Position numbers and translations under genes: made by a program
Shown here: positions 1-64,000 of the stretch, one piece after another
How positions within the stretch are numbered: the first letter of the stretch is position 1
Layout: each line of letters opens with the position of its first letter
From: Escherichia coli
Lineage (GTDB): Bacteria > Pseudomonadota > Gammaproteobacteria > Enterobacterales > Enterobacteriaceae
Assembly (NCBI RefSeq): GCF_016903815.1
Contig: NZ_CP069973.1
Length of the DNA: 64,000 bases
Reading direction: 5' to 3' (one strand)
Notes under the pieces: model-generated
Told to the model about the DNA's origin: nothing
The model's database searches: none
Seen by the model: only the letters and a program-made list of their open reading frames with translations

Positions 1-577
1 GCCGTTTGAAGGCGATAACGAGAGTCGGCTGGCAGTGCGCCCTTATCCGCATCAGCTGGAAGAATGGGTAGAATTGAAAAACGGTGAACGCTGCTTGTTC
101 CGCCCGATTTTGCCAGAAGATGAGCCACAACTTCAGCAATTCATTTCGCGAGTCACCAAAGAAGATCTTTATTACCGCTACTTTAGCGAGATCAACGAAT
201 TTACCCATGAAGATTTAGCCAACATGACGCAGATCGACTACGATCGGGAAATGGCATTTGTAGCGGTACGACGTATTGATCAAACGGAAGAGATCCTTGG
301 CGTCACGCGTGCGATCTCCGACCCTGATAACATCGATGCCGAATTTGCCGTGCTGGTTCGCTCGGATCTCAAAGGGTTAGGCTTAGGTCGACGCTTAATG
401 GAAAAGTTGATTACCTATACGCGAGATCACGGACTGCAACGTCTGAATGGTATTACGATGCCAAACAATCGTGGCATGGTGGCGCTGGCCCGCAAGCTCG
501 GGTTTAACGTTGATATCCAGCTCGAAGAGGGGATCGTTGGGCTTACGCTAAATCTTGCCCAGCGCGAGGAATCATGA
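1..577 (+). CDS. patZ: Protein lysine acetyltransferase PatZ/YfiQ/Pka, C-terminal GNAT domain (5' end outside window)
   Basis: Frame is open from the window edge (codons from nt 2) to TGA 575-577. The translated tail is recognised as E. coli YfiQ GNAT domain, and it lies upstream of pssA as in K-12. Confidence 0.85.
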   Translation, partial: PFEGDNESRLAVRPYPHQLEEWVELKNGERCLFRPILPEDEPQLQQFISRVTKEDLYYRYFSEINEFTHEDLANMTQIDYDREMAFVAVRRIDQTEEILGVTRAISDPDNIDAEFAVLVRSDLKGLGLGRRLMEKLITYTRDHGLQRLNGITMPNNRGMVALARKLGFNVDIQLEEGIVGLTLNLAQREES

Positions 578-665
578 GTAAGGTACTGGAAATGTTGACC
601 ACTTAATCGGGACTGGTGTTATTATTGCCCGCTTATGTCGTCTGCATTGCACAGAGGACCCTTCA

Positions 666-707
666 ATGAACAGAGAAGAAATGCACTGTGATGTTGTCAA
701 AATTTAA
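666..707 (+). CDS. Candidate 13-codon upstream ORF (MNREEMHCDVVKI) overlapping the pssA start
   Basis: ATG 666 is preceded by GAGGA 7 nt upstream. The ORF ends at TAA 705-707, overlapping the pssA ATG at 691 out of frame. There is no homology evidence. Confidence 0.25.
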   Translation: MNREEMHCDVVKI

Positions 708-2046
708 GCGTAATAAACATCAACAACACCTTGCCCAACTACCCAAGATTTCTCAATCAGTTGATGATGTCGATTTCTTTTACGCTCCCGCCGACTTCCG
801 GGAGACGCTGCTGGAAAAAATAGCCAGCGCGAAGCAGCGCATTTGCATTGTCGCCCTGTATCTCGAACAGGATGACGGTGGCAAAGGCATTCTGAACGCG
901 TTGTATGAGGCTAAAAGGCAGCGTCCGGAACTGGATGTGCGGGTGCTGGTCGACTGGCATCGTGCACAACGTGGACGCATTGGCGCTGCGGCATCTAACA
1001 CTAACGCTGACTGGTACTGCCGCATGGCGCAGGAAAATCCGGGCGTAGATGTTCCGGTTTATGGCGTTCCAATCAATACCCGTGAAGCCCTTGGTGTTCT
1101 GCACTTTAAAGGCTTTATCATCGACGATAGCGTACTTTATAGCGGTGCCAGCCTGAACGATGTTTACCTGCATCAGCACGATAAATATCGCTACGACCGT
1201 TATCATCTTATCCGTAACCGTAAGATGTCAGACATTATGTTTGAATGGGTTACACAGAATATTATGAATGGCCGCGGCGTTAATCGTCTGGATGATGTTA
1301 ATCGGCCAAAAAGCCCGGAAATCAAGAACGATATTCGTCTGTTCCGCCAGGAGCTGCGTGATGCCGCTTATCATTTCCAGGGCGATGCCGACAACGATCA
1401 GCTTTCCGTAACGCCGTTGGTAGGTCTGGGGAAATCGAGTCTGTTGAACAAGACCATTTTCCATCTTATGCCTTGTGCCGAGCAGAAACTAACCATCTGC
1501 ACACCTTACTTCAACCTGCCAGCAATCCTTGTGCGCAATATTATCCAGTTGCTGCGCGAAGGGAAAAAGGTCGAAATTATTGTTGGTGATAAAACCGCGA
1601 ATGACTTCTACATTCCGGAAGATGAACCTTTCAAGATAATTGGCGCATTGCCTTATCTCTATGAGATCAATCTGCGTCGTTTCCTGAGCCGTTTGCAGTA
1701 TTACGTCAACACTGACCAGTTAGTGGTTCGGTTATGGAAAGATGACGACAACACCTATCACCTGAAAGGGATGTGGGTTGATGATAAGTGGATGTTGATC
1801 ACTGGTAATAACCTGAACCCGCGCGCCTGGCGTCTGGATCTGGAAAACGCTATTTTGATCCACGATCCGCAACTGGAGCTTGCGCCACAGCGAGAGAAAG
1901 AACTGGAGCTGATCCGCGAGCATACCACCATCGTTAAGCACTATCGCGACCTGCAAAGTATTGCCGATTATCCGGTGAAGGTTCGTAAACTCATCCGTCG
2001 TTTGCGCCGTATCCGCATCGACCGATTAATTAGCCGCATCCTGTAA
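691..2046 (+). CDS. pssA: Phosphatidylserine synthase
   Basis: The translation MLSKFKRNKHQQHLAQLPKISQSV... is recognised as E. coli PssA (451 aa from ATG 691). The ORF track starts one codon earlier at GTG 688. Confidence 0.95.
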   Translation: MLSKFKRNKHQQHLAQLPKISQSVDDVDFFYAPADFRETLLEKIASAKQRICIVALYLEQDDGGKGILNALYEAKRQRPELDVRVLVDWHRAQRGRIGAAASNTNADWYCRMAQENPGVDVPVYGVPINTREALGVLHFKGFIIDDSVLYSGASLNDVYLHQHDKYRYDRYHLIRNRKMSDIMFEWVTQNIMNGRGVNRLDDVNRPKSPEIKNDIRLFRQELRDAAYHFQGDADNDQLSVTPLVGLGKSSLLNKTIFHLMPCAEQKLTICTPYFNLPAILVRNIIQLLREGKKVEIIVGDKTANDFYIPEDEPFKIIGALPYLYEINLRRFLSRLQYYVNTDQLVVRLWKDDDNTYHLKGMWVDDKWMLITGNNLNPRAWRLDLENAILIHDPQLELAPQREKELELIREHTTIVKHYRDLQSIADYPVKVRKLIRRLRRIRIDRLISRIL

Positions 2047-2050
2047 TCAC

Positions 2051-2079
2051 AACCCCGTCCTGTACGGGGTTTGTTTTTT
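2051..2079 (+). terminator. Rho-independent terminator after pssA
   Basis: The sequence is AACCCCG-TCCTGTA-CGGGGTT followed by TGTTTTTT. Confidence 0.6.
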
Positions 2080-2091
2080 GGAGGCCACGTT

Positions 2092-2415
2092 TTGCGTATT
2101 CTTTTTGTCTGTTCGCTATTATTACTTTCTGGATGCAGCCATATGGCTAACGATAGCTGGAGCGGGCAGGATAAAGCTCAACACTTTATCGCCTCGGCGA
2201 TGCTTTCCGCCGCCGGAAATGAATATGCACAGCATCAGGGGATGAGTCGCGATCGCAGTGCCACTTTCGGGCTGATGTTCTCTGTTGGGCTGGGGGCGTC
2301 AAAAGAACTTTGGGATAGCCGCCCCGAGGGGAGCGGCTGGAGCTGGAAAGATTTTACCTGGGATGTCGCCGGTGCAACTACTGGCTATACCGTCTGGCAA
2401 CTGACCCGTCACTAA
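2092..2415 (+). CDS. yfiM: Lipoprotein YfiM
   Basis: The lipobox LLLSGC follows a signal peptide. A TTG start at 2092 gives the 107-aa K-12 length (from memory). Confidence 0.8.
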
Positions 2416-3710
2416 AGACGCATCCCCTTCCCTTTGCGATGTAGCATCAAAGAAACCAGAAACGCCACCACGGCCATCAAGGTCACATACCAGAAGAAGG
2501 CTGTTTCCATTCCTATTGATTTCAGCGACAACGCTACGTACTCCGCCGAACCACCAAATATAGCATTGGCGACCGCATATGACAGACCAACACCTAATGC
2601 ACGAACCTGTGCCGGGAACATCTCAGCCTTCAGTATTCCACTGATTGAAGTATAAAAACTCACGATCAGCAGGGCACACATCACCAGACCAAAAGCGGCA
2701 TAAGGCGAGGAAACGTTTTGCAATGCTGAGAGAATAGGAACGGTAAAAATGGCTGCCAGAGAACCGAAACATAACATTGAGGTACGACGACCAATCTTAT
2801 CCGACAGCGCGCCAATGAGTGGTTGAATAAGCATGAATACAAACAATGCGGCAGTCATAATGCCACTCGCCACGTTGGCATGCATTCCCGCAGTATTTAC
2901 CAGATACTTCTGCATATAAGTGGTGAAGGTATAGAAACAAAGGGAGCCCGCAGCGGTAAAACCGAGAACCATGATGAATGCACGGCGATTGCGCCATAAT
3001 CCTTTCAGAGATCCAGCTTCTTTTAAAGCGCGTGTTTCTTGTTGTGAAGTTTCATCTAACTGACGACGTAACCACAACGCCACAACAGCTAACACAGCTC
3101 CTAACGCGAAAGGAATACGCCATCCCCACTCTCTGAGTGCAGCGTCTTCCATGGTGTGTTGTAAAACCACGACAACCAGTAGAGCTAGCAGTTGCCCGCC
3201 GATCAACGTCACATACTGAAATGATGCGTAAAAACCTTTGCGCCCTTCAACGGCAACTTCACTCATATAGGTGGCGCTGGTGCCATATTCTCCGCCAACG
3301 GATAATCCCTGGAATAAACGAGCAAGAAGCAATAATGCCGGAGCCCAGGTACCGATTGTTTCGTAGCCTGGCAAACAGGCGATAACCAGTGAGCCGAAAC
3401 ACATCATACACACCGATAACAGCATCGATTTTTTGCGACCATGTTTATCGGCTATGCGGCCAAATAGCCAACCGCCTATTGGGCGCATCAGAAATCCCGC
3501 AGCAAAAACACCTGCTGTTTGCAGTAGTTGAGTCGTCGTGTTCCCGGAAGGGAAGAAGATGTGAGCGAAGTAGAGTGAACAGAACGAGTAGACATAGAAA
3601 TCGAACCACTCGACCAGATTACCTGAAGAGGCCCCCACAATTGCCCAAATGCGGCGACGAGTATCACTACTTGTCAGTTTGCTGTCTGCCGTTACAGTAC
3701 TTTCAGCCAT
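2412..3710 (-). CDS. kgtP: Alpha-ketoglutarate:H+ symporter (MFS)
   Basis: The translation from [41 protein letters not shown] is recognised as KgtP (432 aa). The longer ORF start at 3812 is an N-terminal over-extension. Confidence 0.93.
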
Positions 3711-3889
3711 GCCATTATGTCTCCTGCCGTAATCCGATGCTTTTGTCGGTCGCTTTTGTTTATTTCTTTTGGTAAAGAAAATGTTATACATTTGTTGCAT
3801 ATCATCATGCAACCTTAACCACGAATTTAGTTAGCAGGAAAATGGTTATTGAGGAGCTTAAGGATAAATTTCTGGTAAGGAGGACACGT

Positions 3890-3943
3890 ATGGAGGTGGG
3901 CAAGTTGGGGAAGCCGTATTCGCTGGCGTATGTGGAGGAATAA
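3890..3943 (+). CDS. Candidate 17-codon small ORF (MEVGKLGKPYSLAYVEE)
   Basis: ATG 3890 is preceded by a strong AAGGAGG (3877-3883) with 6-nt spacing. TAA is at 3941-3943. It is intergenic between the kgtP promoter region and the IS. Confidence 0.2.
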   Translation: MEVGKLGKPYSLAYVEE

Positions 3944-3985
3944 GCTGCCCCCTATCGTGCCTGCGTAAGCTAGATAAGACGCGCC

Positions 3986-4894
<909 letters not shown>

Positions 4895-5452
4895 TCCAGG
4901 AGATGCTCCTGCATGGCTTTCAGATATGCATTTTCTGCGCGAAGATAACGCAGCTCATTCTTCATCTCTTCCGGCGTCATGTTTGCCTCGTTTTCATGGG
5001 TATCATCAGAACGGGTCATGCATTTCTCCTTCCTGCGCCTGATAAAGGCCTCATTACCAGATTTGCGGTAGCCTTTTATCCAGTTTTTAACCGTGTTGTG
5101 GCTGGGAATGTTAAACCGGGCAGCTACCCGGGGTAGAGACTCAGAATGCCCGAGAGCATAAAGAACCACGCAAAGTTTATCTTCAGGAGAATAGCTACGC
5201 CTGTGTCTGCAATCCAGTGCCCGAGGACCGTGAAGAAGAAAAAGATTAATCCAGTGTGAGAGGCTGGTGTGAGAAAGTTGAAAGAGTTTTGCCGTAGAAA
5301 TGATGCCTGCATGACCAGCCAGGTAATGATTTACAGCGGCAAGTTTTACTTCAAATGAATGTTTCATAAACTGCACCTTCAGATGTCAGATTATGTCCAA
5401 CATTTGGGGTGCAGTTCAGCCAGCGTCGCATCCGGCATTTTTTTCACCAACG

Positions 5453-5480
5453 CAAAAAGGCCATCCTGACGGATGGCCTT
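5453..5480 (-). terminator. rrnG distal rho-independent terminator
   Basis: The minus strand reads AAGGCCATCC-GTCA-GGATGGCCTT followed by TTTGCG, just 3' of the 5S rRNA. Confidence 0.75.
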
Positions 5481-5492
5481 TCGCTTAATTTG

Positions 5493-5612
5493 ATGCCTGG
5501 CAGTTCCCTACTCTCGCATGGGGAGACCCCACACTACCATCGGCGCTACGGCGTTTCACTTCTGAGTTCGGCATGGGGTCAGGTGGGACCACCGCGCTAA
5601 GGCCGCCAGGCA
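5493..5612 (-). rRNA. rrfG: 5S ribosomal RNA
   Basis: The reverse complement reads TGCCTGGCGGCC...GGAACTGCCAGGCAT, the canonical 120-nt E. coli 5S sequence. Confidence 0.97.
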
Positions 5613-5704
5613 AATTCTGTTTCATCAGACCGCTTCTGCGTTCTGATTTAATCTGTATCAGGCTGAAAATCTTCTCTCATCCGCCAAAACATCTTCGGCG
5701 TTGT

Positions 5705-8609
<2,905 letters not shown>

Positions 8610-8802
8610 TCACAACCCGAAGATGTTTCTTTCGATTCATCATCGTGTTGCGAAAATTTGAGAGACTCACGAACAACTTTCGTTGTTCAGTGTTTCAATT
8701 TTCAGCTTGATCCAGATTTTTAAAGAGCAAATATCTCAAACGTCACCCGAAGATGAGTTTTGAGATATTAAGGCAGGTGACTTTCACTCACAAACCAGCA
8801 AG

Positions 8803-8878
8803 TGGCGTCCCCTAGGGGATTCGAACCCCTGTTACCGCCGTGAAAGGGCGGTGTCCTGGGCCTCTAGACGAAGGGGAC
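8803..8878 (-). tRNA. gltW: tRNA-Glu (UUC) in the 16S-23S spacer
   Basis: The reverse complement is GTCCCCTTCGTCTAGAGGCCCAGGACACCGCCCTTTCACGGCGGTAACAGGGGTTCGAATCCCCTAGGGGACGCCA. Confidence 0.97.
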
Positions 8879-8963
8879 GTATCAGTCTGCTTCGCAAGAC
8901 GCCTTGCTTTTCACTTTCTATCAGACAATCTGTGTGAGCACTGCAAAGCACAGTTCTTTAAGG

Positions 8964-10505
<1,542 letters not shown>

Positions 10506-10686
10506 AAAAGTTTGATGCTCAAAGAATTAAACTTCGTAATGAATTACGTGTTCACTCTTGAGACTTGGTATTCATTTTTCGTCTTGCGACGTTAAGAATC
10601 CGTATCTTCGAGTGCCCACACAGATTGTCTGATAAATTGTTAAAGAGCAGTGCCGCTTCGCTTTTTCTCAGCGGCGCGGGGTGTGC

Positions 10687-10714
10687 ATAATACGCTTCCC
10701 CGCTACAGAGTCAA
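10687..10714 (-). promoter_or_regulatory. rrnG P2 promoter
   Basis: The minus strand has TTGACT (10709-10714), a 16-nt spacer, and TATTAT (10687-10692), matching the conserved rrn P2 sequence. Confidence 0.7.
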
Positions 10715-10804
10715 GCATTTTTTTGCTTTTCTCTGTTGAGATTCTCAGGAGAACCTCGCTGACCCGGCGGCGTGCTTGCCGTTGTTCCGTGTCAGTGGTG
10801 GCGC

Positions 10805-10832
10805 ATTATAGGGAGTTATTCCGGCCTGACAA
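10805..10832 (-). promoter_or_regulatory. rrnG P1 promoter (with A/T-rich UP region upstream)
   Basis: The minus strand has TTGTCA (10827-10832), a 16-nt spacer, and TATAAT (10805-10810), followed by the GC-rich discriminator GCGCCACC. An AAAAATATAAAAA tract lies upstream. Confidence 0.75.
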
Positions 10833-10915
10833 GCGAAAAATATAAAAACTTTATCGTTCGCTCATTTTTCAGGCAAAACATCTTAAATATAGTCTTTTCC
10901 GTCTAACTTATAGAC

Positions 10916-10942
10916 AAAAACGAGCCCCGAAGGGCTCGTTTT
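10916..10942 (-). terminator. clpB rho-independent terminator
   Basis: The minus strand reads ACGAGCCC-TTCG-GGGCTCGT followed by TTTTGTC, just after the clpB stop. Confidence 0.75.
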
Positions 10943-10947
10943 ATCAT

Positions 10948-13521
10948 TTACTGGACGGCGACAATCCGGTCTTCATTAACTTCCAGGCGAATCACTTTAC
11001 CCGGAACCAATTCACCAGACAGTATTTGCTGTGCCAGCGGGTTTTCAATCTGCTGCTGAATTGCACGTTTCAGAGGACGTGCGCCATAGACCGGATCGTA
11101 ACCGTTCTCGCTCAGCAGTTTCAGCGCCTCGTCAGAAATGTGGATTTCATAACCACGTTCTTCCAGACGTTTATACAGACGTTTCAACTGAATCTGCGCA
11201 ATCGACGCAATGTGCTGTTCACCCAGCGGATGGAAGACCACCACTTCATCGATACGGTTAATGAATTCCGGACGGAAGTTATGGCTAACCACACCGAGCA
11301 CCAGCTCTTTCATGTGCGCATAATCCAGTTCACCGAAGCGTTCCTGAATCAGATCGGAACCGAGGTTAGAGGTCATAATGACGACCGTATTACGGAAGTC
11401 GACCGTTCTCCCCTGCCCGTCAGTCAGACGCCCATCATCCAGTACCTGCAACAGAATGTTGAAGACATCCGGATGCGCTTTTTCCACTTCATCCAGCAGG
11501 ATAACGGAATACGGACGACGACGCACAGCTTCGGTCAGGTAGCCACCTTCTTCATAACCAACATATCCCGGAGGCGCACCAACCAGACGAGACACCGAAT
11601 GTTTCTCCATAAACTCGGACATATCGATACGGACCATCGCCTCGTCGCTATCAAACATAAAGTTCGCCAGCGCCTTACAAAGCTCAGTTTTCCCCACACC
11701 CGTTGGGCCGAGGAACAGGAATGAACCAATCGGGCGATTTGGATCCGCCAGCCCCGCACGGCTACGACGAATAGCGTTAGATACCGCATCAACCGCTTCG
11801 TTCTGACCAATAACGCGATGGTGCAGCTCTTGCTCCATACGCAGCAGTTTTTCGCGCTCGCTTTCCATCATGCGAGAAACCGGAATCCCCGTCCAACGCG
11901 CCAGCACTTCAGCAATTTCGGCGTCGGTCACTTTATTACGCAACAGACGCATAGTTTTGCCTTCGAGCTGCGTTGCGGCTTCCAGTTGCTTTTCCAGTTC
12001 CGGGATTTTGCCGTATTGCAGTTCAGACATCCGCGCCAGGTCACCCACACGGCGAGCCTGTTCAATAGCGATTTTCGCCTGTTCCAGTTCCGCTTTAATG
12101 GTCTGTGTACCAGAAAGCGATGCTTTCTCTGCTTTCCACTCTTCTTCTAACTCGGAGTACTGACGTTCTTTGTCGCTCAGTTCTTCGTTGAGCATATCCA
12201 GGCGTTTTTTACTGGCTTCATCAGACTCTTTCATTAACGCCTGTTGTTCCAGTTTGAGCTGGATAATACGACGATCGAGTCGGTCGAGTTCTTCTGGTTT
12301 TGAGTCAATCTGCATACGAATGCTGGATGCTGCTTCATCGATCAGGTCGATGGCTTTATCCGGCAGCTGACGGTCAGCAATGTAGCGATGAGACAACGTC
12401 GCCGCTGCAACAATTGCCGGGTCAGTAATTTGCACATGGTGGTGCAGTTCGTAACGTTCTTTTAAGCCACGCAGAATAGCAATGGTGTCTTCAACAGAAG
12501 GCTCGGCAACAAACACTTTCTGGAAACGACGTTCCAGCGCAGCATCTTTTTCGATGTACTGGCGATATTCGTCAAGCGTCGTGGCACCTACGCAGTGCAA
12601 TTCACCACGCGCCAGCGCCGGTTTCAGCATGTTTCCGGCGTCCATTGCGCCATCGGCTTTACCCGCGCCGACCATGGTATGTAATTCGTCGATAAACAGG
12701 ATGACGTTGCCTTCCTGTTTGGCAAGATCGTTAAGCACGCCTTTTAAACGTTCTTCAAACTCACCGCGATATTTCGCCCCAGCCACCAGCGCGCCCATAT
12801 CCAGCGCCAGTACGCGGCGGCCTTTCAACCCTTCCGGCACTTCGCCGTTGATAATACGCTGCGCCAGACCTTCAACGATGGCAGTTTTACCGACGCCGGG
12901 TTCACCAATCAGTACTGGGTTATTTTTAGTACGACGTTGCAGCACCTGAATGGTACGGCGAATTTCTTCATCACGACCAATCACCGGATCGAGTTTGCCC
13001 TGTTCGGCTCGTTCGGTAAGGTCGATGGTATATTTTTTCAAAGCCTGACGTTGGTCTTCAGCACCTTGATCGTTCACGCTTTCACCTCCACGCATTTGTT
13101 CAATCGCTTGAGTAATGTTGGCGGTGGTCGCCCCTGCTGCTTTCAGGATGTCGGCCAGCGTGCCGCGAGACTCAAGTGCCGCCAGAACGAACAGTTCTGA
13201 CGAGATAAAGTTATCACCACGTTTTTGCGCCAGCTTGTCGCAAAGATTAAGAACGCGCACCAGATCCTGTGATGGCTGGACATCACCACCAGTACCTTCA
13301 ACCTGCGGTAAACGATTTAATGCCTGATTGATATCTGTGCGCAACTGGCCAGCATTTATGCCAGCGGATGTTAATAAAGGACTAACCGAACCCCCTTCCT
13401 GATTCAGCAGGGCGCTCATTAAATGAAGTGGTTCGATAAATTGGTTGTCGTGCCCGAGTGCAAGTGATTGGGCATCGGCAAGAGCAAGCTGGAATTTATT
13501 AGTAAGACGATCCAGACGCAT
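10948..13521 (-). CDS. clpB: Disaggregase chaperone ClpB (AAA+)
   Basis: The translation [34 protein letters not shown]... has two Walker A motifs (GEPGVGKT and GPTGVGKT) and is 857 aa from ATG 13521. Confidence 0.96.
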
Positions 13522-13650
13522 AACTCCTCCCATAACGGATCAAAGTTGCTACTGGAGATTAAATGAGGTCATCCCTCAATTATTCAAGGTTATTGACCAG
13601 ATTAATGTGAAAAGAAAATCACGCGTACCGGATCGTCTTGATTCTTTAGG

Positions 13651-14382
13651 TTATATCAGCCAAATGAAACTTGCCATACGACCAGTGGTCTTGTCGCGAC
13701 GATAAGAGAAGAAAGTCTCATTTTCCGTATATGTACAACGGTTGCCGCCGAAAATTTGTTCGACACCGACGTTCGCCAGACGCTGCCGGGCAAGGAGATA
13801 AATATCCGCCAGATACTTATCACCATGCTGAATGAAAGCTGTACTCGCTTTGGCGTCTACTGCCATAAACGCCTCGCGAACCTCCGCCCCCACTTCAAAC
13901 GCGCGTGGACCAATTGCCGGCCCTAACCAGGCGAGAATATTTTCCGGATTATCAGCAAAACAGGAAACCGTCTCTTCCAGCACGCCTGCGCACAGTCCAC
14001 GCCAGCCAGCATGAGCGGCGGCGACTTCCGTTCCCGCTCGATTGCAAAACAGCACGGGGAGGCAGTCGGCAGTCATCACTGCGCAAACCGTGCCCGGCGT
14101 GTTGCTATAAGAGGCATCTGCTCGTTTTGAGGCATAAGGTTCGCCAGTAAGCTTAAGCACATCTTTGCCGTGTACCTGCTCAAGCCAGACCGGTTTTGAA
14201 GGCAAATGGCCCGCAGCAAAAAGTCGCTTGCGATTCTCCTCAACGTGATCCGGGTTATCGCCACAATGGGCACCGAGGTTGAGCGAGTCATACGGGGGCA
14301 AGCTCACGCCGCCGATACGAGTGGAGCTACAGGCCGCAACACCTTTTGGCAGCGGCCACTGCGGGACAATCAGCTTACTCAT
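13651..14382 (-). CDS. pgeF: Purine nucleoside phosphorylase/laccase-domain protein YfiH (PgeF)
   Basis: This 243-aa translation is recognised as E. coli YfiH. It overlaps the rluD stop by 4 nt, as in K-12. Confidence 0.9.
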   Translation of the reverse strand: MSKLIVPQWPLPKGVAACSSTRIGGVSLPPYDSLNLGAHCGDNPDHVEENRKRLFAAGHLPSKPVWLEQVHGKDVLKLTGEPYASKRADASYSNTPGTVCAVMTADCLPVLFCNRAGTEVAAAHAGWRGLCAGVLEETVSCFADNPENILAWLGPAIGPRAFEVGAEVREAFMAVDAKASTAFIQHGDKYLADIYLLARQRLANVGVEQIFGGNRCTYTENETFFSYRRDKTTGRMASFIWLI

Positions 14383-15359
14383 AACCAGTCCACTTCATCC
14401 TTATGCTCTTCGAAATCGGCGCGCATCACCTCAATCAGCTCCACCATATCTTGTGGAATAGGCGCATGCCATTCCATTTCGATGCCGGAGATCGGGTGAT
14501 AAAGACGCAGCATGGTTGCATGAAGCGCCTGGCGGTCAAACTTACGCAGCGTGGAGATAAACGCTTCCGAAGCACCTTTTGGCGGACGCGGACGGCCACC
14601 ATAAACCGGATCGCCCACCAGCGGATGAGTGATATGGGCCATATGCACGCGGATCTGGTGCGTACGTCCGGTTTCCAGACGCAACCGCAGACGCGTGTGC
14701 ACACGGAAGTGTTCCATGATGCGATAGTGAGTGACCGCCGGTTTACCCATCGGATGCACCGCCATGTGAGTACGTTTGGTCGGGTGGCGGCTGATTGGTT
14801 CATCTACTGTACCGCCAGCGGTCATATGACCAATTGCCACCGCTTCATACTCACGAGTAATTTCACGCCGTTGCAAAGATTCGACTAAACGCGTCTGAGC
14901 CGGAACGGTTTTTGCCACAACCATCAGGCCGGTGGTGTCTTTATCCAGACGATGGACGATGCCCGCACGCGGTACATCGGCAATGGGCGGATAGTAATGA
15001 AGCAACGCATTCAATACCGTACCATCCGGGTTACCCGCGCCAGGATGTACCACCAGGTCGCGTGGTTTATTAATGACGATGATATCTTCATCTTCATAGA
15101 CGATATCCAGCGGGATATCCTGCGGTTCAAAACGCGCTTCTTCTTCAATCTCAGCGTTGATGGCCACCTGCTCGCCACCCAATACTTTTTCTTTCGGCTT
15201 ATCACAAACTTTGCCGTTAACCAGCACGCGCTGGTCGAGGATCCATTCTTTTATTCGCGAACGTGAATAATCCGGGAACATTTCGGCCAAAGCCTGATCT
15301 AAGCGTTGACCGAGTTGGTTTTCGGACACCGTTGCAGTGAGCTGTACTCGTTGTGCCAT
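14379..15359 (-). CDS. rluD: 23S rRNA pseudouridine synthase D
   Basis: The 326-aa product has an S4 domain plus the HRLDKDTTGL catalytic motif. Confidence 0.95.
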   Translation of the reverse strand: MAQRVQLTATVSENQLGQRLDQALAEMFPDYSRSRIKEWILDQRVLVNGKVCDKPKEKVLGGEQVAINAEIEEEARFEPQDIPLDIVYEDEDIIVINKPRDLVVHPGAGNPDGTVLNALLHYYPPIADVPRAGIVHRLDKDTTGLMVVAKTVPAQTRLVESLQRREITREYEAVAIGHMTAGGTVDEPISRHPTKRTHMAVHPMGKPAVTHYRIMEHFRVHTRLRLRLETGRTHQIRVHMAHITHPLVGDPVYGGRPRPPKGASEAFISTLRKFDRQALHATMLRLYHPISGIEMEWHAPIPQDMVELIEVMRADFEEHKDEVDWL

Positions 15360-15493
15360 ATATACTGCTTCTTCGTTTATCGTTGGGGTTTTACGGCTTT
15401 GCCGTTTAATATAGTGTGCTATTGTAGCTGGTCTTAACCGGGAGCAGGAACAGAGAATCTCCCGTATTACATTTTGAGGAAAGTCAAAACGTC

Positions 15494-16231
15494 ATGACGC
15501 GCATGAAATATCTGGTGGCAGCCGCCACACTAAGCCTGTTTTTGGCGGGTTGCTCGGGGTCAAAGGAAGAAGTACCTGATAATCCGCCAAATGAAATTTA
15601 CGCGACTGCACAACAAAAGCTGCAGGACGGTAACTGGAGACAGGCAATAACGCAACTGGAAGCGTTAGATAATCGCTATCCGTTTGGTCCATATTCGCAG
15701 CAGGTGCAGCTGGATCTCATCTACGCCTACTATAAAAACGCCGATTTGCCGTTAGCGCAGGCTGCCATCGATCGTTTTATTCGCCTTAACCCGACCCATC
15801 CGAATATCGATTATGTCATGTACATGCGTGGCCTGACCAATATGGCGCTGGATGACAGTGCGCTGCAAGGGTTCTTTGGCGTTGACCGTAGCGATCGCGA
15901 TCCTCAACATGCTCGAGCTGCGTTTAGTGACTTTTCCAAACTGGTGCGCGGCTATCCGAACAGTCAGTACACCACCGATGCCACCAAACGTCTGGTATTC
16001 CTGAAAGATCGTCTGGCGAAATATGAATACTCCGTGGCCAAGTACTATACAGAACGTGGCGCATGGGTTGCCGTCGTTAACCGCGTAGAAGGCATGTTGC
16101 GCGACTACCCGGATACCCAGGCTACGCGTGATGCGCTGCCGCTAATGGAAAATGCATACCGTCAGATGCAGATGAATGCGCAAGCTGAAAAAGTAGCGAA
16201 AATCATCGCCGCAAACAGCAGCAATACATAA
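15494..16231 (+). CDS. bamD: Outer membrane protein assembly factor BamD (YfiO)
   Basis: The 245-aa product has the lipobox LFLAGCSG and TPR-like repeats, and is recognised as BamD. Confidence 0.95.
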
Positions 16232-16250
16232 CAGAAATCTGAAACACAAA

Positions 16251-16279
16251 ACGGCAGCCCTTGAGCTGCCGTTTTTTTA
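16251..16279 (+). terminator. bamD terminator
   Basis: The sequence is ACGGCAGC-CCTTGA-GCTGCCGT followed by TTTTTTT. Confidence 0.75.
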
Positions 16280-16447
16280 TTCTGTTAGTTGTGAAACTGA
16301 AGCGATTTAGTCACTATCGATCTCATCAAATATGGCTCGCTTTGAGATATTCCTCAAGTAAAAAAACACCTCTTCCTGCGATTTCTCACAAAAAAACTTC
16401 GTTGACAAAAAGTGACAAAATTATGAGATTTCCATCACACATTTTGA

Positions 16448-16843
<396 letters not shown>

Positions 16844-16866
16844 TCCTTTATATTGAGTGTATCGCC

Positions 16867-16890
16867 AACGCGCCTTCGGGCGCGTTTTTT
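16867..16890 (+). terminator. raiA terminator
   Basis: The sequence is AACGCGCC-TTCG-GGCGCGTT followed by TTTTG. Confidence 0.7.
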
Positions 16891-16946
16891 GTTGACAGCG
16901 TGAAAACAGTACGGGTACTGTACTGAAGTCACTTAAGGAAACAAAC

Positions 16947-16994
16947 ATGAAACACACACCGTTTTTCTTCGCATTCTTTTTTACCTTCCCCTGA
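16947..16994 (+). CDS. pheL: pheA leader peptide
   Basis: ATG 16947 encodes MKHTPFFFAFFFTFP followed by a stop. Seven Phe in 15 codons is the classic attenuation leader. Confidence 0.92.
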   Translation: MKHTPFFFAFFFTFP

Positions 16995-17042
16995 ATGGGA
17001 GGCGTTTCGTCGTGTGAAACAGAATGCGAAGACGAACAATAA

Positions 17043-17069
17043 GGCCTCCCAAATCGGGGGGCCTTTTTT
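17043..17069 (+). terminator. pheA attenuator terminator
   Basis: The sequence is GGCCTCCC-AAATC-GGGGGGCC followed by TTTTTT, between pheL and pheA. Confidence 0.85.
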
Positions 17070-17092
17070 ATTGATAACAAAAAGGCAACACT

Positions 17093-18253
17093 ATGACATC
17101 GGAAAATCCATTACTGGCGCTGCGAGAGAAAATCAGCGCGCTGGATGAAAAATTATTAGCATTACTGGCAGAGCGGCGCGAACTGGCCGTCGAGGTGGGA
17201 AAAGCCAAACTGCTCTCGCATCGCCAGGTACGTGATATTGATCGTGAACGCGATTTACTGGAAAGATTAATTACGCTCGGTAAAGCGCACCATCTGGACG
17301 CCCATTACATTACTCGCCTGTTCCAGCTCATCATTGAAGATTCCGTATTAACTCAGCAGGCTTTGCTCCAGCAACATCTCAATAAAATTAATCCGTACTC
17401 AGCACGCATCGCTTTTCTCGGCCCCAAAGGTTCTTATTCCCATCTTGCGGCGCGCCAGTATGCTGCCCGTCACTTTGAGCAATTCATTGAAAGTGGCTGC
17501 GCCAAATTTGCCGATATTTTTAATCAGGTGGAAACCGGCCAGGCCGACTATGCCGTCGTACCGATTGAAAATACCAGCTCCGGTGCCATAAATGACGTTT
17601 ACGATCTGCTGCAACATACCAGTTTGTCGATTGTTGGCGAGATGACGTTAACTATCGACCATTGTTTGTTGGTCTCCGGCACTACTGATTTATCCACCAT
17701 CAATACGGTCTACAGCCATCCGCAGCCATTCCAGCAATGCAGCAAATTCCTTAATCGTTATCCGCACTGGAAGATTGAATATACCGAAAGTACGTCTGCG
17801 GCAATGGAAAAGGTTGCACAGGCAAAATCACCGCATGTTGCTGCGTTGGGAAGCGAAGCTGGCGGCACTTTGTACGGTTTGCAGGTACTGGAGCGTATTG
17901 AAGCGAATCAGCGACAAAACTTCACCCGATTTGTGGTGTTGGCACGTAAAGCCATTAACGTGTCTGACCAGGTTCCAGCGAAAACGACGTTGTTAATGGC
18001 GACCGGGCAACAAGCTGGTGCGCTGGTTGAAGCGTTGCTGGTACTGCGCAACCACAATCTGATTATGACCCGTCTGGAGTCACGCCCGATTCACGGTAAT
18101 CCATGGGAAGAGATGTTTTATCTGGATATTCAGGCCAATCTTGAATCAGCGGAAATGCAAAAAGCATTGAAAGAGTTAGGGGACATCACCCGTTCGATGA
18201 AGGTATTGGGCTGTTACCCAAGTGAGAACGTAGTGCCTGTTGATCCAACCTGA
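17093..18253 (+). CDS. pheA: Chorismate mutase / prephenate dehydratase
   Basis: The 386-aa product [32 protein letters not shown]... is recognised as the P-protein. Confidence 0.96.
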
Positions 18254-18260
18254 TGAAAAG

Positions 18261-18288
18261 GTGCCGGATGATGTGAATCACCCGGCAC
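18261..18288. terminator. Bidirectional terminator between convergent pheA and tyrA
   Basis: The stems GTGCCGG (18261-18267) and CCGGCAC (18282-18288) pair between the two stop codons. Confidence 0.55.
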
Positions 18289-18295
18289 TGGATTA

Positions 18296-19417
18296 TTAGT
18301 GGCGGTTGTCATTCGCCTGACGCAATAACACGCGGCTTTCACTCTGAAAACGCTGTGCGTAATCGCCGAACCAGTGCTCCACCTTGCGGAAACTGTCAAT
18401 AAACGCCTGCTTATCGCCCTGCTCCAGCAACTCAATCGCCTCGCCGAAACGCTTATAGTAACGTTTGATTAACGCCAGATTACGCTCTGACGACATAATA
18501 ATGTCGGCATAAAGCTGCGGATCCTGAGCAAACAGTCGCCCAACCATCGCCAGTTCAAGGCGGTAAATCGGCGAAGAGAGCGCCAGAAGTTGCTCAAGCT
18601 GAACATTTTCTTCTGCCAGGTGCAGCCCATAAGCAAAAGTAGCAAAGTGGCGCAGAGCCTGAATAAACGCCATATTCTGATCGTGCTCGACAGCGCTAAT
18701 ACGATGCAGCCGAGCGCCCCAGACCTGAATTTGCTCCAGAAACCATTGGTATGCTTCCGGCTTACGTCCATCACACCAGACCACAACTTGCTTTGCCAGG
18801 CTACCGCTGTCCGGACCGAACATCGGGTGTAGCCCCAGCACCGGACCATCATGCGCCGCCAGCATGGCCTGTAATGGCCCATTTTTCACTGATGCCAGAT
18901 CGACCAGAATACAATCTTTCGGTAAAGGCGGTAATTTGCCGATAACTTGCTCAGTAACGTGGATTGGCACACTAACAATCACCATTCCGGCATCGGCAAC
19001 AATATCAGCCGCTCGATCCCAGTCATGTTGCTCCAGAATCCGCACCTGATAACCCGATAGTGTCAGCATCTTCTCGAACAGGCGTCCCATCTGACCGCCA
19101 CCGCCGACGATAACCACCGGACGCAGTGACGGACAAAGTGTTTTAAATCCTTTGTCATTTTCACTGGAGTAAGATTCACGCATCACCCGACGCAAAACAT
19201 CCTCAATCAGATCTGGCGGTACACCCAGAGCTTCCGCCTCTGCACGACGCGAGGCCAACATAGATGCCTCGCGCTCCGGCACATAAATAGGCAGTCCAAA
19301 GCGGCTTTTCACCTCGCCCACTTCAGCAACCAGTTCCAGACGCTTCGCTAATAAATTCAGCAGCGCTTTATCGACTTCATCAATTTGATCGCGTAATGCG
19401 GTCAACTCAGCAACCAT
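18296..19417 (-). CDS. tyrA: Chorismate mutase / prephenate dehydrogenase
   Basis: The 373-aa product [30 protein letters not shown]... is recognised as the T-protein. Confidence 0.96.
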
Positions 19418-19427
19418 AATAAACCTC

Positions 19428-20498
19428 TTAAGCCACGCGAGCCGTCAGCTGCCCGTTCAGATCCTGATGAATTTCACGCAGCAAGGCATCGGTCATTTCC
19501 CAACTAATGCAGGCATCGGTTACGGATACACCGTATTTCATTTCACTGCGCGGTTGCTCGGAAGACTGATTGCCCTCGTGGATATTACTTTCGATCATCA
19601 GACCAATAATTGAGCGATTGCCATCTTTGATTTGAGCAACCACGGATTCTGCCACCGCAGGCTGACGGCGATAATCTTTATTGGAATTACCGTGGCTGCA
19701 ATCTACCATCAGAGACGGGCGCAGTCCCGCCTGTTCCATCTCTTTTTCACATTGCGCAACATCCGCAGGGCTATAGTTCGGCGCTTTACCACCGCGCAGG
19801 ATCACATGCCCGTCCGGATTCCCCTGAGTTTGTAGCAACGCCACCTGCCCTGCCTGGTTAATGCCAACAAAACGGTGCGGCTGGGCGGCGGCGCGCATAG
19901 CGTTAATTGCTGTTGCCAGACTGCCGTCGGTGCCGTTTTTAAAACCAACCGGCATGGAAAGCCCGGAGGCCATTTCACGGTGAGTTTGCGATTCCGTTGT
20001 ACGAGCACCAATTGCTGACCAGCTAAACAGATCGCCCAGGTATTGCGGGCTATTTGGATCTAACGCTTCCGTCGCCAGTGGCAGTCCCATATTCACCAGC
20101 TCAAGCAGCAATTTACGCGCGATCTGCAGCCCGGCTTCTACATCAAAAGAGCCATCCATATGGGGATCGTTAATCAACCCTTTCCAACCGACAGTGGTAC
20201 GGGGTTTTTCAAAATAGACGCGCATTACCAGATAGAGGCTATCGCTGACCTCTGCGGCAAGGGCTTTAAATCGACGAGCATATTCCAGAGCAGTTTCCGG
20301 ATCATGAATGGAACAAGGACCACATACTACCAACAGACGAGGATCGCGCCCGGCGATAATATCTGAAATGGTTTTACGCGAGTCAGCAATCTGGGCTTCT
20401 TGTTGCAGGCTTAATGGAAAAGCGGCCTTCAGTTGTTCCGGAGTCATTAAAACCTGTTCGTCGGTAATATGTACGTTATTCAGCGCGTCTTTTTGCAT
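19428..20498 (-). CDS. aroF: DAHP synthase, Tyr-sensitive
   Basis: The translation from [30 protein letters not shown] gives 356 aa. The ORF-track start at 20567 is an over-extension. Confidence 0.95.
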
Positions 20499-20592
20499 GA
20501 TGGCGATCCTGTTTATGCTCGTTTGCGATAGTTGATCCTCAGCGAGGATGACGTAACGATAACACATAAAGTAAAGTTTTCAATCCATATTT

Positions 20593-20610
20593 CGTACATT
20601 TTTATTTACA
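20593..20610. promoter_or_regulatory. TyrR box upstream of aroF
   Basis: CGTACATTTTTATTTACA matches the TGTAAA-N6-TTTACA consensus, with the right half perfect. Confidence 0.6.
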
Positions 20611-20644
20611 CAAGCAATTTATTCGCGCTTTTGACGCTTATTTT

Positions 20645-20662
20645 CGTACAAATAAATTTACA
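20645..20662. promoter_or_regulatory. TyrR box upstream of aroF
   Basis: CGTACAAATAAATTTACA matches the TGTAAA-N6-TTTACA consensus. Confidence 0.6.
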
Positions 20663-20707
20663 CCTCCTTTAAAAACAATCCGCTATGCTTTGAAAAAGGA
20701 GAAAGAA

Positions 20708-21073
20708 ATGATGAAAAAGTTTATTGCCCCCTTGTTGGCTTTACTGGTTAGCGGATGTCAGATTGATCCTTATACTCACGCGCCAACCTTGACCAGCACC
20801 GACTGGTATGATGTCGGTATGGAAGATGCGATATCGGGCAGCACCATAAAAGATGACGATGCATTTAGCGATTCACAGGCGGATCGCGGTCTATACCTTA
20901 AAGGATATGCCGAAGGACAAAAGAAAACTTGTCAGACCGATTTTACTTATGCCCGAGGACTTTCCGGTAAAAGCTTTCCTGCCAGCTGCAACAATGTTGA
21001 AAATGCCAGCCAACTGCATGAAGTATGGCAAAAAGGGGCTGATGAAAATGCCAGCACAATACGATTAAATTAA
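20708..21073 (+). CDS. yfiL: Lipoprotein YfiL
   Basis: AAGGAG precedes ATG 20708. The product MMKKFIAPLLALLVSGCQ has a lipobox and is 121 aa. Confidence 0.85.
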   Translation: MMKKFIAPLLALLVSGCQIDPYTHAPTLTSTDWYDVGMEDAISGSTIKDDDAFSDSQADRGLYLKGYAEGQKKTCQTDFTYARGLSGKSFPASCNNVENASQLHEVWQKGADENASTIRLN

Positions 21074-21222
21074 TTAAACCCCCGCAAATAAATTAAGCAT
21101 GAGATTTTGCTCATTGTGTTTTATTTCTCACATTGATGACGACCGCATGAAAGAATGATATTTTAATGAGCATTCTGAAAAAATATCGATGCATTTCGAG
21201 CGAAGATGGTGAGGATCCCTGA

Positions 21223-21741
21223 ATGCGTTTTTCTCACCGACTGTTCTTACTGCTGATTCTCCTGCTGACGGGAGCACCAATACTCGCTCAGGAACCTTCT
21301 GACGTTGCGAAAAACGTGCGTATGATGGTTTCCGGTATTGTCAGTTACACCCGCTGGCCTGCGCTATCAGGGCCACCAAAGTTATGTATCTTTTCATCTT
21401 CACGTTTTAGTACCGCCCTACAAGAGAATGCCGCGACATCTTTGCCTTATCTGCCTGTCATCATTCACACTCAACAAGAGGCGATGATTTCAGGCTGCAA
21501 TGGTTTTTATTTTGGCAACGAGTCACCGACATTCCAGATGGAATTAACCGAACAATATCCGTCAAGGGCGTTATTATTAATTGCCGAACAAAATACCGAG
21601 TGCATTATTGGTAGCGCCTTTTGTCTGATCATCCACAATAATGACGTCAGATTTGCCGTAAACCTGGATGCCTTATCGCGTAGCGGAGTAAAGGTCAACC
21701 CGGATGTCTTAATGCTCGCACGGAAGAAAAATGATGGATAA
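21223..21741 (+). CDS. yfiR: Periplasmic repressor of DgcN (YfiR)
   Basis: The 172-aa product has a signal peptide and is first in the yfiRNB operon. Confidence 0.88.
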
Positions 21742-22957
21742 CGATAATTCTCTTAATAAGCGCCCCACGTTTAAAAGAGCATTACGCAACATCAGTATGA
21801 CCAGCATATTTATCACTATGATGCTGATCTGGTTGCTGCTTTCCGTGACCTCGGTGCTGACCCTGAAACAGTACGCGCAAAAAAACCTGGCACTGACAGC
21901 AGCAACAATGACTTACAGTCTGGAAGCAGCGGTCGTTTTTGCCGATGGCTCTGCAGCAACTGAAACACTGGCAGCGCTGGGGCAGCAAGGCCAATTTTCA
22001 ACTGCAGAAGTGCGTGATAAGCAGCAAAATATTCTGGCATCCTGGCATTACACCCGTAAGGATCCAGGCGATACTTTCAGTAATTTCATAAGCCACTGGC
22101 TCTTCCCTGCCCCCATCGTTCAGCCGATTCGTCACAATGGTGAAACCATTGGCGAAGTTCGCTTAACCGCTCGCGACAGTTCAATCAGCCATTTCATCTG
22201 GTTTTCGCTCGCTGTCCTGACCGCCTGCATTCTGCTGGCATCAGGCATCGCAATTACCCTCACCCGCCATTTGCACAAGGGTCTGGTTGAAGCGTTAAAA
22301 AACATCACCGATGTCGTACATGATGTGCGTTCCAACCGCAATTTTTCCCGACGAGTTTCGGAAGAACGTATCGCAGAGTTTCACCGCTTCGCTCTCGACT
22401 TCAACAGTCTGCTGGATGAAATGGAAGAGTGGCAGCTTCGTTTACAGGCCAAAAATGCGCAGCTTCTACGTACCGCACTACATGACCCATTAACCGGGCT
22501 GGCTAACCGCGCAGCGTTTCGTAGCGGTATCAACACGTTGATGAACAGTTCCGATGCCCGAAAAACGTCGGCGTTACTATTTCTTGATGGCGATAATTTC
22601 AAATATATCAATGATACCTGGGGTCATGCGACGGGCGATAGAGTCTTGATTGAAATCGCAAAACGGTTAGCTGAATTTGGCGGGCTGCAACATAAAGCAT
22701 ACCGCCTGGGCGGCGATGAATTCGCGATGGTGCTCTATGATGTACAGTCGGAATCTGAAGTGCAGCAGATATGCTCAGCACTGACACAAATCTTTAATCG
22801 CCCGTTTGATCTTCATAATGGCCATCAGACCACCATGACATTAAGCATTGGTTACGCAATGACCATTGCGCACGCTTCTGCGGAAAAATTACAAGAGCTG
22901 GCCGATCACAATATGTATCAGGCCAAACACCAGCGTGCCGAAAAGCTGGTGAGATAA
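21731..22957 (+). CDS. dgcN: Diguanylate cyclase DgcN (YfiN), membrane-bound GGDEF
   Basis: The 408-aa product has TM segments, a HAMP-like region, and GGDEF ([11 protein letters not shown]). Confidence 0.92.
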
Positions 22958-22972
22958 CAAGGATATATCGAT

Positions 22973-23455
22973 ATGATAAAGCACCTGGTAGCACCCCTGA
23001 TTTTCACCTCGCTAGTACTGACTGGCTGCCAGTCCCCTCAGGGAAAGTTTACTCCTGAGCAAGTCGTCGCTATGCAATCTTATGGATTTACTGAATCCGC
23101 CGGCGACTGGTCGCTGGGCTTATCAGATGCCATTCTGTTCGCAAAAAATGACTACAAATTGCTCCCGGAAAGCCAGCAACAGATCCAAACCATGGCAGCC
23201 AAATTGGCCTCGACAGGGCTAACACATGCCCGTATGGATGGACACACCGATAACTATGGTGAAGACAGTTACAACGAAGGCTTATCATTGAAACGGGCGA
23301 ATGTCGTGGCCGATGCATGGGCTATGGGTGGAAAAATTCCACGCAGCAATCTCACCACACAGGGTTTAGGAAAAAAATATCCCATAGCCAGTAACAAGAC
23401 CGCCCAGGGCCGCGCCGAGAACCGCCGCGTCGCAGTGGTGATTACAACCCCTTAA
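22973..23455 (+). CDS. yfiB: OmpA-family lipoprotein YfiB
   Basis: The 160-aa product has the lipobox LVLTGCQ and an OmpA-like C-terminal domain (NRRVAVVI). Confidence 0.92.
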   Translation: MIKHLVAPLIFTSLVLTGCQSPQGKFTPEQVVAMQSYGFTESAGDWSLGLSDAILFAKNDYKLLPESQQQIQTMAAKLASTGLTHARMDGHTDNYGEDSYNEGLSLKRANVVADAWAMGGKIPRSNLTTQGLGKKYPIASNKTAQGRAENRRVAVVITTP

Positions 23456-23471
23456 AACACGAGCAAACAGA

Positions 23472-23505
23472 CAAAAAAAGGGCCAGCCAATTGGCCAGCC
23501 CTTCT
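23472..23505. terminator. Imperfect bidirectional hairpin (yfiB terminator; likely the original rplS-operon terminator)
   Basis: A7-GGGCCAGCC-AATT-GGCCAGCCC-TTCTT forms 7 of 9 stem pairs by hand. A T-run follows when it is read on the minus strand. Confidence 0.5.
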
Positions 23506-23533
23506 TAACAGGATGTCGCTTAAGCGAAATCTT

Positions 23534-23546
23534 AGTTAAGACGCTC
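23534..23546. repeat. attL core (AGTTAAGACGCTC)
   Basis: An identical 13-mer recurs at 55387-55399, overlapping the rplS stop region. Confidence 0.8.
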
Positions 23547-23627
23547 CTATTAACACCCCGCAACAAACAAACGCTTACCATATAAAACAATTAGTTAAAG
23601 TAATTTTTAATGCAATGAATTGCAGTG

Positions 23628-24677
23628 TTATGCAACCTCTGCCGCCATATTGTCGCCAACATACAGCGATAACGGATTAAGGGTTACAGCTTGTTCAAGG
23701 TGGTCAGGAGCAAAGTGTGCATACTTCATTGTTTCTCGAATATTGGCATGCCCGAGAATTTTCTGCAGTACCAGTATATTCCCGCCGTTCATCATAAAAT
23801 GCGCACCAAAAGTATGACGCAAAACGTGCGTCTTCTGCCCTTCCGTCAATTCAATATTCGTTAGTTTGAGCATCTTCTTAAACTCCTGATAGCAGGGTTT
23901 AAACATTCTGCCTTGACGTACGGACAACTCGTCGTACAGCCATTTAGGAATAGGAACTGTGCGATTCTTCTTACCTTTGGTTTTGGTGAACGTCAGTTTA
24001 TATGGAGAAAGTTGAGGGCGGGTCAATCTCTCCGCTTCCCCCCATCGAGCGCCGGTTGCAAGGCACACCTTAACAATCATGGTGAGGTCTTCTTTGCCGT
24101 ATTGCTCGCAGGCTCGAAACAGCTCCGGGAGCTGAGACAAAGTTAGCCAGGACATTTCTTTCTCAGCCTCTTTGAATACTCGGATCCCATCAAGTGGATT
24201 GGGTAGGCTCCACTCCCCTAACCGGCGGAGCTCATTAAACACTGCTTCTAGGTATTGTTGTTCGCGATTGACGGTTATAGGTTTGGCGATCCATTTCGAG
24301 GGGTCTTTATGATAACCGTTGTCTATTTCACCACGTAATCGACGGTCACGATAATGAGCCCAGTCTTTCGCGGTAAGGCGAGATGCAATCGGGTCACCAA
24401 GCCCATTACATACGATTTGAAGCTTTGCTAACCTCGACTTACTGGCGACTAACGCTTGACCGTGCAAATTGTGCCAAAGCTGAATAATCTCGCTTAAGCG
24501 TCGGCGGTCTTCTTTCTTGCCAAGCCACGGCTTATCTTCACTCTCGCTTTTGGTAAATGCTTCGAATGCCTCGGCCTCACCTTTGGTATTGAATTGCCGA
24601 CGTATACGCCGCCCTTCTCGACCATTTGGATAGAGCTCGCATAACCATTTGCCATTTTTTTGCTTACTTACAGTCAT
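23628..24677 (-). CDS. int: Phage integrase (tyrosine recombinase), P2/186 Int family
   Basis: The 349-aa product has the C-terminal motif HVLRHTFGAHFMMNGGNILVLQKILGHANIRETMKYAH and is adjacent to attL. Confidence 0.93.
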   Translation of the reverse strand: MTVSKQKNGKWLCELYPNGREGRRIRRQFNTKGEAEAFEAFTKSESEDKPWLGKKEDRRRLSEIIQLWHNLHGQALVASKSRLAKLQIVCNGLGDPIASRLTAKDWAHYRDRRLRGEIDNGYHKDPSKWIAKPITVNREQQYLEAVFNELRRLGEWSLPNPLDGIRVFKEAEKEMSWLTLSQLPELFRACEQYGKEDLTMIVKVCLATGARWGEAERLTRPQLSPYKLTFTKTKGKKNRTVPIPKWLYDELSVRQGRMFKPCYQEFKKMLKLTNIELTEGQKTHVLRHTFGAHFMMNGGNILVLQKILGHANIRETMKYAHFAPDHLEQAVTLNPLSLYVGDNMAAEVA

Positions 24678-24699
24678 AATGTCACCGAGGCAACTCTAA

Positions 24700-25038
24700 T
24701 TATTCGCAAAGTGCTGTTGCGGCATCCATTACAGGATCCAAAGGAATTTTTACACCTGCATACTCTGGACTGTCTTTCCAAACAGCATCAATATTGCTCC
24801 CCTCAAGCTTTCCAGACTTTACTCCATCAATAGCAAAACCATTTAATGGGTATCGGTCATCAGTTGCTTTGTCGTATACAAAGGCATACTTACCGTTAAC
24901 GCAAGACACCGTAGCTTTTTCAAAAGTTAACGGCCAATCCTCACCAAACTTAGCGCCATCTAAATCCTGTGTTTTTTCAGCGGCTAAGGAGCCAAAAGAA
25001 AAGGTAAGAAGCATAGCTAAAAAGAGTTTACGTTTCAT
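24700..25038 (-). CDS. Secreted small protein, YebY/DUF2511-like (prophage cargo)
   Basis: The start at MKRKLFLAMLLTFSFGSLAAE provides a signal peptide. The mature part resembles my memory of YebY architecture (...ATVSCVNGKYAFV...YPLNG...LC). The upstream extension to 25110 would overlap cI. Confidence 0.55.
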   Translation of the reverse strand: MKRKLFLAMLLTFSFGSLAAEKTQDLDGAKFGEDWPLTFEKATVSCVNGKYAFVYDKATDDRYPLNGFAIDGVKSGKLEGSNIDAVWKDSPEYAGVKIPLDPVMDAATALCE

Positions 25039-25046
25039 AATTTCCC

Positions 25047-25907
25047 TTATACGTGTTTTTCCAATGTGAAAACTACAACCCCGGCAGGCGTAATGTCGGT
25101 AATGTTGCATTCAAACTCAGCAGACTTATTTGACAACCTGACTTTTCCACCAGGTAAACGAATTACATCAAAAACATCAAGAGCGCCGTCGATATCAATT
25201 AACCAGCGACCATTACTTATATTCGAAGCAGAACAGTCGACAAGCCAAGAGGCAGCTACACCGTCAACAAAAATCAATTCCCCTGAGTTAGAAGGAATCA
25301 TTGAGGGGTCAGGATGCCACGTTCCTGCATCCTTAAGCTCACCAGATTCAAGACGAGATTTTTTAATAGAAAAACCAGATGTGACATCTTCCCTGTTAGC
25401 TCGCATTTGCCCCTTGCCTGTTGCTAACCATTCCAGTGACGTATCGGTATCAAGAGCGCATGTAACAACAACATCACCAGGGAAAAAATCTCGCCTTACC
25501 CATGTGCTAATTGTGCCAGAGGAAATGCCGAGCAAATCACCGAGCTCCTTTTGCATGGTAAAGCCATACGCATCAAGAATCCTACGCAAAACGGTTTTAC
25601 CACCATTCGTCATAATCTCGTCATAAAGCTCTTTGCCTTTTAACTTGCAACTGGCTCGCTCGTGATTTGCATTTGCAAGCTCTCCATTTACAAGCCAATT
25701 GATATCAGCTCCCGTGTCAAGACAACACCTAACTATGACATTGCCAGGTATTGCATCACGCTGAACCCAGCCGCTAACGCTGTGTTTAGCGATACCTAGC
25801 AGGTCAGCCAAATCCTTTTGCATCTTGACCCCATAGGCTGACATTAAGCGTTCCAATACGCCGTTCGTTGCACTAACACGCCACTGAACATCAAGCTCAG
25901 AACTCAT
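25047..25907 (-). CDS. cI: 186-type CI immunity repressor with tandemly duplicated N-terminal HTH domain
   Basis: It is divergent from apl/cII. Two 60-aa segments (aa 17-76 and 106-165) are 31/60 identical by hand count. The C-terminal part resembles the 186 CI oligomerisation domain. Confidence 0.8.
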   Translation of the reverse strand: MSSELDVQWRVSATNGVLERLMSAYGVKMQKDLADLLGIAKHSVSGWVQRDAIPGNVIVRCCLDTGADINWLVNGELANANHERASCKLKGKELYDEIMTNGGKTVLRRILDAYGFTMQKELGDLLGISSGTISTWVRRDFFPGDVVVTCALDTDTSLEWLATGKGQMRANREDVTSGFSIKKSRLESGELKDAGTWHPDPSMIPSNSGELIFVDGVAASWLVDCSASNISNGRWLIDIDGALDVFDVIRLPGGKVRLSNKSAEFECNITDITPAGVVVFTLEKHV

Positions 25908-26028
25908 AAAACCCCCTACAGATAATTTTATGGGTGTTTACAGAAAACTTTTTACGATCTATAGTGGCATTCATCGACCAAGATGCACACCACTGCACTA
26001 CATTTCAAACAACAGGAGATAATGCGAT

Positions 26029-26400
26029 ATGTCAGATGCAAAATCAATCTCGACGCACGACTCGCAAAACTCACAAAATCAAACTGTGCTGCTAAATCCA
26101 ACACAGTTTGATGCCATCGTTACCGCCATGCTGCCAGCTCTACAGACAATGATTCGCTCCGCTATGTCAGACACGATGACTGTGAAAGACTTCGCCGCTA
26201 CTCGCGGTGTTAGCGAGCGTCTGGTCTGGCAATGGCTCGATGAGGGAGTCCTTCTCAAAGCTCCGACCAAAGACTTTTCCAACAAAGAGGAAGCTGCTAA
26301 ACGAAGCCGAACCCTCGTAAACGTAAAAGCATGGCGCGATAAGCTGACTCAACAAGCGATTGATTGTCGCTACATCGACCAGCGCACCGCTCTTAACTGA
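26029..26400 (+). CDS. Apl/Cox-like excisionase-transcriptional switch protein
   Basis: This is the first gene of the early rightward operon, opposite cI. An HTH-like segment (VKDFAATRGVSERLVWQWLDEG) is present. The start codon is uncertain. Confidence 0.6.
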   Translation: MSDAKSISTHDSQNSQNQTVLLNPTQFDAIVTAMLPALQTMIRSAMSDTMTVKDFAATRGVSERLVWQWLDEGVLLKAPTKDFSNKEEAAKRSRTLVNVKAWRDKLTQQAIDCRYIDQRTALN

Positions 26401-26432
26401 ATTTGATTATGCAAGTTAGAGGGAATTTAACC

Positions 26433-26942
26433 ATGTTTGATTTTCAGGTTTCCAAACATCCCCACTATGACGAAGCATGCCGCATTTTCGCACAGCGTCA
26501 CAACATGGCGAAGCTGGCCGAGCGTGCAGGTATGAACGTTCAAACGTTACGTAACAAGCTCAACCCGGAACAGCCTCACCAGTTCACGCCGTCTGAATTG
26601 TGGCTGCTGACTGACCTGACCGAAGACTCAACCCTCATTGATGGTTTTTTAGCGCAGATTCACTGCCTACCATGCGTGCCGGTTAATGAGTTGGCTAAAG
26701 ACAAATTGCAGTCTTATGTCATGCGCGCAATGCGTGAACTCGGCGAACTGGCGAGCGGCGCGGTATCTGATGAACGTCTGACCATTGCCCGTAAGCACAA
26801 CATGATTGAAAGCGTTAACTCCGGCATTCGCATGTTGTCATTGTCGGCTCTGGCGCTGCATGCACGTCTGCAGACTAATCCAGCTATGTCGAGCGTGGTC
26901 GATACCATGAGCGGTATTGGCGCATCGTTTGGTCTGATTTGA
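26433..26942 (+). CDS. cII: Phage 186-type CII lysogeny establishment activator
   Basis: MFDFQVSKHPHYDEACRIFAQRHNMAKLAERAGMNVQTLRNKLNPEQPHQF... is recognised as 186 CII (169 aa). Confidence 0.88.
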   Translation: MFDFQVSKHPHYDEACRIFAQRHNMAKLAERAGMNVQTLRNKLNPEQPHQFTPSELWLLTDLTEDSTLIDGFLAQIHCLPCVPVNELAKDKLQSYVMRAMRELGELASGAVSDERLTIARKHNMIESVNSGIRMLSLSALALHARLQTNPAMSSVVDTMSGIGASFGLI

Positions 26943-26949
26943 GGTGCGT

Positions 26950-27150
26950 ATGCTGAAAAGTGAACCGTCATTCGCATCTCTGCTCGTTAAGCAAAGCCCC
27001 GGCATGCACTACGGCCACGGCTGGATCGCAGGTAAGGACGGCAAGCGCTGGCACCCGAGCCACTCGCAGGCTGATTTACTGGCTGGCCTCTCTACTCAAA
27101 AGCGGGGGGGATCATGGCTATCGAAGCTGTTTCCGCGACTGTTCCGCTAA
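26950..27150 (+). CDS. fil: Fil-like (phage filamentation) protein
   Basis: MLKSEPSFASLLVKQSPGMHYGHGWIAGKDGKRWHP... matches my memory of the 186 Fil family and occupies the position after cII. Confidence 0.6.
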   Translation: MLKSEPSFASLLVKQSPGMHYGHGWIAGKDGKRWHPSHSQADLLAGLSTQKRGGSWLSKLFPRLFR

Positions 27151-27452
27151 AAGCGGGTGAACGTCTGGCCGGTCTCAATCATGTTGCCGAATTGCGCGCG
27201 AGATATTGGGGCGATAGCTGGAAAGAGGTTGAACGTTTTGTCGATGATATGCGCGATAAACGTGACCCACAATTTGAAGAAAATAATCGGGCGCTGGCCG
27301 CTATTTTCTTTCTGGCAAAAATACCGGCGGCTCGTCATGAACTCGAATTAAGTGAGCTGACTACTGACGAGAAAAAGGCGCTTATTACAGCGATGAATCA
27401 TTTTCGTGCAGTAGTGAGCTTATTTCCCAAACGGCTAACCATGCCGAATTAA
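27114..27452 (+). CDS. Hypothetical early-operon protein
   Basis: This 112-aa ORF is in the early operon, and its ATG overlaps the end of fil. No function is recognised. Confidence 0.55.
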   Translation: MAIEAVSATVPLKAGERLAGLNHVAELRARYWGDSWKEVERFVDDMRDKRDPQFEENNRALAAIFFLAKIPAARHELELSELTTDEKKALITAMNHFRAVVSLFPKRLTMPN

Positions 27453-27519
27453 TCCAAACAGAAATTTAATGGCGTAAACCCGCCGGGCATCTTATTGCCC
27501 GAAATCAGGAGAGTTAATT

Positions 27520-27747
27520 ATGCGTAATACCGAAATCCGTAGTTTTAACACTGATAGCGATGCGCTGGCCGTATTGCTGACCGATGCAAAAAAAGAAGAG
27601 CGTAAAGACCGCGCGCTCGCTGTTTCCATCCGCCTTGAGGCGCTGGCTATCCATATTACCAGAGAGGGAATGAGCGGCACCGAAGCTGCCGAACTGCTGC
27701 GCCGTGAAGCAACCCGCTTTGAGAATGAATCACAGGAGCTGCACTAA
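27520..27747 (+). CDS. Hypothetical early protein (P2-like small helical protein)
   Basis: This 75-aa ORF has AGGAG upstream and is translationally coupled (ATGA-type junction) to the next gene. Confidence 0.6.
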   Translation: MRNTEIRSFNTDSDALAVLLTDAKKEERKDRALAVSIRLEALAIHITREGMSGTEAAELLRREATRFENESQELH

Positions 27748-27968
27748 TGGCCGACGCAATGGATTTAGCACAACTGCGCGAGCAGGAAGACCGCGAACGC
27801 CACATCAGCAACGCACGCACCCGTATCGCTGCACCTTCCCGTTTTCTTTGCGAGGAATGTGACGCACCAATCCCGGAAGCTCGCCGCATTGCGATTCCGG
27901 GCGTGGCTTTTTGCGTAACCTGCCAGCAAATCGTAGAGCTAAAAAACAAACACTATCGGGGGGTATAA
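27747..27968 (+). CDS. TraR/DksA-family C4 zinc-finger protein
   Basis: The CEECDAPIPEARRIAIPGVAFCVTCQ motif is present, at the position of P2 orf82/83 upstream of gpA. Confidence 0.8.
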   Translation: MADAMDLAQLREQEDRERHISNARTRIAAPSRFLCEECDAPIPEARRIAIPGVAFCVTCQQIVELKNKHYRGV

Positions 27969-27969
27969 A

Positions 27970-30192
27970 TTGGCTGTTCAATTCGCTTATCCGTGGAACG
28001 TCCCACGGTCGGCAATCTCCAGCCCATACCTTACTTATGAGCAACAGCATCGCCGCGACCGTATGTTCGCGGCTTTGCTGCATGCAAAAAAGGTGCTTTC
28101 TCTCCAGCCCGACTGCGTGCGGTTAGATGTTTATCGCACTGCTGCGGTGCTGGAGCAAAATCAGGGTAGTCAACGAGCCAATGCATTTTTAATCAGCTTC
28201 TGCAAAAAGGCATTGCCGCGTCTTGAACTGGTCGCAAAAAAATACGAATGCGCTGGTATCAACAGCAAGGTATCAACCGCTGTTTTTGGAAGTCATTTTG
28301 ATACTCAGCAAATGCAATATCTGTCGTCACGCATGGTTAATATGGTCGCCCGATATAACCGTCTCCCGGACATGTCGCGCGCTGATGTTGACCTGTTGGC
28401 CGCTGATATTGCTAATTTCATTCGTGGTGAACTTGCCAACATTAATGACCACGGATTCGGCGAGCTTAAAACGCTGTACACCTGGTATATTCGTGCTGGC
28501 TTTATTTCCCTCCAATTCAACGTTATCCCACCACATTGGGAGCGGGTTGAAAAAAAATATGTCGGTGCGGATGAAATCGCACCGGCTATCGCCAAAATGT
28601 TTAACGATGGGTGGTGGCGCGGTCGTTTGCGCCGTGTAGCAGCTACGTGGCGCGAACACCTGCAAATTGCAGTCGGCAACGTCAGTAAGAAAAAAAACAC
28701 TTACGCGAGTAAAAACTGCGTGACTGACTGGCGTGAACAAAAGCGCCGCACTCGTGAATTTCTCAAAGGTCTGGATCTCGAAGACGAAGACGGCAACCGT
28801 ATCAGCCTAATTGAAAAATATGATGGCTCAGTTGCTAACCCTGCGATTCGCCGCTGTGAGCTCATGACCCGCATTCGTGGGTTTGAAAACATCTGTAATG
28901 AGCTCGGTTATGTCGGTGAGTTTTACACTCTAACCGCGCCGTCAAAATATCACGCCACGACTAAAGCCGGTTACCGTAACAGCAAATGGAGCGGTGCCAG
29001 CCCGGCTGACACGCAAAACTATCTAACCGGTATCTGGGCGCGTATCCGTGCCAAACTACATCGGGAAGATGTCCGTATTTTCGGTATTCGTGTCGCCGAG
29101 CCCCATCACGACGGCACTCCACACTGGCACATGCTGATGTTCATGCTGCCGGAAGATGTTGAATATGTTCGCTCCATCGTCCGTAAATACGCATGGAAAG
29201 AAGACCGCCACGAACTGAAAAGCGATAAATCCAAAAAAGCACGTTTCCACGCGGAGTCCATTGACCCGGAGAAAGGCAGCGCAACCGGCTATGTTGCTAA
29301 ATACATTTCAAAAAATATCGACGGTTATGCTCTCGATGGTGAAACCGATGATGAAAGCGGTGAGCTGCTGAAAGAGACAGCCCCCGCCGTTTCAGCATGG
29401 GCTGCGCGCTGGCACATCCGTCAGTTTCAGTTTATTGGTGGTGCGCCGGTGACGGTTTACCGTGAGTTGCGTCGCCTCGCTGATACCGAAACCGCGCACG
29501 GTCTGAGCGTTGAGTTTGCCGCCGTCCATGATGCCGCCGACGCTGGTGACTGGGCTGGTTATGTTAATGCTCAGGGTGGGCCGTTTGTCCGTCGCGATGA
29601 TTTACAGGTGCGCACACTGTATGAACCGCGTACCGAGCTTAATCAGTACGGTGAGGAAACGGTATGTATTAAGGGGGTCTACGATTCCTCCATAGGTGCA
29701 GGAAGCCCGATTTTAACCCGGCTCACTCAGTGGAAGATTGTTCCGAAGCGTGCTGTTGATTTGGCCGTTGACCTTCAGGACGGCAAAGCCGTCCCTCGGA
29801 GTTCTGTCAATAACTGTACGGGAAGCGAAAGCGATCCACCGATACTGGATTTAACAAAACCACTGAGTCGGCGTGAAAGACGAGAATTGACCAACCGACT
29901 CAGGAAGCAAAAGCCAGCAGCACGGCGAAAATTCATCCACGGAACGGATGAGCAAAACGCAGCTATAGCTAAAACTATCGATGAGATACATCTGACAACC
30001 GGCATTAATATCAGCCGGGGCGAAGCCCTGCACCTGATGGCCGGTGGTAAAAGTTGTTTTGATGGTAAATGGCTACGCGGAACGGCCAAAGGAGAAATAT
30101 TTTCCGCAGCACCATCGCATGAAGCTAAAGCTCGGAAAATCCTTAATCGTGTTGCGGCGATGGCTGAAGCATCAAAACCAATACATGAGTAA
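27970..30192 (+). CDS. A: Replication initiation endonuclease gpA (rolling-circle HUH nuclease)
   Basis: The 740-aa product has the HUH-type motif TPHWHMLMF and the tyrosine motif GYVAKYISKN. The start is TTG per the ORF track. Confidence 0.9.
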   Translation: MAVQFAYPWNVPRSAISSPYLTYEQQHRRDRMFAALLHAKKVLSLQPDCVRLDVYRTAAVLEQNQGSQRANAFLISFCKKALPRLELVAKKYECAGINSKVSTAVFGSHFDTQQMQYLSSRMVNMVARYNRLPDMSRADVDLLAADIANFIRGELANINDHGFGELKTLYTWYIRAGFISLQFNVIPPHWERVEKKYVGADEIAPAIAKMFNDGWWRGRLRRVAATWREHLQIAVGNVSKKKNTYASKNCVTDWREQKRRTREFLKGLDLEDEDGNRISLIEKYDGSVANPAIRRCELMTRIRGFENICNELGYVGEFYTLTAPSKYHATTKAGYRNSKWSGASPADTQNYLTGIWARIRAKLHREDVRIFGIRVAEPHHDGTPHWHMLMFMLPEDVEYVRSIVRKYAWKEDRHELKSDKSKKARFHAESIDPEKGSATGYVAKYISKNIDGYALDGETDDESGELLKETAPAVSAWAARWHIRQFQFIGGAPVTVYRELRRLADTETAHGLSVEFAAVHDAADAGDWAGYVNAQGGPFVRRDDLQVRTLYEPRTELNQYGEETVCIKGVYDSSIGAGSPILTRLTQWKIVPKRAVDLAVDLQDGKAVPRSSVNNCTGSESDPPILDLTKPLSRRERRELTNRLRKQKPAARRKFIHGTDEQNAAIAKTIDEIHLTTGINISRGEALHLMAGGKSCFDGKWLRGTAKGEIFSAAPSHEAKARKILNRVAAMAEASKPIHE

Positions 30193-30266
30193 TTCATATC
30201 CATATCATGCACATACAGCAATCGCTCTATTCGTTTTTTTTCTTCCCATCTTTTGCCAATACGTGC

Positions 30267-30286
30267 TACTGTATAAATATACAGTA
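30267..30286. promoter_or_regulatory. LexA (SOS) box
   Basis: TACTGTATAAATATACAGTA is a near-perfect CTGT-N8-ACAG palindrome, 20 nt upstream of ATG 30306. Confidence 0.85.
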
Positions 30287-30305
30287 ACCCTATGGGAGGG
30301 ACTTC

Positions 30306-30488
30306 ATGGTTGGCGAACATTTCAGCCGAACGCAGCAAAAGTGGGCTTGTGTGCAATTTATTGCCGAGGTATCTCTGATTGCAAACTGCAAGCCATCAGA
30401 CTTAAAGCTCGCGCTCACTCTCATTGCAGACCTAGCAAACAGCGAAAATAACGAAACCGAAGATGATAATTTTTATAAGGCTGATTAG
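30306..30488 (+). CDS. Small SOS-controlled protein, possible Tum-like antirepressor
   Basis: The 60-aa ORF has GGGAGGG as SD and lies directly downstream of the LexA box. By position it is analogous to 186 tum, but the sequence identity is not verified. Confidence 0.5.
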   Translation: MVGEHFSRTQQKWACVQFIAEVSLIANCKPSDLKLALTLIADLANSENNETEDDNFYKAD

Positions 30489-30491
30489 ATT

Positions 30492-30722
30492 ATGAGAATC
30501 AATATCACGTTGGATAAAGAGCAAAAATTAGGGCAACAGATCATTGATGCTTTTCAAAATGAAATAACACATCGAGTACAATGCGTTTTTCCTGCAACAA
30601 AAGTTAACGTTAAGAAAGGGTCAATGACTGGTGTAGAGGCTATCGGATTCGATAAAGAGGCGGACAGAGAAACATTAGGCAGCATATTACAAGAGATTTG
30701 GGAAGACGATAGCTGGCGTTAA
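30492..30722 (+). CDS. DinI-family protein
   Basis: MRINITLDKEQKLGQQIIDAFQNEITHRVQCVFP...LGSILQEIWEDDSWR parallels E. coli DinI (MRIEVTIAK...ISEILQETWESADDW). Confidence 0.8.
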   Translation: MRINITLDKEQKLGQQIIDAFQNEITHRVQCVFPATKVNVKKGSMTGVEAIGFDKEADRETLGSILQEIWEDDSWR

Positions 30723-30921
30723 ACATAATAACCGTGCTGGCGCAAAAACTAGCTTTTTGCGTCGGCGGGGTTGAGTAACGAGCCCACGAGGCTTAAGTCC
30801 TGCCTTTCAAAATTTCTCAATGTGCTATTGATGACACGCCCATGATTAATGAGGCATGACCTGAGATGGTTTTATAGTGGCGTTTTGACGGCACTGATTA
30901 AAATTCATTGAGGGTGATAAT

Positions 30922-31131
30922 ATGCATCGACTACCAGGTGAAATACCGCAACACAAAACTAAAAGCATCAAACTGATGGCCATCGTTCATCGTTTGCAGC
31001 AGATAATGGTCAATGAGAATTTGACACCCGCAGAGCTGGTCGGGTGTGCCGAAATAGTCAGGGATAATTACGGCAAGCTGGATAGCATCAGCAGGTCGAA
31101 ACAATACGCACCACCACCACGTCGACGATAG
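30922..31131 (+). CDS. Hypothetical 69-aa protein (cargo region)
   Basis: The evidence is the ORF alone. It is flanked by the two repeat units at 30733-30797 and 31136-31203. Confidence 0.35.
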   Translation: MHRLPGEIPQHKTKSIKLMAIVHRLQQIMVNENLTPAELVGCAEIVRDNYGKLDSISRSKQYAPPPRRR

Positions 31132-31205
31132 CAAACGCCGCCGGTTCTGAAACTCGCTTTCAGTACTGGCGGGGGTTGAACAACGAGCACCGCGAGGCGT
31201 TAGCA

Positions 31206-32147
31206 TTAATTTATTTTTAATGAATGGTAATCTCGTGAGTTGACCGAAGATTTGAGATAACTGCAATCATTAACCGACAGTATTGCCGCTAATAGGCGAC
31301 ATACCAGTGCCTGCATTTGCAGCAATATATCGTTACCATATTGACTGTTGTTAACACTTGAGAAACCAAGCGGTTGACCAAAAAAAATAGCCTCATGAAA
31401 ATTATCATTGCGGATGCCAGAAATGTTTTTTTTACCTGACACCCATGTGGGGATTGATAACCCATAAATTTTGCACATCCACTTTAATCGCTTGTAATGA
31501 TTTGGCGGTTTTTTATCAGGAGCCTTGTCATGCTCAGCCCACGACAAAGCAAAGCACCCATCAAGTGCCATGTAAAGGTACTGGAATTTTTCAAAAGAAA
31601 GGTATTGTGGGTTTTGAGATAAGAATAGTGCATGCACCACTGCCGCAATTCTTTTGGGGGAGTGCGCATCCTTATGTTTGCCATTTATATAATTAAGAGC
31701 CAGTTCTATGACTTCTTTTTCAGAGCATCCAACGAGAATAAAGTCGGTTAACTTAGTGGGCTTGATAGTGGTTGCATCTAAAAAACCAGCGTCAGTGGTT
31801 GTCAATCTTATTCCCTTGAAAAAAGAAAGGCACCACACAATAAAGTTGAGAGTTTCTAACGAGGATGTATTTTTTAATTTTAGTGTGTGCGTTTTGGGCA
31901 TACTGAATACTCGGTGACTATAAGGCATTGTGGATATGCCACCATTAAGGTTATATACATCTTGGTTTCCAGGGTATATCCAACCTTTCACAACGTTTTT
32001 ATCATTATTAACACGCTCCACTTTCTCATTGAGACCAGGTAAAGTAAGCAAAGAAAATTGTTCAGTCTCAATGTTAACTTCTACTGGATAGTATCCAAAC
32101 TCCGACATAATCTCATTGGGTTGCTGTTCGTCAACTTCACCTTGCAT
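31206..32147 (-). CDS. Hypothetical 313-aa protein with C-terminal RNDNFH (Rx4H, HEPN-like) motif; candidate phage-exclusion factor
   Basis: It is a long AT-rich ORF (22/60 G+C in line 31861). GGAGAAAG lies 2 nt before ATG 32147. The motif is encoded at 31395-31412. It occupies the gpA-to-cos slot where P2 carries tin/old. Confidence 0.7.
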   Translation of the reverse strand: MQGEVDEQQPNEIMSEFGYYPVEVNIETEQFSLLTLPGLNEKVERVNNDKNVVKGWIYPGNQDVYNLNGGISTMPYSHRVFSMPKTHTLKLKNTSSLETLNFIVWCLSFFKGIRLTTTDAGFLDATTIKPTKLTDFILVGCSEKEVIELALNYINGKHKDAHSPKRIAAVVHALFLSQNPQYLSFEKFQYLYMALDGCFALSWAEHDKAPDKKPPNHYKRLKWMCKIYGLSIPTWVSGKKNISGIRNDNFHEAIFFGQPLGFSSVNNSQYGNDILLQMQALVCRLLAAILSVNDCSYLKSSVNSRDYHSLKIN

Positions 32148-32384
32148 ATCTTTCTCCGTTCAAAAATAGGCTCGATAATTATCGAGAGGCTATCATGTTT
32201 GGAAAGAATCAATGTCCGTAATTTTTGTAAATTTAAGGTGATTTATCAATAAATAAGCTGTGCATGCAACAGGTGCATGGTTCTGCATGCGCCGGGGTTA
32301 CCCGTTTTGTACGTGCGCCGCAAGAGCTGGCGGGGATCCAGAGTGGTCATGCAACTGCATTAAAACCGCCCCATAAAGCGGGCA

Positions 32385-32403
32385 GGCGTGGCGGGGAAAG
32401 CAT
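32385..32403. other. cos cohesive-end site (186 type)
   Basis: GGCGTGGCGGGGAAAGCAT matches my memory of the 19-nt 186 cohesive end (P2: GGCGAGGCGGGGAAAGCAC). Confidence 0.8.
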
Positions 32404-32622
32404 TGCGCGCCAGCAGTGATGCGTAATAATAAAAATTATCCTCTGAGCGCGTCGTGATGGCGCTGTCGTGGTCGCTGCTGGTTCGTTGGTGGTCGGGTGT
32501 GTTCGTGCGCGTGAGACGCATCTGATGCGTGATGGTGGTGTGCATGGAAAAGCCACCAGGAGCAGCGGCTTTACAGGAGTGGCAGGATTCAAACTGCTAA
32601 TTATGTTTCTACTATGATTAAA

Positions 32623-33627
32623 CTAATTTACATGTATGTAGAGTTCACCGTCGCCAGACCAATCGGGACACTCTAAAACAAGCCCAAACTGCTTGAATAT
32701 TTCATCAATGATTATTGTTATCTCCCGAAAATCACCAAAACCTGTAATGTGCTGGTCATTAAACTTCCCATAAAGATTCTGAAAAGCAATGCCTAATTCT
32801 GATAATTGATATCTTATCTTTGAGTTGGATAGTGTAAGGGATAGCTTTGGATCGTATTCTTTAATATTGATGTTTAGAGAATGGACATAACCCATCGCAT
32901 AAGCATAAGAGTTGATGATTAGCCTGATACGTTTTTTTACTTCGAGATACATGTCATTCAGAGAAATATTACCGTACTTATAACCCCAGATGAGTTTTTC
33001 AATCTCGTCAGATACTTCATTTACAACAGTGTCAAGATTCTCTAAAAATAAATCGATAGTTTCTTGAGGGGCAGACCCCGAAGACATGTAATTAGCGAGA
33101 TATTCAGACCATGCACGCGTGGCTGAGATAAGAAGCGCGCTACCATACTCGTTGACTGTAAAGTTTTGGGCTAAGCATGTTAGTAAGTTTTTTTCATGTA
33201 CGTGCACTAATTCATGGTGAATGCGATGGATGACTGCGAGGTATCCTTCTTCTTTCAGTTTTAAGAAGCTACCATCATTGAAAAGCTCAACAAAAAAATC
33301 AATCGATAGCACAAGGGTATATTCTTCACATAGCCCATCATTGCCAATTTTTGTTACTAACTGCCCGACGGCTGCGCCCTGTTTGCTATTGGTAAATGAA
33401 CTAGGGGATTTGTGTTGGTAAGAGGATGTTACCTTTTGAAGAGCTTCACTGAAGTTATAGGAAACAATCACGCATTTTAATTTGGAGATATCAAGATTGA
33501 GATTTTTTGTTAAAGCTCGGATAGCTTCTAGTGTGAAATTACCGATATTATTTGCTTCTTGCTCAGTAGCGAAACCTTCGAGGGTTATTTTAAAATCAGT
33601 TTCCAAAATATTAATCTCCGCGCCCAT
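32623..33627 (-). CDS. Hypothetical 334-aa protein with HELVH (HExxH) motif; candidate zinc metallopeptidase-like exclusion factor
   Basis: It is a long AT-rich ORF (20/60 G+C in line 32821). HExxH is encoded at 33202-33216 (verified by hand). It lies between cos and the portal gene. Confidence 0.7.
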   Translation of the reverse strand: MGAEINILETDFKITLEGFATEQEANNIGNFTLEAIRALTKNLNLDISKLKCVIVSYNFSEALQKVTSSYQHKSPSSFTNSKQGAAVGQLVTKIGNDGLCEEYTLVLSIDFFVELFNDGSFLKLKEEGYLAVIHRIHHELVHVHEKNLLTCLAQNFTVNEYGSALLISATRAWSEYLANYMSSGSAPQETIDLFLENLDTVVNEVSDEIEKLIWGYKYGNISLNDMYLEVKKRIRLIINSYAYAMGYVHSLNINIKEYDPKLSLTLSNSKIRYQLSELGIAFQNLYGKFNDQHITGFGDFREITIIIDEIFKQFGLVLECPDWSGDGELYIHVN

Positions 33628-33645
33628 TGTTTTGATATTCGATGC

Positions 33646-33674
33646 ACTATAGCTTTCGCAGATTGCATCTTCAA
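33646..33674 (-). promoter_or_regulatory. Predicted sigma70 promoter for the 334-aa gene
   Basis: The minus strand has TTGAAG (33669-33674), a 17-nt spacer, and TATAGT (33646-33651), about 19 nt upstream of ATG 33627. Confidence 0.4.
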
Positions 33675-33704
33675 TAATGAGCGCAGAGATTGTGGCGGCC
33701 TAAG

Positions 33705-34751
33705 TTATTCTGGGTTGTCGAGGGTGTACTCTTTGAATCTGATGACCTCCATGCCGAGCCAGTCATTTACCTCCCTGAACCGGTCCTGTAGCGGCGACAG
33801 CTCGTTGCGCACAAATACCTTTGCCACCTTCTCAACATCACCGAGTGAACCGATATTCTCGGGCTTGCCGCCCATGAGCTGGAACGGTACGCGGTGCGCG
33901 TCCATCAGATCGGCGGCACTGGCCTTCTTGATGTTGAAAAAGTCATCCTTTGTGGCGACCTCGCTCAGTGGCACGATTTTGATGCCGTCCGGTTTTCCGC
34001 CGGGAGCGTAGAAAAACAGGTTCTTAAAGTTGCCGAGCCCTTTTGAGTTGCGCATCGCCTCGCGCAGCGATTCGACGTCGGTCGCGCTCTGCGCCGGGTC
34101 AGTCACATACATGATGTAACCCGCGTGCGCGCCGTTCTGATAATACTTGCGGCGGAACAGCGTCGCGGATTCATTCAGCCAGGCGGAATTTAGCGCGCTG
34201 AGATATTCGGGCAGGCCGTAAATCTCCTGATTAATGTCGGGCTCCAGCAGGTGAAACACGGTATCAGGCGCGAACTCGTGCGGCTGGGTGAAGTTTTCCA
34301 CAAACCAGAAAATCGAATCGTCGACTCCGCGTCGGGTGTATTTGGCTGGCGAGGCCAGCAGTTTGATTAACTGGCCGGTGACGCTGTGGCGCTGCTCAAG
34401 AAAGGCGTTACCGAACACCAGATAATCGAGCGCAAAGCGGCTGAAATCCTGACGGGATAACAACGGGTGCGGAATGTAGGTGCTCGCGAGCACGTTACGC
34501 TTAACATAAATTGGCGAGCTGTGATGCACGGCAGAGCGCAGGCTCTTTGCCAGCCCTGAGAAGCTGACCGGCGGCTCGTACCATTTGCCGTTACTGATGC
34601 ACTCGACGTAATCCAGAATGTCGCGCTTATCGAGCACCGGCACCGGCTCGCCGAAGGTGAACGCTGTCGTTTTTGGCGGTGCGCTGGCGGTCAGTTGTTG
34701 TGGTTTGCTGGCCTTTTGTGCGTTGGCTTTACGGGATTTTTGTTTACCCAT
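33705..34751 (-). CDS. Q: Portal protein (P2 gpQ homolog)
   Basis: The 348-aa product is recognised as the gpQ family and is adjacent to the terminase. Confidence 0.92.
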   Translation of the reverse strand: MGKQKSRKANAQKASKPQQLTASAPPKTTAFTFGEPVPVLDKRDILDYVECISNGKWYEPPVSFSGLAKSLRSAVHHSSPIYVKRNVLASTYIPHPLLSRQDFSRFALDYLVFGNAFLEQRHSVTGQLIKLLASPAKYTRRGVDDSIFWFVENFTQPHEFAPDTVFHLLEPDINQEIYGLPEYLSALNSAWLNESATLFRRKYYQNGAHAGYIMYVTDPAQSATDVESLREAMRNSKGLGNFKNLFFYAPGGKPDGIKIVPLSEVATKDDFFNIKKASAADLMDAHRVPFQLMGGKPENIGSLGDVEKVAKVFVRNELSPLQDRFREVNDWLGMEVIRFKEYTLDNPE

Positions 34752-34752
34752 T

Positions 34753-36522
34753 TTAGTTGAACTCCAGAATAGATTTAGGCTGCATGCCGCTACCGGCAGA
34801 AAGCGGTTCGTTTAACAGGGCGTGCATGGTCGCCCATGCGATATCGGCGTGGCTGGCTTCCTCGGTGCGGCTGGCCTCATAGGTGGCGCTGCGCCCGCTG
34901 CTGGTCATGGTTTTGCGGATGGACATAAACGACTGCGTGACGTCGGTTGCTCCGGCGTCGTACTCCAGACAGCCACGGCGAATGGTGTCTTTCGCCTTGA
35001 GTACCATTGCGGTTTTCATTTCAGGTGTGTAACGGATGCCGCGTGCCGCCGGGTAAAATGAGCGCACCAGCTGGAACACGCCGAGACCGAGGCCGGTTGC
35101 GTCAATGCCGATGTATTCGACGTTGTATTTCTCGGTCAGCTTGCGGATGCCCTCTGCCTGTGCTGCAAAATCCATGCCCTTCCACTGGTGGCGCTCCAGC
35201 ATGCGGAACTTGCCACCAGAGACCACCGGCGGCGCGAGCACGACGCACCCGGCACTGTCGCCGGTGTGTGACGGGTCGTAGCCAATCCAGACAGGACGAG
35301 AGCCGAACGGATGGTCGGCGAACGGGGCAAAGTCCTCCCATTCCTCCATTACATCGACCATGCAGCGCTGCAGCTCCTCGAACGGGAATACCGACGCTTT
35401 ATCGTCGACAAACTCGCACATAAACAGGTTCTTAAAGTCCTCATCACTGTTTTCGCGTTTGAGCTGGTCGAGGTCGAACAGGGTGCAGCCACCCGCAAGG
35501 GCGTCCTCAATGGTGACAATCTGCCGCCACTGGCCATCGTCGCAGAGCTGGCCACCGGCGAGCGCGCTGTGACTGATGTCGATTTCGATGCGGTCGGCAA
35601 TCCGGCTGCGCCCCTTGTTGAACAGCTCGCCAGACCAGAAGGGGTAAGCGCCGTGCGCCAGCGTGGAAGGTGTCGAAAAATAGGTCGAGCGCAGGTGCTT
35701 TTGCGAGGCCATGCCCGAGGCGACTTTGCGCAGTTTCTGAAAATTCGGGATCCAGAATATTTCATCGACATACAGATCGCCGTTATGGCTCTGCGCGGTG
35801 TTGGAATTGGTACCGAGAAAAATCAGTTTTGCGCCGTTGTTACCGATGACAATCGGGTCGCCAGTCAGGTCAACGTCGACCAGTCGCGCAAACTGGATGA
35901 TGTATTCGCGGAACACGTAAGCCTGCGTTTTACTGGCTGATAAAAATATCTGGTTATGGCCGGTTTTGAGTGCGCGCAGCAGTGCCTCGCGGGAGAAATA
36001 GAATGTCGCGCCAATCTGGCGGGATTTGAGAATGTCACGAATACGGTGCTCCAGTCCTGCGCGGTACCACTGCAACTGGTACTCGAAAGACTGGTCGAAA
36101 AATAATTCCTCTAGTTTATCGATAGCCTCGTCGCTGAAAAAATTCTTTTTCGGCTTTTTGCGCTCCCCTTTGTTGCGGTTGGCGACGTTGGGGTTAAGGT
36201 CGGCTTCGTTGCCGGTCTGGCTGTAGCGGTTGACTCGCGCCAACCGTTCAATCTGCCGTCCGAGCAGGTCAATCTCTTTGAAATCACCCCCTGTCTTTTG
36301 CGGCTTGGCGATGAGCTGAATCAGCCTAGCCTCAAGGCTGCTTTCAACGCGGGAAATCGGCGCGATGCCGTCCCAGCCGTCACGCTGCTTCCAGCTCTGC
36401 ACGGTCGGGCGCTTGACCTGCAGCATTTCGGCAATCTGTGGCACGGAAAAACCCTGCCAGTAAAGCAGCGATGCCTGCCGTCGCGGGTCATGCAACAAGG
36501 TTGTATCGGTGGAAATGGTCAT
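34753..36522 (-). CDS. P: Terminase large subunit (P2 gpP homolog)
   Basis: The 589-aa product is in the gpP position, divergent from O-N-M. Confidence 0.92.
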   Translation of the reverse strand: MTISTDTTLLHDPRRQASLLYWQGFSVPQIAEMLQVKRPTVQSWKQRDGWDGIAPISRVESSLEARLIQLIAKPQKTGGDFKEIDLLGRQIERLARVNRYSQTGNEADLNPNVANRNKGERKKPKKNFFSDEAIDKLEELFFDQSFEYQLQWYRAGLEHRIRDILKSRQIGATFYFSREALLRALKTGHNQIFLSASKTQAYVFREYIIQFARLVDVDLTGDPIVIGNNGAKLIFLGTNSNTAQSHNGDLYVDEIFWIPNFQKLRKVASGMASQKHLRSTYFSTPSTLAHGAYPFWSGELFNKGRSRIADRIEIDISHSALAGGQLCDDGQWRQIVTIEDALAGGCTLFDLDQLKRENSDEDFKNLFMCEFVDDKASVFPFEELQRCMVDVMEEWEDFAPFADHPFGSRPVWIGYDPSHTGDSAGCVVLAPPVVSGGKFRMLERHQWKGMDFAAQAEGIRKLTEKYNVEYIGIDATGLGLGVFQLVRSFYPAARGIRYTPEMKTAMVLKAKDTIRRGCLEYDAGATDVTQSFMSIRKTMTSSGRSATYEASRTEEASHADIAWATMHALLNEPLSAGSGMQPKSILEFN

Positions 36523-36687
36523 TGATGCCTCGCCGTAGTGGATTCAGGGCAAGGCTACTTAATGGCCGTCAGTGATTCGCTAAGGTGCTGTTGTGTGGGC
36601 GGTTGTCCAGTCGTCATTGGTGGTCTGGCGTGTCCTGAGTCTGGAAACTGGCGGTGACCAGTAACCTCAACCTCAGGACTCCTGACA

Positions 36688-37542
36688 ATGGCAAAAAAAG
36701 TCTCAAAATTCTTTCGCATCGGCGTCGAGGGTGACACCTGCGACGGCCGCATTATCAGCGGCAACGATATTCAGGAAATGGCCGAATCGTTTGACCCTCG
36801 CGTCTACGGTTGCCGCATTAACCTTGAGCATATTCGCGGTCTCTTTCCTGATGGCGACTTCAAACGCTTAGGCGATGTGGTTGAACTGAAAGCTGAAATA
36901 ATTGACGACGATTCTGCGCTTAACGGCAAATGGGCGTTGTTCGCCAGAATCACCCCAACCGACGACCTGATTGCGATGAATAAAAAATTGCAGAAGGTCT
37001 ACACCTCAATGGAAATTCAGCCGAATTTTGCCAATACCGGCAAATGCTACCTCGTCGGCCTTGCTGTCACCGATGACCCGGCGAGCCTCGGCACTGAATA
37101 CCTCGAATTCTGCCGCAACGCGAAGCACAACCCTCTGCAGCGCTTTAAGGCCAACCCTGAAAACGTCTTTTCCGCTGCCACGCTGGCCGAACTGGAATTT
37201 GAAGACGTTCCCGATACGGTGCTAAACAGCCTGGCAGATAAGGTGAAAGCCATTTTCAGCCGTAAGCAGGTCAGCGACGATGCGCGCCTGAATGATGTGC
37301 ATGAAGCGGTGACCACCGTCAGCGAGCATGTGCAGACCAACCTCACTGCGCAGGATAAGCGTCTTTCCGCTATGGAAGCCGCGCTTACCACCTTTAAACA
37401 GGAACTGACCGGCAAGATTGAAGAAACCAGCCAGGCATTTTCCGCCCTGAAAGCCACCCTCGACAAAACCGAAAGTTTCAGCCAGCCGCGACGCACGAAA
37501 GCCAGCGGCGGTGGTGGCGATGAGCTGCTGACCGACTGCTGA
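36688..37542 (+). CDS. O: Capsid scaffold/protease (P2 gpO homolog)
   Basis: The product is 284 aa, the same length as gpO. MAKKVSKFFRIGVEGDTCDGR... is present. Confidence 0.9.
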   Translation: MAKKVSKFFRIGVEGDTCDGRIISGNDIQEMAESFDPRVYGCRINLEHIRGLFPDGDFKRLGDVVELKAEIIDDDSALNGKWALFARITPTDDLIAMNKKLQKVYTSMEIQPNFANTGKCYLVGLAVTDDPASLGTEYLEFCRNAKHNPLQRFKANPENVFSAATLAELEFEDVPDTVLNSLADKVKAIFSRKQVSDDARLNDVHEAVTTVSEHVQTNLTAQDKRLSAMEAALTTFKQELTGKIEETSQAFSALKATLDKTESFSQPRRTKASGGGGDELLTDC

Positions 37543-37618
37543 TAAACCGCAGACCAGAAACCGGGCGGTAACTCCGCCCGATGCAGTGACTAACCGATAA
37601 ATTCAAACAGGAAATACT

Positions 37619-38686
37619 ATGCGCCCGGAAACCCGTTTTAAGTTCAATGCCTATCTGACCCGCGTCGCTGAGCTGAACGGCATCAGCACTGATGACGTCA
37701 GTAAAAAATTCACCGTCGAGCCGTCCGTCACGCAAACGCTGATGAACAAAGTGCAGGAGTCATCCGCGTTTCTGCAGACGATTAACATTCTGCCGGTCGC
37801 AGAAATGAAGGGTGAGAAAATCGGCGTCGGTGTGACCGGTACTATCGCCAGCACGACCGACACCTCGGGCGATGATGAGCGTAAGACCGCAGACTTCACC
37901 GCGCTTGAGTCCAACAAGTACGAGTGCGACCAGATTAACTTTGACTTCCATCTGAAATATAAAACCCTCGACCTGTGGGCGCGTTTTCAGGACTTTCAGC
38001 GCCGCATCCGTGACGCCATTGTTAAGCGTCAGGCGCTCGATTTCATCATGGCCGGTTTTAACGGTACCACCCGCGCCGCCACCTCTGACCGCACCAAAAA
38101 TCCGATGCTGCAGGATGTAGCCATCGGCTGGCTGCAGAAATACCGCAACGAAGCCCCGACGCGTGTGATGAGCAATATCACCGATGCTGACGGTAAGGTC
38201 GTTTCGGCAGTGATTCGCGTCGGTAAAAACGGCGACTATGAGAACCTCGACGCGCTGGTGATGGATGCTACCAACAACCTGATTGACGAGGTTTATCAGG
38301 ATGACCCGAAACTCGTTGCCATCGTTGGCCGTAAGCTGCTGGCCGACAAATATTTCCCACTGGTGAACAAGCCGCAAGAAAACAGCGAAGCGCTCGCGGC
38401 AGATATCATCATCAGCCAGAAGCGAATCGGCAACCTGCCTGCTGTGCGTGTGCCGTACTTCCCGGCGAATGCCGTGTTAGTGACAACGCTGGAAAACCTC
38501 TCTATCTATTTCATGGATGAGAGCCACCGCCGCAGCATTGATGAAAACCCGAAAAAAGACCGCGTGGAAAACTACGAGTCAATGAATATCGACTATGTGG
38601 TCGAGGCGTATGCCGCCGGGTGTCTGCTGGAAAACATCACCCTGGGCGATTTCACCGCACCTGCAGCACCGGAAAGCGGAGAGTAA
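37619..38686 (+). CDS. N: Major capsid protein (P2 gpN homolog)
   Basis: The 355-aa product is in the gpN position and family. Confidence 0.92.
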   Translation: MRPETRFKFNAYLTRVAELNGISTDDVSKKFTVEPSVTQTLMNKVQESSAFLQTINILPVAEMKGEKIGVGVTGTIASTTDTSGDDERKTADFTALESNKYECDQINFDFHLKYKTLDLWARFQDFQRRIRDAIVKRQALDFIMAGFNGTTRAATSDRTKNPMLQDVAIGWLQKYRNEAPTRVMSNITDADGKVVSAVIRVGKNGDYENLDALVMDATNNLIDEVYQDDPKLVAIVGRKLLADKYFPLVNKPQENSEALAADIIISQKRIGNLPAVRVPYFPANAVLVTTLENLSIYFMDESHRRSIDENPKKDRVENYESMNIDYVVEAYAAGCLLENITLGDFTAPAAPESGE

Positions 38687-38690
38687 GCCC

Positions 38691-39440
38691 ATGACGAGCC
38701 CCGCACAGCGTCACATGATGCGGGTCTCGGCCTCTCAAGCCGCGCAGCGGGAACAAGCCCCGCTGCGCCATGCAACCGCCTACGAGCAGATGCTGGTAAA
38801 GCTGGCCGATGACCGCCGCACGTTGAAAACCATCCGTTCAAACGAACTGAAAGCCGCGAAAAAGCGTGAGCTGCTGCCGTTCTATGCGCCGTGGGTCGCC
38901 GGTGTGCTGGCTGATGGCCGTGGTGCGCAGGATGACATTCTGATGACAGTCATGCTGTGGCGTCTCGATGCCGGTGATATCGCTGGCGCGCTGGAAATTG
39001 CGCCATACGCGCTGAAGCACGGCCTCACCTCTGACTATCGCCGCACGCCACCTTACATGCTGGTTGAGGAGGTGGCGATTGCCGCGCTGCGCCTGCGCGA
39101 TGCCGGTGAGCCTGTCGACCTCGCATTACTGCTGACCACCCTTAGCCTGACCGACGGCGCTGACGTTCCCGATATGGTGCGCGCTCGACTGCATAAGGTG
39201 ACCGGTCTAACCCTGCGCGATGCCGGTCAGAGCGCCGAAGCACTGGCACAGTTTCAGCGCGCGATGCAGCTCGACCGCAATGCCGGTGTGCGCAAAGAGA
39301 TTGAGCGACTGGAGCGGGCATTGAAGCCTAAGCCCGATGCCGCGCCCCGTAAAACGACTAAACCGCGCACGCGCAAACCTGCCACCAAACCGGCGGCAAA
39401 GCGCGGGCGTCCACCAAAGGCGGTAAAAACCGCCGGTTAA
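38691..39440 (+). CDS. M: Terminase small subunit (P2 gpM homolog)
   Basis: The start is at MTSPAQRHMMRVSASQAAQ, immediately after the N stop. The ORF-track start at 38595 overlaps N. Confidence 0.88.
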   Translation: MTSPAQRHMMRVSASQAAQREQAPLRHATAYEQMLVKLADDRRTLKTIRSNELKAAKKRELLPFYAPWVAGVLADGRGAQDDILMTVMLWRLDAGDIAGALEIAPYALKHGLTSDYRRTPPYMLVEEVAIAALRLRDAGEPVDLALLLTTLSLTDGADVPDMVRARLHKVTGLTLRDAGQSAEALAQFQRAMQLDRNAGVRKEIERLERALKPKPDAAPRKTTKPRTRKPATKPAAKRGRPPKAVKTAG

Positions 39441-39533
39441 CTGAACGCTCCCCGAGCCGGGCGGCACGCCGGTCAAAGCGGGTTTTGACCCTGACGGCGA
39501 CCGGCGTCCACCGCCCAACCTAATGAGGTTGTC

Positions 39534-40043
39534 ATGACGACAGTAATACTGAATCAGCCCGACGAACCGCAGGACGTACCGGGCGTGGTGATTCCCGCAC
39601 CGGAGACGGGCGACGCAGTGATTAAAAACACGTTCTTTTTCCCTGATGTGGATCCGAAGCGGGTGCGCGAGCTGATGCGCCTTGAGCAGACGGTTTCCGA
39701 TGCGCGCCTGCGCAACGCCATCAAGACCGGCATGGCGGAAACCAATGCGGAGCTTTACGACTACCGGCTGCGCCAGATTGCCGCAGGGTTTAAGACACTG
39801 GCCGACGTGCCTGACGCCGAGGAAATCGACGGCGAGAATGTGCGCGTTTTCCACTACCTCAGCGCCGTGACGGCGATGGCGACCGCCACCCTGTATGAGC
39901 GTTATCGCGGGGTTGAGGCCACCGGCAAGGGTGACAAAAAAGCCGACAGCGTCGAAACCACCATTGATGACCTGTGGCGGGATATGCGCTGGTCGGTCTC
40001 GCGCCTGCAGGATAAGCCGCGCTGTATCGTGGGTCAGCTCTGA
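39534..40043 (+). CDS. L: Head completion protein (P2 gpL homolog)
   Basis: The product is 169 aa, matching gpL in length and position. Confidence 0.88.
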   Translation: MTTVILNQPDEPQDVPGVVIPAPETGDAVIKNTFFFPDVDPKRVRELMRLEQTVSDARLRNAIKTGMAETNAELYDYRLRQIAAGFKTLADVPDAEEIDGENVRVFHYLSAVTAMATATLYERYRGVEATGKGDKKADSVETTIDDLWRDMRWSVSRLQDKPRCIVGQL

Positions 40044-40246
40044 TGAAAGTCTACGCGATGCAGGGCGACACCATCGACGCGCTTTGCGCCCGGTATTACG
40101 GGCGCACTGAGGGCGTGGTCGAGGCGGTGCTGCAGGCTAATCCCGGTCTGTCTGAGCTGGGCGTCATTCTGCCGCATGGCACGGCAATTGACCTGCCCGA
40201 CGTGGCATCGTCACCCGTAACAGAAACTATCAACCTTTGGGAGTAA
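40043..40246 (+). CDS. X: Tail protein X (LysM-like)
   Basis: The product is 67 aa, matching gpX in length. MKVYAMQGDTIDALCARYYGRTEGVVE is present. Confidence 0.88.
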   Translation: MKVYAMQGDTIDALCARYYGRTEGVVEAVLQANPGLSELGVILPHGTAIDLPDVASSPVTETINLWE

Positions 40247-40249
40247 ACC

Positions 40250-40546
40250 ATGACAGAAGGGGAAAAAGGCGTCCTGTCACTGTTTGTGATTGGCGTGATG
40301 ATTGTTGTCGGAAAAGTGCTGGCGGGTGGTGAGCCCATTACCCCGCGCCTGTTTATCGGCCGCATGCTGCTCGGCGGTTTTGTTTCAATGGTCGCCGGTG
40401 TTGTTCTGGTGCAGTTTCCAGATATGTCACTGCCTGCCGTTTGTGGGATTGGATCCATGCTCGGCATTGCAGGTTATCAGGTGGTGGAAATCGCCATTCA
40501 GCGCCGCTTTAAGTCACAAAAGGGGGATAGCGATGCCGGTCATTAA
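40250..40546 (+). CDS. Holin
   Basis: The 98-aa product has multiple hydrophobic segments and a charged C-terminus, and lies immediately upstream of the endolysin. Confidence 0.8.
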   Translation: MTEGEKGVLSLFVIGVMIVVGKVLAGGEPITPRLFIGRMLLGGFVSMVAGVVLVQFPDMSLPAVCGIGSMLGIAGYQVVEIAIQRRFKSQKGDSDAGH

Positions 40547-41030
40547 TACTCACCAGAATATCGCCGCGTTTCTGGACATGCTGGCCTATTCCGAAGGGAC
40601 GGCGACGCATCCGCTGACGAAAAATCGTGGTTACGACGTCATTGTCACTGGCATTGATGGCAAGCCGGAAATTTTCACCGACTACACCGATCACCCTTTC
40701 GCACATGGCAGACCAGCGAAAGTGTTTAATCGACGCGGCGAAAAATCCACGGCATCAGGGCGTTACCAGCAGCTTTATCTCTACTGGCCGCACTATCAGA
40801 AACAGCTCGCATTGCCTGATTTCAGCCCGTTGTCGCAGGACAAACTTGCGATTCAGTTAATCCGGGAGCGCGGTGCCATTGAGGATATTAAAGCGGGGCG
40901 TATTGAGCGAGCAATTTCACGTTGCCGCAATATATGGGCGTCGCTGCCGGGTGCAGGTTACGGCCAGCGTGAGCACAGCCTCGACAAACTGGTCACTGTG
41001 TGGCGCACGGCTGGCGGGGTGATGGCATGA
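40533..41030 (+). CDS. K: Endolysin (lambda R / P2 gpK-type lytic transglycosylase)
   Basis: The start is at MPVINTHQNIAAFLDMLAYSEGT (ATG 40533), giving 165 aa. The ORF-track N-terminal extension is spurious. Confidence 0.9.
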   Translation: MPVINTHQNIAAFLDMLAYSEGTATHPLTKNRGYDVIVTGIDGKPEIFTDYTDHPFAHGRPAKVFNRRGEKSTASGRYQQLYLYWPHYQKQLALPDFSPLSQDKLAIQLIRERGAIEDIKAGRIERAISRCRNIWASLPGAGYGQREHSLDKLVTVWRTAGGVMA

Positions 41031-41440
41031 AAATCCTGATAACGCTGCTGGTGCTGGCCGTGCTCGGGCTGCTGTGGTTGCGCCATGAGAACGGCAATTT
41101 ATCCCGCTCCTTTGAGACGGCAAACCGCGTCGCAAGCGAACAAAAGACGACGATTGGAATGCTGAAAAATCAGCTCAGTGTTGCCGGTCAGCTTGCCCGA
41201 CGTAATGAATCCGCGCAGGTGGAACTGCGCGAGCAGCTCGCAAAGGCCAGCGCAGAGGCCAGCCGCCGTGAGCAGACGATAACGAGGTTACTTAATGAAA
41301 ATGAAGCCTTTCGCCGCTGGTATAACGCTGCTTTGCCTGATGTTGTGCGTCGGCTGCACACCCGCACCGCCTGTGCCAGTGCCGGTGATTGTGGTCAGCG
41401 GATGCCCGAGGGTGAGCCTTTGTCCGATGCCGGGAAGTGA
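41027..41440 (+). CDS. lysB: i-spanin (Rz / LysB-like)
   Basis: MKILITLLVLAVLGLLWL provides an N-terminal TM anchor, followed by a coiled-coil region. The start overlaps the K stop (ATGA). Confidence 0.82.
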   Translation: MKILITLLVLAVLGLLWLRHENGNLSRSFETANRVASEQKTTIGMLKNQLSVAGQLARRNESAQVELREQLAKASAEASRREQTITRLLNENEAFRRWYNAALPDVVRRLHTRTACASAGDCGQRMPEGEPLSDAGK

Positions 41441-41585
41441 CCCGAAAACCAATGGTGACCTGAGCGCAGATATCCGCCGTCTTGAGGGCGCGCTGACCGC
41501 CTGCGCGCTGCAGGTTAAAACCGTCAAACACTGTCAGGATGAACTCGATGCAGAAGCACAAAAGCCTGCGCAAAGCGCTGATTAA
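41295..41585 (+). CDS. lysC: o-spanin lipoprotein (Rz1 / LysC-like), overlapping lysB in another frame
   Basis: The lipobox LMLCVGC is followed by a proline-rich mature part. It has the overlapped architecture typical of P2 lysB/lysC. Confidence 0.78.
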   Translation: MKMKPFAAGITLLCLMLCVGCTPAPPVPVPVIVVSGCPRVSLCPMPGSDPKTNGDLSADIRRLEGALTACALQVKTVKHCQDELDAEAQKPAQSAD

Positions 41586-42015
41586 CGCCGTGCCGCAGCT
41601 CCGAAATAATCCCGATATGCTGCGCCTTTTTGCCGACAACGGCCATACCGATTCCCGACTGGCGAGCTCGCTGTCGTTTGAAAAGGTGTACGTGCTTAAC
41701 GTGGTGGTGACCGACTTCACCGGTGACCTTGATTTGATATTCGTGCCGGTGCAGGCGTGGCTGCGTGAACATCAGCCGGACATTATGACCACCGACGACG
41801 GGCGGGAAAAAGGATTCACCTGGATTATTGATATCAATAACGACGATTCGCTCGATATCAGTATCAGCCTGAGGCTCACCGAGCGCACGCTCGTCAAAGA
41901 GGTCGACGGCGCGCTGCACGTCAGCTATGCCCCTGAGCAGCCACTGCCTGAGCCGGTGACGCGCCCGGTCGAGCTGTACGTTAACGGCGAACTGGTGAGT
42001 AAGTGGGATGAGTGA
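41539..42015 (+). CDS. R: Tail completion protein R
   Basis: The 158-aa product is in the gpR position. Confidence 0.85.
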   Translation: MNSMQKHKSLRKALINAVPQLRNNPDMLRLFADNGHTDSRLASSLSFEKVYVLNVVVTDFTGDLDLIFVPVQAWLREHQPDIMTTDDGREKGFTWIIDINNDDSLDISISLRLTERTLVKEVDGALHVSYAPEQPLPEPVTRPVELYVNGELVSKWDE

Positions 42016-42463
42016 ATTAACCGCGCTGCAGGAACGCCTTGCCGGTCTGATTGCCAGCCTGTCACCGGCGGCACGTCGGCAAATGGCGGTTGAGGTTGCG
42101 AAAAAGCTGCGTACCAGTCAGCAACAGCGTATCAAGCGCCAGCAGGCACCCGACGGCACCCCGTATGCGGCACGAAAGCGCCAGCCGGTGCGGAGCAAGA
42201 AAGGTCGGATTAAACGTGAAATGTTCGCCAAACTGCGCACCAGTCGCTTTATGAAAGCCAAAGGCAGCGACAGTGCGGCGGTGGTGGAGTTTACCGGCAA
42301 GGTGCAGCGCATGGCGCGGGTGCATCAGTACGGCCTAAAAGACCGGCCAAACCGCAACAGCCGGGATGTGCAGTACGAGGCGCGACCGTTGCTCGGATAC
42401 TCTTCATCAGACTTACAAAAAGTTGAGAGTTTAATTATGGATGCTTTATGTCAACGCCATTGA
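42008..42463 (+). CDS. S: Tail completion protein S
   Basis: The 151-aa product is in the gpS position. Confidence 0.85.
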   Translation: MSELTALQERLAGLIASLSPAARRQMAVEVAKKLRTSQQQRIKRQQAPDGTPYAARKRQPVRSKKGRIKREMFAKLRTSRFMKAKGSDSAAVVEFTGKVQRMARVHQYGLKDRPNRNSRDVQYEARPLLGYSSSDLQKVESLIMDALCQRH

Positions 42464-42553
42464 CTTTGGATTCGCTGAGAATTATTATATAACTCAGCGA
42501 TAGAGGTGGACTGGTGTCTAGGTGGGCGTGCCCACTGAGTTGGGTTCGATTCC

Positions 42554-43435
42554 CTAACCTCGTATTATTCCTCTCGATATTTTTATTGCTGGGTTTTCCT
42601 TTCTTATTTCATTTTTAATTTGCTCATCACAAATTAAATAATCTATGTTTTTTGCTTTAACAAGTTCTTTAACGCTAATGTTAATTGAATTTAATAGATT
42701 TGCATTCCGCATGTTAGCCCCTTCATAAGTAACGGATTTAAAATCACATCCTTTTAATATGCAGCTTTTCATTTCGCTATCTGTAAAATACCCCCCTTCA
42801 AAACTGCAGTTTTCGAAAGTGACATTTTGAAAACATGTATTAAATGCCTTAATATTTCTTAGCTTGCAGTTTTTGAATTTAACACTCTTAACTCTATTGC
42901 CTGTAATATTTAGAGCTTGAATTGTGCAATTATCGAAAGAACAATCTCTAATGTATGATTCGCTCATATTCAAGCCGGTTAAGTCAGCGTCTTTAAAATG
43001 TAAATATTTGATAGTGGACATTTTATCAAGTTCAATCCTTGGAACTTGAATGTTATATATTCCTTTAGCATTTAACTGACGTATGATTTTTATCTTCATA
43101 ATATTCAGTTCTGCAGAAGAATGCTTTGCCAGATTTTCAAGATCTTCAATTAGTTCGTGAATAGCATCTTTATTTTGCCTTTTATTTTCAAAATAGTAAA
43201 GAATCACACCCAAAACAAGAAAGTCTAAAATTGAAGAATTTGCATTAACAAGAAAATTCTCCATGAATTTTGAGTTGTAGTTATCATTATAAACAGACAA
43301 CCCTACTATAAGCCCGGAGTATAAAAAAAAGATACCTATAATATATTTCATATTGCTTATTGTACGCCTAAAAGATGAAGTTCTTTTCATTACTACCTGC
43401 CATATGTTTTGTGTGATTTTCGAATGAGTCAACAC
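42554..43435 (-). CDS. Membrane-anchored pentapeptide-repeat protein (moron at the P2 orf30 position)
   Basis: The ORF is very AT-rich (11/60 G+C in line 42601 versus 34/60 in line 42001). Two hydrophobic segments are present (YIIGIFFLYSGLIVGLSVY and ILDFLVLGVILYYF). About 20 consecutive pentads follow (CSFDN CTIQA LNITG ... CDFKS VTYEG ANMRN). The start may be the internal M at 43390. Confidence 0.75.
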   Translation of the reverse strand: MLTHSKITQNIWQVVMKRTSSFRRTISNMKYIIGIFFLYSGLIVGLSVYNDNYNSKFMENFLVNANSSILDFLVLGVILYYFENKRQNKDAIHELIEDLENLAKHSSAELNIMKIKIIRQLNAKGIYNIQVPRIELDKMSTIKYLHFKDADLTGLNMSESYIRDCSFDNCTIQALNITGNRVKSVKFKNCKLRNIKAFNTCFQNVTFENCSFEGGYFTDSEMKSCILKGCDFKSVTYEGANMRNANLLNSINISVKELVKAKNIDYLICDEQIKNEIRKENPAIKISRGIIRG

Positions 43436-43527
43436 TCAAATGATACATGAATGCACACCGAATTGTGTAGAAGAGCATACAGCTGAATCGTTTTGCTCTT
43501 GGCTTTAACAATCGGCATTCTTTGTTC

Positions 43528-44163
43528 ATGAACACATTAAACACCATTCAAGAGTTAGCACGTGCCATTCGCAACCTCATCCGCTCAGGCGTGGTGACTG
43601 AGGTCGATACTGTGCAGGGGCTGTGCCGCGTACAAAGCGGCGGGATCCAGACTACATGGCTGAACTGGCTGACCACCCGCGCCGGTCGTTCGCGGACGTG
43701 GTGGGCTCCCTCGGTCGGTGAGCAGGTTCTGCTGCTGGCAATCGGTGGCGAGCTTGATACCGCTTTCGTGCTGCCGGGTATTTTCTCCGACGATAACCCC
43801 GCCCCGTCTGCCTCGGCGGATGCGTGGCATGTGGCTTTCCCTGATGGTGCGGTCATTGAGTACGAGCCCGAAACCGGCGCGCTGACGGTCAGCGGCATAA
43901 AAACGGCCGACGTGACGGCATCGGAGTCCATCACCGCAACCGTACCGCTGGTACTGGTGAAAGCCTCGACCAGTATCACCCTCGACACCCCGGAGGTGAT
44001 TTGCACCAATAAGCTAACGACGGCGACGCTTGAGGTGCAGAAAGGCGGCAAGATGAGCGGCAATATCGAACATACCGGCGGGTCACTGTCGTCTAATGGC
44101 AAGGTACTCCACACCCATAAACACCCGGGCGACAGCGGCGGGCAAACGGGGGCACCGTTATGA
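43528..44163 (+). CDS. V: Baseplate spike (P2 gpV homolog)
   Basis: MNTLNTIQELARAIRNLIRSG...HTHKHPGDSGGQTGAPL closely parallels P2 gpV. Confidence 0.92.
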   Translation: MNTLNTIQELARAIRNLIRSGVVTEVDTVQGLCRVQSGGIQTTWLNWLTTRAGRSRTWWAPSVGEQVLLLAIGGELDTAFVLPGIFSDDNPAPSASADAWHVAFPDGAVIEYEPETGALTVSGIKTADVTASESITATVPLVLVKASTSITLDTPEVICTNKLTTATLEVQKGGKMSGNIEHTGGSLSSNGKVLHTHKHPGDSGGQTGAPL

Positions 44164-44507
44164 CGGCGCGCTATCAGGGGATGAACCGAAATACCGGCCT
44201 TGGCATCAGCGATACCGAGCATATCAGCCAGAGCATGCGCGATATTCTGCTGACGCCGGTCGGCTCGCGGGTGATGCGTCGTGAATATGGCTCGCTTCTG
44301 TCGGCGCTGATTGATATGCCGCAAAACCCGGCGCTCAGGCTGCAAATTATGGTGGCTTGCTATTCGGCTATCCAGAAGTGGGAACCGCGCATCAGGCTTA
44401 CATCCATCAGCTTTGAGGCCGGCGACGCTGGCGAGATGTATGTCGATATTACCGGGATGCGTACCGATACCGGTGCGTCAGTTTCAACCACTGTTTCACT
44501 GAGTTAA
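44160..44507 (+). CDS. W: Baseplate wedge protein W (gp25-like)
   Basis: The product is 115 aa, the same length as gpW. Confidence 0.9.
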   Translation: MTARYQGMNRNTGLGISDTEHISQSMRDILLTPVGSRVMRREYGSLLSALIDMPQNPALRLQIMVACYSAIQKWEPRIRLTSISFEAGDAGEMYVDITGMRTDTGASVSTTVSLS

Positions 44508-44513
44508 ATAACT

Positions 44514-45422
44514 ATGGCAACCGTTGACCTGAGTCAGTTACCCGTTCCCGATGTGGTTGAGGAACTGGACTATGAAACCATCCTTGCGGAACGCAAAGCG
44601 ACGCTGATATCGCTCTATCCAGAAGACCAGCAGGAGGCCATTGCCCGGACGCTCACACTTGAGTCAGAGCCGGTTGTTAAGCTGCTGCAGGAAAACGCCT
44701 ACCGTGAAGTTATCTGGCGTCAGCGGGTGAACGAAGCCGCACAGGCGGTGACGCTGGCCTACTCCGCCGGTAACGACCTCGACGTCGTAGCCGGGAACAA
44801 TAATACCGAACGCCTGACCATCACCCCGGCGGATGATACCACCATCCCGCCGACACCTGCCGTTATGGAATCTGATACCGACCTGCGACTGCGCACGCAA
44901 CAGGCGTTTGAGGGATTGAGCGTGGCGGGTCCGGTCGGTGCATATGAGTATCACGGCCGCAGCGCCGACGGGCGGGTCGCTGACGTTTCGGTCGCCAGCC
45001 CGTCGCCAGCCTGCGTGACGATTACCGTGCTATCGCGTGAGGGGGACGGCACTGCCAGCCCTGAGCTACTGGCGATTGTTGATAAAGCGCTGAACGCCGA
45101 AGATGTGCGCCCGGTAGCTGACCGGGTGACCGTCCAGTCAGCCGAGATTGTGCCGTACCAGATTGACGCGACGATCTATGTTTACCCCGGCCCCGAATCT
45201 GAACCCATCAGGCAGGCGTCAGAGCAGAAGCTGCAGAGCTACATCAGCGCGCAGCACCGCCTCGGGCGTGATATCCGTCTGTCAGCCATTTATGCGGCGC
45301 TGCATGTTGAGGGGGTGCAGCGTGTCGAGCTGACATCACCGCAGGCCGACATAGTGCTGAGTAAGTCGCAGGCGTCGAACTGTACCGAGTACCAGATAAC
45401 TATCGGGGGCTCAGATGAATGA
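44514..45422 (+). CDS. J: Baseplate protein J
   Basis: The product is 302 aa, the same length as gpJ. Confidence 0.9.
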   Translation: MATVDLSQLPVPDVVEELDYETILAERKATLISLYPEDQQEAIARTLTLESEPVVKLLQENAYREVIWRQRVNEAAQAVTLAYSAGNDLDVVAGNNNTERLTITPADDTTIPPTPAVMESDTDLRLRTQQAFEGLSVAGPVGAYEYHGRSADGRVADVSVASPSPACVTITVLSREGDGTASPELLAIVDKALNAEDVRPVADRVTVQSAEIVPYQIDATIYVYPGPESEPIRQASEQKLQSYISAQHRLGRDIRLSAIYAALHVEGVQRVELTSPQADIVLSKSQASNCTEYQITIGGSDE

Positions 45423-46023
45423 CCGGCTATTACCCGTTGGCTCGTCGCCGCTGGAGGTCGCCGCCGCCGCTGCGTTCTCTGAGATTCAGCGCGTGCCGGT
45501 ACCGCTGCGCACCCTGTGGAACTGGCGCACCTGCCCGGTAAAGCTGCTGCCGTATCTGGCGTGGGCGCTGTCGGTCGACAGGTGGGATGAGAAATGGCCG
45601 GAGGCGACAAAGCGCAGCGTCTGCGCGTCCTCGTTTTTCGTCCATCAGCACAAAGGCACCATCAGCGCATTGCGTCGGGTCGTCGAGCCGCTCGGCTTTC
45701 TGATTGAGGTGCGCGAGTGGTGGCAACTCGACGAGGAGCCAGGCACATTCCGCCTCGTTGTTGGCGTCCTCGACAGCGGCATCACTGACGAAATGTATCA
45801 GGAGCTTGAGCGCCTGATTGAAGACGCCAAACCGGCAAGTCGCCACCTGACCGGGCTGGCTATCAGTCTGAGCTCGACCGGCGAACTGTATGTCGGCGCG
45901 GGATGCTATCACGGCGACGCGCTGACTGTTTACCCCTACACCCCCGAGGAGATTGTCGTCGGCGGTGAATATTACCCGGCCTCGGCCATCCATTTGATTG
46001 ATAATCTGAGAGTGAACGCATGA
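45415..46023 (+). CDS. I: Baseplate/tail-fibre attachment protein I
   Basis: LLPVGSSPLEVAAAAAFSEI...VDRWDEKWPEATKR parallels gpI. Confidence 0.88.
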   Translation: MNDRLLPVGSSPLEVAAAAAFSEIQRVPVPLRTLWNWRTCPVKLLPYLAWALSVDRWDEKWPEATKRSVCASSFFVHQHKGTISALRRVVEPLGFLIEVREWWQLDEEPGTFRLVVGVLDSGITDEMYQELERLIEDAKPASRHLTGLAISLSSTGELYVGAGCYHGDALTVYPYTPEEIVVGGEYYPASAIHLIDNLRVNA

Positions 46024-46994
46024 CCGCAAAATATTTTGCCATTCTGACCAATCAGGGCGCGGCGCGGCTGGCGAACGCGGCGGCACTCGGTACCAAACTC
46101 AACCTGACGCAGATGGCCGTCGGTGATGCGAATGGTACGTTGCCGACCCCTGACCCGGCGCAGACGAAGCTCATTAACCAGAAACGCATCGCGCCGCTGA
46201 ACCTGCTGACCGTTGACCCGGCCAATACCAGTCAGATTATCGCGGAACAGATTATTCCCGAGAATGAAGGTGGTTTCTGGATCCGCGAGATTGGTCTCTA
46301 TGACGATGATGGTATTCTGATTGCCGTGGCGAACTGTCCGGAGACCTACAAGCCACAACTGCAGGAGGGAAGCGGTCGCACGCAGACCATTCGCATGATT
46401 CTGATTGTGTCGAGCACATCGGCAATCACCCTGAAAATCGACCCGGCAGTCGTGCTGGCAACGCGCCAGTATGTCGACGACAAGATTATCGAGGTGAAAG
46501 GATATGCTGATGACCTGATGAAAAAACATGTTGAGGCCGCCAATCCACACAAGCAGTACCCGTTAATCGCTAATGCTCTGAAAGAAATGGTTGACGCGGG
46601 ACTGGCCGGCGACGTTCTTAAAAACCTTGGTTTGGGAGAAGCGGCAAAACGGAATGTAGGTAACGGGCAAAACCAAATTCCGGATATGGCGGCGTTTGCC
46701 AGTTCACTTTCATCAACGGGTTTTCAAAAACTCCCTTCAGGTCTGATTATTCAGTGGGGTATTGTCAGTGGAGCATCAAACTATACGGTGACTTACCCGG
46801 TAACATTCCCAAATCGTTCACTTGCGCTGTTGGCTGTGCCACATACAACGTCGGTGGCTGGTATATCTGCAATGGGCATAGCGAACTGTTCTGATATCAG
46901 CAAATCACAGTTCTATATAATTGTTGGCGGTATATCTCAGGGAGAAATTGTCAAATATGAAAGGTCCTGTTTTTGGGTAGCAATCGGTGTATAG
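46020..46994 (+). CDS. H: Tail fibre protein H (constant part 46020-46640 fused to the currently expressed variable C-terminal cassette)
   Basis: The N-terminus parallels P2 H and Mu S (MAVGD...GGFWIREIGLYDDDGILIAVAN...). The recombination site lies inside the gene at 46615-46640. Confidence 0.88.
   Translation: MTAKYFAILTNQGAARLANAAALGTKLNLTQMAVGDANGTLPTPDPAQTKLINQKRIAPLNLLTVDPANTSQIIAEQIIPENEGGFWIREIGLYDDDGILIAVANCPETYKPQLQEGSGRTQTIRMILIVSSTSAITLKIDPAVVLATRQYVDDKIIEVKGYADDLMKKHVEAANPHKQYPLIANALKEMVDAGLAGDVLKNLGLGEAAKRNVGNGQNQIPDMAAFASSLSSTGFQKLPSGLIIQWGIVSGASNYTVTYPVTFPNRSLALLAVPHTTSVAGISAMGIANCSDISKSQFYIIVGGISQGEIVKYERSCFWVAIGV
46615..46640 (+). repeat. Left crossover site (gix/hix-like)
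   Basis: TTCTTAAAAACCTTGGTTTGGGAGAA is present. Its right half and about 50 following nt are repeated in inverted orientation at 48100-48170. Confidence 0.75.
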
Positions 46995-47002
46995 GTATAT
47001 CT

Positions 47003-47398
47003 ATGATTTATTTCTCAAAATCGACTAATGGTTTTTTCTTTGATGGTATAAACAGCGACATGCCTGCTGACATTGTTGAGATAAGTACAGACTTATACAA
47101 TGAATTAATTGCCGGACAGCAGGAAGGGGGGAAATTAATCACGTCAGATGAAAATGGTTTACCGGTACTGAAATCTCCGGCGATTGATTATGTCGCACGT
47201 GCGGAAAATCAGCGAATGCAGTTACTTGCTCATGCCGATAATGTCACAGCTGACTGGCGAGTGGAATTAATGCTTGGTGATATCAGCAGTACAGATAAAG
47301 AAAAACTATCCGCCTGGATGAACTACAAAAAAGAAGTAAAAGCCGTCGACACTTCGACGGCTCCTGAGATTAGCTGGCCTGAGTTACCGGAGGCGTAG
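47003..47398 (+). CDS. G: Tail fibre assembly chaperone G (active orientation)
   Basis: MIYFSKSTNGFFFDG... is typical of tail fibre assembly proteins. It follows H. Confidence 0.85.
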   Translation: MIYFSKSTNGFFFDGINSDMPADIVEISTDLYNELIAGQQEGGKLITSDENGLPVLKSPAIDYVARAENQRMQLLAHADNVTADWRVELMLGDISSTDKEKLSAWMNYKKEVKAVDTSTAPEISWPELPEA

Positions 47399-47813
47399 GC
47401 CATTCAATATCTGGCGCACTGGAAGTATTGACCTGTTCCAGTGCGTCCAGGTAATCCAGCCACAAATTATATTGCGCCAGTTCGTCACCGTTCAGACGAC
47501 CAATAGCTGCTTTACCGGGCCATTGCTTACTGTTCATGTAGTCGTTTGCCTGGTTGATTTTTTTCTGCTTTTCGGCGTTCGCAGCTTCCACTTCTTCATC
47601 GTGACTTAACGGTGGTAAATCCACCCATACAGGCTGCCCATTTTCATCAGCGCCGCGGGTTTGCCCTTCTGGTGGCATTCCTGAATATGTGAGAAAAACG
47701 TCATCAGAAACACCTACTAAGTCATCTGGCCAGGTGTTGGCTGCTATGTACAGCGACTTCATTTCTTCAGGGTAAAAACCTAGAGTTGATGGAGAAAAAT
47801 AATAAAGAGTCAT
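47370..47813 (-). CDS. Alternative tail fibre assembly chaperone (inverted cassette)
   Basis: MTLYYFSPSTLGFYPEE... is present, in the same family as G but on the opposite strand inside the invertible segment. Confidence 0.8.
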   Translation of the reverse strand: MTLYYFSPSTLGFYPEEMKSLYIAANTWPDDLVGVSDDVFLTYSGMPPEGQTRGADENGQPVWVDLPPLSHDEEVEAANAEKQKKINQANDYMNSKQWPGKAAIGRLNGDELAQYNLWLDYLDALEQVNTSSAPDIEWPTPPVTQAS

Positions 47814-47814
47814 A

Positions 47815-48165
47815 TCAGCTTCCTATTGCGAACCAGCGAAAGACATAAACCCCAGATGTTGCATCACAGCGCATCAGGAAATTTGTTTTTGTAAAACTTC
47901 CTGCCGCTCCCGCAATAACCTTTCCACCACCATTGTCGTAAGAGACTACAACCTGATGGCAAATGTTCGGAAAAGAAACCGAGAAGTTAATTGCATTTCC
48001 CGTATTACCTGTCGCACCCACTCCGGCTGTTGCTGATCCCCATTGAATGATTAAGCCGCTAGGTAGTTTTTGATATCCAGCAGCACCCGTTACAGACAAA
48101 AATGAATTTATATCTGGAATCTGGTTTTCCCCTGTTCCGACATCCCGTTTCGCTGCTTCTCCCAA
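47815..48165 (-). CDS. Alternative tail fibre C-terminal cassette (silent; needs inversion to fuse to H constant part)
   Basis: GEAAKRDVGTGENQIPDI parallels GEAAKRNVGNGQNQIPDM of H after the crossover site. It has no independent translation start context. Confidence 0.75.
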   Translation of the reverse strand: MGEAAKRDVGTGENQIPDINSFLSVTGAAGYQKLPSGLIIQWGSATAGVGATGNTGNAINFSVSFPNICHQVVVSYDNGGGKVIAGAAGSFTKTNFLMRCDATSGVYVFRWFAIGS

Positions 48166-48182
48166 ACCAACCTTTTAGAAAA
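48157..48182 (-). repeat. Right crossover site (inverted)
   Basis: The reverse complement TTTTCTAAAAGGTTGGTTTGGGAGAA shares 14 contiguous nt plus AAAA with the left site. Confidence 0.75.
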
Positions 48183-48236
48183 TGCAGATATTCCGTTCAG
48201 CTGGCATGTTTCCGACTTTTTACCGGGTTATTTCTC

Positions 48237-48483
48237 ATGTTTATCGGTTATGTACGTGTATCAACAAATGACCAGAACACCGCATTACAGCGAAATGAAC
48301 TGGAGTGCGCAGGATGTGAGCTGATTTTCGAAGATAAAATCAGCGGCAAAACATCAATCAGACTGGCCGGGGCTAAAGAGGTTACTCAGAACCTTGTCAG
48401 AGGGCGATACGCTTGTGGTCTGGAAACTGGATCGCCTCGGGTATCTCAACGCTATACAAACAATTTCCCGCATCCGTTGCTGA
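48237..48483 (+). pseudogene. Serine DNA invertase (Pin/Gin/Hin family), frameshifted and 3'-truncated
   Basis: MFIGYVRVSTNDQNTALQRNELECAGCELIFEDKISGKTS is an invertase N-terminus with the catalytic Ser. The homologous continuation PGLKRLLRTLSEGDTLVVWKLDRLG is in the +1 frame. The reading then diverges and stops at 48481-48483, and the rest of the gene is absent. Confidence 0.8.
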
Positions 48484-48581
48484 TGTCTCAATGTGTCAGA
48501 CATCGCCCAACACTGACAAATAGCCCCTCAACAGACCAGCCAGGACAATAACACTTGCCCACTAACCACGGAGTTAACCGG

Positions 48582-49760
48582 ATGAGTGATTTTCACCACG
48601 GCGTGCAGGTGCTTGAGATTAACGACGGCACCCGCGTCATTTCCACTGTTGCAACCGCAATTGTCGGCATGGTCTGCACGGCCAGCGATGCGGATGCCGA
48701 GACATTCCCCCTCAACGAACCGGTATTGATTACCAATGTGCAGAGCGCCATTGCAAAAGCCGGTAAAAAAGGCACGTTGTCTGCCTCCCTGCAGGCTATC
48801 GCCGACCAGTCAAAACCCGTCACAGTTGTCGTGCGTGTTGCCGAAGGTACCGGAGAAGACGCCGAAGCGCAGACCATTTCCAATATCATCGGCGGCACGG
48901 ATGAGAACGGTAAATATACCGGCATCAAGGCGCTGTTGACTGCCGAAGCAGTCACCGGCGTTAAGCCGCGCATTCTCGGCGTGCCGGGTCTCGATACCAA
49001 AGAGGTCGCAGTCGCACTTGCTTCGGTCTGTATCAGCCTGCGCGCGTTTGGTTATGTCAGCGCATGGGGTTGTAAAACCATTTCCGAGGCGATGGCCTAT
49101 CGCGAGAATTTCAGCCAGCGCGAGCTGATGGTCATCTGGCCTGATTTCCTTGCATGGGATACCACCACAAACGCCACCGCACCGGCATACGCAACTGCGC
49201 GCGCACTCGGCCTGCGTGCCTATATCGACCAGACCGTCGGCTGGCACAAAACCCTGTCTAACGTCGGCGTGCAGGGTGTTACCGGCATCAGTGCGTCAGT
49301 GTTTTGGGATTTGCAGGCATCCGGCACCGATGCTGATCTGCTCAACGAGGCCGGGGTCACGACACTGGTGCGTAAGGATGGCTTCCGCTTTTGGGGTAAC
49401 CGCACCTGCTCTGATGACCCGCTTTTCCTGTTTGAGAACTACACCCGCACCGCGCAGGTGCTGGCCGACACGATGGCCGAGGCGCACATGTGGGCGGTCG
49501 ATAAGCCCATCACCGCATCACTTATCCGTGACATTGTCGACGGCATTAACGCCAAATTCCGCGAGCTGAAATCAAACGGCTACATCGTGGACGGTGAATG
49601 CTGGTTCGACGAGGAATCGAACGATAAGGAAACCCTCAAGGCCGGGAAACTGTATATCGACTACGACTATACACCGGTTCCACCACTGGAAAGCCTAACC
49701 CTGCGCCAGCGTATCACCGATAAATATCTGGTGGATCTGGCCGAATCGGTCAACAGCTAA
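48582..49760 (+). CDS. FI: Tail sheath protein FI
   Basis: The start is at MSDFHHGVQVLEINDGTRVI, giving 392 aa in the gpFI family. Confidence 0.92.
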   Translation: MSDFHHGVQVLEINDGTRVISTVATAIVGMVCTASDADAETFPLNEPVLITNVQSAIAKAGKKGTLSASLQAIADQSKPVTVVVRVAEGTGEDAEAQTISNIIGGTDENGKYTGIKALLTAEAVTGVKPRILGVPGLDTKEVAVALASVCISLRAFGYVSAWGCKTISEAMAYRENFSQRELMVIWPDFLAWDTTTNATAPAYATARALGLRAYIDQTVGWHKTLSNVGVQGVTGISASVFWDLQASGTDADLLNEAGVTTLVRKDGFRFWGNRTCSDDPLFLFENYTRTAQVLADTMAEAHMWAVDKPITASLIRDIVDGINAKFRELKSNGYIVDGECWFDEESNDKETLKAGKLYIDYDYTPVPPLESLTLRQRITDKYLVDLAESVNS

Positions 49761-49775
49761 GGAGCCTGAAACAAC

Positions 49776-50294
49776 ATGGCACTACCCCGCAAACTTAAAT
49801 ATCTGAACATGTTCAATGACGGCCTTAGCTACATGGGCGTTGTGGAATCCGTGACGCTGCCGAAGCTGACCCGCAAGCTCGAAAACTATCGCGGCGGCGG
49901 CATGAATGGCGCGGCGGCGATTGACCTTGGTCTCGACGATGATGCGCTCACCGTCGAATGGTCTGTCGGTGGCCTGCCTGATGTGGCGCTGTGGGCGCAG
50001 TACGCCGCGCCGGGTGCTGACGCTGTGCCGTTGCGTTTTGCTGGCTCTTACCAACGTGACGACACTGGCGAAATCGTGGCGGTCGAGGTGGTCATGCGTG
50101 GCCGTCATAAAGAAATCGACGGCGGCGAGAATAAGCAGGGTGAAAACACCTCGACCAAACTGTCGACCGTATGCACCTATTACCGCCTCACGATTGATGG
50201 TAGCGACGTCATCGAAATCGACACCGTCAACATGGTTGAGAAGGTGAACGGCGTCGACCGTCTGGAACAGCACCGCCGCGCAATCGGGCTGTAA
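49776..50294 (+). CDS. FII: Tail tube protein FII
   Basis: The product is 172 aa, the same length as gpFII. Confidence 0.92.
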   Translation: MALPRKLKYLNMFNDGLSYMGVVESVTLPKLTRKLENYRGGGMNGAAAIDLGLDDDALTVEWSVGGLPDVALWAQYAAPGADAVPLRFAGSYQRDDTGEIVAVEVVMRGRHKEIDGGENKQGENTSTKLSTVCTYYRLTIDGSDVIEIDTVNMVEKVNGVDRLEQHRRAIGL

Positions 50295-50357
50295 TTCCCT
50301 GACCGGTCAGCACTGCTGGCCGGTTATTAATCCCCATTCAGAGCAGAGAAAAACATC

Positions 50358-50693
50358 ATGGCAAAAGCACCACGTAAAACCGCTGAATTTGTTGATATGG
50401 CTGGCAATGAAATTGACACCGTAAACCCGAACGTCGTGACCCTCGACAAGCCGATTAAGCGCGCCGGTCAGACGATTGATAAAGTCACACTGATTGAGCC
50501 GAACGCCGGTACCCTGCGCGGTGTCAGTCTGGCAGCGGTGGCGCAGTCCGAAGTCGATGCGCTGATTAAGGTATTGCCACGCATGACCTACCCCGCGCTT
50601 ACGGCGCAGGAGCTTACCGCAATGAACCTGCCCGATATGCTGTCGTTGGCCGCTAAGGTGATTGGTTTTTTGTCACCGGCTTCGGCGGAGTAG
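50358..50693 (+). CDS. E: Tail assembly chaperone E
   Basis: The 111-aa product precedes the tape measure gene and contains the slippery site near its 3' end. Confidence 0.85.
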   Translation: MAKAPRKTAEFVDMAGNEIDTVNPNVVTLDKPIKRAGQTIDKVTLIEPNAGTLRGVSLAAVAQSEVDALIKVLPRMTYPALTAQELTAMNLPDMLSLAAKVIGFLSPASAE

Positions 50694-50845
50694 ATTTCCC
50701 GCCCGACCTGTCGACCGATGACCTGATGGCGGATATCGCGGTGATATTCCACTGGCCGCTATCAGATCTCTATTCCCTGAGCCTGACCGAGCTCATCACA
50801 TGGCGCGAAAAGGCGCTGCAGCGTAGCGGACACCACAATGAGTAA
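50358..50845 (+). CDS. Tail assembly chaperone E+E' (-1 frameshift product)
   Basis: The -1 frame is open from the slippery site to TAA 50843-50845 (..DFPPDLSTDDLMADIAVIFHWPLSDLYSLSLTELITWREKALQRSGHHNE). Confidence 0.75.
50666..50672 (+). promoter_or_regulatory. Programmed -1 frameshift heptamer TTTTTTG (E to E')
   Basis: The sequence is GG TTT TTT G. P2 uses the same heptamer for E+E'. Confidence 0.75.
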
Positions 50846-53282
50846 TAACCTGAGACTTGAGGTTTTGCTGAAAGCGGTCGACCAGGCGACCCGACCGCTT
50901 AAATCCATCCAGACCGCGAGTAAAACCCTGTCGGGCGATATTCGCGACACACAAAAAGGGCTGCGTGACCTGAACGGGCAGGCCGCGAAAATCGACGGCT
51001 TTCGCAAAACCAGCGCTCAACTGGCCGTAACCGGCCAGTCGCTGGAGAAGGCAAAGCGCGAGGCTGAAGCGCTTGCCACGCAATTCAAAAATACTGAGCG
51101 CCCGACGCGAGCGCAGGCACAGGTGCTCGAATCCGCAAAACGTGCCGCCGAGGGGCTGCAGGTTAAATACAACAGCCTCACCGAGTCGGTTAAACGCCAG
51201 CAACGCGAGCTGGGTGCCGCCGGTATCAATACCCGCAATCTGGCAAACGATGAGCGGGGGCTTAAAACACGTATCAGCGAGACGACGGCGCAGCTCAACC
51301 GGCAGCGTGAAGCATTGGCGAAGGTCAGCGCACAGCAGGCGCACCTAAACCGAGTGAAAGAGCGATATAAATCGGGTAAGGAGCTTGCCGGTAACATGGC
51401 CGCTGCAGGTGCTGCCGGGGTCGGTATTGCGACAGCGGGAACGATGGCCGGGGTTAAATTGCTGATGCCCGGTTATGACTTTGCGCAAAAAAACTCCGAG
51501 CTGCAGGCTGTGCTCGGGGTCGATAAGCAGTCGCCAGAAATGCAGGCGTTACGCAAACAGGCGCGCCAGCTCGGTGACAATACAGCCGCTTCTGCTGATG
51601 ATGCAGCCAGTGCGCAGATTATCATTGCAAAAGGTGGTGGTGATGCGGCGGCTATAGCGGCCATGACACCTGTGACTCTCAACCTGTCGCTTGCAAACAA
51701 AAAAACAATGGAGGAAAACGCGCAACTGTTGATGGGGACAAAAGCCGCCTTTCAACTTTCTAATGACGCGGCTGCGCATATCGGTGATGTTCTTTCAACC
51801 ACGATGAACAAAACCACCGCTGATTTTCAGGGACTAAGTGACTCATTAAGTTACCTTGCCCCTGTTGCGAAAAATGCTGGGGTGAGTCTTGAACAGGCGG
51901 CGGCGATTACCGGCACACTTCATGATAATAACATCAGGGGGTCAATGGCTGGGACTGGCGGCGCTGCTGTTATAACGAGACTACAGGCACCCACAGGCAA
52001 AGCATACGATGCTCTCAAAGAGCTGGGAGTTAAAACCTCAGACAGCAAAGGCAATACGCGCCCGCTATTTACCATCCTGAAAGAAATGCAGGCCAGTTTT
52101 AAGCGCAACAATCTTGGTACCTCACAAAAGGCCGAGTACGTGAAAACGATATTCGGCGAGGAGGCTATGAAGTCTGCAAGTGTCCTTATGGCGGCAGCGG
52201 CAAGCGGAAAACTCGATAAGCTAACTGCCACGATAAAGGATTCAGACGGTAAAACAGAGGAGCTGGTCAAGGTTATGCAGGATAACCTCGGCGGCGACTT
52301 CAAGGAGTTCCAGTCAGCATATGAGGCGGTCGGCACTGACCTCTATGACCAGCAAGATAGCTCATTGCGTCAGCTAACTCAGACAGCAACACGGTATGTG
52401 CTAAAGCTTGATGACTGGATCAAAGACAACAAGGAGTTAGCGGAAACTATCGGCATCATCGCCGGTGGTGCGCTGGCGCTGATTGGTATCATCGGCGGCA
52501 TTGGTCTCGTTGCGTGGCCGGTTGTCATGGGGATTAATGCAATTATCGCCGCTGCTGGCGTGCTGGGTACGGTCTTTACTGTCGTCGGTAGTGCCATTGC
52601 GACAGCGCTCGGTGCGATTACCTGGCCGATAGTGGCCGTCGGTGCGGCGATTGTGGCGGGGGCGCTACTCATCCGTAAATATTGGGAGCCCATCAGCGCA
52701 TTTTTCTCGGGAGTGATTGAAGGCATCATGAGTGCCTTTGCCCCAGTCGGGGAAATGTTAGCTCCACTGGCTCCCATTTTTGATGGTCTCGGCGAGAAAC
52801 TGCGCGGCGTCTGGCAGTGGTTTAAAGACCTGATAGCACCGGTTAAGGCCACACAGGAAACGCTTGATAGCTGCAAAAATGTCGGCGTCATATTTGGTCA
52901 GGCACTGGCCTCTGCCTTGATGGCTCCGCTCAATGTTTTTAACAAGCTGCGCAGCGGTGTCGACTGGCTTCTCGAAAAGCTCGGCATCATCAACAAAGAG
53001 TCGGACAGCCTCGACCAGACCGCCGCCAAAACCAATGCCGCCACACAGGGTAATTCCTACATCCCGGCAACCAGCACATATGGCGGCTATCAGGCTTATC
53101 AGCCAGTTACCGCACCGGCGGGGCGCTCTTACATTGACCAGAGCAAAAGCGAATACAACATCAATCTGCCGGGAGGTGTTGCGCCGGGGCATCAGCTTGA
53201 CAGACAACTACGCGACACGCTCGAACAGATTGAGCGCGATAAACGCGCCCGCCAGCGTGCCAACATGACCCACGACTATTGA
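50838..53282 (+). CDS. T: Tail tape measure protein T
   Basis: The product is 814 aa, with coiled-coil and hydrophobic central segments, in the gpT position. Confidence 0.92.
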   Translation: MSNNLRLEVLLKAVDQATRPLKSIQTASKTLSGDIRDTQKGLRDLNGQAAKIDGFRKTSAQLAVTGQSLEKAKREAEALATQFKNTERPTRAQAQVLESAKRAAEGLQVKYNSLTESVKRQQRELGAAGINTRNLANDERGLKTRISETTAQLNRQREALAKVSAQQAHLNRVKERYKSGKELAGNMAAAGAAGVGIATAGTMAGVKLLMPGYDFAQKNSELQAVLGVDKQSPEMQALRKQARQLGDNTAASADDAASAQIIIAKGGGDAAAIAAMTPVTLNLSLANKKTMEENAQLLMGTKAAFQLSNDAAAHIGDVLSTTMNKTTADFQGLSDSLSYLAPVAKNAGVSLEQAAAITGTLHDNNIRGSMAGTGGAAVITRLQAPTGKAYDALKELGVKTSDSKGNTRPLFTILKEMQASFKRNNLGTSQKAEYVKTIFGEEAMKSASVLMAAAASGKLDKLTATIKDSDGKTEELVKVMQDNLGGDFKEFQSAYEAVGTDLYDQQDSSLRQLTQTATRYVLKLDDWIKDNKELAETIGIIAGGALALIGIIGGIGLVAWPVVMGINAIIAAAGVLGTVFTVVGSAIATALGAITWPIVAVGAAIVAGALLIRKYWEPISAFFSGVIEGIMSAFAPVGEMLAPLAPIFDGLGEKLRGVWQWFKDLIAPVKATQETLDSCKNVGVIFGQALASALMAPLNVFNKLRSGVDWLLEKLGIINKESDSLDQTAAKTNAATQGNSYIPATSTYGGYQAYQPVTAPAGRSYIDQSKSEYNINLPGGVAPGHQLDRQLRDTLEQIERDKRARQRANMTHDY

Positions 53283-53295
53283 GGGGGATTAAACG

Positions 53296-53781
53296 ATGAT
53301 GCTTGCTCTCGGAATGTTTGTGTTTGAACTTCGCACCCTGCCTTACCAGTCGATGCAGCATTCGAAAGATTATCGCTGGGTGTCCAATGACCGGGTGGGT
53401 AAACCACCTGCCTATCAGTTTCTTGGCGAGGGGGAAACCTCTATACAGCTTGCTGGTACGCTATACCCCGCTATCACTGGCGGTTGGATCTCACTAAAGG
53501 CTGTAGAGGTGATGGCCAATGAAGGCAGAGCGTGGCCGTTGATAGAGGGAACCGGAAATATCCTCGGGATGTATATCGTCGATAAAGTATCGACTACACG
53601 CACCGAGTTTTTCAGTGATGGTGCGGCCAGAAAGATTGATTTCACGCTTTCGCTAAAACGGGTTGATGAATCGCTGACAGAGATGTTTGGTGACCTGAAT
53701 AAACAGGCCAGTGAGCTTCTCGGCTCTGCCGGTAATTTGACAGATAAACTGCAGGGTATGCCCGGAGGTTTCACTGCATGA
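53296..53781 (+). CDS. U: Tail protein U
   Basis: MMLALGMFVFELRTLPYQ parallels gpU. Confidence 0.9.
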   Translation: MMLALGMFVFELRTLPYQSMQHSKDYRWVSNDRVGKPPAYQFLGEGETSIQLAGTLYPAITGGWISLKAVEVMANEGRAWPLIEGTGNILGMYIVDKVSTTRTEFFSDGAARKIDFTLSLKRVDESLTEMFGDLNKQASELLGSAGNLTDKLQGMPGGFTA

Positions 53782-54947
53782 TAACGGGGATGGCAATTGA
53801 CGCCGGTGCCAGCCTTGCACCGGCATTTATGTTGACGCTGAACAGCCAGGACATTACCAGCAATTTTAGTGACCGATTGATTTCTCTCACCATGACCGAT
53901 AACCGGGGTTTTGAGGCTGACCAGCTCGATATTGAGCTTGATGATACCGACGGGAAAGTTGAGTTACCCCTGCGCGGGGCAGTGCTGACGCTGTGGCTTG
54001 GCTGGCAGGGCTCGGCGTTGCTGAATAAGGGGGATTTTACGGTCGATGAGATTGAGCACCGGGGAGCGCCTGACACCCTGACCATCCGGGCGCGCAGCGC
54101 GGACTTTCGCGGCACGCTAAATTCCAGGCGTGAAGAGTCATGGCATGACACCACCATCGGAGAACTGGTCAGCACCATCGCAAAACGCAATAAACTGACG
54201 GCCAGTGTCGCTGATTCACTGAAAAAAATCCCGGTACCGCATATCGACCAGTCGCAGGAGTCCGACGCGGTGTTTCTGACCCGGCTAGCTGACCGAAACG
54301 GAGCTGCGGTGTCAGTGAAAGCGGGGAAATTGCTGTTTCTGAAAGCCGGTAGTGCGATGACGGCCAGCGGCAGACCCATCCCGCAAATGACGCTGCCCCG
54401 TAGCAATGGTGACCGTCATCAATTTGCTATTGCCGACCGTGGGGCTTATACCGGCGTAACGGCAAAATGGTTGCACACCAAAGACCCGAAGCCGCAAAAG
54501 CAAAAAGTGACGCTGAAACGCCAGCCAAAAGAGAAACACCTACGCGCACTGGAGCACCCGAAAGCAAAGCCTGTCAGCAAAAAGACAAAGGCCAAAAAAG
54601 AGCAGGAGGCTCGCGAGGGTGAGTATATGGCCGGTGAAGCCGATAACGTGCTGGCGCTGACAACGGTCTACGCATCAAAGGCGCAGGCGATGCGTGCCGC
54701 TCAGGCTAAGTGGGATAAACTGCAGCGAGGCGTTGCGGAGTTTTCAATCACACTGGCGCTAGGGCGAGCGGATTTATTTCCTGAGACGCCTGTACGTGTG
54801 TCGGGCTTTAAGCGCGTAATAGACGAACAGGTATGGTTAATCAGTAAAGTAACTCACATTCTGAATAATAGTGGCTTCACGACGGGGTTAGAGCTTGAGG
54901 TTAAGCTATCTGATATAGAGTACAGCTCAGAGGAAAGCGAAATATAA
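53778..54947 (+). CDS. D: Tail protein D (late control D family)
   Basis: The 389-aa product is in the gpD position. Confidence 0.9.
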   Translation: MITGMAIDAGASLAPAFMLTLNSQDITSNFSDRLISLTMTDNRGFEADQLDIELDDTDGKVELPLRGAVLTLWLGWQGSALLNKGDFTVDEIEHRGAPDTLTIRARSADFRGTLNSRREESWHDTTIGELVSTIAKRNKLTASVADSLKKIPVPHIDQSQESDAVFLTRLADRNGAAVSVKAGKLLFLKAGSAMTASGRPIPQMTLPRSNGDRHQFAIADRGAYTGVTAKWLHTKDPKPQKQKVTLKRQPKEKHLRALEHPKAKPVSKKTKAKKEQEAREGEYMAGEADNVLALTTVYASKAQAMRAAQAKWDKLQRGVAEFSITLALGRADLFPETPVRVSGFKRVIDEQVWLISKVTHILNNSGFTTGLELEVKLSDIEYSSEESEI

Positions 54948-55022
54948 AAAAGCAAATCATAACTTGCAAATGCAATTTTAGAGTTTATTATTCCCTCAAA
55001 CGCGCCAGCAGGGGGAAAAATT

Positions 55023-55241
55023 ATGATGCACTGCCCGTTATGCCAAAACGCCGCACATGCTCGTACTAGCCGGTACCTTAGCACCGAAACGAAAGAACGT
55101 TATCACCAATGCCAGAACATAAATTGCGGATGTACATTTATCACTTTTGAGACGCTATCAAGATTCATTGTGAAACCGGGCACTGTTGATCCTGCTCCGC
55201 CACATCCCATCAGAAACCAACAACAGCAACTTTGGCTTTGA
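55023..55241 (+). CDS. ogr: Late gene activator, Ogr/186 B zinc-finger family
   Basis: MMHCPLCQNAAHARTSRYLSTETKERYHQCQNINCGCTF has the CxxC...CxxxxC motif and is 72 aa. Confidence 0.92.
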   Translation: MMHCPLCQNAAHARTSRYLSTETKERYHQCQNINCGCTFITFETLSRFIVKPGTVDPAPPHPIRNQQQQLWL

Positions 55242-55262
55242 ACCTGCTTCGGCAGGTTTTTT
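55241..55262 (+). terminator. ogr terminator
   Basis: The sequence is AACCTGC-TTCG-GCAGGTT followed by TTTTT. Confidence 0.8.
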
Positions 55263-55315
55263 ATATCTGTCGCCATCGCGCCAATCTCTGCCGCCAATTT
55301 GCCGCCACCACCAAT

Positions 55316-55344
55316 GAAAAAGGGGTTAGCAATTCGCTAACCCC
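55316..55344 (-). terminator. Phage-borne rho-independent terminator now serving the rplS operon
   Basis: The minus strand reads GGGGTTAGC-GAATT-GCTAACCCC followed by TTTTTCATT, about 40 nt downstream of the rplS stop and inside phage DNA. Confidence 0.7.
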
Positions 55345-55384
55345 TTGTTTCATAACACGCTTTGGATGTAGCGCGAATACGTTA

Positions 55385-55735
<351 letters not shown>

Positions 55736-55773
55736 TTAATCTCTTATCCTGGGTAAACTGATATCTCGGGGGC

Positions 55774-56541
55774 TTACGCCATCCCATCATGTTTATGTTG
55801 CTGTTGTGCGTGTTCCGTTTTGAACTCCGCCAGCAACCTTGCTTGCTCTTCAGTCAGAGCCAGGTTTTCCAGAAGTTCAGGTCTTCTAAGCCAGGTACGG
55901 CCCAGCGACTGTTTCAAACGCCAGCGACGTATCTCGGCATGGTTGCCCGACAGTAACACTGACGGAACTTCCATCCCTTCTAACACCTCAGGCCGCGTAT
56001 AGTGCGGGCAATCCAGCAATCCTTCAGCAAAGGAATCTTCCGTTGCCGAGGCTTCATGTCCCAGTACTCCCGGAATAAACCGGGAAACGGAGTCAATCAG
56101 CGTCATTGCTGGTAACTCACCACCACTGAGAACGTAATCGCCGATTGACCATTCTTCGTCAATTTCGGTTTGGATCACGCGCTCATCTATACCTTCGTAG
56201 CGACCGCACACCAGAATCAATTTTTGATTCGTTGCCAGTTCGCTGACGCCCGCTTGATCAAGCTTGCGTCCCTGTGGTGACAGATAAATCACCTTTGCGC
56301 CTTCACCCGCCGCGGCTTTTGCTGCATGAATGGCGTCCCGCAAAGGTTGCACCATCATTAACATCCCCGGTCCGCCGCCGTAAGGACGATCGTCCACGGT
56401 ACGGTGCCGGTCATGCGTGAAGTCGCGAGGACTCCAGCTCTGGATGCTCAGCAGGCCATTTTTAACTGCCCGGCCAGTTACCCCGTAATCGGTAATTGCG
56501 CGGAACATTTCAGGAAACAGGCTAATTATGCCAATCCACAT
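55774..56541 (-). CDS. trmD: tRNA (m1G37) methyltransferase
   Basis: The 255-aa product is [26 protein letters not shown]... Confidence 0.97.
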
Positions 56542-56571
56542 AGCGCCGTCTTTTACCGTTTATCCGGTGGT

Positions 56572-57120
56572 TTAAAAACCAGGATCCCAATCTACTTCGA
56601 TTGAACGAGTAGTGAGATCGACTTTCTTGATAACCTGCCCATCGAGGAACGGTACGAGACGTTCCTTGATACCAAACGCATCTTTCAGGTTTGCCTTAAT
56701 GACGAGAACATCATTAGATCCGGTTTCCATCATATCGACGACTTTACCGAGATCGTAGCCTTCAGTGGTTACTACCTGGCAGCCCATCAGGTCTTTCCAG
56801 TAGTAGTCACCCTCTTCAAGCTGAGGCAGCTGCGATGAATCCACGACAATTTCACAATTCGTCAGTAGGTTCGCCGCATCACGATCGTCAACGCCTTTCA
56901 GCTTGATGATCATGTCCTGATTGTGGTGCTTCCAGCTTTCCAGCTGGACTTGCTGCCACTGACCCGCCTTCTGGATAAACCAGGGCTGATAGTCAAAAAT
57001 GCTTTCGGCGTCTTCGGTGGAAGAAAACACTCTGAGCCACCCACGAATACCGTAAGACGAACCCATTTTTCCCAAAACGATGGGATCAACAGGTGCTTGC
57101 GCGGTGAGTTGTTTGCTCAT
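56572..57120 (-). CDS. rimM: 16S rRNA processing protein RimM
   Basis: The product starts at [20 protein letters not shown] and is 182 aa. Which of the clustered Met codons (57120-57129) is the start is uncertain. Confidence 0.93.
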
Positions 57121-57138
57121 CATGACCACCGTGACAGA

Positions 57139-57465
<327 letters not shown>

Positions 57466-57635
57466 TTACTCATTTTTGCGGAAATTGCAATCAACAGTTG
57501 CTAACTCTGCTGTAAAAGGCCGTCGGCGGTGCAGCCAGTTTGGTGCCGGAGTGCGCGCAGTCACCGGAGCGTACACGCAGTACGTGAGGATGACGAGCAC
57601 ACCCCGGTGCCAAAATGGCAAACAAGCCAGGCCGA

Positions 57636-58997
57636 TTAGCGACCAGGAAATCCCGGCGGCATCATCCCTTTCATGCTTCTCATCATCTTCGCCATTCCGC
57701 CCTTCTTCATTTTCTTCATCATGCGCTGCATGTCGTCGAACTGCTTCAGAAGGCGGTTAACGTCCTGTACCTGCATCCCGCAACCGGCGGCGATACGACG
57801 CTTACGTGAACCTTTGATGATTTCTGGCTTAGCGCGCTCTTTCATCGTCATTGAGTTGATGATGGCTTCCATACGCACCAGCACTTTATCGTCCATCTGC
57901 GACTTGACGTTATCCGGGATCTGCCCCATGCCCGGCAGTTTGCCCATCAAGCTGGCCATGCCGCCCATATTTTTCATCTGCCGCAGCTGCTCAAGGAAGT
58001 CGTTGAGATCGAAGCCGTCGCCTTTTTTCAGCTTGCTGGCTAATTTCTCTGCCTGCGCGCGGTCAACTTTGCTTTCGATATCTTCGATCAGCGACAGTAC
58101 GTCGCCCATGCCGAGAATACGCGACGCGATGCGGTCCGGATGGAACGGCTCCAGCGTCTCAGTTTTCTCGCCAACACCGAGGAACTTGATCGGTTTGCCA
58201 GTGATGTGACGAATAGAGAGCGCCGCACCGCCGCGGGCATCGCCGTCCACTTTGGTCAACACTACGCCGGTAAGCGGTAACGCTTCATTAAATGCTTTTG
58301 CCGTATTGGCCGCATCCTGACCGGTCATGGCGTCAACCACAAACAGGGTTTCAACCGGGTTAATCGACGCATGGACTTGTTTGATCTCGTCCATCATCGC
58401 TTCGTCAACGTGCAGACGACCAGCGGTATCCACCAGCAGCACGTCGTAGAATTTCAGTTTGGCTTCTTTCAACGCCGCGTTAACAATATCAACCGGCTTC
58501 TGACCAACATCAGAAGGGAAGAAATCAACGCCCACCTGCTCAGCCAGCGTCTCAAGCTGTTTGATTGCCGCCGGGCGATAGACGTCGGCAGAAACCACCA
58601 GCACTTTCTTCTTGTGCTTCTCGCGCAGGAACTTACCGAGTTTACCAACGCTGGTTGTTTTACCGGCACCTTGCAGGCCTGCCATCAGCACGACCGCAGG
58701 CGGTTGCGCAGCCAGGTTCAGGGTCTGGTTCTCTTCGCCCATCGCCGCAACCAGTTCGTTACGGACGATTTTGACGAACTCCTGCCCCGGCGTCAGGCTC
58801 TTATTAACTTCATGACCAACCGCTTTCTCTTTTACGCGATTGATAAACTCACGCACTACCGGCAGAGCGACGTCCGCCTCCAGCAGCGCCATGCGCACTT
58901 CGCGCAGCGTATCTTTTACGTTGTCTTCAGTGAGGCGTCCACGGCCACTGATATTGCGCAGCGTGCGCGACAAACGATCGGTTAAATTATCAAACAT
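57636..58997 (-). CDS. ffh: Signal recognition particle protein Ffh
   Basis: The 453-aa product has the GTPase motif GLQGAGKTT and a Met-rich C-terminal M domain. Confidence 0.97.
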   Translation of the reverse strand: MFDNLTDRLSRTLRNISGRGRLTEDNVKDTLREVRMALLEADVALPVVREFINRVKEKAVGHEVNKSLTPGQEFVKIVRNELVAAMGEENQTLNLAAQPPAVVLMAGLQGAGKTTSVGKLGKFLREKHKKKVLVVSADVYRPAAIKQLETLAEQVGVDFFPSDVGQKPVDIVNAALKEAKLKFYDVLLVDTAGRLHVDEAMMDEIKQVHASINPVETLFVVDAMTGQDAANTAKAFNEALPLTGVVLTKVDGDARGGAALSIRHITGKPIKFLGVGEKTETLEPFHPDRIASRILGMGDVLSLIEDIESKVDRAQAEKLASKLKKGDGFDLNDFLEQLRQMKNMGGMASLMGKLPGMGQIPDNVKSQMDDKVLVRMEAIINSMTMKERAKPEIIKGSRKRRIAAGCGMQVQDVNRLLKQFDDMQRMMKKMKKGGMAKMMRSMKGMMPPGFPGR

Positions 58998-59163
58998 TGT
59001 CTCTCGCCTGGGGTGGAAACGGTTGGCCGCAATCGCGACACATCATCAGTATTTTGCCGCAGTATAACATGAAGGCGTCTTTGTTGTTATGCAACGGTTG
59101 GAGCAGCGTTCACCTGACGCTATACTGCTTCTCTTTCTTATTGCTCAAACTGTCGACATCACT

Positions 59164-59955
59164 ATGCCCGTTTTTGCTCTGCTCGCGCTTGTCGCCTACT
59201 CCGTCAGTCTTGCGCTGATTGTTCCCGGTCTGCTGCAAAAAAACGGCGGCTGGCGGCGCATGGCTATTATTTCTGCGGTCATTGCGCTGGTCTGCCACGC
59301 AATCGCTCTGGAAGCCCGCATCCTGCCCGACGGTGATAGCGGACAAAACCTCAGCCTGCTGAACGTTGGTTCATTGGTCAGTTTGATGATCTGTACGGTA
59401 ATGACCATTGTGGCTTCTCGCAATCGTGGCTGGTTGCTGCTACCCATTGTCTATGCCTTTGCGCTTATCAACCTGGCGCTGGCGACCTTCATGCCCAATG
59501 AATACATCACTCATCTGGAAGCAACGCCTGGGATGCTGGTGCACATTGGCTTATCGCTCTTTTCCTATGCCACGCTGATTATCGCCGCCCTGTACGCGCT
59601 GCAACTGGCGTGGATTGATTACCAACTGAAGAACAAGAAGCTGGCGTTTAACCAGGAAATGCCGCCATTAATGAGTATCGAGCGTAAAATGTTCCACATC
59701 ACGCAGATTGGCGTGGTGCTGCTAACGCTCACGCTTTGCACTGGCCTGTTCTACATGCACAACTTATTTAGCATGGAAAATATCGACAAGGCCGTGCTCT
59801 CTATCGTGGCGTGGTTTGTCTATATTGTGCTGCTGTGGGGACATTATCATGAAGGATGGCGTGGACGTCGCGTCGTCTGGTTTAACGTTGCGGGTGCAGT
59901 CATTCTGACACTGGCCTACTTCGGCAGCCGAATTGTCCAGCAGTTAATCAGCTAA
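59164..59955 (+). CDS. ypjD: Inner membrane protein YpjD (CcmC/CcsA-like)
   Basis: A start at MPVFALLALVAYS gives the 263-aa K-12 length (from memory). The product is a polytopic membrane protein. Confidence 0.85.
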   Translation: MPVFALLALVAYSVSLALIVPGLLQKNGGWRRMAIISAVIALVCHAIALEARILPDGDSGQNLSLLNVGSLVSLMICTVMTIVASRNRGWLLLPIVYAFALINLALATFMPNEYITHLEATPGMLVHIGLSLFSYATLIIAALYALQLAWIDYQLKNKKLAFNQEMPPLMSIERKMFHITQIGVVLLTLTLCTGLFYMHNLFSMENIDKAVLSIVAWFVYIVLLWGHYHEGWRGRRVVWFNVAGAVILTLAYFGSRIVQQLIS

Positions 59956-59975
59956 ACCCAGAAAAGGAGTTTCCC

Positions 59976-61262
59976 CTGGAACACATTTCTACTACTACGT
60001 TGATCATTATTCTGATCATCATGGTGGTCATTTCAGCCTATTTTTCCGGGTCCGAAACCGGAATGATGACCCTCAACCGCTATCGTCTGCGACATATGGC
60101 GAAACAGGGTAATCGCTCGGCCAAGCGCGTCGAAAAATTGCTGCGTAAGCCAGACCGCCTGATAAGCCTGGTATTAATCGGCAATAACCTGGTCAATATT
60201 CTTGCCTCCGCGCTCGGCACTATTGTTGGGATGCGTTTGTACGGCGATGCGGGCGTGGCAATTGCGACTGGTGTGCTGACTTTTGTCGTACTGGTTTTTG
60301 CTGAGGTATTGCCGAAAACCATTGCCGCGCTGTACCCGGAAAAAGTCGCTTATCCGAGTAGTTTTCTGCTGGCTCCGCTGCAAATTTTGATGATGCCGCT
60401 GGTCTGGTTGCTGAATGCTATCACCCGTATGCTGATGCGCATGATGGGTATCAAAACCGATATCGTGGTTAGCGGCTCTTTGAGCAAAGAAGAGTTGCGC
60501 ACTATCGTGCATGAGTCGCGCTCACAAATTTCCCGTCGCAATCAGGATATGCTGCTGTCTGTGCTCGATCTGGAAAAGATGACCGTTGATGACATCATGG
60601 TGCCGCGCAGTGAAATTATCGGTATTGATATCAACGATGACTGGAAATCGATTCTGCGCCAACTATCCCACTCACCTCACGGGCGCATCGTGCTCTACCG
60701 TGATTCGCTGGACGACGCCATCAGTATGCTGCGAGTACGTGAAGCCTGGCGGTTGATGTCGGAGAAAAAAGAGTTCACCAAAGAAACCATGCTGCGCGCC
60801 GCGGACGAGATCTATTTTGTCCCGGAAGGTACGCCCCTCAGCACGCAGTTGGTGAAGTTTCAGCGCAACAAAAAGAAAGTCGGCCTGGTCGTCAACGAAT
60901 ATGGAGACATTCAGGGGCTGGTGACGGTTGAAGATATTCTGGAAGAGATAGTTGGTGATTTCACCACGTCGATGTCGCCAACACTTGCCGAAGAAGTCAC
61001 TCCGCAAAACGACGGTTCGGTGATTATTGATGGCACTGCCAACGTGCGGGAAATCAACAAAGCCTTTAACTGGCATCTACCGGAAGATGATGCCCGCACG
61101 GTTAATGGCGTCATTCTTGAGGCACTGGAAGAGATCCCTGTCGCAGGCACCCGCGTGCGTATTGGCGAGTACGATATTGATATTCTCGACGTACAGGACA
61201 ATATGATTAAGCAGGTAAAAGTTTTTCCTGTGAAACCGCTGCGCGAGAGTGTGGCGGAGTAA
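59976..61262 (+). CDS. yfjD: CNNM/CorC-family inner membrane protein YfjD (DUF21-CBS-CorC)
   Basis: The ORF-track start is TTG 60000. From memory the K-12 annotation is 428 aa starting MEHISTTTL, which here would need the non-canonical CTG at 59976, 7 nt after AAGGAG. The start is uncertain. Confidence 0.85.
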   Translation: MEHISTTTLIIILIIMVVISAYFSGSETGMMTLNRYRLRHMAKQGNRSAKRVEKLLRKPDRLISLVLIGNNLVNILASALGTIVGMRLYGDAGVAIATGVLTFVVLVFAEVLPKTIAALYPEKVAYPSSFLLAPLQILMMPLVWLLNAITRMLMRMMGIKTDIVVSGSLSKEELRTIVHESRSQISRRNQDMLLSVLDLEKMTVDDIMVPRSEIIGIDINDDWKSILRQLSHSPHGRIVLYRDSLDDAISMLRVREAWRLMSEKKEFTKETMLRAADEIYFVPEGTPLSTQLVKFQRNKKKVGLVVNEYGDIQGLVTVEDILEEIVGDFTTSMSPTLAEEVTPQNDGSVIIDGTANVREINKAFNWHLPEDDARTVNGVILEALEEIPVAGTRVRIGEYDIDILDVQDNMIKQVKVFPVKPLRESVAE

Positions 61263-61316
61263 CGAAAACGGCCCTGCATTCGCATGCAGGGCCGTGAATT
61301 ATTACGAAAACAGAAA

Positions 61317-61943
<627 letters not shown>

Positions 61944-62032
61944 CTAACTTCGCTTATTATGGGGATCAGTTTCAGGGTTTCAAGGGAAGCACTCACATTG
62001 TCATCAATCTTCGCAACAAGGACCTCGGAAAA

Positions 62033-62911
62033 ATGAATAATCATTTCAAGTGTATTGGCATTGTGGGACACCCACGGCACCCCACTGCACTGACAACACA
62101 TGAAATGCTCTACCGCTGGCTGTACACAAAAGGTTACGAGGTCATCGTTGAGCAGCAAATCGCTCACGAACTGCAACTGAAGAATGTGAAAACTGGCACG
62201 CTCGCGGAGATTGGGCAACTGGCTGATCTCGCGGTAGTCGTTGGTGGCGACGGTAATATGCTGGGCGCGGCACGCACACTCGCCCGTTACGATATTAAAG
62301 TTATTGGAATCAACCGTGGCAACCTGGGTTTCCTGACCGACCTTGATCCCGATAACGCCCAGCAACAATTAGCCGATGTGCTGGAAGGCCACTACATCAG
62401 CGAGAAACGTTTTTTGCTGGAAGCGCAAGTTTGTCAGCAAGATTGCCAGAAACGCATCAGCACGGCGATTAACGAAGTGGTACTTCATCCTGGCAAAGTG
62501 GCGCATATGATTGAGTTCGAAGTGTATATCGACGAGATCTTTGCGTTTTCTCAGCGTTCTGATGGCCTGATTATTTCGACGCCAACAGGCTCCACCGCCT
62601 ATTCCCTCTCTGCGGGCGGTCCTATTCTGACACCCTCTCTGGATGCGATTACCCTGGTGCCCATGTTCCCGCATACGTTGTCAGCGCGACCGCTGGTGAT
62701 AAACAGCAGCAGCACGATCCGTCTGCGTTTTTCGCATCGCCGTAACGACCTGGAAATCAGTTGCGACAGCCAGATAGCACTGCCGATTCAGGAAGGTGAA
62801 GATGTCCTGATTCGTCGCTGTGATTACCATCTGAATCTGATTCATCCGAAAGATTACAGTTATTTCAATACATTAAGCACCAAGCTCGGCTGGTCAAAAA
62901 AATTATTCTAA
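62033..62911 (+). CDS. nadK: NAD kinase
   Basis: The 292-aa product has the motifs [11 protein letters not shown] and NRGNLGFL. Confidence 0.96.
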
Positions 62912-62928
62912 TTTTACGCCAGCCTCTT

Positions 62929-62948
62929 TACTGTATATAAAACCAGTT
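62929..62948. promoter_or_regulatory. LexA box 1 of recN
   Basis: The sequence is TACTGTATATAAAACCAGTT. Confidence 0.8.
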
Positions 62949-62950
62949 TA

Positions 62951-62970
62951 TACTGTACACAATAACAGTA
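62951..62970. promoter_or_regulatory. LexA box 2 of recN
   Basis: TACTGTACACAATAACAGTA has the CTGT-N8-ACAG pattern. Confidence 0.85.
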
Positions 62971-62996
62971 ATGGTTTTTCATACAGGAAAACAACT

Positions 62997-64000
62997 ATGT
63001 TGGCACAACTGACCATCAGCAACTTTGCTATCGTTCGTGAGCTTGAGATTGATTTTCATAGCGGCATGACCGTAATAACTGGCGAGACCGGCGCGGGTAA
63101 ATCTATTGCAATAGATGCCCTCGGCCTTTGTCTCGGTGGTCGCGCTGAAGCCGACATGGTGCGTACCGGCGCTGCTCGTGCCGACCTGTGCGCCCGTTTT
63201 TCTCTGAAAGATACGCCAGCGGCCCTGCGCTGGCTGGAAGAAAACCAGCTTGAAGACGGTCATGAATGTTTGCTTCGTCGCGTAATCAGTAGCGATGGTC
63301 GCTCACGAGGTTTTATCAACGGTACAGCTGTTCCTCTGTCACAACTTCGCGAACTGGGCCAGTTGTTGATTCAGATCCATGGTCAGCACGCCCATCAGTT
63401 ACTCACCAAACCCGAGCACCAAAAATTCCTGCTTGATGGCTATGCCAATGAAACCTCTCTGCTCCAGGAAATGACCGCACGTTATCAGTTGTGGCATCAA
63501 AGCTGCCGTGACCTCGCACATCATCAACAGTTAAGTCAGGAACGCGCCGCCCGTGCGGAACTGCTGCAATACCAATTAAAAGAACTTAACGAATTTAATC
63601 CGCAGCCCGGAGAGTTTGAGCAAATCGACGAAGAGTACAAACGTCTGGCGAACAGCGGTCAATTGCTGACTACCAGCCAGAATGCATTGGCAGTAATGGC
63701 CGACGGTGAAGACGCAAACCTGCAAAGTCAGCTTTACACGGCTAAACAACTGGTGAGCGAATTGATTGGCATGGACAGCAAACTGTCCGGCGTACTTGAT
63801 ATGCTGGAAGAAGCTACCATCCAGATTGCTGAAGCCAGCGATGAACTGCGCCACTACTGCGATCGTCTGGATCTCGATCCCAACCGACTGTTTGAACTTG
63901 AACAGCGCATCTCAAAACAGATTTCGCTGGCACGTAAACATCACGTCAGCCCTGAGGCATTGCCACAGTATTACCAGTCGCTACTGGAAGAACAGCAGCA
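62997..64000 (+). CDS. recN: DNA repair protein RecN (3' end outside window)
   Basis: ATG 62997 encodes [42 protein letters not shown] (Walker A). The frame is open to the window end, and it is absent from the ORF track because there is no stop. Confidence 0.93.

What the first reader, a model, noticed from the sequence alone, without database searches (positions are those of the whole stretch)
42464..43521. Two-TM pentapeptide-repeat protein as a moron between tail genes S and V (P2 orf30 position)
What the sequence shows: a 293-codon ORF lies on the opposite strand, embedded in the otherwise co-directional late tail operon. It is extremely AT-rich (11/60 G+C in the line starting 42601, versus 34/60 just upstream in gene S). 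The N-terminus has two hydrophobic segments. The C-terminal roughly 100 aa form an uninterrupted run of about 20 pentads with a hydrophobic centre residue (CSFDN CTIQA LNITG NRVKS VKFKN CKLRN IKAFN TCFQN VTFEN CSFEG ... ANMRN ANLLN). Established knowledge: P2 has an AT-rich foreign ORF (orf30) at this same S/V junction. Pentapeptide-repeat proteins form right-handed beta-helices, and some (Qnr, MfpA) mimic DNA and bind gyrase. Inference: a membrane-tethered DNA-mimic-like beta-helix expressed from a prophage could interfere with incoming phage DNA, with DNA-handling enzymes, or with the injection machinery (superinfection exclusion). I do not know of a described defence system with this architecture.
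Basis: partly seen in the sequence, partly recalled or inferred. Interest (0 to 1): 0.7.

Follow-up and report, generated by a model that had tools for sequence, protein, structure and literature searches.

The report
Prophage membrane-anchored pentapeptide-repeat cargo gene
A foreign, AT-rich gene sits between two tail-gene operons of an intact 186-like E. coli prophage and encodes an inner-membrane protein with a cytoplasmic pentapeptide-repeat beta-helix; it is most likely an untested single-gene anti-phage cargo, not a DNA mimic.

Summary
A 1,058-bp island (GC 0.32, prophage 0.52) lies between gpS and gpV of an intact 186-like prophage. It carries one opposite-strand gene, most likely 278 codons from ATG 43390 rather than 293.

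Most close 186-like phages have an empty slot. Others carry different AT-rich cargo, including PD-T4-7-like, FRG and DUF2971 genes. P2 Orf30 shares the position but is unrelated.

The DNA-mimic idea is not supported. The repeat domain is net positive in all 29 family members, and Qnr/MfpA models score far below cutoff. The closest precedent is Hailong HalA (pentapeptide repeats plus an ion-channel domain). Here the domain order is reversed, the membrane module differs and there is no HalB partner.

The N-terminal module defines a large unnamed architecture family (678 clusters; 141 of 150 sampled carry pentapeptide repeats) with a near-universal intramembrane acidic residue.

Best guess: a stand-alone membrane anti-phage effector. 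This is untested.

The parts
42464..43521 (.). AT-rich cargo island between the gpS stop codon and the gpV start
   Evidence: GC 0.324 against 0.515 for the prophage. Present in 13 of 5,426 complete E. coli genomes, always on the chromosome. Absent from 63 of 80 close 186-like viral contigs.
42554..43390 (-). Coding sequence of the 278-aa membrane pentapeptide-repeat protein (stop codon included)
   Evidence: PGAP CDS WP_001530900.1. phrog_12514 E 2e-142. dN/dS about 0.05-0.15 between genera.
43391..43435 (-). In-frame upstream extension to GTG; probably 5' leader rather than coding
   Evidence: No Shine-Dalgarno-like sequence before the GTG, and it overlaps the predicted -10 region. ATG 43390 is preceded by GGCAGGTAGTA. 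Homologs do not conserve this extension.
43289..43348 (-). TM helix 1 (aa 15-34), preceded by a basic N-terminus (+4)
   Evidence: Hydropathy scan and charge count. Helix 15-34 in the AF2 model, pLDDT about 65-71.
43190..43258 (-). TM helix 2 (aa 45-67) with the polar motif N49-A-N-S-S-I-x-D56-F
   Evidence: Nearly invariant in the close family. An acidic residue at position 56 in 149 of 150 broad-family members, and G61 in 131 of 150.
43055..43189 (-). Cytoplasmic juxtamembrane and linker helices (aa 68-112)
   Evidence: AF2 helices 40-87 and 93-108, pLDDT 85-94. This stretch is conserved together with the TM hairpin as one module.
42686..43054 (-). Pentapeptide-repeat right-handed beta-helix (aa 113-235; 20 clean pentads at 133-232)
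42557..42685 (-). C-terminal helical tail (aa 236-278)
   Evidence: AF2 helices 240-243 and 256-265. Conserved A246, Y251, C254 and K270.
42464..42562 (+). tRNA-derived remnant that overlaps the gene's stop codon and fills the 3' flank (reads as tRNA-like in the gpS direction)
   Evidence: Conserved in all 12 family loci aligned. The same pattern hits a genuine tRNA-Met in L107. The hairpin has 3 pairs with compensatory changes. ARAGORN and Rfam do not call it a tRNA. It is absent from the other cargoes of the slot.
43464..43481 (.). TGT-N12-ACA dyad; probable late-activator (Ogr/B-type) site of the pV promoter
   Evidence: Its centre lies 55.5 bp before the V ATG at 43528. An equivalent dyad is kept in the Klebsiella, Salmonella and Enterobacter loci. 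P2 annotates an activator site at the corresponding place. The function here is inferred.
43440..43469 (-). Candidate sigma-70 promoter of the pentapeptide gene (TACACA-18-TATCAT)
   Evidence: Consensus scan, 9 of 12 matches. The number of such sites is no higher than in shuffled sequence, so this is a prediction only.
42008..42463 (+). gpS (tail completion), left flank; its last ~20 codons differ from those in empty-junction phages
   Evidence: Pfam Phage_tail_S E 3.7e-36. C-terminus comparison.
43528..44163 (+). gpV baseplate spike, right flank
   Evidence: Pfam Phage_base_V, Phage_spike and Apex. PGAP start.

Best explanation
The gene is a self-contained accessory gene ('moron') of P2/186-like prophages. 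It most likely protects the lysogen against other phages by acting at the cytoplasmic face of the inner membrane.

Proposed mechanism:
- The protein inserts with both ends in the cytoplasm.
- Its basic pentapeptide beta-helix acts as the ligand-binding or gating domain, for phage nucleic acid or a phage protein.
- The 2-TM hairpin, which carries an almost universal intramembrane Asp plus polar Asn/Ser residues, oligomerises into an ion-conducting or membrane-perturbing effector.
- Binding or release of the ligand during infection opens it. The membrane depolarises and the infection aborts or is excluded.

This is the logic of Hailong HalA, but in a single gene, with reversed domain order and a different membrane module.

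Shown here: the cargo status, the domain architecture, the predicted topology, purifying selection, the recurrent slot, and the defence-type neighbours in that slot in sister phages.

Inferred: expression in the lysogen, oligomerisation, pore activity, the ligand, and any anti-phage phenotype.

I put about 0.55 on 'anti-phage function of some kind' and about 0.35 on this specific effector mechanism.
For: - It is a foreign single-gene island on the opposite strand, in the gap between two late operons.
- It is absent from most close relatives and rare in E. coli, at 13 of 5,426 genomes.
- dN/dS is about 0.05-0.15 across genera.
- It occupies the same slot in prophages of Escherichia, Klebsiella, Salmonella, Enterobacter, Yersinia and Edwardsiella despite only 52-81% identity. 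It also occurs alone in the accessory end of a lambdoid prophage.
- Alternative cargoes in the same slot include a PD-T4-7-like gene and the PADLOC candidate families PDC-S15 (FRG) and PDC-S31 (DUF2971).
- The N-terminus is basic (+4), with two TM helices joined by a loop of about 10 residues, so the beta-helix is predicted to be cytoplasmic.
- TM2 carries an acidic residue in 149 of 150 family members, together with polar E/N and H/N positions.
- The N-terminal module is coupled to pentapeptide repeats in 141 of 150 proteins that were found using that module alone.
- HalA sets a precedent for pentapeptide repeats plus a membrane channel acting as a defence effector that binds DNA.
- No partner gene was seen in any of the 9 contexts examined.
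Against: - There is no experimental or transcript evidence of any kind.
- PADLOC has no model for it, and the only hit (RT-associated SLATT) is weak and occurs in 1 of 29 members.
- In other phyla the broader architecture family often sits in ordinary chromosomal synteny. Nine Cytophagales loci have MgtE, a dehydrogenase, this gene, then a histidine kinase. Thioploca loci have an ABC-2 permease next to it. So the fold is not intrinsically a defence module.
- The inter-TM loop is too short for a K-channel-type pore helix and filter.
- The TM hairpin is modelled only at pLDDT 62-71, and only as a monomer.
- HalA needs HalB to stay closed. A lone channel would need its own closed state.
- The promoter prediction is weak, with sites no more frequent than in shuffled sequence.
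Confidence: 0.35

Rival explanations
1. Superinfection exclusion by blocking genome entry. The protein sits at the inner membrane and its cytoplasmic beta-helix binds the incoming DNA end, ejection proteins or a host entry factor, so that injection stalls. There is no pore and no cell death. This is the Sie/Imm type of mechanism.
For: It is a prophage-encoded small inner-membrane protein in a cargo slot. The beta-helix is basic and cytoplasmic, which is compatible with binding nucleic acid.
Against: The strongly conserved intramembrane Asp and polar TM2 motif are not explained by a simple tether. The architecture family is widespread outside prophages. No homology to known Sie or Imm proteins was found in PHROGs or PADLOC.
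Confidence: 0.2
2. A lysogenic-conversion gene unrelated to phages. It would be a membrane ion-handling or signalling protein that changes host physiology (ion homeostasis, envelope stress), recruited by prophages from a widespread chromosomal family.
For: The broader family is chromosomal and syntenic with MgtE, a cNMP-binding histidine kinase, response regulators or an ABC-2 permease in several phyla. The intramembrane acidic residue is conserved, as in ion-binding membrane proteins.
Against: The enterobacterial clade is almost confined to prophage cargo slots. Sister phages carry defence-type genes there. This clade has replaced the E-x-H TM2 motif with N-x-N, suggesting a derived function.
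Confidence: 0.2
3. A counter-defence or lytic-cycle helper. The beta-helix would bind and neutralise a host defence or DNA-handling protein to benefit the carrier phage, as reported for a Vibrio phage pentapeptide protein that counters the Sucellos system.
For: There is a precedent for a phage pentapeptide-repeat protein with anti-defence activity (bioRxiv 10.1101/2024.07.02.601686). Pentapeptide proteins are common in virulent phages too.
Against: Membrane anchoring and the conserved polar TM2 are not needed for a soluble inhibitor. The gene is divergent from the late operons and absent from most close relatives that infect the same hosts.
Confidence: 0.1
4. A Qnr/MfpA-like DNA mimic that binds gyrase or topoisomerase IV and alters quinolone susceptibility or DNA transactions.
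Against: The repeat domain is net positive in all 29 members. NCBIfam Qnr and MfpA scores of 27-28 bits fall far below cutoffs of 240-360. The protein is membrane-anchored rather than soluble. Similarity of pentapeptide folds is generic.
Confidence: 0.04
5. A structural or assembly accessory of the tail, encoded with the tail genes.
For: Its position between tail-completion and baseplate genes.
Against: It is on the opposite strand, at 30% GC, with two TM helices. It is absent from 63 of 80 close relatives and from 186, PSP3 and EtG, all of which build tails. It also occurs in a lambdoid prophage's accessory end.
Confidence: 0.01

Closest known systems
Hailong effector HalA (NCBIfam NF051894; PDB 9nyi)
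   Different: The similarity covers the repeats only (HMM positions 22-130 of 338), at 44.9 bits against a cutoff of 250. The domain order is reversed, with the TM hairpin at the N-terminus here. No IRK-type channel domain was detected. No HalB nucleotidyltransferase lies next to it in any of the 9 contexts.
Qnr / MfpA / AlbG / EfsQnr pentapeptide-repeat topoisomerase-protection proteins
   Different: Those proteins are soluble, dimeric, acidic DNA mimics (established knowledge). This one is membrane-anchored and net basic, and scores far below their family cutoffs.
P2 Orf30 (NP_046770)
   Same: It occupies the same genomic slot: opposite strand, AT-rich, nonessential, between the O-operon terminator after S and the pV promoter.
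   Different: There is no sequence relationship (BLASTP E 0.37). Orf30 has no Pfam domain and no tRNA-like remnant.
Single-gene prophage cargo in the same slot (PD-T4-7-like, FRG/PDC-S15, DUF2971/PDC-S31)
   Same: The same insertion point, a similar size (0.9-1.5 kb) and a similar GC (0.32-0.38) in sister 186-like phages.
   Different: These are unrelated proteins and most are soluble. Only PD-T4-7 belongs to a named defence system in PADLOC. PDC-S15 and PDC-S31 are candidate families.
SLATT 2-TM effector domains (PADLOC 'RT-associated SLATT')
   Same: A 2-TM hairpin followed by a helix at the start of a conflict-system protein. There is a weak PADLOC hit (E 6e-5 with the 293-aa ORF).
   Different: Only 1 of 29 family members hits it (E 0.003). 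There are no Pfam SLATT hits. I do not regard homology as established.

Membership tests
Pentapeptide-repeat proteins (Pfam PF00805/PF13599/PF13576) | Tandem five-residue repeats A(D/N)LXX with a hydrophobic centre residue | tested here: met
   Pentapeptide_4 at 60 bits (cutoff 38) and Pentapeptide at 38.5 bits (cutoff 20.2). There are 20 in-register pentads at aa 133-232.
Pentapeptide-repeat proteins (Pfam PF00805/PF13599/PF13576) | Right-handed quadrilateral beta-helix fold | tested here: met
Qnr/MfpA DNA-mimic topoisomerase protectors | Score above the curated family cutoff | tested here: not met
   Qnr 27.4 bits against 240; MfpA 28 bits against 360.
Qnr/MfpA DNA-mimic topoisomerase protectors | Strongly acidic surface that mimics B-form DNA | tested here: not met
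   The repeat domain has net charge +3 here and +1 to +7 in all 29 family members. Only net charge was computed, not surface electrostatics.
Qnr/MfpA DNA-mimic topoisomerase protectors | Soluble cytoplasmic protein that binds gyrase or topoisomerase IV | not testable with these tools
   Two predicted TM helices argue against solubility. Binding needs biochemistry.
Hailong HalA | Score above the NCBIfam equivalog cutoff over the full length | tested here: not met
   44.9 bits against a cutoff of 250. Only profile positions 22-130 of 338 align. No member of the broad family does better than E 3e-14.
Hailong HalA | Ion-channel (IRK-type) transmembrane domain following the repeat domain | tested here: not met
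Hailong HalA | Adjacent HalB nucleotidyltransferase gene | tested here: not met
   The island holds a single gene. No nucleotidyltransferase lies beside the homologs in the 9 contexts examined.
Hailong HalA | Binds oligodeoxyadenylate and gates ion flux | not testable with these tools
   This needs biochemistry or electrophysiology.
SLATT 2-TM effector domain | Significant and consistent profile match across family members | tested here: not met
   PADLOC RTasSLATT matches 1 of 29 members at E 0.003. There is no Pfam SLATT hit.
Prophage moron / hotspot cargo | Extra gene between conserved phage genes, absent from close relatives, with deviant composition | tested here: met
   In 63 of 80 relatives the S-V gap is only 72-87 bp.
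Prophage moron / hotspot cargo | Own promoter and terminator, expressed from the repressed prophage | tested here: inconclusive
   Only a 9/12 sigma-70-like site was found, and no canonical terminator. A conserved hairpin in the tRNA-like remnant might serve as terminator. No expression data are available.
P2 Orf30 family | Sequence homology to P2 Orf30 | tested here: not met
   BLASTP E 0.37.
Unnamed '2-TM + linker helix + pentapeptide repeat' architecture family | N-terminal module with TM2 motif (E/N)-A-(H/N)-(G/S)-x-x-x-D and a juxtamembrane helix, followed by pentapeptide repeats | tested here: met
   A profile of aa 1-118 alone finds 678 clusters at E <= 1e-3. Of the 150 sampled, 141 carry Pentapeptide. 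Motif conservation is shown.

The most novel reading that the evidence does not exclude
The protein is a stand-alone, ligand-gated membrane effector. Its cytoplasmic pentapeptide beta-helix directly senses a phage nucleic acid or protein and opens a pore formed by the Asp-containing 2-TM hairpin. That would be a one-gene counterpart of Hailong needing no nucleotidyltransferase guard. If so, it would give a first function to a large unnamed '2-TM + pentapeptide' family (at least 678 clusters across many phyla). It would also establish the gpS/gpV junction of P2-like phages as a further defence hotspot.
Probability: 0.2. Interest if true: 0.75.

Novelty: new variant of a known kind. Interest (0 to 1): 0.5.

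Why it matters
If it protects lysogens, it would be a compact single-gene membrane defence. It uses the same building blocks as Hailong HalA (pentapeptide repeats plus a membrane module) in a different arrangement and without the DNA-synthesising partner. That raises the question of how it is kept closed and what it senses.

It would also give a first functional handle on a widespread but unnamed membrane pentapeptide family.

Finally, it would draw attention to the gpS/gpV junction. Recent surveys of P2-like phages mention this slot only in passing, yet it holds at least nine different cargoes in a small sample.

If it shows no phage phenotype, it is simply one more prophage gene of unknown function.

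Tried and rejected
1. **SLATT homology of the TM hairpin.** The first PADLOC hit looked promising, but only 1 of 29 members reproduces it. Rejected as evidence.
2. **HalA membership.** Rejected on score, domain order, membrane module and lack of a partner gene.
3. **Homology to P2 Orf30.** None found.
4. **A real tRNA gene or att-site tRNA at the 3' flank.** ARAGORN and Rfam find nothing. RNAalifold supports one hairpin only, not a cloverleaf. I kept it as a tRNA-derived remnant.
5. **Literature searches.** I looked for a tested membrane pentapeptide defence protein and for orf30-slot studies and found nothing specific. The primary Hailong paper (PMC12360457) is not held, so HalA's features are taken from two secondary papers and from the PDB/NCBIfam matches.
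6. **Technical misses.**
   - One viral-contig scan was wasted on a pattern whose gap was one base too long (corrected).
   - The 24-sequence alignment was too diverse for the search for related loci (redone with 8 sequences).
   - The AFDB50 library was unavailable.
   - BFVD gave only unannotated pentapeptide proteins.
7. **PADLOC scan of the prophage's two cos-proximal hypothetical genes.** No hits.
Full report
**1. The observation**

The window carries an intact 186-like prophage of about 31.6 kb. It maps to window ~23,628-55,241, between rplS and yfiB, by comparison with E. coli strain 222, which is 99.9% identical over this region.

Within its late region, gpR (41539-42015), gpS (42008-42463), gpV (43522/43528-44163) and gpW (44160-44507) are identified by strong Pfam matches. 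Between the gpS stop and the gpV start lies a 1,058-bp island.

- Island GC is 0.324 and CDS GC is 0.296, against 0.515 for the prophage. GC3 is 0.265 against 0.612 for gpS.
- The only substantial ORF runs on the minus strand, 42554-43435, 293 codons from a GTG.
- PGAP starts it at ATG 43390, giving 278 aa (WP_001530900.1). I agree. That ATG is preceded by GGCAGGTAGTA, whereas the GTG has no ribosome-binding sequence and lies inside the best promoter-like site. Homologs do not conserve the extension.

All residue numbers below refer to the 278-aa product.

**2. The protein**

- **Topology.** Hydropathy gives two TM segments, aa 15-34 and 45-67, joined by a loop of about 10 residues. The N-terminus carries a net charge of +4, so by the positive-inside rule both ends are cytoplasmic (inference).
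- **Repeats.** Pfam finds pentapeptide repeats (Pentapeptide_4 E 1.9e-16, Pentapeptide E 8e-10). Residues 133-232 form 20 in-register pentads.
- **Model.** An AlphaFold2 model built on 29 homologs has mean pLDDT 85.4.
  - TM hairpin: pLDDT 62-71.
  - A long helix continuing from TM2 (40-87) and a second helix (93-108): pLDDT 85-94.
  - Beta-helix from about 118 to 235: pLDDT 95-97.
  - A short helical tail.
- **Selection.** Between E. coli and Klebsiella or Edwardsiella copies (81% amino-acid identity), pN is about 0.10 and pS 0.63-0.71, giving dN/dS of about 0.05-0.08. Salmonella against Enterobacter gives 0.15. Synonymous sites are near saturation, so the ratios are rough, but they are clearly well below 1.

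**3. Cargo status and the slot**

- The island is present in 13 of 5,426 complete E. coli genomes, always once and always on the chromosome. It is also in phage vB_EcoM-613R3, where the gene is labelled 'YjcF'.
- Phages 186, PSP3, EtG, the Yersinia vB_YpM phages and others match both flanks but lack the insert.
- Among the 80 IMG/VR contigs whose gpS is closest to the window's, 63 have a gpS-gpV gap of only 72-87 bp and 17 carry a 0.93-1.5 kb insert of GC 0.32-0.38. This sample is ranked by similarity to the window, so it is not a prevalence estimate.
- Five of the 17 inserts are this gene. The other 12 are:
  - a UPF0489 protein (3 contigs);
  - a DUF2971 protein matching PADLOC PDC-S31 (1);
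  - a protein matching PD-T4-7 (2);
  - an FRG-domain protein matching PDC-S15 (1);
  - a 347-aa membrane protein (1);
  - a HIT-family protein paired with a membrane protein (2);
  - a 361-aa protein (1);
  - a lipoprotein paired with an amidase_2 protein (1).
- P2 has its nonessential Orf30 in the equivalent place, on the opposite strand between the annotated O-operon terminator and the pV activator site. Orf30 is unrelated to this protein (BLASTP E 0.37, no Pfam domain).
- The slot is therefore a gap between two operons that repeatedly collects single-gene or two-gene cargo, part of it defence-type.
- Recent surveys emphasise the old/tin and Z/fun hotspots and mention cargo 'within the tail genes' only in passing.

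**4. The close family**

A search of 5.8 billion proteins returns only 29 clusters. Twenty-eight are enterobacterial at 52-99% identity, and one is a distant Paenibacillus protein at 27%.

Nine genomic contexts were read:
- Seven are the gpS/gpV slot of P2-like prophages: Escherichia, Klebsiella, Salmonella, Enterobacter hormaechei, E. cloacae, Yersinia and Edwardsiella (window).
- One is a lone gene at the accessory end of a Citrobacter lambdoid prophage, between an SRAP gene and umuDC/dinI/tail-fibre genes.
- One is chromosomal, next to an RHS toxin.

No nucleotidyltransferase, reverse transcriptase or other recurrent partner appears. PHROGs already holds the family as phrog_12514, function unknown.

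**5. The broader architecture family**

A profile of the N-terminal 118 residues alone (TM hairpin plus linker) finds 678 clusters at E <= 1e-3 among 1.84 billion representatives, 56 of them at E <= 1e-10. Of the 150 sequences sampled (the 149 best new hits plus the query), 141 carry pentapeptide repeats. The membrane module and the beta-helix therefore form a fixed pair.

- Sources name these proteins only 'pentapeptide repeat-containing protein' or 'YjbI'.
- TM2 carries the motif L-V-(E/N)-A-(H/N)-(G/S)-x-x-x-D. Glu occurs in 116 and Asn in 29 of 150 at position 49. His occurs in 113 and Asn in 23 at position 51. Asp or Glu occurs in 149 at position 56, and Gly in 131 at position 61.
- A conserved juxtamembrane helix follows (EEIDDFRGW..EA..RI.GNIKRLN). 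The prophage clade is the N-x-N variant.
- Thirty reference-genome loci span Bacteroidota, Chloroflexota, Planctomycetota, Nitrospirota, Thermodesulfobacteriota, Gammaproteobacteria, Firmicutes and Actinobacteria.
- Their neighbourhoods are mixed.
  - Nine Cytophagales/Cesiribacter loci share a conserved order: MgtE, a 2-hydroxyacid dehydrogenase, this gene, then a cNMP-binding histidine kinase.
  - Three Thioploca/Marithrix loci have an abutting ABC-2 permease.
  - Some loci have a response regulator upstream.
  - Only sporadic loci have a BglII restriction-modification pair, an OLD-like ATPase or an integrase.
- The fold is thus not intrinsically a defence module. The enterobacterial prophage clade looks like a derived, mobilised branch.

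**6. What it is not**

- **Not a Qnr/MfpA-type DNA mimic.** The repeat domain is net +3 here and +1 to +7 in all 29 family members. The NCBIfam Qnr and MfpA models score 27-28 bits against cutoffs of 240-360. The protein is also membrane-anchored.
- **Not a HalA.** NF051894 is the best NCBIfam hit, but at 44.9 bits against a cutoff of 250 and only over profile positions 22-130. No channel domain is detected, the domain order is reversed, and there is no HalB.
- **Not demonstrably SLATT**.
- **Not a tail component** (paragraph 3).

**7. Most likely mechanism**

HalA shows that a cytoplasmic pentapeptide-repeat domain can bind DNA and gate a membrane ion channel that arrests the infected cell.

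The present protein has the same two ingredients. It also has an almost universally conserved acidic residue plus polar residues inside TM2. These are hard to explain for a mere anchor but are expected for an ion path or an oligomer interface.

It is also foreign, selected, stand-alone and located in a slot where sister phages carry defence-type genes. Taking these points together, I favour a single-gene membrane anti-phage effector: the basic beta-helix senses a phage nucleic acid or protein, and the TM hairpin oligomerises to depolarise or perturb the membrane.

My probabilities are about 0.55 for any anti-phage role and about 0.35 for this mechanism.

- Shown: architecture, predicted topology, conservation and context.
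- Inferred: expression in lysogens, oligomerisation, conductance, the ligand and the phenotype.

Rival explanations are an injection block of the Sie type (0.2), a host-physiology or ion-handling conversion gene (0.2), a counter-defence or lytic helper (0.1; precedent), Qnr-like topoisomerase protection (0.04) and a structural role (0.01).

A practical point: at 30% GC the gene is a likely H-NS target. A recent preprint abstract reports H-NS silencing of AT-rich immunity loci (listed), so phenotypes should also be tested in an hns background.

**8. Regulatory anatomy (inference)**

- The right edge of the island still has to provide the pV late promoter. A TGT-N12-ACA dyad lies at 43464-43481, with its centre 55.5 bp upstream of the V ATG. 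An equivalent dyad is kept in the Klebsiella, Salmonella and Enterobacter loci. P2 annotates an activator site at the corresponding position.
- The best sigma-70-like site for the pentapeptide gene (TACACA-18-TATCAT, 43469-43440) overlaps that dyad. The scan finds no more such sites than in shuffled sequence, so this is only a prediction.
- Phages that carry the cassette also share a distinct gpS C-terminus over the last ~20 residues. This suggests that exchange occurs by recombination within the end of gpS.

**9. Side finding**

The roughly 95 nt that overlap and follow the stop codon (42464-42562) are conserved in every family locus, including the lambdoid context. They are far better conserved than the gene's synonymous sites.

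- The same sequence pattern hits a genuine tRNA-Met in another phage contig. The element has D-arm-like and T-arm-like blocks reading in the gpS direction.
- It lacks a 5' acceptor strand and is not called by ARAGORN or Rfam.
- One hairpin shows compensatory changes at 3 of its 6 pairs.
- The element is absent from the other cargoes of the slot and from the P2 Orf30 region.
- Several homolog ORFs read through into it, which explains their odd C-terminal tails.
- Its role is unresolved. It could be a terminator, an RNA-processing signal or a recombination site.

**10. Verdict**

A precedent with related building blocks, HalA, now exists.

It is best described as a new variant of a known kind, namely prophage-borne membrane effectors that use pentapeptide repeats. 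It belongs to a large architecture family that has no name and no known function.

Noticed in passing
window 42464-42562 (+ strand reading); also L002, L007, L011, L012, L095, L097, L099, L100, L105, L108, L109: A tRNA-derived remnant of about 95 nt (D-arm-like and T-arm-like blocks, one hairpin with compensatory changes) always follows the pentapeptide gene. It is more conserved than the gene's synonymous sites and is absent from other cargo in the same slot. ARAGORN and Rfam do not call it a tRNA. Its function is unknown.
   Followed up: partly
L099 ~7000-7050 (Enterobacter cloacae CP009756): The first 14 nt of that remnant (CGAGGTTAGGGAAT) are tandemly triplicated at the end of the homologous gene.
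   Followed up: no
window 46621-48170: A 1.55-kb segment in the tail-fibre / tail-fibre-assembly region is inverted relative to the otherwise 99.9% identical prophage of E. coli strain 222. There a frameshifted recombinase gene lies next to it. It looks like an invertible host-range segment.
   Followed up: no
window ~31206-33606 (minus strand): The classical cos-proximal hotspot of this prophage (between the portal gene and the replication gene) holds two hypothetical genes of 313 and 327 aa with no PADLOC match. A DinI-like gene lies nearby. These are possible further uncharacterised cargo.
   Followed up: partly
L021/L022 ~4441-5834 (IMG/VR 186-like contigs): In these phages the gpS/gpV slot holds a two-gene cassette: a HIT-family (HxHxH) protein plus a 190-aa multi-TM protein, with no PADLOC match. 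This is a candidate two-gene system.
   Followed up: no
L084/L090, L071, L092 (IMG/VR 186-like contigs), gpS/gpV gap: The same slot carries a PD-T4-7-like gene, an FRG-domain gene (PADLOC PDC-S15) and a DUF2971 gene (PDC-S31). The junction behaves as a small defence-type hotspot that recent P2 surveys barely mention.
   Followed up: partly
window 42400-42463 (end of gpS): The last ~20 residues of gpS differ between phages that carry the pentapeptide cassette (...SSDLQKVESLIMDALCQRH) and empty-junction phages (...TRDDEQMIEDVIIRHLGK). This suggests the cassette is exchanged together with the 3' end of gpS.
   Followed up: partly
L114, L119-L122, L127, L129, L130, L135 (Cytophagales/Cesiribacter genomes): Distant members of the 2-TM + pentapeptide family sit in a conserved chromosomal order: MgtE, a 2-hydroxyacid dehydrogenase, the gene, then a cNMP-binding histidine kinase. 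This hints at a physiological, possibly ion-related, role outside prophages.
   Followed up: partly
GenBank ON470592 23354-24232 (phage vB_EcoM-613R3): The identical gene is annotated 'YjcF' in the phage record. The label probably reflects generic pentapeptide-repeat similarity rather than orthology. I did not test this.
   Followed up: no

What the first reader, a model, noticed from the sequence alone, without database searches (positions are those of the whole stretch)
46615..48483. Gin/Pin-type invertible tail-fibre segment locked by decay of its invertase
Inverted copies of a 26-bp crossover-like site are present: TTCTTAAAAACCTTGGTTTGGGAGAA at 46615-46640, and TTTTCTAAAAGGTTGGTTTGGGAGAA as reverse complement of 48157-48182. 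Homologous coding sequence follows each site (GEAAKRNVGNGQNQIPDM versus GEAAKRDVGTGENQIPDI). The sites bracket two alternative fibre-tip and chaperone cassettes, as in the Mu G, P1 C and e14 P segments. The adjacent invertase gene (48237-) keeps only about 65 N-terminal codons. A +1 frame change occurs after ...ISGKTS, the conserved GDTLVVWKLDRLG continues in another frame, and homology is then lost with a stop at 48481. The host-range switch is therefore probably frozen in the present orientation unless a trans-acting invertase (for example e14 Pin, or Fin-type enzymes elsewhere in the genome) complements it. The remnant sits at the P2 Z/fun cargo position.
Basis: partly seen in the sequence, partly recalled or inferred. 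Interest (0 to 1): 0.5.

Follow-up and report, generated by a model that had tools for sequence, protein, structure and literature searches.

The report
Orphan phage tail-fibre switch still flips
This is an ordinary Mu/P1-type invertible tail-fibre segment in a 186/P2-like E. coli prophage whose own invertase gene is dead, but near-identical genomes show it has still flipped, most likely through an invertase borrowed from another mobile element such as a P1-like plasmid.

Summary
Two inverted 26-bp crossover sites (46615-46640, 48157-48182) bracket a 1,544-bp segment. It holds two mirror-image cassettes, each a fibre tip plus its chaperone, next to a dead serine-invertase gene in an otherwise intact 186/P2-like prophage.

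The lesion is mis-described. The old lesion, shared by 34 complete E. coli genomes, is a ~313-nt internal deletion (Pin residues ~67-170).

"Locked" is not supported for the lineage. Three independent clone pairs differ only by a precise inversion at the central TT, with 0 other mismatches in 8.6-8.9 kb, and all carry the dead gene.

The seven chromosomes with this exact prophage hold no other full-length Din invertase detectable by blastn. Strain 2779, identical to the window over the parts compared, has none on the plasmids examined, so there the switch is probably static. Its inverted clone-mate 5283 carries a P1-like plasmid with an intact invertase (82% identical to Pin) whose own sites nearly match these.

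The switch is therefore non-autonomous and helper-dependent. That was already described for E. coli EC958 prophage Phi4. New member of a known kind; modest interest.

The parts
46020..46994 (+). Expressed tail-fibre gene (P2 H / Mu S analogue), 324 aa. The constant N-terminal part ends at the left crossover site and is fused to variable tip Sv.
   Evidence: ORF. Pfam PF12571 Phage_tail_fib at residues 1-150 (E 9e-63) and PF21882 Gp53-like_C at 237-323. RefSeq 'phage tail protein' WP_136499904.1.
46615..46640 (+). Left 26-bp crossover site, TTCTTAAAAACC-TT-GGTTTGGGAGAA, inside the fibre coding sequence (...KNLGLGE...). The central dinucleotide TT is at 46627-46628.
   Evidence: Exchange at this core reproduces the inverted alleles exactly. 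It differs at 3 of 26 positions from a natural site of the pMB9880_2 invertase.
46627..48170 (.). Invertible segment, 1,544 bp, core to core.
   Evidence: Inverting exactly this interval in silico gives the strain 222 locus with 0/8601 mismatches. The whole segment is 100% identical in 7 E. coli genomes, 4 in this orientation and 3 inverted.
47003..47398 (+). Tail-fibre assembly chaperone (Tfa/U analogue) that goes with Sv, 131 aa.
   Evidence: Pfam PF02413 Caudo_TAP, E 2e-24. RefSeq WP_061350398.1.
47370..47813 (-). Alternative chaperone Tfa' (U' analogue), 147 aa, silent in this orientation.
   Evidence: Pfam PF02413, E 3e-31. Only 28% identical to Tfa. RefSeq WP_061350397.1.
47815..48165 (-). 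Alternative fibre tip Sv', promoterless and lacking its N-terminus in this orientation. After inversion it fuses in frame to give an intact 320-aa fibre.
   Evidence: Pfam PF21882 Gp53-like_C, E 1e-17. In-silico fusion gives 320 aa, matching the 963-nt 'phage tail protein' CDS annotated in strain 222.
48157..48182 (-). Right 26-bp crossover site, read on the minus strand as TTTTCTAAAAGG-TT-GGTTTGGGAGAA. The core is at 48169-48170.
48237..48483 (+). Serine-invertase pseudogene. About 66 N-terminal codons are retained, interrupted by the ATCA duplication. The ~313-nt internal deletion follows, then ~11 C-terminal codons in another frame.
   Evidence: Translations. Alignments to the JX21CE33 gene, pinE and gin. 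Pfam PF00239 matches only profile positions 2-78 of 145 and there is no HTH domain. RefSeq calls it 'recombinase family protein, frameshifted'.
48258..48322 (.). Stretch homologous to the position of the Fis-dependent recombinational enhancer inside Din invertase genes. It is intact and starts 88 bp from the right site core.
   Evidence: Placed by alignment with pinE and gin. It lies upstream of both lesions. Position and size match the description of the hin enhancer in PMC3798978: 65 bp, about 100 bp from a hix site. Function is inferred, not shown; its identity to pin and gin is no higher than that of flanking coding sequence.
48353..48360 (+). 4-bp tandem duplication ATCA-ATCA.
   Evidence: present in the window and Res13, absent in EC12 and CH423.
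48440..48441 (+). Junction of the ~313-nt internal deletion, which removes the equivalent of Pin residues ~67-170: the rest of the catalytic domain, helix E and most of the HTH domain.
   Evidence: The same junction is present in 34 of 5,426 complete E. coli genomes.
48582..49760 (+). Tail sheath gene FI (context; marks the P2 Z/fun cargo slot).
   Evidence: RefSeq 'phage tail sheath protein' WP_106489990.1.

Best explanation
This is a non-autonomous Din-type (Gin/Cin/Pin/Min-like) host-range switch in an otherwise intact 186/P2-like prophage. The cis-acting parts are all intact: two inverted 26-bp crossover sites with the same central TT, two complete cassettes of fibre tip plus chaperone, and the 5' stub of the invertase gene that covers the expected enhancer position. 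The enzyme gene was destroyed long ago by a ~313-nt internal deletion, and in this lineage also by a 4-bp duplication. Inversion between the sites swaps the last ~117 residues of the fibre and its chaperone. It still happens, but only when another element in the cell supplies a compatible Din-family invertase. In this clone the visible candidate is the Min/Cin-type invertase of a P1-like phage-plasmid. Without a helper, as appears to be the case in the strain matching the window, the segment stays in whichever orientation it last had. Shown: the anatomy; the lesions; precise post-decay inversion in three clones; no other full-length Din gene detectable by blastn on the seven chromosomes; and a compatible intact invertase on a plasmid of one inverted clone-mate. 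Inferred: that this plasmid enzyme, or one like it, did the flipping; that the retained stub acts as an enhancer; and that the two fibres give different host ranges.
For: Anatomy.
Post-decay inversion:
- Inverting 46627-48170 in silico equals the strain 222 locus with 0/8601 mismatches, pseudogene lesions included.
- EC12 vs EC15 gives 0/8924 and CH423 vs CH425 gives 0/8919 after the same operation.
- The exchange falls within a 15-16-bp identical stretch that starts at the core TT, which is too short for RecA-dependent recombination.
Same clone: 23.5 kb of chromosomal flank, including an IS3 insertion, matches perfectly in 2779 (window orientation) and 5283 (inverted).
Age of the lesion: the identical deletion is in 34/5426 genomes with different cassettes.
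No resident enzyme:
- The tag plus full-length pin/gin/JX genes gives 2 places and the tag alone gives 1.
- The tag plus only the deleted and C-terminal region gives 1, at E<=1e-5 and at E<=10.
- The extra place is a 147-nt pinH-type fragment beside ypjA.
- On strain 2779's plasmids, tblastn finds only resolvase-type genes, 34-37% identical.
Helper:
- Strain 5283's P1-like plasmid pMB9880_2 encodes an intact 190-aa invertase, 82% identical to Pin and 85% to the remnant's N-terminus.
- It sits beside a 7-site inversion region whose sites share our core and right half-site, and one of them differs from our left site at 3/26 positions.
- Its DNA is 77% identical to pin over 441 nt, so the chromosome screen would have caught such a gene.
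Precedent: EC958 Phi4 has a truncated invertase yet PacBio reads show inversion, attributed by the authors to an enzyme in trans (PMC4134206).
Against: No experiment or read-level data shows that the plasmid enzyme acts on these sites. Strains 222 and 103, also inverted, show no P1-like plasmid in the parts of their three plasmids that I read, so a helper must have been lost or is unrecognised there. The chromosome screen works at DNA level and has a limit of roughly 65-70% identity, so a divergent serine recombinase would be missed. For the ST405-like clone, independent lysogenisation by virions of either orientation is not excluded. The enhancer-homologous stretch shows no extra conservation beyond its coding role, so its function here is only positional inference. 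I could not establish whether the EC12/EC15 and CH423/CH425 clones contain a helper (one search failed).
Confidence: 0.72

Rival explanations
1. Frozen fossil: since the invertase decayed the segment can no longer invert, and the present orientation is fixed.
For: The invertase gene is certainly dead. In the strain identical to the window over the compared parts (2779) I found no Din-type invertase on the chromosome by blastn or on the plasmids I read (1-3 in full by tblastn, plasmid 4 in part from its annotation). The switch may therefore be static in that strain today.
Against: Both orientations exist with identical lesions and no other differences in three clones. Both cassettes are still intact ORFs. 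The dead gene is old, shared by 34 genomes, yet orientation still varies within clones.
Confidence: 0.1
2. There is no in-situ flipping in this clone. Clone-mates were lysogenised separately by virions of the same phage packaged in either orientation, with the orientation set in some other host that had an invertase.
For: The prophage looks intact and 186-like. Only 7 of the many genomes sharing the identical 23.5-kb flank carry this prophage, so recent and possibly repeated acquisition is possible. Strains 222 and 103 show no helper in the plasmid parts read.
Against: It still needs trans inversion somewhere, so it relocates the mechanism rather than replacing it. It does not fit CH423/CH425/CH458, whose genomes differ in length by only a few bp, or EC12/EC15 from one hospital. 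It would require identical integration and zero SNPs in every case.
Confidence: 0.12
3. Inversion is catalysed by an unrecognised enzyme outside the Din family, or by a Din relative too divergent for blastn, encoded on the chromosome.
For: By DNA search the seven chromosomes have only the dead gene and a 147-nt stub. Two inverted strains, 222 and 103, have no obvious helper.
Against: The sites are canonical Din sites. A canonical enzyme with near-identical natural sites is present in clone-mate 5283. Cross-complementation among Gin, Cin, Pin and Hin is established knowledge. Resolvase-type recombinases on the plasmids are only 34-46% identical to Pin or Gin, and from what is known of resolvases, not from any test here, they would not be expected to invert such sites.
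Confidence: 0.05
4. Homologous recombination or replication template-switching between the 67-nt imperfect inverted repeat, or an assembly artefact, produced the two orientations.
For: An inverted repeat exists.
Against: The longest perfect identity is about 16 bp. All three independent events map to that same stretch, which begins at the core dinucleotide. The repeats are far shorter than the reads, so assemblers cannot mis-orient the segment. Three independent clones show the same clean exchange.
Confidence: 0.01

Closest known systems
Prophage Phi4 of E. coli ST131 EC958 (Forde et al. 2014, PMC4134206)
   Same: It is an E. coli prophage tail-fibre segment bounded by 26-bp Din-type crossover sites, and its adjacent invertase is truncated and lacks the HTH domain. 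It was nevertheless seen in both orientations. The authors conclude that another enzyme acted in trans.
   Different: It is a different prophage with different site sequences (TTATCGAATACCTC GGTTTACAGGAA) and a 3.1-kb segment. The proposed helper there is a co-resident chromosomal prophage (Phi1). Here no chromosomal helper is detectable, the candidate is on a P1-like plasmid present in only some clone-mates, and the evidence comes from comparing genomes rather than from within-culture reads.
Mu G segment / Gin, P1 C segment / Cin, e14 P segment / Pin
   Same: The layout is the same: a constant fibre part, a left site, Sv-U, U'-Sv', a right site, then the invertase (Mu annotation, e14). All have 26-bp sites with a 2-bp core. 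Remnant and Pin align from codon 1. In these systems the enhancer lies inside the 5' part of the invertase gene (Kahmann 1985 and Johnson & Simon 1985, as cited in PMC3798978).
   Different: Those systems are autonomous because their invertase is intact. The segment here is small (1.5 kb), has short Gp53-like tips, and sits in a 186/P2-type phage at the Z/fun slot.
p15B Min / P1-like phage-plasmid multiple-inversion regions (represented here by pMB9880_2)
   Same: It shares the core TT and the right half-site GGTTTGGG(A/G)GAA. Its invertase is 85% identical to the remnant's N-terminal 67 residues.
   Different: It has seven sites and several shuffling fibre fragments on a plasmid prophage, with an intact enzyme. 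It is the proposed donor of the activity, not the same element.
pinH-type invertase fragment beside ypjA
   Same: It is another decayed Din invertase gene in the same chromosome.
   Different: It is a 147-nt internal fragment with no sites, no cassettes and no evidence of activity: a true fossil.

Membership tests
Din-family (Gin/Cin/Pin/Hin/Min) invertible segment | Two 26-bp crossover sites in inverted orientation with identical central dinucleotide | tested here: met
   46615-46640 and 48157-48182, both with core TT and an identical right half GGTTTGGGAGAA. They fit the published site table and consensus (PMC4134206).
Din-family (Gin/Cin/Pin/Hin/Min) invertible segment | The segment carries alternative fibre C-termini with their matching chaperones in mirror arrangement, fused in frame to a constant N-terminal part outside it | tested here: met
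   Pfam gives Gp53-like_C twice and Caudo_TAP twice on opposite strands. Both fusions are intact ORFs of 324 and 320 aa.
Din-family (Gin/Cin/Pin/Hin/Min) invertible segment | Adjacent intact serine invertase (Resolvase catalytic domain plus C-terminal HTH) | tested here: not met
   Only profile positions 2-78 of 145 of PF00239 remain, with no HTH domain. The gene has a ~313-nt deletion and a 4-bp duplication. The locus is therefore a non-autonomous derivative, not a complete system.
Din-family (Gin/Cin/Pin/Hin/Min) invertible segment | Fis-dependent recombinational enhancer in cis, normally within the 5' part of the invertase gene | tested here: inconclusive
   The homologous 65-bp stretch (48258-48322) is retained intact, starting 88 bp from the right core. 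Position and size agree with PMC3798978. I could not register Fis sites with confidence, and there is no extra conservation. Function needs an experiment.
Din-family (Gin/Cin/Pin/Hin/Min) invertible segment | The segment actually inverts by exchange at the site cores | tested here: met
   Three clone pairs differ only by an inversion whose breakpoints fall within the 15-16 bp that begin at the core TT.
   4 genomes have one orientation and 3, plus phage record ON470592, have the other, all with identical lesions. Two other clones are also polymorphic.
Trans-dependent (non-autonomous) invertible segment, as in EC958 Phi4 | Own invertase defective, inversion observed, and a compatible invertase encoded elsewhere in the cell | tested here: inconclusive
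   The first two features are met. A compatible intact invertase was found in clone-mate 5283 on plasmid pMB9880_2. None was found in 2779, and none in the parts of strain 222's plasmids that I read.
186/P2-like (Peduoviridae) prophage | P2 gene order (Q-P/O-N-M-L, lysis, R-S, V-W-J-I-H-G, FI-FII-E-T-U-D, ogr), a 186-type CI/CII/Fil/replication module, and an integrase at one end | tested here: met
   RefSeq annotation of the identical region in strain 2779. The nearest phage record, ON470592, is classified in Peduoviridae.

The most novel reading that the evidence does not exclude
The prophage family has lost its invertase for good (the same deletion in 34 genomes) but keeps the crossover sites, both cassettes and the enhancer-bearing 5' stub. 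Its host-range switch has become a non-autonomous element that depends on invertases carried by unrelated mobile elements such as P1-like phage-plasmids, much as a MITE depends on a transposase. A stronger variant also remains possible: the inverted strains without any recognisable helper (222, 103) might be flipped by a recombinase not yet recognised as an invertase.
Probability: 0.3. Interest if true: 0.5.

Novelty: new member of a known kind. Interest (0 to 1): 0.3.

Why it matters
It corrects an easy annotation inference: a dead invertase does not mean a fixed fibre allele. For prophage typing, host-range prediction and comparison of long-read assemblies, orientation at such loci should be treated as variable and as dependent on the rest of the mobilome. 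The clone-mates 2779 (no helper) and 5283 (P1-like plasmid with an invertase) form a ready-made natural experiment. It can test whether one mobile element controls the host-range switch of another, and whether the retained 5' stub is kept because it carries the enhancer. The underlying phenomenon is already in the literature, so the gain is incremental.

Tried and rejected
1. I tried to locate the 'second invertase-like place' directly. The search tool shows only the best place per record, so I used composite queries (a unique tag plus an invertase panel) and subtraction. A guess from K-12 synteny then found the pinH-type stub.
2. The same composite trick for the EC12 and CH423 clones failed. 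Their cassettes are common e14-type modules, so the target genomes were outranked and not listed. Whether those clones hold a helper remains unknown.
3. I tried to pin down the two Fis cores in the stub. The only source held gives size, spacing and position but not the sequence, and the Johnson 2015 review is not held. A G-N13-C registration gave 49-bp spacing against the published 47 bp, so I make no claim about exact Fis sites.
4. I tested whether the enhancer-like stretch is more conserved than the neighbouring coding sequence. It is not, so there is no independent sign of selection.
5. I considered phage record ON470592 (vB_EcoM-613R3) as evidence that virions are produced. I rejected this because the record is a 'partial genome' that includes host flanks, apparently a predicted prophage.
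6. RecA-mediated inversion and assembly artefact were considered and rejected (see rivals).
7. Resolvase-type recombinases on the resistance plasmids were rejected as helpers: they are only 34-46% identical to Pin or Gin, some are partial, and they lie in Tn3-family contexts.
Full report
**Observation.** TTCTTAAAAACCTTGGTTTGGGAGAA lies at 46615-46640, and TTTTCTAAAAGGTTGGTTTGGGAGAA is the reverse complement of 48157-48182. They are the outer ends of a 67-nt, 82% complementary inverted repeat. Both sites have the central dinucleotide TT and an identical inner half-site, GGTTTGGGAGAA.

- A 324-aa fibre gene at 46020-46994 contains the left site.
- A chaperone gene follows at 47003-47398.
- On the other strand lie a second chaperone (47370-47813) and a promoterless fibre tip (47815-48165) that ends in the right site.

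Pfam assigns the phage tail-collar fibre N-terminal domain to the constant part. It assigns a Gp53-like C-terminal domain to both tips and Caudo_TAP to both chaperones. The tips are about 52% identical over their first ~60 residues and then diverge. The chaperones are 28% identical. Inverting the segment in silico gives an intact 320-aa fibre.

**Context.** The window is identical, over every part compared, to E. coli strain 2779 (NZ_CP103521). Its RefSeq annotation shows a complete-looking 186/P2-like prophage at about window 23.6-55.2 kb, between yfiB and rplS. The only pseudogene in it is 'recombinase family protein, frameshifted'.

**The lesion.** Frame 1 from 48237 reads MFIGYVRVSTNDQ...ISGKTS, frame 2 continues ...PGLKRLLRTLSEGDTLVVWKLDRLG, and a stop follows at 48481-48483. 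So far this is as described. Frame 3 then reads G-ISTLYKQFPA, which is the C-terminal end of Pin (GVSTLYKRFPAGDK).

Alignment with a full-length relative (JX21CE33), e14 pinE and Mu gin shows two separate lesions:
- An internal deletion of about 313 nt, with its junction at 48440/48441. It removes the equivalent of Pin residues ~67-170: the rest of the catalytic domain, helix E and most of the HTH domain.
- A 4-bp tandem duplication, ATCA-ATCA, at 48353-48360.

The deletion is the older lesion. A search with 48171-48620 finds the same junction in 34 of 5,426 complete E. coli genomes at 98-100% identity, and these genomes carry different fibre cassettes. The duplication is restricted to this lineage and Res13; EC12 lacks it and CH423 has a different 1-bp deletion. 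Pfam sees only the first half of the Resolvase domain and no HTH. The gene cannot encode an enzyme.

**Is the switch locked?** No. Seven genomes contain the 1.5-kb segment at 100% identity. Four have the window's orientation: 2779, 98210, 98192 and 98224. In three (222, 103, 5283) only the stretch between the sites aligns on the opposite strand to the flanks.

Inverting window 46627-48170 in silico reproduces the strain 222 locus with 0 mismatches over 8,601 bp, and that stretch includes the pseudogene with both lesions. Two other clones with the same deletion behave the same way:
- EC12 vs EC15: 0/8,924 mismatches after inverting between the sites.
- CH423 vs CH425: 0/8,919 mismatches. These two genomes differ in length by only a few bp.

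In every case the exchange falls inside the 15-16 bp of identity that starts at the core TT. That fits site-specific exchange and is too short for RecA-dependent recombination. Inversion therefore took place after the invertase gene died, at least three times independently. The 23.5 kb of chromosome left of the prophage, including an IS3 insertion, is a perfect match in both 2779 and 5283. Both are blood isolates from Houston and are clone-mates, probably ST405 judging from neighbouring strain names.

**Who supplies the enzyme?** The search tool reports only the best match per record. I therefore used a composite query, with the segment as a tag to rank the seven genomes first, followed by invertase genes, and read off places_in_record.

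| Query | Places in the target chromosomes |
|---|---|
| Tag + full-length pinE, gin and JX21CE33 gene | 2 (only the four window-orientation genomes were listed) |
| Tag alone | 1 (all seven) |
| Tag + only the region our remnant has lost (gene nt ~222-505), E<=1e-5 | 1 (all seven) |
| The same query, E<=10 | 1 (all seven) |

The extra place in strain 2779 is a 147-nt pinH-type fragment beside ypjA that lacks both ends. These chromosomes therefore hold no full-length Din-family invertase detectable at DNA level.

Strain 2779 has four plasmids: a 90-kb IncI1, an 83-kb IncF, a 49-kb phage-plasmid and a 5-kb plasmid. tblastn on the first three, read in full, finds only resolvase-type genes 34-37% identical to Pin or Gin. 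Of the fourth I saw only the annotation of 3.0 of its 5.2 kb, which lists no recombinase. No Din-type invertase turned up.

The inverted clone-mate 5283 carries a 97-kb P1-like phage-plasmid, pMB9880_2. It encodes an intact 190-aa invertase:
- It is 82% identical to Pin, 73% to Gin, and 85% to the 67 residues still encoded by our stub.
- It lies beside a p15B/Min-style region with seven crossover sites.
- One site, AGCATGAAAACG-TT-GGTTTGGGAGAA, shares our core and the entire right half-site.
- Another, TTCTTAATTACC-TT-GGTTTGGGGGAA, differs from our left site at 3 of 26 positions.

Its DNA is 77% identical to pin over 441 nt, so the chromosome screen would have detected a gene of this kind. That exact plasmid is found only in 5283. 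Strain 222, also inverted, has three plasmids that do not look P1-like in the parts I read.

**Enhancer.** Din invertases need a Fis-bound enhancer in cis. According to PMC3798978 the hin enhancer is 65 bp, lies about 100 bp from a hix site, and has two Fis sites 47 bp apart. The titles of the original Mu and Hin papers, cited there, place it within the invertase gene. By alignment, the homologous stretch here is 48258-48322. It starts 88 bp from the right core and lies upstream of both lesions. Every known cis requirement is therefore still present. This is positional inference only: the stretch is no better conserved than its coding neighbours, and I could not register the Fis cores.

**Most likely mechanism.** This is a non-autonomous switch. 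The sites, the cassettes and probably the enhancer are intact, and the enzyme comes from whatever compatible Din invertase shares the cell. In the window's own strain no helper is visible, so the segment is probably static there for now. In the lineage it is not locked. The main rivals are:
- separate lysogenisation by virions of either orientation, which still needs a helper somewhere and does not fit the CH and EC pairs;
- an unrecognised chromosomal recombinase;
- homologous recombination or an assembly artefact.
All rank well below the helper model.

**Comparison with what is known.** The layout is that of the Mu G, P1 C and e14 P segments. The specific situation has already been reported for prophage Phi4 of E. 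coli EC958. That prophage has a truncated invertase without its HTH domain, is still seen in both orientations, and is attributed to another enzyme acting in trans. The same paper tabulates comparable 26-bp sites (PMC4134206). Tail-fibre inversions are also a recognised class in systematic surveys (PMC9881135). What is added here:
- A different prophage family in which one deletion is shared by 34 genomes.
- Genomic evidence of repeated flipping after the gene decayed.
- No chromosomal helper, and a plasmid-borne candidate present in only some clone-mates.

**Verdict.** This is a new member of a known kind, of modest interest.

Noticed in passing
window 42554-43435 (-): A 293-aa pentapeptide-repeat protein gene (Pfam Pentapeptide_4 and Pentapeptide) is inserted between the tail-completion genes and baseplate gene V, on the opposite strand to the late operon. 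It is present in the seven-genome lineage and in phage record ON470592 (there named 'YjcF'). It is absent from the related prophages of EC12 and CH423. It looks like a moron-type cargo gene of unknown role.
   Followed up: partly
window ~30900-33600: Four hypothetical genes lie between the portal gene and the DinI-like/replication module: WP_225568245.1, WP_164966458.1, WP_001622299.1 and WP_001622297.1 in strain 2779. This is a second cargo slot of the prophage.
   Followed up: no
L018 41723-41869 (strain 2779 record 1172723-1172869, about 8 kb beyond the window's right end): A 147-nt pinH-type invertase fragment beside ypjA lacks both ends and is 73% identical to Pin residues 46-94 at protein level. 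The same stub is widespread in E. coli and explains many 5'-only invertase hits.
   Followed up: yes
L025 36344-42900 (plasmid pMB9880_2 of strain 5283): A P1-like phage-plasmid carries an intact Din invertase and a seven-site multiple-inversion fibre region resembling the p15B Min system. Just upstream of the intact gene (36036-36212) there is a second short invertase N-terminal fragment, 66% identical to Pin residues 1-59.
   Followed up: partly
L022 (pMB9272_3, strain 2779) and L026 (plasmid unnamed2, strain 222): Clone-mates 2779 and 222 both carry a ~48-kb myovirus-like phage-plasmid. In 2779's copy a full tail-fibre gene is followed by a fibre fragment lacking its N-terminus plus a chaperone, all on one strand, with no recombinase detectable by tblastn. 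It may be another degenerate or fixed fibre-switch region.
   Followed up: no
window 46641-48156 compared with other genomes: Similar cassettes, in whole or part (83-97% identity), sit next to intact pinE-type invertases in e14-like and other prophages of many E. coli. The 34 prophages sharing the dead invertase carry different cassettes. Fibre-tip and chaperone modules are evidently exchanged between unrelated prophages, with boundaries at or near the crossover sites.
   Followed up: partly
window 23965-23990 (+), inside the integrase gene: A third site-like sequence, TTCTTCTTACCTTTGGTTTTGGTGAA, has 2 mismatches to the core plus right half-site. It has no partner and lies in coding sequence, so it is probably a chance match.
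   Followed up: partly
window ~4019-5367: An IS3-family insertion lies between the rrn operon (5S gene) and kgtP. It is shared with perfect identity by a set of clinical genomes that includes strains named '405', and it is a useful clone marker.
   Followed up: no
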